This document shows positions 1-64,000 of a stretch of DNA of 64,000 nt, piece by piece. How positions within the stretch are numbered: the stretch's first letter is position 1; the number at the start of each line of letters is the position of its first letter. Under the pieces are notes generated by a model. That model saw nothing but the letters and a program-made list of their open reading frames with translations, searched no databases and was not told where the DNA came from. Source of the DNA: Lepidodermella squamata (lineage: Eukaryota; Animalia; Gastrotricha); the NCBI GenBank assembly GCA_047495785.1, contig JBLDXI010000029.1, forward strand, positions 2,852,001-2,916,000, written 5' to 3'. A program made the translations under genes and the position numbers.

Positions 1-285
1 AAATCACAATAAATCACGACTCATCAGGATTTTCACCAATCTGGGGGCTTTGAAACTTCAAAAATAGCGCTAATGTGACACTACTGTCCCTCTCCAAAGC
101 GAATTTCTATCGGAAAAGAGGCGGAAAATCTTAGTTTAGCGGCATCCGAGATTTCAAGTTTTTCGATTGGATCCCTCACGGTTAATCAAAATCAATCAAA
201 TCAAAAGGTCGCCCCGCGTAAATCAATCATTATAAATCTAAATCACCAAAAATAGGGTCTAAATCAAATCAAATCCAAAGCACTG
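1..285. repeat. Right end of a probable non-autonomous DNA element with AAATC-rich subterminal repeats
   Basis: Many AAATCA/AAATC copies ending in ...AAATCAAATCAAATCCAAAGCACTG, a CAGTG-type terminus on the minus strand. The other end lies outside the window. Confidence 0.4.
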
Positions 286-2085
286 CTGCTAATCACGTTC
301 ACTTCCTCCAGCCTTTCTCCTCATCGGTTGTTGCTGAAACAAGGCGCGGCCATCATTTTACTGCGCAACCTTGACCCCTTTGTAACGGCACCCGTTTAAC
401 TGTTCAGCGACTTCGTCACAACGTCATCGAGGTTGAAATTTTTACTGGAAATTCAGCTGGATCGATCTTTCAAATTCCACGAATTCCGTTAATAGCGGAT
501 CAAGATGGGGCTCCTGTGGTGATTCAGAGGCGTCAGTTTCCCGTACGACTTGCGTTCAGCTGCTCTATCAATCAGGACCAGGCTTTCAAATTTGTTGGAC
601 TTGCTCTGCGTCAGTGTGAGGTGTTTTCGCACAGCCAGCAGACAGCTGAACATCGCCCACTCCCGAGTCACCGACCCGAGAAATCTGTATAGCTATACGT
701 CAGGCATTGTGAAGGTCGACGTCTTCATTATACCAAAAACATTTTTTACCGTGAAGTTTTTTAACTTACAAAATTTATTCATCGCTTCGTGATATGCTTT
801 TTTGGCAAGTTTTATTTATATCTCATCTACATCCCTGTCTCGCCAAATCATTTTTCAATTACCGTGATAGGGTGTCCGACCTAAGATCTCATTAATAACT
901 ATGATATTTCCTAATTAATTCTAATAACTAGCTACAATTTCGGTTTTTCGCATATACCCCTAGCCGAAGTATATGTTAAGGTTTGCTTTTGCATATTGAA
1001 ATGACGAGCTATCAAATGACACCAAGCTCTAGGACGCGGGCCTTACAGTTGCTTAACGGCTGTTCAACTGGGGTGTTTTACTACGTCGTGTTATGTACAA
1101 GGGGATTCCAATACCTTCGGACACGGTAAATTCTAAATCAGCAGTAAATCAAATCATTGGAAAATGGCCACTGCTTAAGACAAACTACCCGAACCACTCG
1201 AGTATAGCGTCATATTTACTGTCGCTGATTTGAATCGGGTCACAGCAATATTCATCAAAATGCCGAGAGAATTGGACTGCCTTTATCGATGAAATCGTCC
1301 GAATGGTTTTACACTTGAAACCTGTGTCTCCGGTAGGCCGAATCGCAATATTCATTAACTCAATGTATTATTTATTTTTCACGTAGAACTCGAAACTGCC
1401 CACCGATTCTGCCTATGCTCGCGGCCAGCCTCAATGCGTTCACACAGGCTTTCAAGACAAACAATTTGCTGCCTGCCTGTCATGATAGGGCCGCTGCTGT
1501 TAGAGTCGACGTTGGCCAGTCCACATTAGCCATTGGCAATGATACTTTAATCTTTATTCATCTACTGCAGCAATCTAATAAATAAAGCGATACTGAAAGT
1601 CTACAATTTGAGGGTATTAGATCGCTTTTGGCTTGACGACCTCTAATGATCCAGTATAAAAATGACCTGTAAATGAGTGAATCAAAGCCCCACGGTCGAG
1701 GTTATCACAAGCGCAGTGATTAGCCCGTATTTTTTCGGCGAGCTGATAACTACGCCAATATCGGCTGTGAGTTGAACAGCGTGGCTTATTAAGCTGGTTC
1801 ATTGAACAGCGAGGAAGAAGCAAGCAGCCTTATCGTTATCAAACACCGCCGTGCCACTCGCAACAACGAGATAACGCGCAAATCCCGTGTCAAATGACAG
1901 CAGAAGCATTAGTACTGCTGTGTTTTACATTTTATTTTGACCGAAGATTATACAACTTCATAGAATATGCTGTTAAGCTAAGCGAATATTGAACATTTAC
2001 AATGTAGAGCCTGATATTATGCAACGGGCTGAATCAAAACCATCAGCCATTGTAGGAGTGGTTATGGCTAGCGTTGGGGATTATA

Positions 2086-2568
2086 TTTGAATGTTAGGCA
2101 CTAAAGGCCTAAGTTTGGTTTAGGAAAATAGGCAAGGGATGGATTCAGTTTCAAGTTTTGTTCTAGTGCAGGACTAGGAACGTGCTCAGGGCCAGAGTTC
2201 TTATGAAATCCAAGGCTAGGGCTAGAGTTGTGACGAACGCTGGGTGTACGTTTTTAAATCGGTTTAGGGTTTAGCCTTCGGATTGTAGTTGAATCTAGGG
2301 TTTCGAATAGGATGGGGTATGTGTAGTATTGCTTAAGTTACTGCTTGAAGACTGACTGGGGCTAGAGTTAAGATTTAGATTGAGGGCAAGATGGCTGAGG
2401 GCAAGATATTGGTTAGGGTTAGGGTTGGGGTGATTAGGGTTAGGGTTAAGGTTAGGGTTAGGTTACGGTTGAAACTAAGACTGGGCCAGGGTTAGGGTTA
2501 GGGTTAAGGTTAAGGTTGGAACTAAGACTGGGCCACGGTTATTAGGGTTAGGGTTAGGGTTAGGGTTA
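2086..2568 (+). repeat. Interstitial telomere-like (TTAGGG)n tract, degenerate 5' part and near-perfect core at about 2411-2568
   Basis: Runs of GGTTAGGGTTAGGG with variants TTAAGG and TTACGG, plus a repeated AACTAAGACTGGGCCA unit. Confidence 0.8.
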
Positions 2569-2701
2569 TATATACGCGAGGATTTTGACTGACGTTACTC
2601 GGAGGTTTGGGATTGAATACAGCGTCAAACATGTTTTCCCATTTGTCATGAACATTCAATTTTACAGCTTAGGTAGTATTAACTTTAGCCAAAATAAAAA
2701 A

Positions 2702-3234
2702 ATGTCTGACAGTGCCGACTACCCACCCTACGCTCCGTTCTTCGGAGCCATGGGAGCCACTTCCGCGATGGTTTTCAGCGGTAAGGATTTAAAGCGATTG
2801 AAACATTGAAGATTCTATAATTCCACGTCTTTCCAGCTCTCGGTGCTGCATACGGTACCGCTAAGTCTGGCACCGGTATCGCCGCGATGGCCGTTATGCG
2901 TCCCGAGCTCATCATGCGATCCATCATCCCCGTCGTCATGGCGGGTATCATTGCCATCTACGGTCTCGTCGTCGCCGTAGTCATCGCCCAGGGCATCGAC
3001 CTTACCCCAGGCAAGTACCTGCTCGGCAAGAGCTTCACCCACTTGGGCGCTGGTCTTTCGGTCGGCCTGTCCGGTCTTGCTGCCGGCTTCGCTGTCGGTG
3101 TGGTCGGTGATGCTGGTGTCCGTGGTACAGCGCAACAGCCGCGTCTCTTCATCGGCATGATTTTGATCCTCATCTTCGCCGAGGTACTCGGTCTGTACGG
3201 TCTCATCGTCGCCCTCGTCCTCACCATCCGTTAG
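2702..3234 (+). CDS. ATP6V0C: V-type H+-ATPase 16 kDa proteolipid subunit c (2 exons: 2702-2780, 2837-3234)
   Basis: Spliced translation [69 protein letters not shown]...[28 protein letters not shown]. The proton-carrying Glu is conserved. 56-nt GT-AG intron at 2781-2836. Confidence 0.98.
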
Positions 3235-3618
3235 ACGCGAGTTCTATAGTCTACATAGTGTAAAGAACAATCGTGGTTTTAGATTAGAACGGTTGTGATT
3301 TGTCAATCTTTCAACAGAAAATATTATTATAATACGTTTAATTTTGTCACAAATACGTAAATTCATCCATTTCAATGTGCAATCATACGAGGAATCACGC
3401 TTATTTTATGTTTGAAATTTATCGTCGCCTGAAAATGAATAAAACCAGGAACTAGAAAAGAATCGTGAATCATTCAAAATCCTGTGAAACAGGCGATAAA
3501 AGCCGTAAGTTTATTCCAAAAATCAAAATGAAAAATCGAAAATAAAATCAAGACGTGCTTAACTAAACCGAAGTAAAAAATGGGTAACTCGGGATTTTCA
3601 GGGCATTTTAAGGAAGTT

Positions 3619-4169
3619 TCATGGCTGGATCAAATTAGGCTGATCGGACATGAGTTGAACGAGCAGCTGTCTGACATTTTCGTACGTTTCCTTCTCCTGT
3701 TCCTGACTCCGAACTTTGTCCATCCACAGGAAGAATGTCTAAAATTTCAAGATTAAAATCAGCTTTCATCTTTCAGTTCACAACTCACCAATGGCTGATG
3801 GCAGAATTCAGCAGGCAGCGAAGCTGGGCATTTGTTCGTTTTCGATCTCACAGCATTCGCGATGAGGCGGAGAAGTTCAGTCCGGCGGGGATTGTCGCTG
3901 CCGCTCATCAACATATCTCGAATCTGGCCAGCCTGATTGCCGAATTCGATCGAGTTGCTTAAAGGTTTCGGCTTCGTAACTGGTGGAACGGTCGGGATGG
4001 TCGGAATCGCGATTCCGTTTCGCAATTTAAGCTTCCCAGAGACAAGCGATTTCAATTTGGCGGCTCGTTCAGGCACTTTATTCGCCGAACGATTTTTCAA
4101 CGAATTTTCCGACTGTTGGGAGGCTACAACCAGCATAGCTAAGAGTACGAATTTTTGAAGCGAAGCCAT
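3619..4169 (-). CDS. Secreted orphan-family protein, paralogue 1 (intron 3739-3788)
   Basis: Signal-peptide-like N-terminus. Spliced core RDMLMSGSDNPRRTELLRLIANAVRSKTNKCPASLPAEFCHQPL|TFFLWMDKVRSQEQEKETYENVRQLLVQLM is shared with three neighbouring genes. Confidence 0.88.
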
Positions 4170-4827
4170 TTATGCTCTCGATAATGAGACGATTTTTCGT
4201 GCTCGAAATTCTACCGACTGAAATTGATTGGCTTTTTTGAAAAGCTCAGACGCAATACAGCCTCTGCCTCCCAGGCTATTAATTTTTCTCTTCACACCTC
4301 TTACATCCGTGTAATATTAAAAATCACGCATGCGTGAAAATGAAGTGCGCGATTTATTCGCCCTCGCTTCAGAGCCACAACAATACCGGAATTGCTATAT
4401 TAATCTCACGCGCACCGACTAAATGGACCAGGAAATCACGTGTTGACGCAAAAGCTTCCGTGCTGGTTTTGAGTCGGACTAAAATAAATTTCCGGAATCC
4501 AAATTGCTATAAAGCGCAGCCGAGAAAAGCGCAAAATATACTAGAAAAATTTCCCACTCGACATATGCTCGCGGTTTGTTTTTCCTGTAATACAAATTCT
4601 GTGCCAAAATTCTGCTTGCGTTTCATTGTTTACGTCTGAGATTTTTCGGTCACAATAGATATTGACCTTGATTTTTTTCAGATTTAAAACTTTGATGGTC
4701 AGCAATCAGCCAAATGACAAATGCTCAAATTTTACTTGATCATGCAAAGTGATACAAATTATCGAATAGGAAAAACAAATTTGTGATTGGCTATTGATTT
4801 GGTTTTATAGCGATTTGATCTTCATAG

Positions 4828-5450
4828 CTAATTTGCTGGGATTTGCTCGCCTGCGTTCAGCTGCGGATTTGCGAGTAGTTGCACAAGAAGACGTCGAACG
4901 TTTTCATACATCTCTCGTTCCTTTTCTTGATTTCGATACTCCTTCAACCAGAGGAAAAATGTCTATAGAGGAAAAACTAGGTTAAAATCTGAAACAGCGA
5001 GCTATGCAATAAGTTTACCAAGGGTTGGTGACAAAATTCAGCAGGCATCGAAGGAGGGCATTGCTTCGAGTTCGTTTTGACTAGGTTAGCAATAGCTCGC
5101 AAGACGTTGTGCCGCTGGGGGTTACTGGCCTTACTCAAAAGGACACTCCTAATAAATGTTAGGGACTTCATACTCTCCGTTGCATTGCCTCGGCTTTGAT
5201 TTTTCGCACTCGCATCCGTCGCTGGAGTTGCAGCTTCTGCGCTTAGCCAGCTTTCGTCTTTCGAAGCAGCATTTGCGCCCTGAGTTATCGGGATTTGATC
5301 GCCAACCCTAACTCGCAGTTTATTCGTAGCGATGGCTGCTCGAGGCTGTTTGTCGCGGCGCAGGTGAGTCACAAAAGCCGGGTCTGATGCTACAAAGGTG
5401 GATAAAAATACCCCAATCAAAAGGCTCGGTGTTAAAATTCGAATAAACAT
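4828..5450 (-). CDS. Secreted orphan-family protein, paralogue 2 (intron 4963-5018)
   Basis: Signal peptide. Core RSVLLSKASNPQRHNVLRAIANLVKTNSKQCPPSMPAEFCHQPL|TFFLWLKEYRNQEKEREMYENVRRLLVQLL. Same phase-0 intron as paralogue 1. Confidence 0.88.
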
Positions 5451-6085
5451 GTTTTCTAATAAGCAGAAATAAGCTAGAATAGTGGCAAAAATTCAGATCG
5501 TCTCTACGCTTTACGTTGCTTTTACGTGGATGGTTGATTTATATCATGTATGTTGCCATTATCTCGCATCGATGAACCTGCGCCCTCTAAATAAGCCTGG
5601 CGATCTGAGTACTGAGGCCTAATTTGCCATATCTCCCCCAGATCACGACCCGAAACATGACGTCTGTGTTCGTAAATGATAGGAATTTTTTAATTTAATA
5701 AAACTTGCATTAACGCACACATGTGATGACAAAAGTTATTAGACTGGTTTTTCCTATGTCCGGTAACTCTCAAAAAATTGAATCTCTCCACCCCCGCTTA
5801 TAAGACTCTCAATCAACTCTCTGATGTTTATTCGCGTTTCTTCACACAAAAAATCGAAAATATTCAAATTGGTGCTACAGAAATGATATTTTAAATGAAA
5901 TTTTCAACTTAAAGTTTGATCAACTGAAGCTTAACTAAAATATTGAACCTAAGCTAAATCATTGTGCACTAATCATCCTTCAGACCGGTTGCGGATGCAA
6001 TGCTTTGATCGTTCAGCATAATTTTAAAGGACGAGTTGAGGGCGGTAGAGACTAGTACGACGATGACGATTGCCGCGGAGGCGTG

Positions 6086-6813
6086 TTAGTTAGCTCGTGC
6101 TGCTTTCAAGAGTCTCGGCGAGGCGGCGGCGGGGAGCAGCGATCCAGCAGCGTGGGCTGGCTTGTTGTTTTCAAGCGCTTTCGCATCAGCCGGACTAGAG
6201 AACATCGCCGTCAGCATGCCCTTCACAGCATCGTACATTTCACGTTCCTTTTCCTGCTCACGTACTTCCTTCAACCAAAGGAAGAATGTCTAAAATGGAA
6301 ATAAAATCGAAATTTAAAACGATAAGAAGACCTATCTTAATAACTAACCAAAGGTTGCCTGCAGAAACCGGGCGGTAGAGTGGAAGGGCAGTTGCCAGAA
6401 CGGGCTTTAACAGCGTCAGCAATCATCCTGAGAAGCATCTGCCTCCGCGGCGAGTTGTCAGAGCTAGTTAGCAGGGTTCGCATTTCATCGAGTTGACGCC
6501 GGCTGCCGTCGGTATTCGAGGGCTCCTTTTGCTTCGCAGCTTGATCCGACGCCTTACGAGGGTCCTTTGCTGCCTTTGCTGATACCATGTTTTGAAGAGC
6601 TTTCATCTTACTCAACTGGGAATTACCCGTTCGAAGGCCTATCGATGACATTGCAGCGTTTTGGTTCGTTAAGTAGTCACCGGCTTCGAGCAATTCGTCG
6701 ATAAATTTTGATTTATCCTCGCTTTGTTCGAAAATCTCAGCCAAGTCCTGGGGAATCTCTTCACAGAAAACAGCCACGGTCAACAGTAAAATTGCGAAAA
6801 CCGACAATTCCAT
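6086..6813 (-). CDS. Secreted orphan-family protein, paralogue 3 (intron 6290-6348)
   Basis: Signal peptide. Core RTLLTSSDNSPRRQMLLRMIADAVKARSGNCPSTLPPGFCRQPL|TFFLWLKEVREQEKEREMYDAVKGMLTAMF. Confidence 0.88.
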
Positions 6814-8208
6814 ATCTGCGGATTGCTAACTGAAGTTTAAATTCTAAAATATATGCAGGAGATTTTTTTTCAAAAGAATGAGAAAATGAGTTAAATTATC
6901 AGAAAAAAACGCACAGACAACACGCTCTGAGTGCTTTTCCTGTCAGTGAAAAAAGTTGGTCACTCGCTGAACAAATCTCGCTTAATGGAAGTCGTTCATG
7001 CGTTCAAATGGCGATTGCATTTTTTCTCGGCTGTAATTGACTTTGTATCGACAAATCACGGCGTCGTTGCAGTTTTACGCTGTGAATTACTAAATAATTC
7101 GATGAAGATAACAGGTTCCCAGCGCCCACTTGTCTGATATACGTCCAGTGATAGAAAAAACAATAATATTATTGATGGTCGCTTAGTTCCGAATCATTTG
7201 AAATAAATTCTCAGACGTAATTAAATCTTGGGTTTTCAGGACGAAAAAATTTGGTTTGGGACGGCCTAGAATTTGAAGGATAGAAAAATGCTGAAATCAT
7301 CTTTCAGCTGCGTAGGATTAGGCAGTGCCGTGACTATTACTGGCAAACACACGGTTCCGGCTTGCCGCTTACGGATATCACGTTTTGGAGAGGCGACGAA
7401 CTCTCATTCTGTTGTTTTCATGAGTATCCCATTTCACAGAGAATTTCTGCGACATGATGGATGATCTAGACCTTTTTGACTTTGAACTAAATGGGGGCTG
7501 AAGACGAACTGTGAAAATGCTACTTTAATTAGGCTTATCGTATGGAAAATCGCCAAGGTATCACATTCCACAGTCTCATCCGGTTAAGAGACAGCGCAGC
7601 ATGGCGAGCGGCGCCTTGCTGAAATGCGTGCTGATGATTAAATTTCTCATCAGGCCGATTCATCAGATGAAGCCGTCAATCGTCCAAATACGGCAGACCT
7701 CGTCATTATAGCCTTAGTAACCACATTTTAAAATTTACGAATGCCACCACCATGCTAATTAGATTATACCTGCGTATATGGTTTGATAGCATTTCCGTGA
7801 CCTGGACGTAAGCTATTAAGACTCAAAATTATGTGTTATTAGTGACCGAGGCCCAACTGGGAATGCACCACTTCTCGGGAAAGGCCATAAGAAAATGATA
7901 TAGCTATACACCGAAAAAGACTGATTTCTGGAAAAATTTCATTTCACGCAAATAGAAAATACAAGAAAAATGTGAAGCAGTACTATAATTTTCATAATTA
8001 AGCTAGAATTTCTATGTTCAAATAAACGACTTTTCTCCAGGCATCGACCTAGCGAGAGAGTAAATTCAGAAATAGAGAAAAGCGGAAATTGATTCAGGAC
8101 TAAAAATAGCCACGCGAGTTGAGATGATGATCACAGATCACAGACAAAAGGAGAGTCGAGAAAAATTTCATATACATTAGGCAGAAATAACTAGAATTCT
8201 ATAAAATG

Positions 8209-8852
8209 TTAATTCGATTCTTTGTTGCTGTTGATGTAAAGATCATTGATGAACTTCTTAACGTATTCGTAGTTTTGCCTCTCCTTCTCTTGATTGCGCA
8301 CCTCCTTCATCCATAGAAAGAATGTCAACCTGGATAAAAACAACGTCCGTGATGAATTCAATCATGCAAATTTGCAATAAAAATCCACCCACATTCCAAT
8401 ATCTAATAGCATTTTACTTACGGTTGCTTGCAGAAGGCAGCAGGGAGAGTAGGTGGGCATTTACTAGTGAGGCCCCGGATTGAGTCAGCAATACGCCTAA
8501 TCATTTGTTGACGTCGGTCTGAGTCCGTTGAGCCTTTAAGAAATAAAAGTGATTCATTAAGAAAATTGTCCACTATAATTTCGGACTCACTTTTCAGCAG
8601 ATTACGAATTTCTTCCAGTTCAGTCTCCTCGAGTTTGCCCAACACCAAATCACGAACTGCTTCGACCAGCTGGCCTTGATTAGCCTCTCCAGCAGCCTCT
8701 CCAACCTCTGGGTCTGCTACAACTACTTTGTTTTGGGATTCCGAGTTCTTAAACGACCGGTTCTTCTGCCTCGCGACCTTAGCCGGAGCTGCTAAAGTCG
8801 CCACAGCTAAACATGAGATAAGTAGCGATGTTATCACTGCAAGCCTTGCCAT
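8209..8852 (-). CDS. Secreted orphan-family protein, paralogue 4 (introns 8534-8590 and 8330-8421)
   Basis: Signal peptide. Removing a 57-nt in-frame intron restores RNLLKSSTDSDRRQQMIRRIADSIRGLTSKCPPTLPAAFCKQPLTFFLWMKEVRNQEKERQNYEYVKKFINDLY. Confidence 0.85.
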
Positions 8853-9613
8853 TGGTAGAAACTATATGATAAATTGAAAATTAATCTGATTCTAGCGCGA
8901 CAAAAATCCGATAGTAATCAAAAATGTTTATTACATTATGGCTTGCCAGAAAAACACGCGTAGGTCGCGTAGATGAAATAATACAAAAGCGGTGTTTTTA
9001 ATTTCGAATGCGTAGGTTTTTTTCTGACGTGTTGAAAATTAAAATTTCTGGTGCAGTTGGTCGCAGAATTATTTAGCGATGAAAAGCCACGCAATCGCTT
9101 TTTTCCGATATTTGCTTCAGGGAAGCAATAACATTCCTACAAATAACGCGTGAATCATATCGTCATTTCCTTTATTCCTGCCCGCACACATGGGTGGAAT
9201 TTTCGCACTGCTGATCGGAATCAAGCATCATTTTAATAAATTCATAGCATTTTCAAGATTCATACTATCATGCAACTGCATTACTCTAAATCAACCGATA
9301 ATCTATTTTTGGAAGGTCAAATTTGGATGTAGCATTGAGAGAGGAAGTGAAAAGAAGTGGCTAAAGAATTCCGTCATGGCGAGGTCATTTTTGATCCTGC
9401 CCACTTGCTGTAATGACGAAAGCAGACAATAGCCCTTCCCAATTAGGACACAATTGTAAAAGCTGATTTTGACTGAATCGCTACGCAGTAAAAGCCGCTA
9501 AATTGGACCACTTTGCGGAGGCTAGACATACCGCTGCGACTCCCAACGGGCAATAGCCATAAGCTGATACATACGAATTTTATTTTTTTCTGAATGAGAA
9601 ATCACTGTCCCTC

Positions 9614-11533
9614 TTAGTACATTGCAAACATGGCGATTGGAGTTATGAAAATGCTGAGAATATAGATGAAGGCGAAAAGCCGCCCGGCAACATGGGCGAC
9701 AAAGTGCCATTTCATTTGGCGCGTATCCAACTCTTGTTTGCCCTCGTCATCCGTGTCGCGATCGCCATCGAAATATGATGAGCTGTTGAGATCTACTACC
9801 AGTCCACCGGGTGGGATCATGCTCTGCCGTCTGAAATCGCCGTTGACGTGATAGACGCTACCCCTTCGGTCGGCTTGGACACTTTGCTTCTTGTAATGAT
9901 TGCCGCTTTTTTTATCCACAGAGTAATGCTGACTTCGGCGCCGCTCGGCCACTGAAGCTGCTTGGGGTGGTGGTGGTGCAGTTGGAGGGTGATAGAACAT
10001 ATTGAAGCAACATCCAATGCCTTGAGCGACGCAAAACATCCAATTGGGGACACTTTTCGGTTTTGAATCTCCGTAGATATAGACGTTACTCAACAGCCAA
10101 AGGGCGAGACCTTCGCCGAGCTTAACGACAGTTTCAATTAATTCAATAGAAGGGATTTTGCCTTACCATTGAGAGGGCAATAAAACCTTGTTGTAGGTCG
10201 ATGTAAGTAGTCAACAAAGGAATTTTGTCACTGGACCTGAGAAAAACTTCACTGGATTTTAAAAACGGTAAAATTATCCTACCTTGGGATATCGGTTAAA
10301 ACCATGGTCTGAAAAACTGAATACGACAGGAGGCAGGTGAAAGTGATCGTAATCCTTTTGTCATCACGAATGGGCACTGAAAACGCGGCAATGTGGGCAA
10401 TCGATATCAGAATGCTGGGCACTATAACGTTAAGCCTATGCGAAGGTTAAAAAATGAAAGCTGAATGCTGCGAGAACACCGCATTCTCACATGTAATGCA
10501 TAGATTTTCGTTTGATTTTGATGATGAAATCGACATGGTCGAATGAATTTGTCATCCGAACCGAGTCATTGGACAACTTCATCGATAAGCCTGCTACGTC
10601 CCATTGTTCATTAGGCTTGAAGTACTTCATCGTGACGTTGGTAAACAGGTAAAACCTCATTTCAGAGTTGGAATATCTCCAACTGCACGGAATTATTTCA
10701 ACCCTTCAAATCCTCAAACTTGAAACTTACCTTTCTAACTCAATGGTACATGCCTGAATTAGGGGGTAGAATTAACTCTATTTAGGAAGAAACTGGCAAA
10801 TTCTTACCTGAGTGTCGAAAGGAAATCTATGAGAAGTTCATTTATAATTTTATCTCGATACTCAATCGAACTCACAGTCTCAAATCGTATTCACAGTAAA
10901 TCTCGAATGTCCCTCCCGGGCTGTAAATCGCATAGCCATTGGCGTAGATTCTGACTTTCTCCTTCTCTTTCCCCATTAAAATGTAACGGCCGTCCGAATT
11001 CATTTGAGCTATATCAGGGATCCATATCTTCCTAGCAGGTAGAACTAGAAAATAGAGTTGAGGTATGAAAATCTGGGATTCTCATCATTAACTCACCGAC
11101 GTAATCGACACATTTATAGGAGGTATTTGCCCAAACTCTGAACTCATCCATCCATCTCTGAGAATTTTTCGCGAATTTAGACAAATTTCGCTGAATATGA
11201 TCTTACCACGCTGAGGTAGCCAGAGATTTTCATGATACGCTCCCTCTCGCGCTAGGTGGAATACAAAAATTTCAAGTTATTCTAGTTGCTAAGCCAAGTT
11301 ACCACATCAGCAATAGAAGACAGAACAAAAGTCAAATTGACGACTATCGGTTGCGTAGCATTCAACACTGGCCGTTGCCATGCATCGAATTTCTTGAAAA
11401 TGTTGTCCTCGACGTCCTGATCTGATACCGCCTTGGAGGAGTAAGCGCAATCTGCCGGCCTTGGTATAGTAGGCTGAGCCAAAAAAGATGAGAAGCTCCG
11501 CAGAAGGATAAGAAGGCCAGCTATTGCTTTCAT
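9614..11533 (-). CDS. Cys-loop ligand-gated ion channel subunit A (non-alpha nAChR-like, about 10 exons)
   Basis: Signal peptide, RPV motif, KIWIPDI, Cys-loop CEYDLRLFPFDTQAC, loop B ESWRY, M1-M2 LNVIVPSILISIAHIAAFSVPIRDDKRITITFTCLLSYSVFQ, M4 WHFVAHVAGRLFAFIYIL. No vicinal Cys in loop C. Confidence 0.93.
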
Positions 11534-11574
11534 TAAATCGCAAATTTCTAAGATAAATTACGTCAAGAATTTAT

Positions 11575-13534
11575 TTAGTGATGGCCGTGTTCGCGTTGGT
11601 GAATCTCCGCGTAAATTGCGAAAAGCGCAATAGGCGTTACGATAATGCATAGAATGTAAAAAACGGCGAAAAAGCGGTCAACAACGTGCGATACGTAATA
11701 CCACTGCATTTGCCTCATATCGAATTCGACATGCCAGTTCTCAGCTACGTGCATGCTCTCTTTCCGCTTTATCTCAGCTGTAGTCGATTTCTGCTGGGAC
11801 CGGGATTTGTTGGCGCGGGAAGTTCCGTTTGATTTGATGTAACCACCGGGTGGCGGGGCGCCGTTCGAATCAGATGAGGGTTGACCATTCGGGATTTCAC
11901 TTTCACTGAACGACCCGCCATTCGTTGTCGAGAGTTCGAAGCTATCGTCAAGATCCGCATTAGCTATCTCATCGATTCGATGAACTGATTGCGGTTGATA
12001 AGGCATGCAGACCAACATTCCAACGCATTTGAAAAAGCAAAGCAGCCAGGCAGGGACATGCGCTGGGGCAAATGCGCCGTGGGAGTAGATATGATTCACC
12101 GCATACATCCCCAAGCCTTCACCGAGCTGAGAGAGGGAAAAAAATTAAGGAGGTTCACAGCTCAATTTCATCTTACAATTGAAATTGCGATGTAAGCCAT
12201 TTGCAAGGCGATATAGATAGTGAGGAGAGGAATGTTGTCACTCGATCTTGACCCAAAATCGTGTTTGACTGGGAATATTAGGGTTAAAAGCATCATACCT
12301 CGGCAAATCTTCGACAACCATAGTTTGAAAAACCAAGTAGGCAAGTAAACAAGTGAAAGAGATGCAGATTTTCTCTGATTCATGGCTCGGAACAGCAAAA
12401 GCCGCTAAATGTGCCAAAGAGATCAGAAGGCTTGGAATTATGACGTTAACCCTAAATGAACATTGAAATGAAGGCATCTGGCTAGTTAAGAACAGATTTA
12501 CATGTAATATCCAACTTTTCTTCGAATAGTGAAGTAGAATTCAATGTGTTCAAAAGATGTTGAAGGGTCTAAATAGGAGAAGTTCATCATAGCCATTGAT
12601 GTCCCAATCAAATCCCATTGCTCATTTGTTTTGTAGTATCTCAAAGTTATATTGTTCGAGGCTTCGAATTTCATGTAAGCCCTCGTATAACGCCAGCTAG
12701 AAAATCGAATGTTACAGTACTTTCTGTAGAAATAATTAGGTCACCTTTCTAATTCGAGAGCGCAAGTTTGTGTATCGAGAGGGAACAGAGTCATGTCGTA
12801 ATGGCAATACACTGCAAAAGTTCCGCCCGGGCTGTAGATCGTATAGCCGTTTGAGTGGATCCTAACTTTCTCATCTTGCTTGCCCATCAACGTGTACCGC
12901 CCATCCGAGTTCATCTGCAAACTTATCTATCAAGCTATTCGAAATTGTTAAGGTGGATTACCTGAGCTATGTCTGGAAGCCAAATTTTCCTGGCAGGTAA
13001 TACTGAAATTGAGCCAATTTGCTTCAAAAGAAAATTCCTTCAACTGAAGAGAACTTACCAACGTAATTAACACAGCTATATGGAAACTTGTGCCTCCAGA
13101 CACGAAATCCATCCATCCACTTCTAAAATTCAGATTTTATCCTTAATATTCACAATTTCGATACATTACCACACTAAGATATCCGGAGATCTTCATTATA
13201 TTTTCGCGCTCCGACTGAAAAATTAGGAAAATTGTCATTTTGAAAGAATCCGGGTACTGTAAAGCATGCCCACCACTTCAGTTATAGAAGAGAGCACAAA
13301 GCTTATGTCGACTAGCACCGTATCGCTTGAGTTCAGTCTTGGCCGCGTCCATTTTCCGTAAGGTTTGAAGAAAATATCGGCCACTTCTTGCTCGGAAGCT
13401 TTACCTGTCGCGTTCGCTCCCAGGCATTCACTGGGAATCGCTGGAGGGGCTTCAAGGGGTATTTCAATTGCTGAAATTATACATCCATAAGTTAACAATA
13501 AATTGCTCGCCAGTTGGATATAATCATAAAACAT
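11575..13534 (-). CDS. Cys-loop ligand-gated ion channel subunit B (non-alpha nAChR-like, multi-exon), paralogue of A
   Basis: WTRP, KIWLPDI, Cys-loop CHYDMTLFPLDTQTC, M1-M2 VNVIIPSLLISLAHLAAFAVPSHESEKICISFTCLLAYLVFQ, M4 QWYYVSHVVDRFFAVFYIL. Confidence 0.93.
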
Positions 13535-16500
13535 TTAGCCCGCTATTGAAAAAATGAAAGAAATGTACACTGTCTGCTAGTAAATTAATAAAGATAGCAG
13601 CCTGAGTATAGCAATTCCGTATCAGAAACTCGATATCCGGTTGTAATGAAAACTTCTTTCGACTTCCTGTCATGATTTAGGTAATAAAAAAATCGATTGC
13701 AATAATATAAGAGAATCTATATGTGAATTAAGAAAATTGCTGGGAATAGAATTCCTTGCATCTAGCCAACCAGGAACCAGGACAAAAAGGAGTCCACCAG
13801 AAATACACCACAGACGAAGATCACTCTCAAGAGTGATGTACGGAACAAGGGCTCAGCGTAGGCACGTCGAAGTTGTGCTGGCCTAGTAGTAATTTTCCGA
13901 TAATGCAATTTTTTGCGTCCGCAAGTGGCAGAGGAAATGCTTCAGACATGTAATATGTTTCCAGCTAGAAAAAAATCACGTTGCGTCACGCAAATCGAGT
14001 GATTTGTTGCATTAAAAATTAATTAACCGAGGTTTACTAAAGGCTTTACTACCTCAGGCTCAGGTATGTTCTGCTCGCTACTCTTTGACATTTGTATTCC
14101 CTAAAAAACGGCTGGCACTAGCAGGCCTGATAAAATGCTAGTACAGCTAACGTTGAATGAATGACACATCGAACTGCCTAAAGGTGTAAGTGACACGTCG
14201 GTGTTATGTGAATGATAAAGAATCAAGGCCGTCGGTTTTGATATGATTGCCGTTGGTGATGAAATATGAAATAAAATTCGGACAATGAATGCGTCGAATT
14301 TTCTGAAGTCGTTGATCAGCTAAATGACTTGACTGGCGGTACTGGCGGTTTTCCAGTTAGTTTGGTTGATACGCCCCTCGAATTTTATTTTCTTTGTTTG
14401 CCGGATGGTCGTCGCTGATAGAGCTAATTCGATCCGGACCCGGCGGCTTGTCCCGCTAGCTCAAGTCCGAAGTTGAGCATGTTCAGATGCAGAGTAATCA
14501 AACTCAAAAAGACTCGAGAACTTCTGGCCAAACATGCTATATAGTCTATGTTTTTTTCTAGGCCACTCATCATACCTAACATTACCCTTTTCCTTACTGC
14601 AAATCAATTACGGTTGTCGGTTATCGGTTATCGGTTATCGGCTGTTACCGTTGAAAAAAGTTCGTGCACCTGACCATTCGTGAGAAATCAAGTCCTAAAA
14701 AAAGCATGCGACAAATATTTTTAATATGTTGAAATTGTGAGATTGATCACAATTTTGAATAATTACGATAAGTTGCAGTTTTTTGGTTGAGATCATATTT
14801 TGAATTTAGCGCGCTATTTGAATTTGGCCAACGGAAATCGCTCCGCAGCCCGCTTCTTGAGTCTCGAGTGTGAATTCGGCTGCTCAAGTGGTTAGTGGCT
14901 GTGTTTTGTGTTTCTGCTCCCCTTTATCCTTTTATCTCCCTCGCCGTTGAATGTAAATGGGGTTGAGAATAGCTGAAATAGCTAATCCTTCGGAATTTCG
15001 CGGCACCCACCTCTCACGGCTCACCTGATTCCTTAGTTTTGACCGACTTCGCTCTTTTCGGGGTTAGTACCGAGGCTCCAATTTAGCTTGCCGTTTCCTC
15101 CCATCTCTCTTACTTCGTTTATCGCTGAACATTATTTGGGCAATGACAGGCACGGCGAGGCTATTGTTTCGTAAGTAACCTGTACACTACACTGATATTT
15201 ACCTTGTTCCCTCCTTGTTCCTCATCCCTCAAATTTGCCATATTTGTTTCTTCATAACTGAAAATTAACCCTTTGACGCGCAAGTGTATTGATCATTTGT
15301 TAATACTCTTAACTCGTAACCGCAGTGCGCAAATCAGATAGAAGCTCCGATGCTCGGTCACCGAGCTTACCTACCCTCATAGCGGCCTGGTGCATATTAC
15401 ATACAAGCATTAAGGCGCTTCATCTGTGTTGCTGAGTTGACACCTTACTGTTTTGCTGCTACTTCTAATCGTAAAGTGGAAGGAGCTATTTGTTATAAGT
15501 ATGGCGCTGATCAATCTGCTTATTTGATCATCAGTTGGCATTGAGCGTGTTTCTCTGGTCCAATTAACTCAAGCACAAAATTCTAGCAAAAGCTAATCTG
15601 AGATGCTTAGCAAAGACATAAATCAGCTGTCTGTGTCCTTATCATTCGCGGTACGGGAATAAGCCGACATATCTGTATCTGCTCATGTTACAGTGACATG
15701 AAAGCGTATTTCATCTCTTATCAGTTTAGTTACGCATTCAAATTCACTCAGTGATTGAGTTTAGACTTCAATTTTCGTAACTGTGAAGGTGCTCACTTAA
15801 TTTCGATTGAATTTGTGCACACCGTTCCTGTTGCAGCGCTCTAAATTACGATTGGCAAATTCTTAATTGAAGAGAATTGAGAATCATTGCGTTTTGATTG
15901 ATCGATCGAGGGTATTTGACCACCAAACTTACCTGCGGGGCTGTTTATTCGTCTAATTTGCATCCAGCGGACGTACTCTAACCACCCTGTTTACTCTTTA
16001 TTTACTCGTCCTTAATTCATATATCGTAGCTTGTGTCATCGTTCATAATTGACCACCGTATTTGTTTTACGCAACCGATTTCGCGTTTAGCCTTGGGTTG
16101 TTTTCTCCGAAAAAAAAGTATTTTTCAACTCGCGAATCAGCGCTGTCGACACTATTTCCTGTGTTAGTATTGTTTCGATGAGTAAGTAAGTAAGTAAGTA
16201 AGAAAGCTAATACCTGAAGAAATCGATTAAGTGACTGTATATCAGCGTCGCGTGCGCGTGCGAGCGTGTTGATTCAACAACACACATGTGTCTCACCGCC
16301 CGCCCGCCCGCCCGCCGCCGCTTCATAAACATTATAGTCGCGAGCCAGGTGCGGCGGATATGTACGATTCGTTAAGGATTCCGCGCCGCCTTAAATCTAT
16401 GCGTTATTCATATTGTTACTTACAACAGTGTGAAAATGTGTTGTATTGTTATCACAATATTACATTCAAACGACCATTCGATAGCTTGTAGATTAACTTC

Positions 16501-17455
16501 CGCGTCCGCGGGCCGGCTTAAGGCGGACGGACGTGTTAGTCGTTAGTTTTTCACACTAGTACACCTATGAACTTCCTGCAACAATTTCGCTTCCTGGAGC
16601 GCAAAAACCCGCCGCTGCCGCCAAAAAACAGCGGCCCCGTTGTATCAATAGTATCGACCGGCGAGGACGATCTCGACATGATGTTTGTTGTTATTTGCTA
16701 CTATTGATCGCGCTTGTTTACTATTATCGCACAGGTGCTCGCACCGAGGCGAAAAACTAGACTCTATTTTTAAGGTGGCATGTTTGTCAATTAATTTGTC
16801 GCTCGCCCCTACCCAAAATCATCGTGTTTATTCATTATGACATGTGACACGCGGCTGAAGGCTGAAGGCGGAAACATTAAGGTGGTGGCGTAATTTTCGA
16901 ATATCGCCATAGGTCACCGGTCTTATTTCAGGGATGAGCATTTCTTACACACTACCACCACTCGACTCTTGTGTGTGCGTGCATGCCTCGCGCGCTGACC
17001 CCGCTGGCCATTATTGAGATGACTTTGTTAAGGCGGATCGATTCTGTCAGCTGTCCAAGTTTTGTTAGTTACCTACCTTTATTGCGCAAATACGAGACGG
17101 CCGCGCGCGCGAAGAATAAACATTCTTCTTTACAGATAATATCTTACAGAGCGCGTCGTATTTCTCTCAATACATCATACCTGACTCCATTTTAACCGCG
17201 CCCGCGATGTTTTGCCTATATAACTTAATTCAGCTAAAAAGCGCTGTGTTTATTTCAAGATTTTTGTTGTTGTTTATCGCGCGTAGGCGAGCGGCTCAAA
17301 ACATTCTAAAAATTCCACCTTAAAAACGCCCATTTTTAGTAAATTCAACCGTTCGACCATTAAAAACCCCACCTTAATTAAGCTAAATTCTTACCCTTGA
17401 GTGATTTCAATGAAAATTTCCCCACCGCCCTGTCAAATCTGCTCATTCGAAAAAA

Positions 17456-20400
17456 ATGGCGAAAATTTTAGAAGAAATCGACGTGCAACCGCCGGCTAAA
17501 CGGTTGAAATTAAAGTCGATGAAGCGCCATACTAGTCATAATTTTTTCGTATTAAAACTGAAATCTCTACTACAATTTCTTGTTTGGCTACTCTCGAACA
17601 GGAAAATTAACCTGAATACGAGCGATAATGAGGACGAAATCGTGATTTCAACGCCGAAAAAATCGACCCCGCGAAAAATGATTTATCAAGACTCTGGCAA
17701 TCACTCGGCGGCGAATAGCGACGATCTGGCGTCGAACGCGTCATCGGACGGGTTGACATCGGCGTCGAATTCGGACCGAATCTCTTCGAACAACGCTCAG
17801 GACGATCTTGTCATGAATTTTCGGTGTTTAAAACGCCAAAATTCGAGCGGGAATTTGGCGATTTTAAACCAAACGCCGGTTAAAATTCGGCCGAGTTCTA
17901 GCATGTCGAATATCGATTCATCCAGCGGCGATTCGAGTTTGAAGACGATTATTGTTGAAAAATCGCCAATTGGCCCGCCGGCGACGAAGTCTCCCTTAAT
18001 TATTTCGTCGCAAAATCGAGGGAATAACCGAACTCTAGGCGATATGGAGCGAGAAATGGCTGAAATGCAGAAGACTATCGTCGATTTACGGCTTCGGCTC
18101 GAGCTCTACTACGAGCAGTCTCACGGCAAAATTGTGTCACCTAGCGATATCGAGTTGAAGAAAACGGCTATGCTACTCGAGTCGGAGAATAAATCGTTGA
18201 AGGAGAAAATTTCGCAGTTGGAATGCGATCTGCAAAAAGCGCTTGAGACGTATCCGCAACTGGTGGCTGAGTTGAATGCGGCGCGGTCGAAATTGGCGTA
18301 TACGCAGCAGCATCAGCCGTACAAGCCGGCGATGTTGAATGCGACGACGTTGACGGATGAAAATACGCCGCCGGTTCAGGTTTACTGTGAGAAATGCGAC
18401 GAGGGCGCGCGGCTTCGTGATGAAATGTTTACGATTTTTACGGATGAAAAACGTGAGCTTAATTCTGTGATACATGATCTTCGGTCAAAGGAAAAAGTAA
18501 GTTTATCGTTTTTTTTCCTGAAATGTTTGTATTTTTTTTTAATTATTTCTAGGTGAGTAAAGAAAAAATCGCGAATTTAACAGACGAAAATCGCCGGTTA
18601 AACGAATCTTTGCATCTTGAGAGTGAGGTATGCAATCATTTTTTCATTTGAAATTTTTAAATTTCACTAGAAATTTCAATAGTAATTTGGTTTATCGTTC
18701 AGAATTTTATGAAAAATAGTTTTTGCTGACTCGGGATATTTTCATTTTAGACTTCATCGTCATTTCTTATTTAGCCGTGAAAGCAAGTGTACAATTTTCA
18801 AAATTCAGGAATTTCAAAAAATTGGAAAAATAATATTTGAAAAATCTAGAATTAATTGAGAATTTAGTTGAGGTTATAAACTTAGCCCAATTAACCTAAT
18901 TTTTTCCACGAGCATCATCGAATTTTGTTCCGAAAATGTAGAATAGAAAAACAATAGTTGGGGAAAAAATTGAGTAAAACTGCAAAATTTTGTGTTGTGA
19001 TATATGGCGATTTTTTATTTTCATGCTATATTTTGAACTAAATTTTAAATTTCATCTTGAAAAGAGAATTTTTCAAAATATGCATAGATTTTATTTTCAT
19101 AGAAACGGGAAATCGCCTGAAATTTAACTGAAATTTTTCCTATGAATAAAGGGATCTTCCAGTAATTTCTTCTTAATTTTTGAGCGAATCTGGTTTTGCT
19201 GAATTTGAGAATTCAAAAATAGATCGATTGTCCTGTTACGAGAATTTTTTCAACATTTTGATCCTTGTATCATATTTCTATCAAATCACTGTTTTAAAAT
19301 TCATGGCCGATGAAAATCAGCTTAATTTGAAAATTTAGCCCTAAATTTGGTTCTATGCCAATTGAGCAAACGAAAATAGAGCAAGGGCTTTTGAGCAACG
19401 ATATTAGAGCAAACGAAAATAGTGCAAAACGACTTCTGAGCAAACGAAATTAGAGCAAAATGACTTTTGAGCAAAACGAGATTAGAGCAAAACGACACTA
19501 GAGCAAATTATATTTATTTAAATAACAGCTGCAATTAATTATTAAATTTGCTCTCGTGTCGTTTTGCTCAAAAGTCATTTTGCTCTAATTTCGTTTGCTC
19601 TAATATCGTTGCTCAAAAGCCCTTGCTCTATTTTCGTTGCTCAATTTTCGTTTGCTCAATTGGCATAGAACCCTAAATTTCGCTGATTTTGAATTAAATT
19701 CTCGAACAATTATTCTGATTTTTCTTATTCTTTTGTTGATAATCGATGAATAGGTCGGATATTCTCGTTTATTTTCGCTTAAAAAGTAACACAATAGCGG
19801 TCAAGTGTTAATTGCGACCAGAATTTCGCTTCATTATTCATGAGATCAACATTATCAATATGTCGCGTTGAAAAACCGATCAAATTATTGACCGCCCCCT
19901 AACCAGCCCTCTTAGTGCATATTTTTTCTATTTACTTTATTCACCGCTTGAAAAATGATGTCAACTTTGGTTTTTATTCAGAAAATGGCGAAATTGAAAG
20001 CGGATCTTGAATTCAGCGGGAAATCAACCACGGCGCAGATATCGAGTCTCGAAGAACAGATGGCTGTGTTGAATAAAGAGCTGGACATGGAGCGGCAGTT
20101 GCGGCAGAAGGCGACGGCGGATGCGCAAAAGCGAGCGGCAACGTCGTTGGAGCGCGAGGCGGCGATGACGAAGCAGATCGAGCAGATGCGGGCGCAGTTG
20201 GGCGAGCGCGGCGAGGAAATTGCCGAGTTGCGGCGTGATGTCGAGGCGAAGGATGCGCTGTTGAAGTCGCAACGCCAGACGGCCGTTTGGGAGATTGAGG
20301 ACTTGAAGCGGCGGTATGATGAGCTGGAATCGTCGAAATTGGAAGAAATCAACAGCCTCGAGCAGAAAGTCAGGTTTGTGTTTTAGACCGCAAATTTGGG

Positions 20401-23400
20401 TTGAAATAGATTCAATTCGGCGAAATCGAACAATTGTATTACAAATTACAAGGGAATCAAAATTGGGCTAAACTTTGAATTATTGATCCGCCTTAAAATT
20501 CGATTTAATTTTTCTGCTAATCTTGAGATTAATAGAAAAATTCAGATTTGGAGCCAAGTTTTTTAATTTAGTTTCTCCACTAAAATGTGAAAGTTTTCTC
20601 AAAAATGGTGTATTATCTTAGGCCTCAAGGTATTATATCTGGAGAAATTGCAGTGGACTTGGGGATAGTCGATTTTTTATAGAGATGCCGGTGAGTTAAT
20701 GTTTTTTCGTCAGCTAATTCCATGTTTTATCAGCTAATTCCAGTTTTCGTCAGAAATACCATTTTCTGTCAGAAATGACACTTTTTTACAGCTAATTAAA
20801 TATTCAATTACTGATTTAATTACTATTAAATTCTATACTGAAAATTCTATACTGAAATTACGCCAGAAAAAATGAGGTTAATCATGGTTTAAATGCAAGC
20901 TTTTCGTCTCTTTCAGATCTCTATCAGATGAATTTAGTTTCTCCACTAAAATGTGAAAGTTTTCTCAAAAATGGTGTATTATCTTAGGCCTCAAGGTATT
21001 ATATCTGGAGAAATTGCAGTGGACTTGGGGATAGTCGATTTTTTATAGAGATGCCGGTGAGTTAATGTTTTTTCGTCAGCTAATTCCATGTTTTATCAGC
21101 TAATTCCAGTTTTCGTCAGAAATACCATTTTCTGTCAGAAATGACACTTTTTTACAGCTAATTAAATATTCAATTACTGATTTAATTACTATTACAATTA
21201 AAACTACATAGTGTTCCCAATTTCACGTAAATAGCGCGGAAATTTTTTAAATATTGCTGGTGCTATGTTTTCGATCATAAATCCCTAGCTAAACCTGAGC
21301 GGAATCCATTTCGACTTTTTGTTCGCAAAGGTGCGCCCCCAGTTCAATAATCCCGATAGATTTCAGGGCTCGGCAGCCAAGTTTATGCGGTTCTGACGCG
21401 TCAAAAACGCAAAAACAGCGTTGTCAGACTTATTCGCGAGATTTTACCGTAAACTGTCCATACCCATTCAGTGCATTTTTCGAAGTTAATTCCTGGCGAG
21501 ACAGTCACGTCTTCAGTTGTAAACATCAAGGTGTCCCATCCATATTTTGGTTGATTTCTTTAACGATTCTTTACTATACTGGTTATAGTACTGGTTTTTA
21601 CCGTACTTCTGGTTTTTACCTTAGTGCCACGGAAAAACTATGGTAGCAATCCTATATAGGTATTTTCTACCTGTAAACGCGTAAGGTCAACATGTGCTAC
21701 TAAGACGTCGTGCGATCAAAATCCGAAACCATAGAGCCAATAATTTTGGAAATAGGTTTCAACATTTTCCTACGTTATTTTTCGTGAAACTGGGCGGGAA
21801 ATAGAGTTACTGAGCACTTCTAAATATAAATATAAATTAAATATTAAATTAGCTGTAAAAAAGTGTCATTTCTGACAGAAAATGGTATTTCTGACGAAAA
21901 CTGGAATTAGCTGACAAAACATGGAAATAGCTGACGAAAAAATATACACCCATGCCGGTGCTATCGATCGACTGCAAAAATCGACGAAAATCCTGAAAAA
22001 TCTTGGAATAAGTTTTCAATTCCAATTTTTGTAGTAAATTTCCATTTTCGTTTGGTGGACTCAGGACGCAATTTAGTACAGCGTGTACCAGAAGTAGCGT
22101 AACTTTTTTTATTTGGCAACTTTTTCACAAAATTCAACTAATTTAACAATTAAATCTACCGAGAGTGTATTCCATCTTTTGTCCGCGATTTAACCAAAGA
22201 AATAAAAAAATTACCGGAGAAAACCCGGAAAATCCCGATGTTAACTGGCTCGGTAATTTTCGGTATTTCACCCGGCTGGACTAAATTTCTCCGGACTTTG
22301 TTAATCCCATTAACAAGTGACATTCTTGATTATAATTTTCGTGGTTTTTTGAATTTTTCTAAAAATTTGCTGGCCATGAATGTGGCTTTGTCTCTCATTT
22401 TAGAGTTTTTGAGCTCTTTTCTGTGTATTTTGCTTGGCTTGCGTTACTTATGGGACATGATGTAGGAACGTCTGATTATTGAAATGGAGAAATTATCCCG
22501 AAAAATATTTTTTAAATTCTGAGTTTAAAATTTATTAAAGGGATAGCGGCCCCTTTTGTGCTGGTTTAAAATTTCGCAAATATTCCTCTTATTCGTGCTG
22601 ATGAATTGTCTACAATTTCTGCCAAGTTAATAGCTTCTTTAAGTCCCCCTTGAATCAGGGAAAATTAATTAGAGTAGAAAATCGGGTCTTACCAAATTTC
22701 GGAATTTTTAATCCTAAAATCGGAGCTCTCTTTTATTCAAAATGAACCATCTTCAAATTCAGCGTAAAATTCTGTATGAAAGACGCATTCTTCACTTTAG
22801 AATTCATACATTACCTTAAAATTCGTAAAAAGTAAAAATATTCGAAAAGCGACCTTAGGCTTGATGCAAAATTGGCTTGGCAGCATGCTAATTTGGTTCC
22901 GCTAAAATATATTCTGTAGAAAATTTAGTATAAAAAACTGCGATTTCGAAATTGAAATTACGCCAGAAAAAATGAGGTTAATCATGGTTTAAATGCAAGC
23001 TTTTCGTCTCTTTCAGATCTCTATCAGATGAATTGGCTAAAACAGCCGTTGCGCCAACGTCGAGCTGCGACGATTGCGACATGGGTCTTCCGCGGTCGGC
23101 TTCTTCGCCCGCCGCCGCCTCTACCTCGAATTCGGCTCTCGTTGTTGCTCAACTTTTCGACCAGAACAAAGACGCCATGCTGACTGCGATGGCTTCAGAA
23201 CTGGCGAAATTCTCAAAACAGCTCACTGTCCGCGATAAAGCCATCTTAGGCCTGACGAAAATGCTTCAAAAACAAAATCAACAAGTGAGTCATTCCTCAT
23301 TAATTTGAAAAAATACAAATTCAGCGAGTAAAATTTAAAAAAAAACTAATTTTTTTGAAATTTTGAAATTTAAATTTTTTCTAATAATTTTGTCAAAAAT

Positions 23401-26400
23401 TGAATATTCATTTGATTTTATGAATTAATTTTTCTTGAAATTGAAAATAAAATTGAGAAAAAAATTAAAATTTTAATTAAAATTTGAAAAAATTCGCTCC
23501 TGGGTGGGCTCGAACCACCAACCTTTCGGTGTCCGCTTGAGTAGGCATTAACAGCCGAACGCGCTAACCAATTGCGCCACAGAAGCCGGTGATAATTAGA
23601 CGCGAGATAATAGCATTTGTCAATTACGCGTGTCCACGCACTAACAGCTCGCGTTACGTTTTTTTTATAACGAATTTATTAAGGTGGCCGACTATTATTA
23701 CTCACCGCTTTTCGTGTAAAATATTAAAATTGAAGAGCAGTTTTCCGTTGACACTATTACTCTTTCTGCTTATACCTAGGTTTCTGTCAAAATATAATCT
23801 AAGATTTTACTTTTTTAGCTTTGAAATTTTTGAATATACTCAAATATTCAGTTTCAAATAGGAACTCATGGTTTCCCTCGTATTTTCTCAATTTTAATTA
23901 TTCAAGCGAAAATTTAGCGCAAAATTCTCATTTTAGTTCCAAAGGAAACTTAAATTCCCGCTTATTTTCGGTTTTTTTCAATTTTTTTTATAATTTACCG
24001 GGTAAAACCCAAAAAATCCCGACGATGACTGGTTTGGTATTTTTTGGTAAAATAATCGGTTGGGCCCAGTTTTTCATTAACTATCAGCTCAATTTAATAA
24101 ATTTTCGAAATTTCCAATTAAAATTTTAATTAAATTGAACTCATTTAAACTCATATACTTCTGATTATTTGATGCCTTGAGCTTCTAAAACAGCGTAATT
24201 TCGTGTTTTATTGATCAAGGTGTCACTCTACAGTGCGGGTATTCAAAAATTTGTTGTCAAATTAACGCGATGAGTGTTACAAAGTTCACGCCATTGAGAC
24301 ATTATTTGAAATCTTCAAGTGGCTATATATTTTCTTAACGCTAGGTCACCGATGAATTCAAAGCCCTAATAGGCGACCTGAAACACAACGCCACAATTCA
24401 AACCGAGCAGCAAGAAAATGAAAAAACCGAAAATTTCACGCAATTCGACGGGCTAGAATTGACGGAATATTTCCTGAAGCTGCTAAATATCCTGCAATTA
24501 TCGGACGATGAAACAGCTCTCCGGGCGAAAATCGACGAGTTGGAAGCCGCGTTGAAGACGTGCGACCAGGCCGGCGATAACCTGGGCGTGTTGAAGCGGC
24601 GAATCGCCGTTCTCGAAGTCTCGCATCGATTTTTGAACGGCGAAATCGCGCTCGCCTGCTCGGAGCGTGATCGATTGGAGTTGGGTAACAATGCGACACC
24701 GCCGCCTGTTGCTGTTGTTTTGAGTGAAAATAAATGTGGCAATTGCGAGGCGTATCGAGAGAAATATCGGCGGTTGAAGAGGGACTTTCGTTGCGTTGTT
24801 AAAACGAACGCGGCTCAAAGCGAGCTGGCGGCCGGAAGTTTGCTTTCGATTTGCGCGCGCTGCTCCGTGTTGGATGCCGAGTTTAGGCACGCTATCGAGC
24901 ACAAAGAACGCGTTATCGAGCAACTGGTCGCTGATTTGCGCAGCGGAAATCAACGCGAGCAGCGGAAACCAGGCACCAGCAGCAACAACAACAGCCTGAG
25001 ATCTCGATCTAATGCTAGCCTAGTCGGACCTGGCCGGACTACGACGACTACGACTACATTATCTCGATCGTCCAGTGTTGTAACTATGCGGAGAGATCAG
25101 CCGGCAACTACTAGTACGGGTGACTATGAACCTATCGGCGATTTGCAAAAGGTGAGTGATCGCAGCAATTTGTTATGTTGGCCTAATTTGTTGCGGCGTG
25201 TTTTATTTCAAGTATTTGCCGAAATTGTGGAAACGCCTCGGTCGTCTTCGCTCTGTTGGCTCGTCGCTGTTCACTGAGCAGAAAATCTACGAAGCTATCA
25301 TCACTGCTAGGTTTGACATTTTCATAATTTCCACCTTAATTTTTCAATTTTTTCAAAACATCACGAAATTGAGCTTATTTTCGCTGAAATAAAGCTAAAA
25401 TATTGAAAAATACGAGGATAATTTCGGTGAAACGTCAACTCGTCCGCGACAAGTCATCCGGTGACAACTCATCCGCGACAACTCGTCCAGCGACAACTCA
25501 TCCGAAATTAAATAAATATTTAAATAATTATTTTTAGTGACAACTCATCCGGTGACAACTGGTCCGGCCCGGCCGAGTTGTCGCGGATGAGTTGACACTA
25601 AAATTAAATAATTAATTATTTTTTAATTATTTCAATTTTCGGACAACTCGTCCACGGTCAGCTCGTCCGAAATTCGAAATATATAACATGAGTTAGTAAA
25701 TTCAGGATGAGTTGTCGCGGATGACTTGTCCGTGGACGAGTTGTCCGAAAATTGAAATAATTAAAAAATAATTAATTATTTAATTTTAGTGTCAACTCAT
25801 CCGCGACAACTCGGCCGGGCCGGACCAGTTGTCACCGGATGAGTTGTCACTAAAAATAATTATTTAAATATTTATTTAATTTCGGATGAGTTGTCGCTGG
25901 ACGAGTTGTCGCGGATGAGTTGTCGCGGACGAGTTGACCGCGGATGAGTTGACGCCCCACGATAATTTCTCTTAAAAATCATTTGGGTGTATATTTTTTC
26001 GTCAGCTATTTCCATGTTTTGTCAGCTAATTCCAGTTTTCGTCAGAAATGCCATTTTCTGTCAGAAATGACACTTTTTTACAGCTAATTTAATATTTAAT
26101 TTATATTTATATTTAGAAGTGCTCAGTAACTCTATTTCATGCCCAGTTTCATGAAAAATAACGTAGGAAAATGTTGAAACCTTTTTCCAAAATTATTGGC
26201 TCTATGATTTGGGATTTTGATCGCACGACGTCTTAGTAGCACATGTTGATCTTGCGCGTTTACAGGTAGAAAATACCTATATAGGATTGCTACCGTAGTT
26301 TTTCCGTGGCACTACGGTAAAACTACTGTAACTAGTACGTTACAGAAATAAACCTTGATGGGACACCTTGATGTTTACAACTGAAGACGTGACTGTCTCG

Positions 26401-29400
26401 CCTGGAATGAACTTCGAAAAATTCACTAAAAGGGTATGGACAGTTTACGGTGAAATCTCGCGAATAAGTCTGGCCACGCTGTTTTTGCGTTTTTGACGCG
26501 TCATAACGTCATAAACTTGGCTGCCGGGCCCTGAAATCTATCGGGATTAAGGAACTGGGGGCACACTTTTGCGAAATTTTTCTCGCGAACAGAAGGTCGA
26601 AATGGGTTCCGGTCAGGTTTGGCTAGGGATTTATGATCAAAACATAGCACCAGCAATATTTAAAAAGATTTCCGCGCTATTTACGTGAAAATTGGGAACA
26701 CTATCTAGTTTTAATTGTGATAGTAATTAAATCAGTAATTAAATGTTAAATTAGCTGTAAAAAAGTGTCATTTCTGACAGAAAATGGTATTTCTGACGAA
26801 AACTGGAATTAGCTGACAAAACCTGGAATTAGCTGACGAAAAAACATTAACTCAATCATTTGCGTGAATTTTTCAGGCTCTATTTTAATTTTTTTCGAAA
26901 TTTTTCATTGGATGGCATTGATTATAATTTTTCGAGTTTCCGGCATCCCTCTTAGACAATTTGTCTTCCTCCCATTAGCCCTTTAAGCGCATTTACTTAT
27001 TTTATTAATTTTCTTGAAATTCTTGAAATTGTTGTATCGCAACCACCGAATCTACAGAATCGCTGCTAAATCCTGCAAAAAGCGATTTTGTAGATTCGGT
27101 GGTTGTGTTACAGAATTAAAATAATTTCAAGAAAATTAATATAATACAACATGCGCCTTAATTCGAATTCGATGATTCCTCCGAGTTATATTTGAATTTT
27201 TCAATTTTTTTATTTTTTTATCCACCATCATCATTTCACCGAAGAAATTTATCGGAGGAAAACCCTATGGTAGGTAATTATCGATATTTTAACTTTGATA
27301 TCGAATTTTTACTCGGATTATTTTATTTCTGTTGAAAGGTTGCATATAGCCATGGCATCCTAAATTCTTAGCTAAATTCGTCCTCCTTAAAGTTGAACGA
27401 TTTTCAATTTTGTTCCCATGTTTAGATCGAGTCGGTCTAAAGGCCCAAATTTCTTTTACATTGTAGACGTTTTTATTAGGCCGAATGATTAGGAAAATTT
27501 TTAGAAAATTATCGATCAATTTGATTTACTCGTAATTTATCTGAATCACTGAAGTATTTTAAGTTTTCATTTTTAAAGTGATCAAATTTTCGAAATTTGG
27601 TTTGGCAAAACGAAAAGTTTGTTGGCCACGGTGGAAGTTAGAAATTTTAACGAGGTGATTGGTACGATTTCGCTTTCAAAAAAAATGTGCCTGAAAAGCA
27701 TAGCAAATAGCAAACTCAATTCGCCCATAAACAAATTCTACTCGATTACTTATTCGACTTTCAGTCTCTAGCCGCATTATTCCGGCACGCTCTATCCATA
27801 GCCGTCGAACCGCCGAAAATAGCTGATATTAATAATTCAGTTAACATCAACAGCTCTCACCGCGCTGTCACTCGTTTCCACTTATCGCTTGCATTTGTCA
27901 TGAATTTGTTCTCCTTAAAATTTGACCGAAATTTTTGCGGTTGACGATGATTTTATATTCAATTTTTTAAGTCCCTAAACATTAAACTTGATTAAGAATT
28001 TTTCATATTTTTTGTATTATTATTTTCCTTGCATTATTTTCTGATAATTTCTGTATAATATTTATTTTAGACTTCAGCCGTTTAACGATCGCTTCATGAT
28101 GGCGTCGTCTGATTCGCCGAACAGCAGCGAGTCCGAGTCGTCGCTAATTGGCGACCTGAAGACGCTGCGCACGTTAGGCAGCCGGCTAACGAGCGCCATT
28201 GGCGACGCGGCCGCGCTCGAGGACAACGTGCGCGCCCTCGAACGGCGGTTCATTCGCCGAACCGGCTCTAAGACATCCCACCACCAGCACCAACACCAAC
28301 ACTCGAATAATGCAAACAACACCAGTGGTGGTGGGAGTGGGAGTAAAACAAACAGCAACGCAATTCAAGGTAGGCACTTGTGAAAAATTCCCAGCTCATT
28401 TTTATTTACCTAATTAACTTCTGGGCCATTATTATCGCTGTAATGAAAATTCTGGTATTTTAGTGGTTTTTATTGACGTTTCAAGTTTTACTGTTGAACA
28501 AGCAGAAAATTCTGAAATTCCTCTCCAACCAAGCGCTATTTTCCCTATTTTCACCACTTTGAATTTCACCACTTTTTTAACACTATATATTTCGATTTTT
28601 TTACATACAAATTTACTATTTTCATACCCGAAAAATGCTGGCGAAATGATGCTATTTTCCTATTCCAGTTTAAAATGATCCATACTTTTTTCTTGGTGCT
28701 ATCTTGACTTATTTGTTAAAAAATCATTCGAACTAATGAACTAATTTTTGAAAATTCGTGAAGCCGAAATATTCAAGAATTACTCGGATTTTCGATTATT
28801 TATTTCAAATCATTACAACTGCGAGTTCTCGAGTGATGATCGACCTCTTATTGGTTTTCTTATGGGTGATATGGATCATCTAGTTATTTTTAATTTTTGT
28901 AATGATCATGATCCGTGTAATAGGCCTAATATTTTACTCCTTCTTCTTTACCATCGACGAAGTATTTACAGTTTTTTATCGCGGTCAGAAATTATCCCAA
29001 ATACCATGTTCAAAACCGCAAAATCTTGATTAAATCATGAACAAAATTCCCTTGATATTTCTGGAATTTTTGCAAGATTTTGCTGTTCACCGATGAAAAT
29101 CTGTAAAATCTTGAATATGGAATCTGTAGAATTTCTCTATTTTTTACCAGAATATCTTGTAGTGGAACCAAATCGGCATTTTGCGGAACCTAATTTTAGG
29201 TAAGCAAAAGGTCGCTTTTTGAATATTTCTACGAAATTGAGGCAATGCATGAATTCCATAGTAAAGAATGCGTCTTATACAGAATTTTATGCTGAATTTA
29301 ATGATGATTTATTTCAAATTACGCTGATGAATCATGACAAGCTTTAAAGCCTTGAAAAGTGGCTTTAGGCCCATGGAAAATTCCGAAATTTGGTTCCGCT

Positions 29401-32400
29401 AAAAGTAAGACCCATTTTTTACTCGTTCGTGGATTTTTGTTTAAAAAATTTCTCCTACTTTCTCCTACTTTCAATCCCATATTAAATTTCACTGTGTAAA
29501 ATGTTAGCCCAGAGATCAATAGGAAGGTATTAGGACTTAGAACCATGTTTATTGTCTGCACCGGTAATTTTATATATGATATTTTCAAGTGATCGAAAGG
29601 CATAAACATCAAAATAAGGCCTATTTATTGCTAATTAAGTTAATTTTCCCCGCGCGTAAATAACCGCCCAAAATTCAATATTATATACTTATGCTGCAAA
29701 AATCGAATAAGTAGCCGCCGGTGGTGGTAATACCGGCTGTATTTTGTTTACCTACCGGTGCGTCGCAGGCGGGCCGGTCTGATCGCCGCTGCCACGCTGC
29801 CTGGCCGCAAGTAGCCGTATTATCGCCTAGATAAACACTCGCCCTGTGACACGTCAATATTTTGCATACAAAATGATCACGGCTATACCGATTTTTAAGG
29901 CGGAGTGGCATCTGTTATATATCATTGTTCGATTTTGCATTTTATAAATGACGATTATTACTATTTAAATAGCTTGTCTCCGTGTGTTGTTTGTTGTTTG
30001 CGCGTGCAAGGTAGGACTTTAACTGTACCTACTAGCCGTCCGCCTTAATATTTTATGCTTATTATTGCAAAACGATGACGCACCGCACCGCATCGCCGAA
30101 CCAGCGTGTTTGTTGTTTGATGAGCTGACTCTCCGCGGCCGGTAGCGCTTTTCTTGAGCGACCACCCACCACCCAGGTATACCTACATTATTCCTAATTT
30201 ATTCTGCCCAGTTTTCGGTCGAATATATACTAGAATAATGTCCCTGCCTCTTCTTTAAAACACCAGTTTGGCCAGAAATAATTGTTAGCGCAATTTTAAT
30301 TTGGCGAAATTCGGCTGTCTCTATTAAATTTTATTGCATTTGATCGAATTTTCAACTTTTTCAGACCAACTTTTCTACCTAGCTCAATTAAAGTTGACTG
30401 TGAAATTTTCTGTGGTCGAATGTTCCGAAAAAATGCTACTTCCTTGAATGAATTTTTCCAACAAATGTTTTGCAATTTCCCCAAAATATTTGCCCACAGC
30501 TAATGTTTTCTGCTATTGTTTTGATTTGAATTCGAATTTGGAGACATCGACTTTGGTGAAATTTTGTGGAATTTACTTTTTACTCTTGGTGCCTCTAAAT
30601 TAGGGCCCCTAGTGATTTTTTAGAAATTTTTTAACAGTTCATGTTTGAAATAAATGAAACTCACTTCTATTTAATTTGTTGGGTCATTTTTACTCGAAAA
30701 ATTGAACTTGGGGAAGTTGGTTTCTTCGATTTTTAACCTTATTTCCCTTGGTCCTAAATAAATCGTTCGCTCGCCTTATTCTCACTCTCAGATCACTTTT
30801 CGTTATTTTTACGAAATATTTTTAAATATTTGAAATCCGCTTTACCTTTATATACTCTGGTCTAAATAAAAAATAGTTGACCTTATTTCTTCATTCCTAA
30901 AATAATAGAATATTTACTTGCCAAATTTCAGGAAAACTAATAATTATTTTGTCGAATGAATTCAAAAAATTTGAAAATTTGAACAATTATTGCTTTTTAT
31001 GCCAATTTTTCGATTTTTCTACAGTTATAATTATTATCGATTTTTCGTATCGTATCGTATCGCATATTATAATATGATGATTTGTTTACCTAAGCTCTCC
31101 AGCCTGTCAAATTATTTATTCAGCAATTTTTACCCCGTCTAATTTCGCATACCTAATAATGCTATAATTTTTCCAAATTTTTTATTTCAATAGGTGGCCG
31201 AAGAGCTGAGAGCGTATCGCCATGCCGTCACTGCAATTGCAGTAGTATTAACTCATCGAATAACAACACATCACCGCTCCAAAATAATAATAATAACAAT
31301 AACAACAACAGCGCAGCGCCATCCGCCCATCATCAAAAGCAACATCCGCAGCCGCAATCAGCAACAGCAGTCAGCAGCGCGGCCGCCGATTCGCAGCAGG
31401 CGAAATTTGAAATGAGCGAGTTATTCGCTGAAATTCAAACGCTGAAAGACCAGTTGCAGCGCGCGATTCAAACCAATTCGGCGTTGAAGTCGAAACTCGA
31501 GGAGCAGGTCGCTGGGCCGAATTTAGCGTCGTCCAGCTCGGAGGCCGCGCTTTCGTCGACGGCCAGGCCGCTTCATATCGCGAGTGATTCGTCGCTGGAG
31601 CGGCAAGGCCATGCGCTGTCTAGTGGCAATAATAATGGCCGAATGGAGTTGAATTCGCCGCCTGGCTCTGACGGAGCGCCGAGCGTGGCCGAGTACAACG
31701 ATAATCTCAGCGTCAGCAAAAGCAACTCGAGAAATGCGAAATTGGGCAATGACAAACTTGGTAAGAATTTTTTGCATAATTTAGACCTTTTTTCAATTTT
31801 TTAGAAATTTCGAAAAGTTTGAAAATTGTAAGAATTAGGCCGTTCTCGATTTCAATTCGTGTATGCATTACTTATTAGAGGCTATTCAGTCATGAAAAAA
31901 CCGGAAATGAGTGGAATGATGCGTAAATATTTGTGTATTTGAGTGGAAAAAATAGCTCACTTACATGTATTTTTGTAATGTTTTTAGAGCTATTTTGCCA
32001 AATATACCTCATTTTCTGTAAGCCCAACGTTTTTTTCTGGAAACAGGCCATCATTTTGGCTCCAAATCATTGTACCTCGTTATGACAAAATGGTACAAAA
32101 TTGAGATTTCCGTCATCAATAATTTTCCGAATTCTTAATTCTTCAATTTTCTAGTTCATGAGTAAATTCCTATTGAATCAGAATTTCAGGCAAATTTTGG
32201 AGAATTTTACTTACCATTTATTGGACATTTTTAGGATCATTTTAGGATTTTAGAATCATTTGAGGATTTTAGGATCATTTGTTATTCTTCAACGATCTGT
32301 TAAATTCATGGTATTTTTAATTTTGTTCTTCCATTAAAATAACTCATGAATTTTTTAAAATCTAAAACATTTTCAATACCAGAAAATTCTCTCTAAAATC

Positions 32401-33877
32401 TCTAAATTAAGTAATAAATAAAATAATTTGAAACTTCGTGACTGAAAGGTGTCATCAAACAATTTTCTTTTTGCTCTTAGAGAAAACTTCATTCACAGAA
32501 TCAATTTTTCAGCGGGAAGGAAGCCGTTTTTCTAATAATTTCGAAAAGCGAAACATTAATTCATCTTGAGCAGTGAGGGTTTTATTTAATTCAGTTATTC
32601 GGATTATTCCTCATACATATCCTTATACATACATCCTTATTATGTATTATAATGCTAGAAAATTTCAGATTTCCTAGTTAGCTCATTTGTGTAACGTTCG
32701 GAATTTAGGTTCCACATAAGGGTTAATTCTTTCGAGAATCATCAACATTCTGATCCCAGAGGGCGTTTCAGGAATTGAACAGCATTTTTTCAATTATCTC
32801 TAAAACAGCCCAAACTGAGTCGCTCAATGAAGTGACTTGTCTGAATTTTCAATCTCTAAATTTTAGATTAACCCTTGATTAATCGTGTTTTTCCAATATT
32901 TAGGATCAATGGAACGAGTAGGATCCTGCTCGAGACTATCTGTCTCACCGGTCAGAAACTACTCCCCACCTGAACATTACCACCACCAACACGTTACATC
33001 AACAAACAGCTCTAACCTTTACTCGTCAAGCTTCGCTCGGCGAACATACGGCTCAACAGAGGCCTTACATAACCTTAACTCATCCACATCACAGCACGAA
33101 CAACAGCAAAACAAACGCATTAACACATCATACAGCGGGAATCACAGATCTCGCGGGCAAAACGCCGCTACCTCCCCAATTTCAACCTCACCAGTGAACG
33201 CGAGGAGTTCAAGTTCTGACGTGCGCAATCTTCAAAGCAGCGCATCAGCCGGTACGCTATTCGCAGTAGGCCGGCTTGAGGAATTCGAGCATTTAAAACG
33301 CGAAATCGAGGAGAGTTTTTCGGTGCTGCGTAGCCTCGAAAATAAGGTTAAAGCCCGCCTAGCAGTTTTAGTCCACCAGCAGCAACAAACACACGGGCCG
33401 TCATCGCCAGCAGTTCAGGCCCTTGCCGCATCAGAGGCGTTGCATTTGAAAGAGCTGCAGTTATCAGCGAGTGAGTTACGAGTTTGCCTGAACCAGCAGA
33501 AACAATTAACACAGCAATTTTCAATAAACCAACTCCCACCAACAAATGCAAGAGGCAAATTCGTAGATGTTGAACTGTTGAGTGAGAACACTCAGTTGAT
33601 TGATCAGGTCACGAATTGGAAGGGTAAATACGAGGCAGCTGAGCGGCTGTTACGCGCTATGCAGGATAGGCTCGAGCAGCGAAATCGCGCGAAAGAGGTC
33701 GCTGAAACGTCGATTTACAGTAAATTGTCGAGCCACGAGGAGGTGTTGCATCAGGTTCGGTCGAATTTGCAGCGTGGTTACGGCATGACAGACGCGAAAC
33801 CGCCGCGCAGTTACGCCGCCAATCGCACTACACCGCTTCCGGATAAAAATATCGTTGTCGCGCCGACGAAAAGTTGA
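17456..33877 (+). CDS. cnn: Centrosomin/CDK5RAP2/myomegalin-family coiled-coil protein. Exons about 17456(or 17602)-18496, 18553-18627, 19982-20373, 23017-23284, 24345-25151, 25213-25310, 28071-28369, 31194-31760, 32904-33877
   Basis: CM1-like motif TLGDMEREMAEMQKTIVDLRLRL near the N-terminus, long coiled coils, AVGRLEEFEHLKREI, and CM2-like C-terminus IYSKLSSHEEVLHQVRSNL. All listed junctions are GT-AG and phase-compatible. The 5' start is uncertain. Confidence 0.78.
19349..19672. mobile_element. Palindromic (foldback-type) MITE with 8-bp TSD
   Basis: TIR GGTTCTATGCCAATTGAGCAAAC...GTTTGCTCAATTGGCATAGAACC, internal GAGCAAAACG-type repeats, flanked by CTAAATTT on both sides. Confidence 0.85.
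20565..21194 (+). repeat. Local tandem duplication (20565-20828 repeated at 20931-21194) with an intervening 82-bp copy of the downstream exon acceptor region
   Basis: Two apparently identical 264-bp units offset by 366 bp. Positions 20853-20934 match 22953-23034. Confidence 0.9.
21059..21951 (+). mobile_element. MITE of about 890 bp, copy 1 (long subterminal inverted repeats, 8-bp TSD)
   Basis: Ends GAGTTAATGTTTTTTCGTCAGCTAA...AGCTGACGAAAAAATATACACCC with TSD ATGCCGGT. A second copy lies in reverse orientation at 25985-26853 and a partial copy at 20693-20828. Confidence 0.88.
22740..22856. repeat. Diverged dispersed repeat with an inverted homologue at about 29209-29316
   Basis: AAATTCAGCGTAAAATTCTGTATGAAAGACGCATTC...AATATTCGAAAAGCGACCTT matches the reverse complement of 29209-29316. 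Both copies are near an AATTTGGTTCCGCTAAAA motif. Confidence 0.6.
23495..23586 (-). tRNA. trnN-GUU: tRNA-Asn(GUU) with an 18-nt intron at position 37/38 (intron 23531-23548)
   Basis: GCTTCTGTGGCGCAATTGGTTAGCGCGTTCGGCTGTTA[ATGCCTACTCAAGCGGAC]ACCGAAAGGTTGGTGGTTCGAGCCCACCCAGGAGCG. Stems and A/B boxes are intact, and a T6 Pol III terminator follows. Confidence 0.93.
25426..25960. mobile_element. Palindromic foldback MITE of about 535 bp with 9-bp TSD (Mutator-like)
   Basis: Long near-perfect inverted arms built from GACAACTCRTCC repeats, flanked by GATAATTTC on both sides. Confidence 0.85.
25985..26853 (-). mobile_element. MITE of about 870 bp, copy 2 (inverted relative to 21059-21951)
   Basis: Ends GGGTGTATATTTTTTCGTCAG...GACGAAAAAACATTAACTC with TSD AATCATTT. 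The internal sequence is highly similar to the reverse complement of copy 1. Confidence 0.88.
26983..27161. mobile_element. Small hairpin element bounded by TTAA
   Basis: TTAAGCGCAT...ATGCGCCTTAA ends. Internal inverted repeat CAACCACCGAATCTACAGAATCGCT / AGCGATTTTGTAGATTCGGTGGTTG. Confidence 0.55.
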
Positions 33878-34820
33878 AACAGTTTTGCACGGGCACTTGT
33901 TGTGGTTTTCCACCTTAAATAATTTGCTACAATATTAACAATTAGCATTATATACAGCTTTTCATATGCAGTACATGCTCGATCTCATTTTATAATATTA
34001 TGCAGTATAATAATCGCGATTTTTCTTAATTTGTTGCGTTTTTACAAATTTTTGCTTGATGTCGTTTTTTTTTGGTCGATCTAGTGTCGCATACAACATT
34101 CCGCTTCGCTTTGCTCCTCTCGCTTTTTTTGTGAAATTTCAGCGACAGTAATAATAATAATGTAATACCTGTATTGATAATAACCTCTCATCTCCATAGT
34201 AATAATTGAAAATGATAGATTACTATATTATATTTATTGTCATACTAATTGAAATCAACTGAATACGTGATATGCTTGAAATAAAAAATGGATCAATTCA
34301 GAATTGTCTCTTGTTTCGACATCCGCTTTCAAATGATGTAACTGATGGCCTGTTGGAGTTCGGAAGAAACTGCATTTTGTTTCGGGGTCACTTTGGCATA
34401 CCTAAAATCAAAGGCGGTAAGGTAAAGAACCGTGAGTGTATGGGCAATCTGAAAATAGAATGTTTATTATGATTATTTCTGTTTTTATCAGGCGGGCTTC
34501 GTTGAGTAGTGATAGAGTTCTACCAAAAAATTCAACCTTCAGCCTATATAAAAGTTTATTACTAATCGAAAGAAAAATATTTCTGCCAATGGGGCTTGCA
34601 GTAGATTATATTTTTGGCCCATTTAACATTCAGTAATCACGCACAGCATGAATCAGGGGTGAAAGAAATAAACTAAAATTGTAAGGAAAGCACAAACTAA
34701 TTTGATTCATTCGATTTTCGATTATAATAATATTTACCGGTGTTATATACAACGGATATACCCAAATTCCGCAACCTTTCATTGTTCTCCAGGTTTCCGG
34801 GAAATACCGTCAGACATCTA

Positions 34821-35335
34821 GGGTTAGGTTATCTTTAGGGCGGCGTCCATTATAAAGATATTACCGTCAGATGGGGGTGACTTTAGCTGGTGGGGCGACT
34901 TTGACATGCCAAAATGGGGTGACTTTAGCATACCAAAAATCGAAGATGGTAAGGTAAATCCCCCATGAGTGGGGTACCGTTGGATAGCCTCGAGGAAATG
35001 CAGTCTGAAAATGACATACGATTTCCATTTTGATCAGATGGCTTCAAGTGAGCAATCACCTAAGTTTCAATAAAAATATGAAATTTTTTCAAAACTTCAC
35101 CTGCTATTATATGTCCCTAGGTGGGCTTTATTGATTTCCATTGCACACAGCCAGGTTGGCCTTTCTTTGGGCTATCCAACGGTACCCCACATGGGGGATT
35201 TACCTTACCATCTTCGATTTTTGGTATGCTAAAGTCACCCCATTTTGGCATGTCAAAGTCGCCCCACCAGCTAAAGTCACCCCATCTGACGGTAATATCT
35301 TTATAATGGACGCCGCCCTAAAGATAACCTAACTC
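34821..35335. mobile_element. MITE with long (about 170 bp) terminal inverted repeats, probable TA TSD
   Basis: GGGTTAGGTTATCTTTAGGGCGGCGTCCATTATAAAG... is mirrored by ...CTTTATAATGGACGCCGCCCTAAAGATAACCTAACTC, inside an ATC-TA-GAT target. Confidence 0.85.
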
Positions 35336-35470
35336 TAGATACCTTGACCCTTCTCCTATTACCATCCTGAACCCAACCTTACCCTAACTTTTATGGGAAA
35401 TGTTGGTTGGTTCTTTCTGCTACACAATGAAAAATGAAATTGCGGTGTAAATGGTAAATGGTACATTTTA

Positions 35471-36053
35471 TATATGACCGAAAATATGTGAAAAGTGGGG
35501 TTTGGCGTATTTTTCGTATTTTCAAGCAAATGGCAAAACGTATGTTGACTTGAAGAGGGACGATTCTTGGATTCCTAGATGTCTTTACTCAGTTTTTCTT
35601 GAGGATTTCGAATTTTCAAATTTCAGACCTCTATGAGGCTCCCATCCGCCTTAAAATACGGAAAACCCCAGCGCAGCCCTGAAAAGTGTTATTGATTCAG
35701 GTTGTCGTAGAGACACCATCTTAATCCCAACGAAACTTTTGAAAATATAGCGAGATTCCTCACCTCAGATTACCCTTAGAAACGTCAACTGTGCATAAGA
35801 AAATAATATCAGAATTTATTGCGTGGGGAATTTTTAAATGATGCAATAAAAAACTAAATTTTTAAGCCATTTTTTGAAATTTGCATTTTTTCGCTCGTAT
35901 ACTTTCAAGCCCATTTTCTCACAAACCCTGATGAATATCAACCCCTTTCTTATACCGTTCGACTCCTCGTTAATAGATCTTGAGAGTGGCATCAAAATCT
36001 CACTATGTCAAAAATTTCGCCAAACCCCACTTTCACTTATTTTCGGTCATATA
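35471..36053. mobile_element. MITE with about 35-bp imperfect TIRs, TA-flanked
   Basis: TATATGACCGAAAATATGTGAAAAGTGGGGTTTGGCG ... CGCCAAACCCCACTTTCACTTATTTTCGGTCATATA. Confidence 0.75.
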
Positions 36054-36274
36054 GAGGTTATGCAGAAAATGGAGGTGCGGAATCCGTTTCAAGCTCGATG
36101 ATCTCGACAAAACAGAAATCTAAATTTTTAATCACAGATCAGAGCTATAGCAAAAATGGGAAAATATGAATAGTTCAAACTACGTAAATTATATTTCTAG
36201 GCTTAACTCTCGCTTGAAATGCAGTTGAGCTCGATGGCTCTCATACTCGCATTCTTTGCCTGAGTCTTTTATGA

Positions 36275-39200
36275 TCAGGCCAGCGTGTGCAACACAATCA
36301 ACGAAGCTCCGCTGTAATTGCTCGCCGTCGTGAAGCCATTTATCCCATAAGAATCACTGATAAAACAGTAAAAGGTCAAGATACAATTTTAAGATTCTAA
36401 GCTAAAAAAGCTCACGGTGTCATGCAAGTGAAACACGCCAAGCCAGTGAGCGTGTTGTTAGTCATCCAGGAACCTCCGCCGAACGTCGCCGAGTTGGCCG
36501 GCCGGTCCTGGGCTAAGAAAGGCAGTTCTAGAGCCAAGGCTCCAGTGGTCATTCCACTGGGCGCGTAAGTTGACTGTGACTGAAAAAGCAGTGATAGATA
36601 TTTTACCTCTGTACAAATTTAGCTAACATTCGATGTAGAGGCACAAGCAATCCTATAGCTATTGATTTCGTTGTCGAGATAGCAATCCTTGAAAACCAAG
36701 CCGCCCATTCTACCGGATGATGTTTCCATTTGCATGAGGATGGACCAAGTTGCTGTCATAGAAACATTTGAATTCAAACGCTGCAGTATTGAAACTTAGG
36801 TCCACTTACACGGGATTTTAACCAAAGCTAGACCGTCATCGTATGTTTTAGCCGGAGTAGCAGAAACAGGCGTTCTGATTTGCCCATTGCCGGACCATCT
36901 GCGAGTTCCGTCAGACCAAGGTGGGTCGTAGCGTTCAACGACACGGCTGATGTACTCGTCGAAGTAAAATTTTCTAGACAGGTAGTAGTTGCAACCGCAC
37001 GTGACCACATAATCAGTCATCGCATCGTGACACAAGCATACTGATCGATTTTTTATGAATAGCTTGTAAACAAAATGTAGGTTTACCTATTGGTAAAGTT
37101 CGGCAATATATACTAAATTCTCACCTTGCCTTGTCTAGAAACAAAGCGAGAACACGCTATATTGCTGGCTGGGTTCGAAACAACAAGAAAGGACGTAGTG
37201 CTGTTGAGAGGTTCCACTTTCAAGCAGTTTGTCTTGTCCGCTGCTGTTGCGATCAAATAGTTTGACATCAAGCGGTTGGCCCATTCCAAGCCGAGCCATT
37301 GCGTTGAGTTGGTTTTCGACCCGAATCCTGGAGCAAGATTACGCCAATTCTATAGCAATTTTAGGATCAGATTGATCTTACCCCATTTATAGTCTTGGTA
37401 CATCATTTTTCCGTAATTCCAGTCTACTAACCCTAAAATAATGACTTTTATTATAATTAGACATTATGAGATTTTAAAGACCTATACCGGTTCGGCGATG
37501 AAATACCATTACCACTGATAAAAAGTCGTTGGAGATTCAAATGAGTCATCAGATGGAAAAAATTACTCTCCGTAGGCTTAAGTAGGCCACCAATGCAAGT
37601 CGCGTTGCAAACGCTGTTAGGCAGATAGATACAATCAGCTTCGAACGATTTATCGCCAATGTCAGCTTGAAATCGATATCTGCCGGGACCCAAGCCGAGC
37701 CGCGTCACCAGCGTACAATCTATCGAAGAAAATGACGTGTTGACAGTCTACTAATCTCTAACTGACTTTACCAGTGTAAGTGTTAGTCCTGCAAATCGGA
37801 GTCTCATCTGCCTCCTGTGAGTGAAATATCGAAAGTGAAATGTTCGATAAGATCGTACTGTGTAAGATCGTACCAAGTGATAGTAAAACCAGCCCGGAGC
37901 GGCCTCAAGACCCTCCCACAGCTCGTTCGTGTGCCCCGTGTTCAGCCAGCACGTTGAATTCGATGGATTATAGGAGGCGGAGCGGCATCGATAACCGCCA
38001 TTTCTGTAGCACGTATCCAAGCAGGTCCTCAAGTCAATGCCGATGATTTCCTGAAAAGTGTCTGCTTTGATCAACCGAAAGCCCCTCCCGCAATTCTCAG
38101 GTAGATAAAACTGAGGGCTAGCTATATTATGGAAGAAATTTGCGTTGAAGAGACATTTTCTTAGTCTAAGTACCCTTCTCGCTGCAGTCATCTCCAGTAC
38201 GTCCCTTGGGACACTTGCAAATGCCTGGTCCGATACACGTTCCTCCATTTTTACACGGGCAAATTTCTGAAAATTCGAAGGTTTAGGATCCACAAAATGC
38301 TTAGTTACCACGCACTTTTAGAACAATCAACTCCCATCCAGCCTTGTTTGCAGTAGCACTGATTGGGCCCGCCATTCGGTCCAGGAGCACAGTAGCCGCG
38401 GATGCAAGTAACAGGGCATTTCATAAGCGAATACACTCGAAGGTCAATGACGTCGACGTTGTTGCCCGCGGCACACAAGCCTACGTAGGCTGACTCGCCC
38501 GATATCGGGAAGAAGTTACCCGGAACAGCTGAGTGCGCCGAAATACAACTAGTCGTCGTACATTGGTCGACCTGAAACAAAATCAAAGTTTTTATAGGCG
38601 AAAGGATGTCGTTATTTTCAACCCAAAGCGTGCCGTTGCGCAAGACCATGCCGACGTGATAACGCGTGTTAATTCTCGTATAAGTACCAGGGTTGTAATT
38701 GTATTTGCCCATTGCGCTAATACTCAACCAAGGGTACCAGGCGTCGTACCCAAAATCGGTTACCACGCCCCGTAATTTGGCGTAGTCGACGTTAAAACCT
38801 GAGCACAACAAATGGCAGCAATCTGTATGAAACTATGCTAGTTCAACACACCTGCTGCGGTTGGACTTGGAATCAGGGCGTTTTCGTTCGCAACATATAG
38901 AGACACATAGGAATAGGTGTGGCCTTCGTGCGAATAAATCGTTGCGTTGATGCTGAAGTCAGTCAACGTGAATGGCTGCTTCGCGAGCATGTAACCATTG
39001 TAGTTACGGCCCTGGCCGAAAGTCACCCTAAAAGCTTTATTAGGCTGTAAAACGGGCCCGGGTGCTGTTGCGGAATAACGGTAATTCCAGTGGCTGTAGT
39101 TTGCATCGTTCGGGTAAGACCATTGCTCAATGTAGTTGTCAGGATCCGTTAGAGGCGTTCCAATATCTGAACGTTATAACAACGTGGTTTCTGGTGTACT

Positions 39201-40045
39201 CGGATGTCGGGGAACTCAAGCGTTATATGAAAGGATCGCAATCGCAGGAAAAAAACATGTATATAACGTGTCCAAAAAAAATGAAAAAAAATCGGGGAAA
39301 GAATTACTGGACAAGTTACCAAATGTAACCAGCTATCGGGTTTTCTACATTGAAGTTTTATATTTGTATGGTATAACATGAGTAAAGAGTCTATATCTGA
39401 ACGGAACCGGAGGCGAGTTGAGATGAGTAAATCGAGTACGGCGAGTTCAGATATAGACGATTTACGAATGTTATACCGTAAAATATCGAATTGGCCAAGC
39501 AACTCGACCTATATTTTGGAGGACAATTCTATATTAAAGATATGTACTCGTAATTCATTCATATCTAGGATTCGTAGCACGAGTGCGGAGTTAAAATGGC
39601 ATAACTTGTGGAACACGCTAATCTCATTCTCTCAAAATGGCCTAACTCCAATTATTAAGGAGTTTTAAAGGAATTTACATTGCGAGCATCGAGGGCCGGT
39701 GAATCGTGCCAAACACGTGCAGACATTAGGCGCTGTGCAACACGAAGTCGGCGGGTTGCACGTAACTGCGCAAATGGCTACGAGGAAATGCAAGTATGTA
39801 AATGGCTCATCAATACTTGAAATATCTACGTGTTTCGCAGAATGTTTCCGAGTAACTCGGCTGGCATTTGCAAACATTTGTTGCGATGCATGTGCCTCCG
39901 TTCATGCAAGCAGGGGAGCATGCTACAGGTTGATAAAAAAGCCAAAATTCATGAAGACCAATGGATGATTTAGCCGCTTACATTGCGCTTGAATACATGT
40001 TAAGGTAGCTGATGAAATGGCTAGTAAAACGATGGTGAATGCCAT
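36275..40045 (-). CDS. Secreted mosaic protein: SP-EGF-EGF-(ConA/LamG-like)-EGF-EGF-PAN/apple-fibrinogen-like C-terminus (multi-exon)
   Basis: Signal peptide MAFTIVLLAISSATLTCIQAQ. EGF units CSPACMNGGTCIATNVCKCQPSYSETFC, CAVTCNPPTSCCTAPNVCTCLARFTGPRC, CPVTCIRGYC...CYCKQGWMGVDC, CPCKNGGTCIGPGICKCPKGRTGDDC. PAN motif CLDTCYRNGGYRCRSASYNPSNSTCWLN. FReD-like YQDYKWGFGS...WLGLEW. The 3' exons are less certain. Confidence 0.72.
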
Positions 40046-41233
40046 CTGAAATAACTGAAAGCTAAGGGAAAATATTTCATAAAATGCACAGCGGTCTAAT
40101 CGGTCTAAAATTTGTGATTCTTGCTAGTTGGTAACTACGAGACGTCGGGAAAGTTTATTCAATTTCTTTTCAGGCTGGCGCATTGGAGCTCTATATCACC
40201 CTAACTATCCATCAGGTTGCATTAAATCGGCGCGACGCATGTTCGATGTGTGGGATTGATTTATGATTTTTTCCGAAGAATATTTGCTTACCAGGAAAGG
40301 AGCGGACTACGGATAACGGACAAGTTATATATAGCCGGATAGAAATGATTCTGTAGGCGGATGAAATTGAGGAATTTGCTAGGCACCAAAAATACCGAAT
40401 TACAAGGCGGGGTCAATATTAAGTTCAACGTTAGACCTATACCGTAAGAATTTAATCCTTTTTTGCATTGACCTTGTGTATGCTGGCGACACATTTGTTT
40501 TTCTGGAAATATCTTATGGACGAAATAGAAGACAGTGCTTTTATATACTGGATTTATACTGATTGGGATTGGTATTCGAATTTTGGAGCCCAATTGTGTG
40601 TAGCTTTTCGGCGCGTCAATGACGGTCTCATCCCTTTCGAAGCCGCGAGCAAGGTTCCCCTACGCAGTCTTCTTTTTCATCTTCAAATTCCCTTCAATTT
40701 CAGATTGAGGTCTTCTTCGTTTAAATTTTGCGTAAAATCTCGTCTTATAAGGGCATGTCGTAGAATGGCATACCGCCAACAAATGAAAGTTCACGTGAGA
40801 GCACAGTATTGCAAGTCCCGCTGGGAGAGCACATAATCCTCCCCTCATATCATTCCAACAAAATGCCATCATACGACTAAATAGTCTATAGGTATCCAAG
40901 TACAATCTGGATCACACACCGTTTGCAACGTCACATCATGCCAGATTCAACTCATCATCTTGTTGTTATAGTTACAATCCCGAATTCATCCCAAATGTTA
41001 CTATAATAGTCACCGGAATTTCAGGCTATCTCGGCGGTGACTAGGCAGAAACATAATTTATTCAGAGAATAAGCATTAGCCAATACAATCCAATACACGC
41101 CACCCGATTGGTGGTTGGTGGCTGGAATAAAATATGAAAATCCTCACAGCCGACAAAGCATGGTTTTATTGATGTAATTTTTCATAGGAAATAAATAGTT
41201 GGTGCATAGCTTTTGACCGCGGCTGAATCAGCC

Positions 41234-44200
41234 TTATTGTTCGACGAACGTCTCGCACAAATAGCTATCGAAAACAGCGGCGCAATTTCTGCGGCTGATT
41301 GTGAACTTCGAAATATCATCGTCATCAGGGGTCGTAATACCGCAATTTCCCCCTCCCGAATCAAGCGGCCACCAGAACGGTGCTGTATAATCAGCTAGGA
41401 CGAGGTTTGACCCATCAATCCACTTCCAGCCACTTGGCGACTCGGCAGATGCGATAAGGCCAACCCAGGCATATGCTCCTACAAATATCTGTGCAGATGG
41501 TAGATAGACCTTATTTAAAGGCCCAGCCTGTTCAAACTCGTGGGAAGATTTCAGAGTAGCCAGTTGAGCGTTTTGCTGGGCGCACACAGCCTTAGCCGTG
41601 TCCCAATTTAGGTTCGGCGACCCTAAGAAGAAAACTTTCTTCGCTGTTGTACACTTCTCCTCTGTTGAGAATGTTGCGTTGGGTGGGAATCGCGTTTCGC
41701 CTATTGAACAGCCTTCAGACGCCAATCGACAAGTTACCCCACCAACACTGTTTACGCATCGATAAAACCCAGACTAGAACGACAGATGAAGATTCAGGTA
41801 GATTGAGAAATTTCGATCAAGTACTTACGCCTAGCAAACATGCGTCCAGATTCGGGAATGTTGAAAATTGCTGGGATTCCGAGTTAGCGTTACAACCAGA
41901 ACTCACCGGTCGGCAGGCGATGAAAGCTCGACTATTGGAAGTACTGAAGCAGCTAATGTGGGGAGATAGATATTCAGCTGGAACTAAAATTAGATCAAAA
42001 CCATCAAGTTTCATGTTTCACTTTAAATCTTACCCGATCCATCATTATCTACAAGACGCTCGCAGACAAAGGTAAAGCCGTCGCAAGCCGAAGCGGCCAA
42101 GTAATAGTTGTAATTGCTACCTTCGAAGCTTTTGAAAACGGAACAAATGTTTCCGTTGCTAACGTCTTGCGCGCCAGGTCCCCAGAGATTAAGCGAAGAA
42201 TCAAGAGGCGTGCCATCCAAGACCCATAGCCAATTGGAGTTCTTGAATTGAAGACCCACGAAAGCTGGCATCGTGATTATAGCCAACAGTTTGCGCAGCT
42301 CTTGCAACTCAGCGCGAGACCTCACAGAGGCTAAAACAGCGCCATTCTGGACGCACTGAACGGCAGCTGAAGAGAAGCTACCCGGCGCCGGTCCTGGGGC
42401 TGAGTATATTTTGACCGGATTTTCGCATCGATTCTTCGTCGGAAACGTTATCCGGCTGGGGTAGAGAAAGTCGCCCGATTTACATCCAGCAGTTGCAGCC
42501 CGGCAATTTACTGAACCATCGCTAGCAACGCAGCGAGAATACGATTTCTGTGATATTGAATTAAATTAAATTCATATTCAAATCTGGAAGAATAGGAAAT
42601 AAACTCACGACACTATCCCAAGGACAGCTACCGAAATTGTCGCCGAAAAATAATGAACTGCCGTAGTAGTTTGACTGTAAATTCAACGGAAAATAATAGC
42701 AAATTAGATGATTGAAAAATTGACCATACTTGTTGTAGACCATCAGGGCAAATCTCGTAACAGCTTCTAAAACCGTCCGCATCTTGGCACTGAACAGCAG
42801 GCTGAAGGGGAAACTTGTGAAAAGGAGAAAGAGGTTGTTGATTTGAATCTTACTCCGATCGTACAGAGGTCTTTGTTCGCGAAGGTTGTAGCAGAATAAA
42901 GTAGAGTTTCAACGCTAGAAATGCAACCAGAGCCAGCGGGTCGGCAAGCTACGAATTGACGCGATGCTGAGTTGAAGCACCGAACATGGGGTTGAGGATC
43001 TAGAATCAGAATTTCATCTTAAGATGAATAATGTTAAGGCTATTCTCACCAAGGCTCAAGCTATCAGCCCACTTCTCGCAAGCGTAGCCGGGCTTGATGA
43101 GATTCGGAGCAGACTGTTCACAAGGCGTCGAGGTTTCCATAAGAAATTGCTGTTGGACTGGTTTGAACGCGTAGATAACACACGGCCAGGTGCGACTGGG
43201 CTGGTTAGGGCCCCACTGGTCGGGTAGTGCCTGGAAGAGCGTCCCATCAATCCAGACGTAGTTGCTCCCGCTCGATTGCGAAAGCCCGACCCATGCCGCT
43301 TGCATCGACTGGCTGGACAGCATTTGGCGAAGTCGAGTCTGTTCACTCGGGGTCTTGACGGTAGCGAGAAGCGCACCTAGCTGGCCGCAAACTGTCATCG
43401 CCTCACCGAGATCGACCCCAAGTCCAGGCCGCCGAGCTATGAAGTACTTGGCCACGGAATTGCATTGTTGTTCGCTTGGATAGGTGATTCCACCTGGGTT
43501 ACGCTGTTCACCAGTTTGGCAGGTAGTCGAGTTCGACCGGCAAGTGACGGTCTCGTCTTGAGTAGCAGTCACACAGCGGATGTAACCGAGCTGGAAACAG
43601 AACGATGACAAAATGATCGGTACTGTTTAAAAAAATTTCAGTTCATTTACCGGGATATCATTCAGGCAACTGGCGTGATTTTGTGCGAAGTAAGGCGATG
43701 AAGTGTAAGATCCGACCTAGTAAGCGATAAAATAAGGTCCTATATCGCTCTATTGCGACTCAAAGGCAAACCTGTTGCGAGCCTGTTGGACATGAATCGT
43801 AGCAGCGCCGATCGGTGGAAGTTCGGCACTGAGAAGCTACCTGGTTTAAGATTAGAAATCGAAATTACCCGAAAAATATCAGAAATGTTACCCCGGTAAG
43901 ACATTCGTCCAAGGTTTTGAATATATCCGCCGAATAATCTTGGTTCAGGCCCGAATTCTGGCAGCCAGAACTAGCGAGGCAGCAACCAACAAACCGTCGG
44001 CTCGTTGTATCAAAGCATCGCACGTGAGGTTGCAAATATTCGGGAAGCGGGGCTGAAATTTCAAAATTATTTTCTCCGCTAGTTACAAACACATCTTGAA
44101 ACTAACCCACGCCATCATTTTCATACAATTTTTCACAAACTACGGGGAAATTGCTGTCACAGTTTTCCGCAGCGGCTTGATAAATCGTTGAACCGAATAG

Positions 44201-47200
44201 CTTGTATACCGCACAGAACAAATTAGCAGTGGGCTCTCCAGGCCCCCATTGATCGGGTAACGGCTGGAAAGATGATTCATCCACCCAAGACCAAGCGCTG
44301 TTATTCAAGGTCAAGCCGATATAAGCGGATGTAACTGATTGGGCAGTGAGGACATTGCGAAGTTCCGATTGCTCACCCAGTGTTTTGACGGTTGCGAGTT
44401 GATATGAATTGTCGGAGCACTGTTTCTTAGCATTGAGGAACGAAACGCTGTTAGCGACGTAAACAAACACCTTGACTGGGTTTTCACATCGATCTTGTGA
44501 GGAGAAGGACACCCCAGTTGGGAATTGCGTTTCGTTATCCTTACAACCGTCTGCGTCTTTTCGGCAGAAAACGTTGCCCGAGTTGATGCAGCGTAGGTAA
44601 ACGGGCTGGAAATTTTCCAAAAATTAGAAAATTAAAAAAAATGCCAAAAAAATACCGGTATGTCATTCCAGCATCTCGCATGGTTTTCCTCAAAGTAGGC
44701 CGAAGTAAAATATATCCCAATCTGATAGGAAACATCAAACGTTCAGGGGTATGGATAAAACTTCCAAAAAAACCTGTTGAGATCCATTAGGGCAAGTTTT
44801 GAAGCACCTTTTCCCGAAGAATGTAGCACATTGGACGGCAGACTATGGAAAACATATTTATTCGAATTTGTTTAAGGAGGCACAGGTCCTTACCCCGAGC
44901 ATGCACTCATCAAAGGTAGCAAAGCTTTCAGGTGAATATTCGCGAGTTTCAGTTCCGTTCTTACAGCCTTCACTTACGAGTCGGCAGCCAACAAATTGGC
45001 GACTTGTTGAGCCAAAGCAGCGAACATGCGGTTTGATGTATGCAGGCAGTTGCACTGCAAAACTGACGTAATAAAAAGGTATGTCAACTCAACCTCAAAC
45101 TCACCTATGCCATTGTTATCGATTACATTTTCGCAAGCAAACCCTTCTATCGAAACTCCGGAGCAAAGACTAGCGAACATCTGGTAGGTACCGCTATTTG
45201 ACTTGTAAATCGCGCATGGGTAAGGGCTGTTGGGTTCATCAGGCGCCCATTGGCCTGGAAAAGGCTTGACAACGCCGCCATCTATCCAAAACCAAAGAGT
45301 GGTGAAAGAGCCTAGAAAAGCTCCAACATAGGCTGCTGTGAAAAATTGAGATGCCAACACTCGGGCCAATTCGGATTGCTCGCCTGGTGTTCGAATCAAG
45401 GCTAGTTTTCCAGAGTTATTAGCGCAGTACTCGTTGGCTTGATCGAGATTGAGATTTAGCCTGACGGGCGAGAACCTTTTGAAGACGTTTTCACATCGTT
45501 CGTCGCTTGGAAAAGTCACGCCAGCCGGGTATTGAGCTTCAAGCGACTCGCAGCCTGTTGAATTCGATCGACAAGAGACTGCGCCGTTGTTCAAAACGCA
45601 GCGAATGTAGCCCGGCTGATAAATCAAAATTAAGGAATTTTATAATTTAATTCCGAATTTTGGTAGAATTCAAAGTAAGAAAAGTTAATGGGTTACTTGT
45701 TTCAGGACGTCGGTATAAATCTGGCAAACAGTTGCTGCTACTGACGAGTTGTCACATGGCCAATCGTTCAGGTAGAAATTATCCCCGATGTAGTTGTAGC
45801 GAGCACAATTGCCGTCGCCGCTCGGTTCGCCTGTAGCCCATTGGTAGAACGACGTCGTGTAATTTGTACCATCTACCCAAACCCAATTGTTGGAGACCGA
45901 ATCGAACTTTAGACCGAGCCAAGCTGTTGCAACTTGCAGAGCGAAAAGCTCCTTCCGAAGAGCGGCCTGGTCGTCTTCGGTTTTCACAACAGCGAAATTT
46001 GCGTATTGCTGAGAGCAAAGATTCTTGGCCCCATCCCAAGTGACATTGGATTTCAGGACGACATACATTTTCCGGACGCTGTAATTTGGAGAGTCAGCAA
46101 TGCAAGCGGATTCGCTCTTGTAAGTTCGATCCAGGCTTGGCTTCTCACTAGCAAGGCATCCCGTTTCATTTGATCGGCAGGACACGTCACCGGTCAATGT
46201 AGCCAGACAGCGTAGGAAATGGACAGTCTGCGAAAATTGATTTGAAATATGAAAAAATGAAATAGGGATCAAAAACCTCTTTCGTGTCATTCAAACATGC
46301 TGCATGATTTTCAGCAAAAGATACGCCTGCTGCATAAACTTTCCCCTGGAAAATTGAAGGTTCATAGAATTTAAGTTTTTCAGGAAAATTTCGCTACCTC
46401 TTCGGAATTACCAGGGCAAACGTTATAGCAATATGGTTCGTCGTTCGTCGTGCATTGAACTGCTTTCTGAAATTTATTCGAAAATTCAATAAAATAACTC
46501 GGGGTCTAATGGGCGACTTACGCCTTTCAGACAAGTTTGTTTGTCGATGAACTGCCCGTCTGAAAAATCAGTCGTTTCATTGTTTGCCAGACATCCAGTT
46601 GCTGCTAGCTGGCAAGCTGTGAACTGCCGATTAGCCGAATCGAAGCAGCGAATGTGAGGCTTGACTTCATCGGGTACCGTGACTGAAGAAATTGGTATCG
46701 TTAGGTATTGAAAAGCTTTCGAAAAAGGTCCGGCTTACTCATTCCATCGATACATCTCGCCAAGTTCCTCTTACTAGCTCCCTCGGTCTAAATTTGGTGG
46801 CAGAAATTTGAAAGCTTTTGAGATAACCCGAAGACAAACCGTTCCTATTGGACAAGTAATATTCGTGTTGTCACGCGGAACACAGGCAATAAGAGTTTTT
46901 CCAGACATGCATCGTTTGAAGAATTGATTCTGTAGAGAAAAGTAAACATTGTTGGACATTTATTCTCAGGCAATACCGGAAATTCTTCAGCCGCATCTTT
47001 GCAATCTTGAAGGTTGGGACCTAAGAGAGCTCTGCCTCGAAAAACGTTGATCTAAAAATTGACAAAATTAAAATTGGAAAATGCGTAGGCTTTATCCTTC
47101 ACACCTTTATTTCATTTGAAGAGCAAGATAAACCAGCTGGCCGGCAAAACAGCCTTACGGTAGCATATTCGTAGCATAAGACGCCACTCTGTATAGGAAG

Positions 47201-47480
47201 GATTTATAATAATCTCCGAAATTACTGAGCTTACCCCTTTTCGACATGAATCGAAGTTAGTTTGGCTCTGTCTCTGTTGAATCAAATTTTGGAATTTTAC
47301 TCACAGCAAAGCTTTATTACCAACCGTGTATTCTGTTAACTCATCGCAGCCGTCAAAAGTGTTGCGACACCTTACAAAATCGCCGTTGTACTGAGAAAAG
47401 CATCGAATCCATTGACATCGACAATTTCCAAGCAAGGCCGCCAAAATTAGCAGCAAAAATACAGCATCTCGGCAAAGCAT
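41234..47480 (-). CDS. Large secreted protein with six C-type lectin domains interleaved with 4-Cys repeats (multi-exon)
   Basis: Signal peptide MLCRDAVFLLLILAALLGNCRC. Six CTLDs (A..C....A.LA, WLGL/YIGL/WVGL, W.DG, W...EP, C......C) at about 45720-46080, 45130-45480, 44130-44470, 43075-43450, 42060-42410 and 41250-41640. No transmembrane segment before the stop. Confidence 0.85.
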
Positions 47481-47759
47481 TTTACTATATTTTGATGTGC
47501 TATTCTAAAATTGTATGTGAATGGAGAATTTTTTCATCAGACGTAGGCACGCGTTTCAAATTTCAGGTCACTTTTGGAAAACCAAGTCAAATTTCCATAT
47601 TTTTCAGTAAAAGGAAAATGAGGTTAATCTTGCGCTTCGAATAGCTAAAATTCCTGCGAATCTTGATACAATAAATCACTTTTATTGGAAATATTCATAG
47701 CTCTGTCCTCTTGCATCAAAATTAGCATTCTTCGATACAAGATCAAGGTGTGCTGTCGC

Positions 47760-49330
47760 TCATCGTTGGCAGGTATTGATGACTAGCGAAATAGTCCATT
47801 TTGCCATTGTTAAAAATCGACATTGGGCTGCTGATCTTTATTATAAATCAATAAAATTAACTTGCTGGATAAGCCAAATTGCAACTTGCTTGTCCTGGGA
47901 CGAAATGCGGCTTGTGATTAATTTCGAACGAATCTTCGGTCAGCGTCGAGCCGTCATCATCCACAATTTCGCCTTCCTCGTCACTTGGCGCCTGCATTGC
48001 ATTGGCGATATTTTCCGCCAGAATTGTACCACTCAGCGAAACTTCGAGGCGCTTTTTCACTGGAACTGGCTCATTCACCTTCCGGCGCTGAGTCGACGCA
48101 TTGCGAAATGCAGTTATACAGAAAAATGTGTAAAGCTATGAAAAATCGGAAAAATTCATCGGAATTCGTAACGGGCTGATCTACTCACATTGCAGAGATT
48201 TCGGACGATCCATAAAATGAAATTGATTACCACGTAAATTTCGAACCAAACCGATCCAGTATGAGCCTGTTTGAAGGTTAAGGTAATTCAGAGAGCTTAG
48301 ATTGGATTCAACTCACCCATAAAGGACCTAGAGTCAGCAATAAGACGAAGAGATAGATCTCGTAAACGTTATCAGCGATTATAACGGCTGGCAACACGAT
48401 TAACGACCACAGCAGGAGAAAGAATACATTTTTCTAGAAAAACGAAAACTTCATTAATTGCCAAACTTCATGAAAGGCCAACTTTTTGAATTGCGATGTA
48501 AAGTCCTATGGATATCACGAGATTTACGCTTGAAAAGATCAGCATAGCCATTGAAGGTGTGACCAATTTTTCTAGAACCAAAAATTATTTGTTTCATGAA
48601 GGTTTGAAGTCATGACGACATACCTTTTTCCTCTTCCTTGAGCAAAGGTTCTTGAGTATCGTGCCCGTCATCGTCCAATTCATCCTCATCATCGTTGCCG
48701 TGTTCCCCCTGCTGTAGGACCTTTCGCTTCGCCTCAAGTATCAACTTCTCGAAAATGCCGGGCAGCTTCGACGTAGTCATCTCCCTTGCAACTTCATTCG
48801 CCTTCTTCCGCCGCAACAGCCAGCTTTTCGCATCAGAGAACGTATGGACAGCCGCTTCGCCATCCTTCTCTTCATGGCCAGCAGACCACAACAATTCGCC
48901 ATGCCGTATAATCTATCGGTAAAGCTTTTACGTTATAACGAAATTCCTTCTAAGAGGCTTTACCTCTCGATATTCGTATCCTAACGACATTCCCTGCGGC
49001 CCGCCGAAGTAATTAGCGTAGTAGATGATTGAAAGACACATCAGGATGTAAAGTACGCTCGAAACCTGATTTTTTAAGAGTTAAGGTGGATTTTTACAAT
49101 TTTATTGTGAATACCATCATGTGAATAGCCGAAGCAATTGAACCGTCGTGGACGCTGTTCCACACGAGGCACCAATCCATTTGAAATTTCCGGAAAAATC
49201 GCCACATCTCATCGTAAAGAGACCCGCGAACGCCTATTCGATGCGAAGAAGACATATCTTGTTTTATCCAGGCGAAAAAAACGAGAAATACTGATGCTGA
49301 ATGACATATAACAGCAAGGGGTGGGTACAT
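47760..49330 (-). CDS. Multi-pass (about 4 TM) membrane protein of unknown function, multi-exon
   Basis: Short GT-AG introns link hydrophobic exons VSSVLYILMCLSIIYYA, MAMLIFSSVNLVISIGLYIAI, FFLLLWSLIVLPAVII and IYVVINFILWIVRNLC, with an acidic loop and tail. Start and final exon are uncertain. Confidence 0.6.
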
Positions 49331-50503
49331 GATTTATTTTTAGCTCAAATCTCATTATTCAAACAATAGGGGCCCTTATTACCGCGTTATTGGCGAAGAA
49401 TAGTCGTGGGTGCTTGAGAAAACTAGAGGGTGCGAGAAAAAAAGTTGAATGGATCGATTGTTTCTGCAGAAGGCAGAAACGGCGCCGCCGACTGCGCGCA
49501 AATTGATGTCATCATCAAAGTCGAAAGTCTTCCGCCTAGCTGGTTGAAATTCGATTTTTTTTATGTGTTTCAGCGCAGTTAATACAAACAGAATTGACAG
49601 CTAAGTGTAATGCACTTTAATGGCATTAATTATTCTAGCGTTGAATTTTGCAGCCTGGGAAGCCATCAAGATGAGCAGGCGGCTTATCCGCTCAACTTGC
49701 CGAGTGAGAGGCGCAGTAAGAACCAAGTCGGAGGAATCACTGCGATACTAATAGCCGGTTGTCTCGGGAGGAAGCAGACGGCATTTTATTATCGTTTTCC
49801 GTTGCGTGAAGTGCGCCGAAATAAATAATAAGGCTACTCCACAATTTTATTTATGCGTACATCAATTTGCGTTCGATTCATACATAGTGTGTGGGTGCCT
49901 GCCTGTAGAGTAAACAACTTAACTCAGACAAAAACGGGGATTAAAAAATATAGAAAAATCGATTTGTATTTAATCTGTTTGTATTATTGAACTTTATTTA
50001 GTCCGGATTAATTGGCTTGGATCCTTTTATTGTTTGTTTACGCTGCAAAACAAAAAACCCGCAATGGACATACACAGTATGATTCATCATTTAGCGCAGT
50101 TTTTTTCCCTTTTTTGGGCTTGAAATGAGTTGAAATGCAAATTAAGCGCGTATAACAATGAATTGAAAAGCTGATTCAACCGTCTGACAAAACGTGAAAA
50201 GGTTTTCAGTGCTAGCGAATGACCAGCTGTTGCCTCTACCTGTTTTCCATGTGAACGAGAATTTGCATTTTTTTGGATTTATACTGTCTAGCTTTTACGG
50301 CTTATGGTAACTGGACAAAATTCTTAGCAGCTTTATGATTTTATTCTCCCATTTTAGCCTGTGGTTTCAGCAGTCGCTCTTTTACTTCTGATAGGGACAT
50401 CGAAAATTAAGCCTAAAAATCCCAGAATTTCCGTCAGTTTTGGCAAAATACATCGGCGGACAGCGGACAGACTTAACAGCAAAAATAACAAAACCAGCAA
50501 AAG

Positions 50504-50609
50504 CGACAAAACAGCAAATTTCTCATTTTGCGACAAAACAGCCGAAAATTACTGAGTAATCGTGCTTTTGCTGTTTTGTCGCGAAATGAGAAATTTGCTG
50601 TTTTGTCGC
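50504..50609. repeat. Inverted repeat / MITE remnant
   Basis: GCGACAAAACAGCAAATTTCTCATTTTGCGACAAAACAGC is mirrored by GCTGTTTTGTCGCGAAATGAGAAATTTGCTGTTTTGTCGC. Confidence 0.65.
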
Positions 50610-50925
50610 GTTCGCTTGTTCTTTGCCGTTTCAGGAATCTTAGAATCCAGAATCATGGAATCTTGAAGCTTACCTGAGTTAGACAGTTTCTGAGCAACTA
50701 GGATCCAACCTTTTCTGGCGTTGAAATAAATATCCCGCTTTATGTGTGTGTTTTTACGAGTCGAACACGTGCAAACACATTGGTATTATAGCGACACCTC
50801 TACTCATAAAATATTAATGACCTACACTGCAGCCACTAGTATCAAGCTTTCCACTACTGAAAATTTGTTTTTATGCCGCATGCATTGTACTAGACAGAGT
50901 TTTAATAGCCAAAGCCACAAAAGTA

Positions 50926-52537
50926 ATGGACAACGCGCCGCCTAGAAGCAGGCAGCGAAGGGACGCTCTACACCACAGTCTATCTTCTAAATACTTTATC
51001 GAAAAACTGCGAGTGCCAAACTCGCCACATCCATTACTCGCAACAAAATGCGGTTTAAATTCCGTGCCAGCCAAATGGCTAGATGCCCAACGGAAAAACA
51101 GCGTGTCTAGCCTGCCAGGAAGCGTCTTACTCGATAAAATGACAGTGGCTTCGAGGCGTAGGTCGATTTTCGAACTAGTTGCCACCCCTGTTTTGCAGCA
51201 GCTGCATCAATTGAAGGAAGCAGAGGAAAGGCTTGATTACGACGACCCGTTCGATCAAACGTTCGAATCAGCCGAATCTTGGTCTTCGCTTATGAATCAG
51301 GATAACTCGAACATCACTGACCAACAGCATTTGGAGCATCTCCTTGCTCAGGGCATTCCGAAGCATCTCAGAGGAAAAGTATGGCTTTGGCTCCTGAATA
51401 GAGAGCTTACAATAATCGGCCGTAAATCTGCTGTTCCTGCTGTTACGAAAGAAGATTACGATAACCTAGTCAAAACAGCGGATAGCGCCTCAGATTCCTG
51501 TACCCAAATCAAGCTGGACATAGGCCGAACCTTCCCTGGGCATTCGTTTTTCTCCGGTAAGGATTCTGCTGGCCAGATTGGTCTAGGGAATGTTTTGAAG
51601 GCCTATTCCCAGCTTGACAAAGAAGTAGGCTACTGCCAGGGCCTTGCTTTCATCGCCGGGGTCCTGCTCATGCATACAAGTTGCGAATTCTCAGCTTTTG
51701 AACTGATGTTGGGCCTGATGTATGGATTCGGCTATCGGAGCGTTTTTCAGCCTGATATGATCGGTCTTCACAGGAGTCTTTACCAAATTACGAGACTTTT
51801 AGACACCTTGGAGCCAATTCTGTTGTCTCATTTACTTGTTCATCAAGCTCTGCCAGATTTATTTGCTCCACCATGGTTTCTCACGATTTTCGCCAGCAAC
51901 TTCCCACTGCCATTTGTGGTCAGAATTTTCGGTAATTTTATAGCTTTTTTCTGAAGCATTGCTAAAAACTGAAGACTTTTAGATCTGATTTTCTATGGAA
52001 ATTTTGAGATGATTTTTCGCGTCATTTATCTGATGATTTCAATGCATGAAACTACGCTGATGACTGAAGAAGAGGAAGGCCTCGAAAGCATTATGCGGTT
52101 TTTCAAAACCACCCTGCCGGAAAGTAGTGTCGCCCTACTGCCTCCAATTTTCAATAAGGTTTGCCTTAACATTAAAAAATTTAAACTTGTAATCTTCAAT
52201 GCACTTTTTTTAGATCTTCACTTTCGATTTCTCTGTTGAGCTCGATCGATTCGCTGTTGAATACGGCGTGTTCCGTGAAGAGCGGGAAGCCATCGAAGAT
52301 GCTGAACTAGCTTTACATTTTCGCTTCGAAGAAACGCAAAATCCGACCATTCTGCTAAATGGCCACGAGGTCCAAAACGAGCCTAACAACAGCGACCTAG
52401 CGAAACAGCTCAACGAAGCTCGGCTCAATATTGAAGAACTGACTATCCAAGTCCATACGCTGAGAAATTTACTCGCTCAAAAAGACATAGCTATAGAACA
52501 ACTGCGCGAAGAAAACGCACGTTTGTTGCAGAAATAA
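50926..52537 (+). CDS. TBC-domain RabGAP, TBC1D1/TBC1D4(AS160)-like (exons 50926-51931, 51983-52158, 52214-52537)
   Basis: GIPKHLRGKVW, IKLDIGRTFP (R finger), YCQG (Q finger) and APPWFLTIFAS. Subfamily-type motifs RRSIFELVATP and ELDRFAVEYGVFREE. C-terminal coiled coil. Confidence 0.9.
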
Positions 52538-52700
52538 AATTCGATATTGCACCGGCCAAGTGCTTAGGAATTACGCGGTCTTTATTTAGAAACAGCCGCG
52601 AGATATCATCGATTTTAAGGCGGAACAATTAGCCGGTATCTATATCACTAATGCCGTATCGTTGTAGTATGAGGAGTAATGTTAGTTTTAGTACAAAAAA

Positions 52701-54257
52701 ATGCCGAAAAATCACTCCTCAGTACAACCGGTGCTTGAAACCGCCCAAGACCACAGCGTTTGGGTCCCTCAAAATCACCAGGTTCAACGGCAATACAGCT
52801 TGAGTGACTCATTCTCAGTGCATACCGATTCCTCCATCGACCGTTTCGAGCAAGAAAATGGCGTTCGGAAGTTTATGAGAACTAGAAAGTGCTGTCTATG
52901 CCGTATCGTCGCAGTTCTAGTTACCATCGTTGTAATCATGGCAATAGCTGGGATAGCGGCTGGAGCAGTCCTAGCAAGTCAACGGCCACCCTCAGCCAAG
53001 GAAAAATCGGCTGAAGAATCGAAGCTGGCCAGTTTTGACGTTCCTGTCAATGAAATTATGCCTGTTTCGAGCAGGCAATCGAAGCAAGCGAAGAAGCCTA
53101 GTACTCTTGCGCCTGAAACTTTCGACGACTACGGCGAATTCAATGAATCCGATTATATTGATTACGATGATAATACGCTAAATTTCACTGGTTTTTATCA
53201 GTACAAGCTAAACAATCTTCGGAATTCAAACCAAACGCAGAATTGGAAGGAAAGTAACTCAACCCTCAACTTCACATCTGTTGACTCGGATGCCCCTATT
53301 TCGTCGCTACATTCAGCTTTGAAGATCCTCAGTTCAAGGATCGATCGCGTTTTGGCGGGTTCAAACATCTCAACAAACTACGGCAATAAATCCCGGAATT
53401 CTATGGACTCTTCTAATACTACTTCTATCCCATTTGTAGAAGCCCCTGATCCCCTGCATTTTTACAATGATACAACCCATGTTACTGTAACAATGCAAAT
53501 TTCAACTCAAGAACCATTACACTTGCCCACGATTGATTCTGAACCCGAAAATTCGATGCTCGAGGGTGATGCTGTAGGAGAAACCGAAGGGGCCAACAAC
53601 GGATTCATAAATTTTGCTAGTGCTGCGTTTCCGTTTTTCTTCCCCGTGTCAGGAATGCTTCTTCCCGAAGCTTCTTCGAGCGACGATTCTGAAAGCCATG
53701 GTCAAGTCGAATCTGGTCGTTCAAAAGAGATAATTCCCATTTCCAAGGGTCCAATGCTCGAAATGAGTGCATCCGCCCCTCCTTTCCTTCAAATGAGCTA
53801 TCACACAATGTCTAGCTCTCTTAAAGCTGCTCCAGAGGTTACCGAAGCTGTAGCGCAGAGTAAAGAAGTAGAAAACATCGCCAACTGTCTGGGCATGACT
53901 TGTGATCAACTCATGGCCATCGCCATCGATTTAATCAGCAACTACACCGACCAAAAATGTCGGCGTTTTGTATTTTGTGCCAGTCACTTAGAGTCAACAA
54001 CTCCGATCGTAGCATTGGACAAACTCAAACAGCAATGGATTTCGAGCAAAACAAAACTTCATATCAAAGGATTAGGTTTGTATCAACACTTTGAATCATC
54101 GTGAATTTAAGTTTTGAATTTTTCAGATGCGGATGATTTCGCGTATTTGAAGAGCGAAATAGCCAGTGCTGGGAGTAGTTCCATGAATCCTACCTACCTC
54201 ACATGTGTCAAAATGTTAGAAGCACTATTGAAAACTTGCGTGAAAAGCAGAAAATAG
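52701..54257 (+). CDS. Type II single-pass glycoprotein with Ser/Thr/Asn-rich stalk and C-terminal Cys-containing domain (intron 54076-54126)
   Basis: RKCCLCR precedes the TM IVAVLVTIVVIMAIAGIAAGAVLA. Many N-x-S/T sequons. Spliced C-terminus ...IKGLDADDFAYLKSEI...YLTCVKMLEALLKTCVKSRK. Confidence 0.72.
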
Positions 54258-54469
54258 CTGCGAATTGTTTTTGAATAAATCAATCAAACCATTTGTCATA
54301 ATTAGGGCAAATTATTGCCCCTTGCAATTCCCGAAAAATTCGTCTGAGCTATCCCTATGAGGCATCCTACGAGATGACTGTGTTCGGGCTCATGGGAAAA
54401 TGAGGACAAAAATAGGAAATTATGCTAAAATAAACTTCATTTACTCTGAATTTTCCCACAAAAGCTGAG

Positions 54470-55561
54470 ATGTCTGGTAAATTTCTGATATTCAGCTTGA
54501 TTTTGGTCGAAGTTTGCAGCGCTCAATCCTCAGGATTTTGTAGAGATCTAGCTAGCAACTGTGAGTACCTAAATTCGCGATTCACAAGACCAAACAAGGG
54601 ACCTGTTGAAGTCAGCGCGGTCTTCTCTCCATTTTCATTTGTTGGAATCGACGATATCGCCCAGACATTCTCGCTACAGGCTATGTTTGTTTTCTCATGG
54701 CATCTCCCGCAATGTGCAGTATGGAACGCTACAACAAAACCAGTGTCTGAATGTTGGTTCTCAAAGGAGTACATCTGGAGGCCGAAAGTAGACATCTGGA
54801 ACCAAATCGGCAGTTCGTCGGAGTTTTTCTCCGACTACAGCAGTGACATTTTGGTGTTGAACACCGGCGAGGCGCAGTGGTCTGCCAAGGGCGTTTTCGT
54901 CACATCATGCTCTCTCAACCTCATTAAATTCCCATTCGACGTGCAACGATGTCGGGTGATACTAACCGGATTCCAGGGCCTCAAGTCTGAAAAGCAACTC
55001 TGGTTCACGAACGATACGAAAATCTCAGATTTCATCGGAGCATTCGGCAACGAAGCAGATATTTGGCTTCTGGAAAAATCTGAAACGGAGATTAAAAACG
55101 ATTTGAATGCCGTAAATTACCTGTTCTACATGCGACGAAAGTCGAATTACTACTTCGGCACAATTTTCCTGCCTACCTTCCTTCTAGCTGCGATGATTCT
55201 AGGCACCCTCGCCTTCCCGCCAGAAATACCAGACCGGTCATCGTTCGCCGTCACTGTCTTCCTAGCCTTCGTCTTCTTACAAGGCGTTTTCTATTCTTCA
55301 ATACCTAAAACTTCATCGACAATGCATATGGTAACGTATCTAAGTTGCCACAACGGCGCTTCCGTTTTCATAACTCTTTGGTCTCTGATTTCTTGCCGCT
55401 TATCCACGAGGCAAAAATCATTTGCCAAGTCGAAAATTCATTTTTTCAAATTTTATTTCAAAACGGTAGATTTTTTTGATTTCATCATTTTTCTTGTCTC
55501 GCTGAATTTCATTTTCATAGTCAATGCTGTGTTTTTCTCGTTGGTACTATCAACTGAGTAA
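54470..55561 (+). CDS. Intronless short Cys-loop ligand-gated ion channel subunit
   Basis: Signal peptide, TRP, IWRPKV, Cys-loop CSLNLIKFPFDVQRC, RRKSNYY-M1, PDR-M2, very short M3-M4 loop. Confidence 0.93.
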   Translation: MSGKFLIFSLILVEVCSAQSSGFCRDLASNCEYLNSRFTRPNKGPVEVSAVFSPFSFVGIDDIAQTFSLQAMFVFSWHLPQCAVWNATTKPVSECWFSKEYIWRPKVDIWNQIGSSSEFFSDYSSDILVLNTGEAQWSAKGVFVTSCSLNLIKFPFDVQRCRVILTGFQGLKSEKQLWFTNDTKISDFIGAFGNEADIWLLEKSETEIKNDLNAVNYLFYMRRKSNYYFGTIFLPTFLLAAMILGTLAFPPEIPDRSSFAVTVFLAFVFLQGVFYSSIPKTSSTMHMVTYLSCHNGASVFITLWSLISCRLSTRQKSFAKSKIHFFKFYFKTVDFFDFIIFLVSLNFIFIVNAVFFSLVLSTE

Positions 55562-58069
55562 TTTTATCGAATAAACGGGTTAATTTAGTCCAAAAAACGG
55601 CGATGCTAGTAGAAATTGTGTACGGCAGGTAGACAGCTGCCATAATGAATGCCTCATGGGGATGATCACGAACTATGGCCTGAATCATACATATCGCTAC
55701 GAACAGCACTGAACTGTTCAAAATCGCAATTCCATACGTCCTAGCGTGGGCAAAGTAGCACTCAGCTTTCGCACGAGATTTACGAGTCAAATACGTCATG
55801 ATCAGGCCAATTGTTAGCGCTGTGAGGTGGCAACAGGCAAACGCACCGAGGAATGCCAGCTCGGTACCGCCTTCGCAGTCGGAATATTCGAAGATGATAT
55901 GCGCATCAAGTGACTCATCGTACGACTGAGCGACAACAACTTGGAAAGCACGAACAGGATCGTAGATAGCCCAGATTGATACTACTATCAAATTACTCAA
56001 TACGAATATTCTCGCGAGCTTGAAGACCGATTTCACCTCTTTCCTAGATTCGTTTTGAAGGGCGAGAGATGAACGCTGAGTCGTAAAGGTAGACAGCCGA
56101 TTTCGCGACTTGTCGCGGGTTTTACGCTTCATGAGCCTATCGAATTTGCGAATCGCGTAATACAGGACAACACTTCTCGCGGCTATAAGTCCGTTTACGA
56201 TTGAAAATCCGACAACGGCAAAAGCAAAGTGCTGCATACAGAAGAAATCGTCCCATGTAGTATCCCGTTTGTTCTCGAGGTAGAACGGAATAGAAAAGTC
56301 GATGAAAAGGAAACCGGTCAGAATTGCTAGGTCATGCAACTTGGCCAATCGATTCCGGTCGAAAAATGAGTATATCATTAGGGAAACGTGGAACAATCCA
56401 CTTAACGATGCCCCGGCTTCAAGTAATCTAAGGTAGATTTCCCGCTCGTATGTGACGTAGAATGTATCGGGAAATTCCTTATGTTCCTCTAGTGGAATTT
56501 CTGTGACCTGACGAAAATTCCAGCTTGAGATGTCGGAAACATTCTTTGATTGATTCCGCTTAGCCGTAAACAGCAGAACGAACCCAGAATCCCGGTTCCA
56601 CTGGTAGACACTCATCAGTTCGTCGTCAAATTCCAACCTCTGAGAGTAACGCTTCTTCCCAACTCTAAGGCTTTGATACTCACTAGCCATAGCAGTTTTG
56701 ATGAGGATTTTCTTCACCAATTTCGGCTTGGAATAGTGGCTAAGTAACGATTCATTCATCATCCTCAAGTCCCTATCAGCTTGATCTAAAATCTGAATCG
56801 ATTGCAGCATAGCGTCGTGGCACATGAATCGTTCGATGTATCCAGGGTTTTTCTCGCCTTTCGTTAGGTTTTGAAAGGCCTCCTCAAAATCGAGCAAATC
56901 ATAGCCTAGAAAATTACGACTGTAATTTTGGCGCGGAAACATAAATTCGCCGACCCAATATATTCGTTCCAGCTGAGACCGCAGCATCTCCGCGGTACAG
57001 CCTTCAGAAAAATTGCCAGCAAGATCTGTATCAGGGTCGAAAATTCCGGAGGACAGAGCGATAAAGACAAATCTTGGCCCGCGGATGTCATTCCTATAGG
57101 CCTCGCAGAGAAAGTCCATGATGTCGCGAACTTCCGTCAAAGCTAGAATGATTATCCTAAATTCACTAGCCTTAACTGCGCTGACAACCCATGGTAGCGT
57201 CAAATCTGTGACAGCATCCAGAACTCGGAGTCGAACTCCATTATTATTCAACATCTTTCCTAGGGCGATAAGGTCTTGGCTTTCTTGATTTGTATCCATG
57301 CTTCCGATGAGAGTTACATTTCGCCATTTGCCAATGTTAGCGACGAAAGCGGCGAGGAGATTTGATGTAAGGGATAGAAGTGGCTTTGAACGGAAAACAT
57401 TTTTCTGGAATATATCTTCGCGTTCATCAGATGAAGAGTCCATGCAACTTGTTGGCACTGCTACCATGTCGAGGTTCTCCATAACAGCACTCATATGCTG
57501 GCACCCTTGCTGCAAAAATTGAAAACCATTAGAAACATCTTTAAAATTTACCGAAGCTTTGAAAATAATTCAATTCTCAATTTTGCTAAACAATACCGAA
57601 ACTTGAATTATTTAATTTTAAAGAATTTCCAGTGGTCCGACTTGGGGGATTTTTGAGCCGATATGTCATAATCATCATTCAAGTTTTTCGTGAAATTCGA
57701 AGGGCAGAGAGTCGTTCTGAGCAGTGTAATTTGGAATACGAGTTTTCCTACCGAGAAATATGGGCCAACAACCAATGGCGAAATCGGAGTATCCAGTGTT
57801 TCGCTTTGGCCGAATTGAAACGTTTTGTTTATCGCTAGGATGCTCTTATCACCCTCATCTTGAAACTCGGTCTCAACGTAGTAGTCGGGCAGATAGCCGG
57901 GATTTCGATTAAGAGCGTCTATCGCGACTTGCATAGCAGCTTGGCACATGTCTCCATGGCGCGGTTCATTGCCAGTTGACGGGACAAACGCCAGAAATCT
58001 CATATTTACCACTGCTTCCAGAACAGCTAGCTCGAGCATGCATAGAATTGCTATTCGGAATGTGAGCAT
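55521..58069 (-). CDS. Class C GPCR, GABA-B-like (Venus flytrap + 7TM, no Cys-rich domain); exons 58069-57752 and 57509-55521
   Basis: AMQVAIDALNRNPGYLPDY and VVGPYFS|QGC (VFT N-lobe), FLCEAYRNDIRGPRFVFI, CHDAM, seven hydrophobic helices including W...DP (TM4) and YLTR (TM5). Confidence 0.88.
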
Positions 58070-58783
58070 GTTTTTAGGTGATAGCAAAGTGTTGTGATAC
58101 GCAAGGAATATTCCATGCTCTCAAGCGCTAATTAGGTAGCTATATACTCGAGACATTTATTCTCAGAGTCGTGCCATCTCAAAAACAAGACAGCACGGAA
58201 CATGGATATTTTCCGGGCCTATTTGAGATGCAATTTGATTGAGATCCAACCACGTCCTCAAGAAAGTTTATAGTCCTAATAGGCAGGTATAATCCTTAAC
58301 TATAATTTCACTAATAGATTATGGTGATGCGCCTTTGAGTCAGTGTGCAAAGTACCAGGGGTGCGGAAGGGGGGTTCCGTACCCCTACCGTACCTCCCAC
58401 TTCGAGAGTTTCAGGCAAGAAAACCCCAGAACCACAGGGTCAGATAAATTCGGGGTTGAAAATGACTAAACCTATCCCCCTCCCCACATTGAGATTGTAG
58501 TACCATTTCGACTTTGATACTCTGTATGCCCTTTAAAATATGGACGGTGACGAATTCGCACCTTGACATAGTTTTTAGGATTTTCTCTCCTAGAGAAGTG
58601 AACATGAATGTTCGCCGACACATCACATATTCTGAAGTAAACACTGGCATGTATAGCTTGGTGTCAAAAAACAGGCCAGTTGCGTCCGCATCTGTTCAAA
58701 TAAATCTAACGATAAACCCGTGTTTTTACATTACGGCTCTTACATCAAAAAGCAATTTATTAGTATTAACACTGAAATCAGAC

Positions 58784-59908
58784 ATGGAATTTAAATTAAC
58801 ATCTTATCTGGCTCTGCTAACCTTAAGTTCATTGATTAGTGGCCAATCAGTTGATCTGGGCAGCTTACTCCTAGACAATTGCCACATTGCGCCAAATGTG
58901 AATTCACCATTCGAATTAGAAGGCAAGCCTGCTTTAATAGCCGCAGAATTCGCCTTAGACCGAATCCTCGGCATTGATGACGTGGCTGAATCTGCAGCTG
59001 TAATCGGCCTATTTCAAATGGCTTGGAACGTGCCATGCGTAGCTCAATACGCCGCCAGCAATCCAGACTGGCCAGTCAATGTTAATGAATTGGTCAACGA
59101 AGATCCAACTAGATTCTGGCGGCCTACTATCGTCCACAGAAATTCGCTAGCAGGCATCGGCCTAGGCGATGATAGCTACAGCCGCCAAATCGTAATCGAT
59201 GTCCGGGGAGGAAATTTCGTCTACATATTAGCTGGACGTTTCGAATCTTACTGCGATTTGGATTTCTACAACTTCCCATTTGACGAACAAACTTGCTGGG
59301 CAACAATCACGCTTAACATCCCAGTGCAATACGCCCAATTTGTAAAAGCTAGTGGGGTAAGCCTCGAGCAGGTTTTGGCGACTACTTCGGTTTGGTCGCT
59401 AACAAGTGGCGTTGCCAATATTACGACCTATTCATCCCCTGTCGCAAATTTCACCGAGTTCAACTTGTATTCAACCATCAAGCGGAAACCCGAGTACTAC
59501 ATGACGAATTTCTTCATTCCTAACGTTATCTTAGGCATTTTGGTTCTCGCTGCTTTCCTAATCCCGCCCGACACGCCTGATCGCGCTTCCTTCGCCTGCA
59601 CGATCCTACTGTCAATTTTCATCATTCAAGACCACATCTTAGCCACATTGCCCAAGTCTTCCAACACAGTACTCGCCTATGACTACATCCTTGTCTGTAC
59701 ATTCTTCGCAGCAGTTTGCTGCATCTACGCCGCGCTCATGTGCCAACTTATATCAAGCTTCCCTGCCATTATGAAAGCGAAAATGTGCCTCGTATTCCGA
59801 AAACAGATGCGCTTCTGTCATTTTATCGACATGATTGCCTTTACAAGTGCCATCATATTTGAGCTCGGTTTCTCAGCTTATTACTACAACAAAGCAACAA
59901 ATTATTGA
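58784..59908 (+). CDS. Intronless short Cys-loop ligand-gated ion channel subunit (paralogue of 54470)
   Basis: True start MEFKLTSYLALL (signal peptide). FWRPTI, Cys-loop CDLDFYNFPFDEQTC, KRKPEYY-M1, PDR-M2, short M3-M4 loop. Confidence 0.93.
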   Translation: MEFKLTSYLALLTLSSLISGQSVDLGSLLLDNCHIAPNVNSPFELEGKPALIAAEFALDRILGIDDVAESAAVIGLFQMAWNVPCVAQYAASNPDWPVNVNELVNEDPTRFWRPTIVHRNSLAGIGLGDDSYSRQIVIDVRGGNFVYILAGRFESYCDLDFYNFPFDEQTCWATITLNIPVQYAQFVKASGVSLEQVLATTSVWSLTSGVANITTYSSPVANFTEFNLYSTIKRKPEYYMTNFFIPNVILGILVLAAFLIPPDTPDRASFACTILLSIFIIQDHILATLPKSSNTVLAYDYILVCTFFAAVCCIYAALMCQLISSFPAIMKAKMCLVFRKQMRFCHFIDMIAFTSAIIFELGFSAYYYNKATNY

Positions 59909-59971
59909 AAAATCCTCCTTAAAAATATCATTTTTAAAGCTTTCAGGTGATTTTTCTTCGGGTAAATAAAA

Positions 59972-61531
59972 ATGTGGTGTTTTTTGAGTATTTTTGTTGT
60001 ACTCCATGCCTTGAATGTGAGGGCCGGCTTCATTCTCGAAGATGGGACTATGAAACTCGATATTTCGCTCACCGACGGCTCGCTTCAACCATCGGCTTTA
60101 GCTTTCTTGTTCTACGATTGCGGCTATTTTTGCCTGGATGATTTTTTCACGGTCGAATTGGATTTGGTCATCCGAAATTCAACGGATTTCTCATTTATTG
60201 CGAATGGTTCTGTTATATTATCGAGTTACGCGAACAGGAATCACGTTCCTTCAATTTCGATAACTGGCGCTGGCTTTCTTTCGATTTTATTCAAAGACTG
60301 CGGATTCCAGGGTAACTCTTTCTTTTATAGACCTGCACGGACATCTTGGTATGAAGGCGGGAGGATCATTGTTTTCAGTTTACCAACAAGCGAACAAAAT
60401 CCTATCAATGCGTTATTTCTAGGCTTCCGTGCAGCCGATTCTACAGCCGACATTCAAAGGATAATTCCCAAGTTCGCAAATTGCGAAAATTTCGCCAATA
60501 CAACGCGTGGAATCACAATCCATCAAACGAAGCTAAAAATGTCCTACGCAAAAAAGTTTGATCGTGTGAAAACAATGATTTTCGATCGAGACATACGCGA
60601 TGAGTTGAATGAAAACAGAACTTATAGCGATATTTATGCCAATCTAAGCGCTGGCTGCCCGAAATACTGTTCCCCATTTTTGTATCAATCTTCGAAATTG
60701 CGTCGATACAACGAGCTGGTTTGTCGACCTGGAGATATCAACAGAATGCACGATTTGGAATGGTGGCGATGTGGCTCGGATTCTGGGAAATATGGCAACA
60801 CGCGTTTGCGGGTTGCTAGTCTGCCAAAAAGGGTCACGCTTCAATGCTACAACGACCATACATCTAAAGTTGAGTGGCAATTTTACGACAAACAAATCGG
60901 TGATTATCGAAGTTTTTCCAACCCTCAACATTCGGATGAACTTGTTGTTATGAACGAAAATAAGGGACTTCGCTGCCTGAATGACAGGCATGTAATTGCT
61001 GAATATTACATCGAAGATGCTAGCGATTATTTTCAAAGCTGCACGTTTGAAAATGCGACCTTTTTGAATCAAGATGCGGGGTTTATCGATTTGTCTATGA
61101 CGTCACTCAATAGCGTAAAATTCACCTGTGTCATTAAGCCAGATGAAAAATTCGAAGTTATACAAGGTCTTCAAGCGAAAGCGCAGTTTTCGTACAACAA
61201 CGTTATTTTTCCGTTATTTTCCTACGAAGCGAAAATTCGATTCTTCGCCGAAAGCGAGAATTCTGAATTCGACCTGTTCGAAACTTCTTCAGAACGATTT
61301 TTGAAAGTGGAGGTAAATATGGATATTTCGTACCAAAGTCGAAAGGAATACTGCTGGAGGAATCTTGGTTCTATGCAACCGAAATTGCAAATTTTGATCG
61401 AATTCCCGGGTTCAAGGGTTCCTATAATAATTGGCGAATTTTTCGTTTTATGCCATAATTCGCATCGGCCGGAAGAAACTTCCGAAAATGACTTGTTGAT
61501 GATAGCAAAACAAAGTATTTGTAACAAATGA
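59972..61531 (+). CDS. Intronless secreted protein with probable Ig-like domain(s), function unknown
   Basis: 519-aa ORF with signal peptide and an Ig-like pattern VTLQC...VEWQF...LVV...LRC. No TM segment. Confidence 0.65.
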   Translation: MWCFLSIFVVLHALNVRAGFILEDGTMKLDISLTDGSLQPSALAFLFYDCGYFCLDDFFTVELDLVIRNSTDFSFIANGSVILSSYANRNHVPSISITGAGFLSILFKDCGFQGNSFFYRPARTSWYEGGRIIVFSLPTSEQNPINALFLGFRAADSTADIQRIIPKFANCENFANTTRGITIHQTKLKMSYAKKFDRVKTMIFDRDIRDELNENRTYSDIYANLSAGCPKYCSPFLYQSSKLRRYNELVCRPGDINRMHDLEWWRCGSDSGKYGNTRLRVASLPKRVTLQCYNDHTSKVEWQFYDKQIGDYRSFSNPQHSDELVVMNENKGLRCLNDRHVIAEYYIEDASDYFQSCTFENATFLNQDAGFIDLSMTSLNSVKFTCVIKPDEKFEVIQGLQAKAQFSYNNVIFPLFSYEAKIRFFAESENSEFDLFETSSERFLKVEVNMDISYQSRKEYCWRNLGSMQPKLQILIEFPGSRVPIIIGEFFVLCHNSHRPEETSENDLLMIAKQSICNK

Positions 61532-62054
61532 CTTTATTTGAATAAATTCCCGATCTATTCTGAATTGAAAACTATTTGAAGTCGAGCAACGTCCATTACA
61601 GTATCTTCGCTTAACATTTCGCAGCTTTTTGAGATAGTTGACCATTGCAGCAGCGACTTGATAATCTCGACAGCTTCTTCAAGCTTCGCCATGATGTAAT
61701 CAGCCAGTTTCGAGCGCCAACTTAGCAGTTTTTGATGATAGGGCATGTTGTTATATATTTTGAGACGGAAATACCTGTTTTTTCGTTAAGTGCGAAAAAT
61801 TTGCTCTAGAAGCTGCACCCGTTTCCGAGTCTACTAAATACTTGCTATCCCTTGGCGAAAAATCGATGCGACGAGGCACGCGCGATAAGCAGCTCACACG
61901 TCTGTCACTGCCCACTAACGTCATTGATTATCAGACTAAATAGCTGCTGATTTGGCACGGAAAGAAGCCTGTGGAATTTCACTACGCTTAAAAACATTTA
62001 TTTCACGCTAATAATCACGAAACAGGACGCGGTGACCACGTAATTACAGCTATA

Positions 62055-64000
62055 CTACGCTAGATTTCGAAGAATAGCTACGCATACTTCAAATGGCAGC
62101 TTAACGAAGATAATTGTGTCATCGCCCATGTTGGACTTCAAGCTGTACCATTCATTGAGGCCAACGACCTTTTTCTGTCCATAAATAGATCGACGGGCGT
62201 CATTAGGAACGATTCTGAAGCCCTCAGAGCAAGAATTGCGCAGATTATCGCGACAGAGTATGGTATCATTGATAGCCTTTGAGGATACAGTTTTTGCATA
62301 ATCGATATGGTGAGTTGATGGGATCATCAAATAGCCTTCAAAACGCGATGTAATGTCATTGCAAGTCTCATTCCATGAATCCTCTTCGCTTTCCAAATTG
62401 TTCACTGCTCGCTCGTCATTTCTTTCGACAGAAGAGATGTTCTGATCCTGGTAAGTTGATTGATTCAAAAGTTTCGAATTGGTAAGATTCAGCTGTAGCT
62501 CGAAGCATGTATCCAGTGGTAACTTTATGACAACTGGACGTTTCTCTGAGTCCCGTAACAAACTCTGCCTGAACCGAAACCAATCGGGGAAACTGACGAT
62601 TTTCCTTCTTCCAGTAAATCTCCCTCCGATACTTGAAATGAAAAGACCGCTGAGGCAGATATCCTGAAGAGAGTTAGGACAGGACACTTTGTCCGTTGAG
62701 TTCAGTGTCTCGAAAGCGAGGCGATGAGACGGCGGAATGATCAAGATTTGTCTTAAACGGGTGACGAAATCAAAACAAGTTAAATTGGGCAAATTCACTT
62801 GAACTAATGTGTCGTTGTAGTCAGAAAAATTTGAAGAATTGATTGCCAACGATGTATTTATCGGAAAAGTCTTAGATACTGCGTAATCCTCTTGAATTTT
62901 TCCTGTTGAATTCCGAATGTTGTAGTCAGAAAAATTAGAAAAATTGAAAGCCAAAGTTATATTAATCGGTAAGGTCTTAGATACTGTGTAATCCTTCTTA
63001 ACATTTGTCGTTAAATTCCGAATATTCAAAAGCACTGATGTGCTGTTGTAGTCAGAAAAATTCGAAGAATTGAGCACCATCAACGTAGAATTAACTGGAA
63101 AAGGTTTAGATGTTACGTAATCCTCCTTAATATTGTCTGTTAAATTCCCCGTCAAATTCCCATTGGAAACTTCCATGGACTCATTTCTAATGGGATAAGG
63201 GCGTGGGATGGTAACGTTGTGGATGTTACTTCTTGCATTCGTCGTATTTTTCTTTACTGTAGTTGACCAGTTCACGGATTTGGTTGTTACATCCAGTAAG
63301 GTTGGTTCAGTCGGAGAATAGGTCGCGTTAAGTGCCGAAGTTGAGACCTCTCGAATTTTTCTCGCACTCGTACTAGGGCTCGCTGTAGTCGATATTTGGG
63401 GGAACACGTCAATTTTAGTATCATTCGCGCCTTGGAAGCTTGAGGCAAACTCTGAAAAACCGACAGCACCGGCAACGCCGCCAACTCCGCCGAAAATAGC
63501 TGCTCCTATAGCTCCGAATATTGAGGCAAACGCAGAGCTAGCCCCGGCTGCTCCACCTCCGCCGCCGCCGCCGCCGCCGATACCCGGGGAGAGACCTGGA
63601 CTTAACATAGGGTTCATGGATGTTGAGTCAAAAGCTGGATCAACCGGCTCTGAAAATGGGTCTGGAAATTCTACGTCCATCCCTTCATTTGGCAGGGATC
63701 CAAAAGGATCGGAATTAGGGCTGAAGAATGAGCTGAAAGCTCCGACAGTCCCAGCTGCTCCTGCAGCCGAAGCCCCGCCGATACCAAGCCCAGTGATTTC
63801 CCCAATGGATAAGGATGAATTATCCGTGAAAACTGGAGTTGGCGCATTGAATACGTTCACTCCTTTCTTGAGAAGGCCGATATTGGAGGTAGGAATTTCC
63901 GGCACAACTGAGCTACTGAAATCAACAAGTCGGGCCGTATGATTTGCAATGGCAGTTGTAGAAACAGCTGAGGCGTTAAAATCATCAAGCTTGGCCGTTA
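62055..64000 (-). CDS. 5'-truncated large glycoprotein with Gly/Ala-rich hydrophobic segments, three internal repeats and two C-terminal 4-Cys domains
   Basis: The frame stays open to the window edge (TAKLDDFNASAV...). Three (K/E)xDYxxSKxxPxNxxL.xNxSNFSDYN repeats. Duplicated TC...C...C...W...KLP..C domain. Confidence 0.7.
   Translation of the reverse strand, partial: TAKLDDFNASAVSTTAIANHTARLVDFSSSVVPEIPTSNIGLLKKGVNVFNAPTPVFTDNSSLSIGEITGLGIGGASAAGAAGTVGAFSSFFSPNSDPFGSLPNEGMDVEFPDPFSEPVDPAFDSTSMNPMLSPGLSPGIGGGGGGGGGAAGASSAFASIFGAIGAAIFGGVGGVAGAVGFSEFASSFQGANDTKIDVFPQISTTASPSTSARKIREVSTSALNATYSPTEPTLLDVTTKSVNWSTTVKKNTTNARSNIHNVTIPRPYPIRNESMEVSNGNLTGNLTDNIKEDYVTSKPFPVNSTLMVLNSSNFSDYNSTSVLLNIRNLTTNVKKDYTVSKTLPINITLAFNFSNFSDYNIRNSTGKIQEDYAVSKTFPINTSLAINSSNFSDYNDTLVQVNLPNLTCFDFVTRLRQILIIPPSHRLAFETLNSTDKVSCPNSLQDICLSGLFISSIGGRFTGRRKIVSFPDWFRFRQSLLRDSEKRPVVIKLPLDTCFELQLNLTNSKLLNQSTYQDQNISSVERNDERAVNNLESEEDSWNETCNDITSRFEGYLMIPSTHHIDYAKTVSSKAINDTILCRDNLRNSCSEGFRIVPNDARRSIYGQKKVVGLNEWYSLKSNMGDDTIIFVKLPFEVCVAILRNLA

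Follow-up and report, generated by a model that had tools for sequence, protein, structure and literature searches.

The window analysed here, a 64-kb stretch of Lepidodermella squamata DNA, carries two Cys-loop channel genes on its minus strand, and we consider it rather probable that the upstream gene (B) and the downstream gene (A) form a dicistronic unit whose A mRNA is resolved by spliced-leader (SL) trans-splicing. RNA polymerase II would start upstream of B and read through B and A. The B mRNA would then be cleaved and polyadenylated about 10–25 nt past an AATAAA that overlaps its stop codon, while the A mRNA would gain its cap and 5' end by SL trans-splicing at an AG (11549-11548) located 14 nt before its start codon. 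We infer the leader on the A mRNA, the co-transcription of B and A, and the position of the B poly(A) site from the arrangement of the locus.

The junction between the genes, read on the minus strand, has the order CAC TAA ATAAA TTCTTGACGTAATTTATCTTAG AAATTTGCGATTTA ATG. The last B codons, GGC CAT CAC, precede the stop codon TAA (11577-11575), which has one A in common with the predicted cleavage/polyadenylation signal of B, an AATAAA at 11570..11575 that is identical in the second genome copy of the locus. The following 22-nt stretch, TTCTTGACGTAATTTATCTTAG (11569-11548), closes with the AG at 11549-11548. This AG belongs to the candidate trans-splice acceptor TTTATCTTAG (11548..11557), which ends 22 nt past the end of AATAAA and whose G at 11548 lies 27 nt past the B stop codon. 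Between the acceptor and the A start codon (11533-11531) there is AAATTTGCGATTTA (11534..11547), 14 nt of genomic sequence that presumably form the 5' untranslated stretch of A. The preliminary description had placed the stop codon, the overlapping AATAAA, the acceptor and the 14 nt to the A start codon correctly to the base. Since the acceptor is located 22 nt past AATAAA, the B cleavage site and the A acceptor would nearly coincide, and in this respect the unit is similar to tunicate operons and to the nematode "SL1-type" operons, where intercistronic DNA is short or absent.

The whole spacer from the B stop to the A ATG comprises 41 nt, as was claimed before, and it is shorter than every intron of the two genes, which are GT..AG in 17 out of 17 cases and measure 46-59 nt. 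Its single GT (11562-11561) would delimit an intron of 14 nt with the AG, again in agreement with the earlier reading, and the argument that such a gap between two genes on the same strand is too short to house a promoter holds as well. In the 64-kb sequence, AATAAA followed 8-32 nt on by a pyrimidine-rich AG occurs in 0.3% of random 44-nt windows, and a scan of both strands for a stop, AATAAA, an acceptor and an ATG with an open reading frame gave the B-A junction as the sole match in the window. The sequence TTTATCTTAG resembles the 17 cis acceptors of A and B as well as the acceptors preceding the start codons of the family members P_up, Q, and P_down.

By their Pfam matches (PF02931 and PF02932), A and B are assigned as paralogous Cys-loop ligand-gated channel genes, and the earlier identification of two channel genes is thus upheld by the domain matches and the C-x13-C loops, which read CHYDMTLFPLDTQTC in B and CEYDLRLFPFDTQAC in A. 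The models of both genes were built from open frames, GT..AG sites, and the homology between A and B, and the protein searches were made exon by exon; joined exons served for the substitution counts and the family tree. Gene B (11575..13534, minus strand) has 516 codons in 9 exons, located at 13534-13274, 13214-13170, 13122-13059, 13002-12962, 12914-12745, 12696-12502, 12451-12299, 12246-12177, and 12126-11575 (including the stop). PF02931 reaches 39.6 bits on B exon 5 (cut-off 26 bits); PF02932 matches the M1-M2 and M4 exons with scores under the cut-off, an effect of scanning every exon separately. Four membrane helices are aligned in both A and B (M1-M3 and M4). The M1-M2 region of B aligns to nAChR alpha-7 and alpha-4, its SEK motif standing opposite GEK, and B has the Glu at pore position -1' that marks the cation-selective nicotinic/5-HT3-type channels. 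The alignment of segment s6, which contains the loop-C exon, has no vicinal Cys-Cys in either A or B. A protein homologue search with the last exon of B and a PDB sequence search with the Cys-loop exon of A gave no match, and homologue and contig searches found no orthologous locus in another species.

Gene A (9614..11533, minus strand) has 489 codons in 10 exons, at 11533-11303, 11251-11207, 11157-11097, 11044-10876, 10826-10808, 10753-10731, 10682-10491, 10435-10283, 10236-10167, and 10120-9614 (including the stop). Its Cys-loop, which is encoded by a single exon in B, is split by micro-exons of 19 and 23 nt (10731-10826, minus strand); these are predicted from frame and homology, and the frame is open in both genome copies. 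An AATAAA at 9579..9584 on the minus strand, 30 nt past the A stop, probably marks the end of the unit.

Both A and B are expressed and spliced. The RNA run X1 (2015), which consists of contigs of ~90-210 nt and holds 27% of the sampled words, contains GT..AG joints that are absent from the DNA run, and X1 therefore represents RNA of the same or a near-identical strain. For B, the joints are 13214/13274 and 12696/12745, with exon-exon loose ends at 13123 and 13003; for A, they are 11157/11207 and 10434/10490, with a loose end at 10167 reading into 10120. All of the X1 loose ends (four out of four) are ordinary exon-exon junctions. Around the spacer, X1 contigs stop at 11498 and resume at 11586, so that by depth arithmetic the interval 11499-11585, which includes the junction, the first 35 coding bases of A, and the last 9 coding bases and stop codon of B, is without an RNA contig. 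The mean depth of 3.04 in the bin 11476-11659 is fully explained by the contigs ending at 11498 and starting at 11586. The loose ends reported include none with foreign letters at 11548, and none of the contigs bridges B and A. The RNA contig 11586-11721, which covers part of the last B exon, has 30 unplaced letters on the stop-codon side. The X2 "joint" linking 10182 with 12226 through 33 letters was considered as a deletion and rejected: it is a paralogue contig, which reads LLIYIDLQMAY, like P_up.

A second copy of the locus, 97% identical to the window copy (contig C29), is located on contig C40. The depth of the DNA run is ~46 and 28 where the copies differ and ~75 where they agree, and this split at the differing sites indicates that both copies are real. 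Between them, 26 codons of B differ synonymously and 1 non-synonymously, against 39 and 6 in A, with the frames of both genes intact in both copies. From this synonymous excess and the intact frames it follows that both genes are functional and evolve under purifying selection. Intron divergence is 3.9% for B and 12% for A. Not a single difference falls in the 41-nt spacer or in the 145-nt block that contains it, which gives a weak hint of constraint on the spacer (P about 0.005–0.2, for a short stretch). In the RNA run, C40-type letters occur at 11638, 12055, and 12801-12858, and C29-type letters at 12076-12316 (in B) and 10941-11285 (in A); either the 2015 strain thus combines both assembled copies as a mosaic, or the assembly switches phase.

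These data bear on the proposal that the gap is not processed at all, so that a bicistronic mRNA would be formed, with A either translated by re-initiation or carried as a silent passenger. The shortness of the gap would suit this scheme, as would the lack of a mapped cleavage site. Nevertheless, AATAAA and the acceptor stand in the correct order, and A is spliced, expressed and, as its codon differences demonstrate, maintained by selection. Re-initiation past an open reading frame of 516 codons is not known to be efficient, and we find an unprocessed bicistronic mRNA hardly credible.

A fusion of B to A by cis-splicing is ruled out on reading frames. If the phase-0 donors of B (exons 1, 2, 4, and 8) were joined at 11547, the product would continue as AAA TTT GCG ATT TAA, that is, KFAI-stop. 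The phase-2 donors (exons 5-7) would enter the acceptor in a frame that differs from the frame of A, and the sole phase-1 donor (exon 3) would bury the signal peptide of A in the middle of a chimera. A related explanation is that the AG at 11548 is a cis acceptor for a non-coding first exon of A, located upstream of or within B and transcribed from a shared or alternative promoter. The A acceptor is indistinguishable from cis acceptors, and the leader has not been directly seen on the mRNA, both of which speak for such an exon. Against it, RNA coverage is 0 from 13500 to 14400, over about 900 nt upstream of B, no joint into 11548 occurs among the joints listed, and every coding donor of B yields a useless product, as described above. 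Moreover, unpaired acceptors precede nearly all members of the family and some half of the remaining gene starts examined in the window, and their wide distribution is better explained by a genome-wide leader system than by many hidden 5' exons. We therefore treat the hidden cis exon as quite improbable and return to the trans-spliced dicistronic unit.

The acceptors before start codons deserve to be described individually. An AG acceptor is found 1-31 nt before the ATG in B, A, P_up, P_down, Q, L008_g2, and L008_g3. In B, the unpaired acceptor TTTTTTCAATAG, with its AG at 13543..13544 on the minus strand, is located 8 nt ahead of the ATG and is probably the leader-addition site of this first gene. 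The acceptor of P_up (TTTTATCTAG) lies 4 nt, that of Q (TTTATTCTAG) 31 nt, and that of P_down (ATTTTTTAG) 13 nt before the ATG, and the 13-nt stretch between the P_down acceptor and its ATG, AAATTTCTGAAAA, occupies the same place as AAATTTGCGATTTA of A; in L008_g2 and L008_g3 the AG is found 2 nt and 1 nt before the ATG. A T-rich TAG is also found within 20 nt of about half of the remaining clear gene starts of the window. Since an acceptor precedes the ATG in every family member checked, it represents a general feature of the 5' end, as leader addition predicts. The A acceptor, as far as its sequence and position tell, is this normal 5'-end feature of the family, placed 27 nt behind the stop of B.

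The preliminary description had proposed a genome search for an SL RNA gene with an Sm site and a donor, and such a search gave candidates. Two SL-RNA-like modules, both beginning with AAATATCTGCG, are located upstream of 5S in each 8.46-kb rDNA unit (for L007, G000:C22:8800-17500, at 7846-7945 and 8316-8412), in which 5S is followed by LSU, 5.8S, and SSU on the opposite strand. Their putative leaders, which are followed by a GT donor, have 33 nt ending in CTGAG|GTTAGT and 32 nt ending in CTAAG|GTATGA. In the fold of the second module, the donor is paired with the leader, an Sm-like AAUUUGA is single-stranded, and a 7-bp hairpin forms the terminus; its folding energy is no better than that of shuffled sequence. 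Genome-wide, the SL-like pattern has 928 matches as against 3 for the reversed control, and copies or variants are also present outside the rDNA (for example, C9:579851 and C25:1282110). The gene side of an SL trans-splicing system is thus present in the genome, with the modules as putative SL-RNA-like genes. The Rfam models SL1 (RF00198) and SL2 (RF00199) gave no match in the whole genome, although with 50 candidates scored this is a weak result. A contig search with three single-exon open reading frames of the window, aimed at a leader on the transcript, also gave no match, and a literature search turned up no account of spliced leaders in gastrotrichs. As to the rDNA itself, the array on contig C2 reverses its orientation (L005, G000:C2:2925312-2928430): there, 5S is flanked on both sides by facing LSU 3' ends, which represents either a palindromic junction or an assembly fold-back.

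The B-A junction is not the only tight one in this gene family. The genome contains at least 41 loci matching the Cys-loop exon of A, several of them in head-to-tail arrays. In the L009 pair, formed by P_up and P_down (C29:3.245 Mb; G000:C29:3243000-3251000, minus strand, 3566-3639), 70 nt separate the stop from the next ATG, and the junction reads TTTTTTAG|AAATTTCTGAAAA-ATG, with the acceptor 13 nt before the ATG. It shares with A the layout of an acceptor plus AAATTT and is without a canonical AATAAA. In the other arrays of the family, the gaps are ~165 nt, ~385 nt, and >1000 nt.

In a family tree of 13 members, based on eight exon-wise aligned segments, P_up and P_down were grouped (94/97), as were A and B (76/75). 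Trees joining A with P_down or B with P_up were rejected (p-AU 0.0002 and 0.0017, respectively). This rejection implies that the B-A and L009 pairs were formed separately, unless neighbouring genes were homogenised by gene conversion. The idea of a block duplication of the whole two-gene unit, with a long-conserved junction as its consequence, is accordingly discarded by the AU test, with the reservation that gene conversion could mimic this outcome. We suppose that the B-A pair arose by local tandem duplication, the copy having settled immediately after its parent and having retained no more than the acceptor and a short leader region. The data fit a scenario in which a duplicate twice landed right behind its parent, kept its acceptor and leader region, and stayed intact, its downstream position supplying transcription.

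An independent transcription of A can be envisaged if a promoter is located inside B, in its last exon or last intron, and a short outron is removed by SL trans-splicing at 11548. This explanation gains from the acceptors found also before the first genes B, P_up, and Q, because of which the acceptor is no marker of a downstream position in an operon, and from the wide spacing of the other tandem members, which means that co-transcription is no rule in the family. In addition, A evolves faster than B (tree branch of 0.54 vs 0.27). However, such a promoter would sit in B coding sequence that is under strong purifying selection, given its excess of synonymous differences. Furthermore, two pairs of independent origin have ended up with gaps of 41 and 70 nt, which would be less puzzling if the downstream copy required no promoter of its own. 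On balance, we hold the internal promoter to be unlikely, and the dicistronic unit resolved by trans-splicing is the reading that we follow below.

Units of such a compact kind are known from other animals. In Ciona intestinalis, operons have no intercistronic DNA, and in Oikopleura they have 23-30 nt (PMC1488885). The "SL1-type" operons of C. elegans possess little or no intercistronic DNA and keep AATAAA in the upstream cistron (PMC1488885). With signals so close together, 3' end formation and trans-splicing would have to compete or be coupled, and it is argued that a single precursor of such a unit may give rise to the upstream mRNA or to the downstream one, not both (PMC1488885). As in these three systems, the 3' end signal of B and the acceptor of A are almost adjacent, and, as in the C. 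elegans operons, AATAAA is retained in the upstream cistron. The phylum and the leader sequence differ from those of all three, and, whereas the poly(A) site and the acceptor of Ciona were mapped by cDNA, the B-A sites were read from DNA.

With respect to the encoded proteins, the closest parallel is provided by des-2/deg-3. According to PMC2662886 (citing Treinin et al. 1998), these genes share one operon in C. elegans as well as in H. contortus and encode two nicotinic-type subunits; SL2 is joined to the downstream mRNA, and the co-expressed subunits form one channel. Like des-2 and deg-3, B and A are Cys-loop subunit genes placed head to tail. The des-2/deg-3 gap comprises hundreds of nucleotides in C. 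elegans and is tenfold larger in H. contortus, in contrast to the 41 nt between B and A. Other differences are that des-2/deg-3 is a nematode pair with the operon-specific SL2 and alpha-type subunits, whereas A and B are without a vicinal Cys pair, and that the leader and the co-assembly are published for des-2/deg-3, while for A and B we infer both. Since des-2/deg-3 is published, a channel-subunit operon is already known, and the suggestion that an ion-channel operon is new in kind had to be given up (PMC2662886). The rest of the earlier proposal, a B-A polycistron resolved by SL trans-splicing, is plausible: the anatomy fits, SL-RNA-like genes are present, and nothing against it was found.

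The pore of A is unusual within the family. In exon 8 (10283-10435, minus strand), A has the motif DDKR, with Lys-Arg at -1'/0', where B, P_up, P_down, Q, and L012 have Glu-Lys and the L011 genes have Leu-Lys or Met-Lys. The Glu at -1', the mark of the cation-selective branch, is thus absent from A and replaced by Lys. In the outer ring, A has Thr where B has Glu, and in the "DR" motif of M4, it has Gly for Asp/Glu. Besides, A forms the longest branch of the family tree. Judging from these residues, A would probably not make a normal cation pore by itself, and Lys at the site where its relatives have Glu hints that A may play the role of a partner. The term "partner subunits" for A and B is an interpretation to which the odd pore residue of A lends some support.

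A comparable tandem is known in vertebrates, where in the 5-HT3A/5-HT3B-type arrangement a pore-competent subunit gene lies beside a paralogue that acts only in heteromers and lacks the negative ring. The vertebrate genes have separate promoters and are not trans-spliced. The A/B pair may be likened to this tandem in that a paralogue without the negative charge ring stands beside a pore-competent subunit. One can suggest, as a tentative and rather doubtful extension, that a single heteromeric channel requires A and B as obligate partners, and that A, without the inner negative ring (Lys at -1'), would not conduct alone. The operon, with its poly(A) and trans-splice signals packed into 27 nt, would then tie the subunit ratio to the processing choice made for each precursor. 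The unit would represent the first channel operon outside nematodes, found in a phylum without published SL trans-splicing and formed more than once by tandem duplication.

If the dicistronic unit is confirmed, it would be a clean and very compact case of a promoterless tandem duplicate surviving in a genome with trans-splicing. As a second, independent case, after the nematode des-2/deg-3, it would show channel subunits encoded in one transcription unit, and its 41 nt would offer a test bed for 3' end cleavage and leader addition occurring at nearly one site.

Two further observations concern other parts of the window. The top RNA-contig depth in the region examined (28) was recorded at 8900-9083, and a nearly uncovered stretch, 9084-9267, separates this peak from A. 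The 8900-9083 stretch ends in AATAAA (8927-8932, minus strand), ~65-75 nt before the next minus-strand acceptor and ATG (8852); it could be a small unannotated gene, the distal 3' UTR of A, or another tight junction. A tRNA gene at 23495-23586 on the minus strand is 92 nt long, and for this reason it probably has an intron inside.
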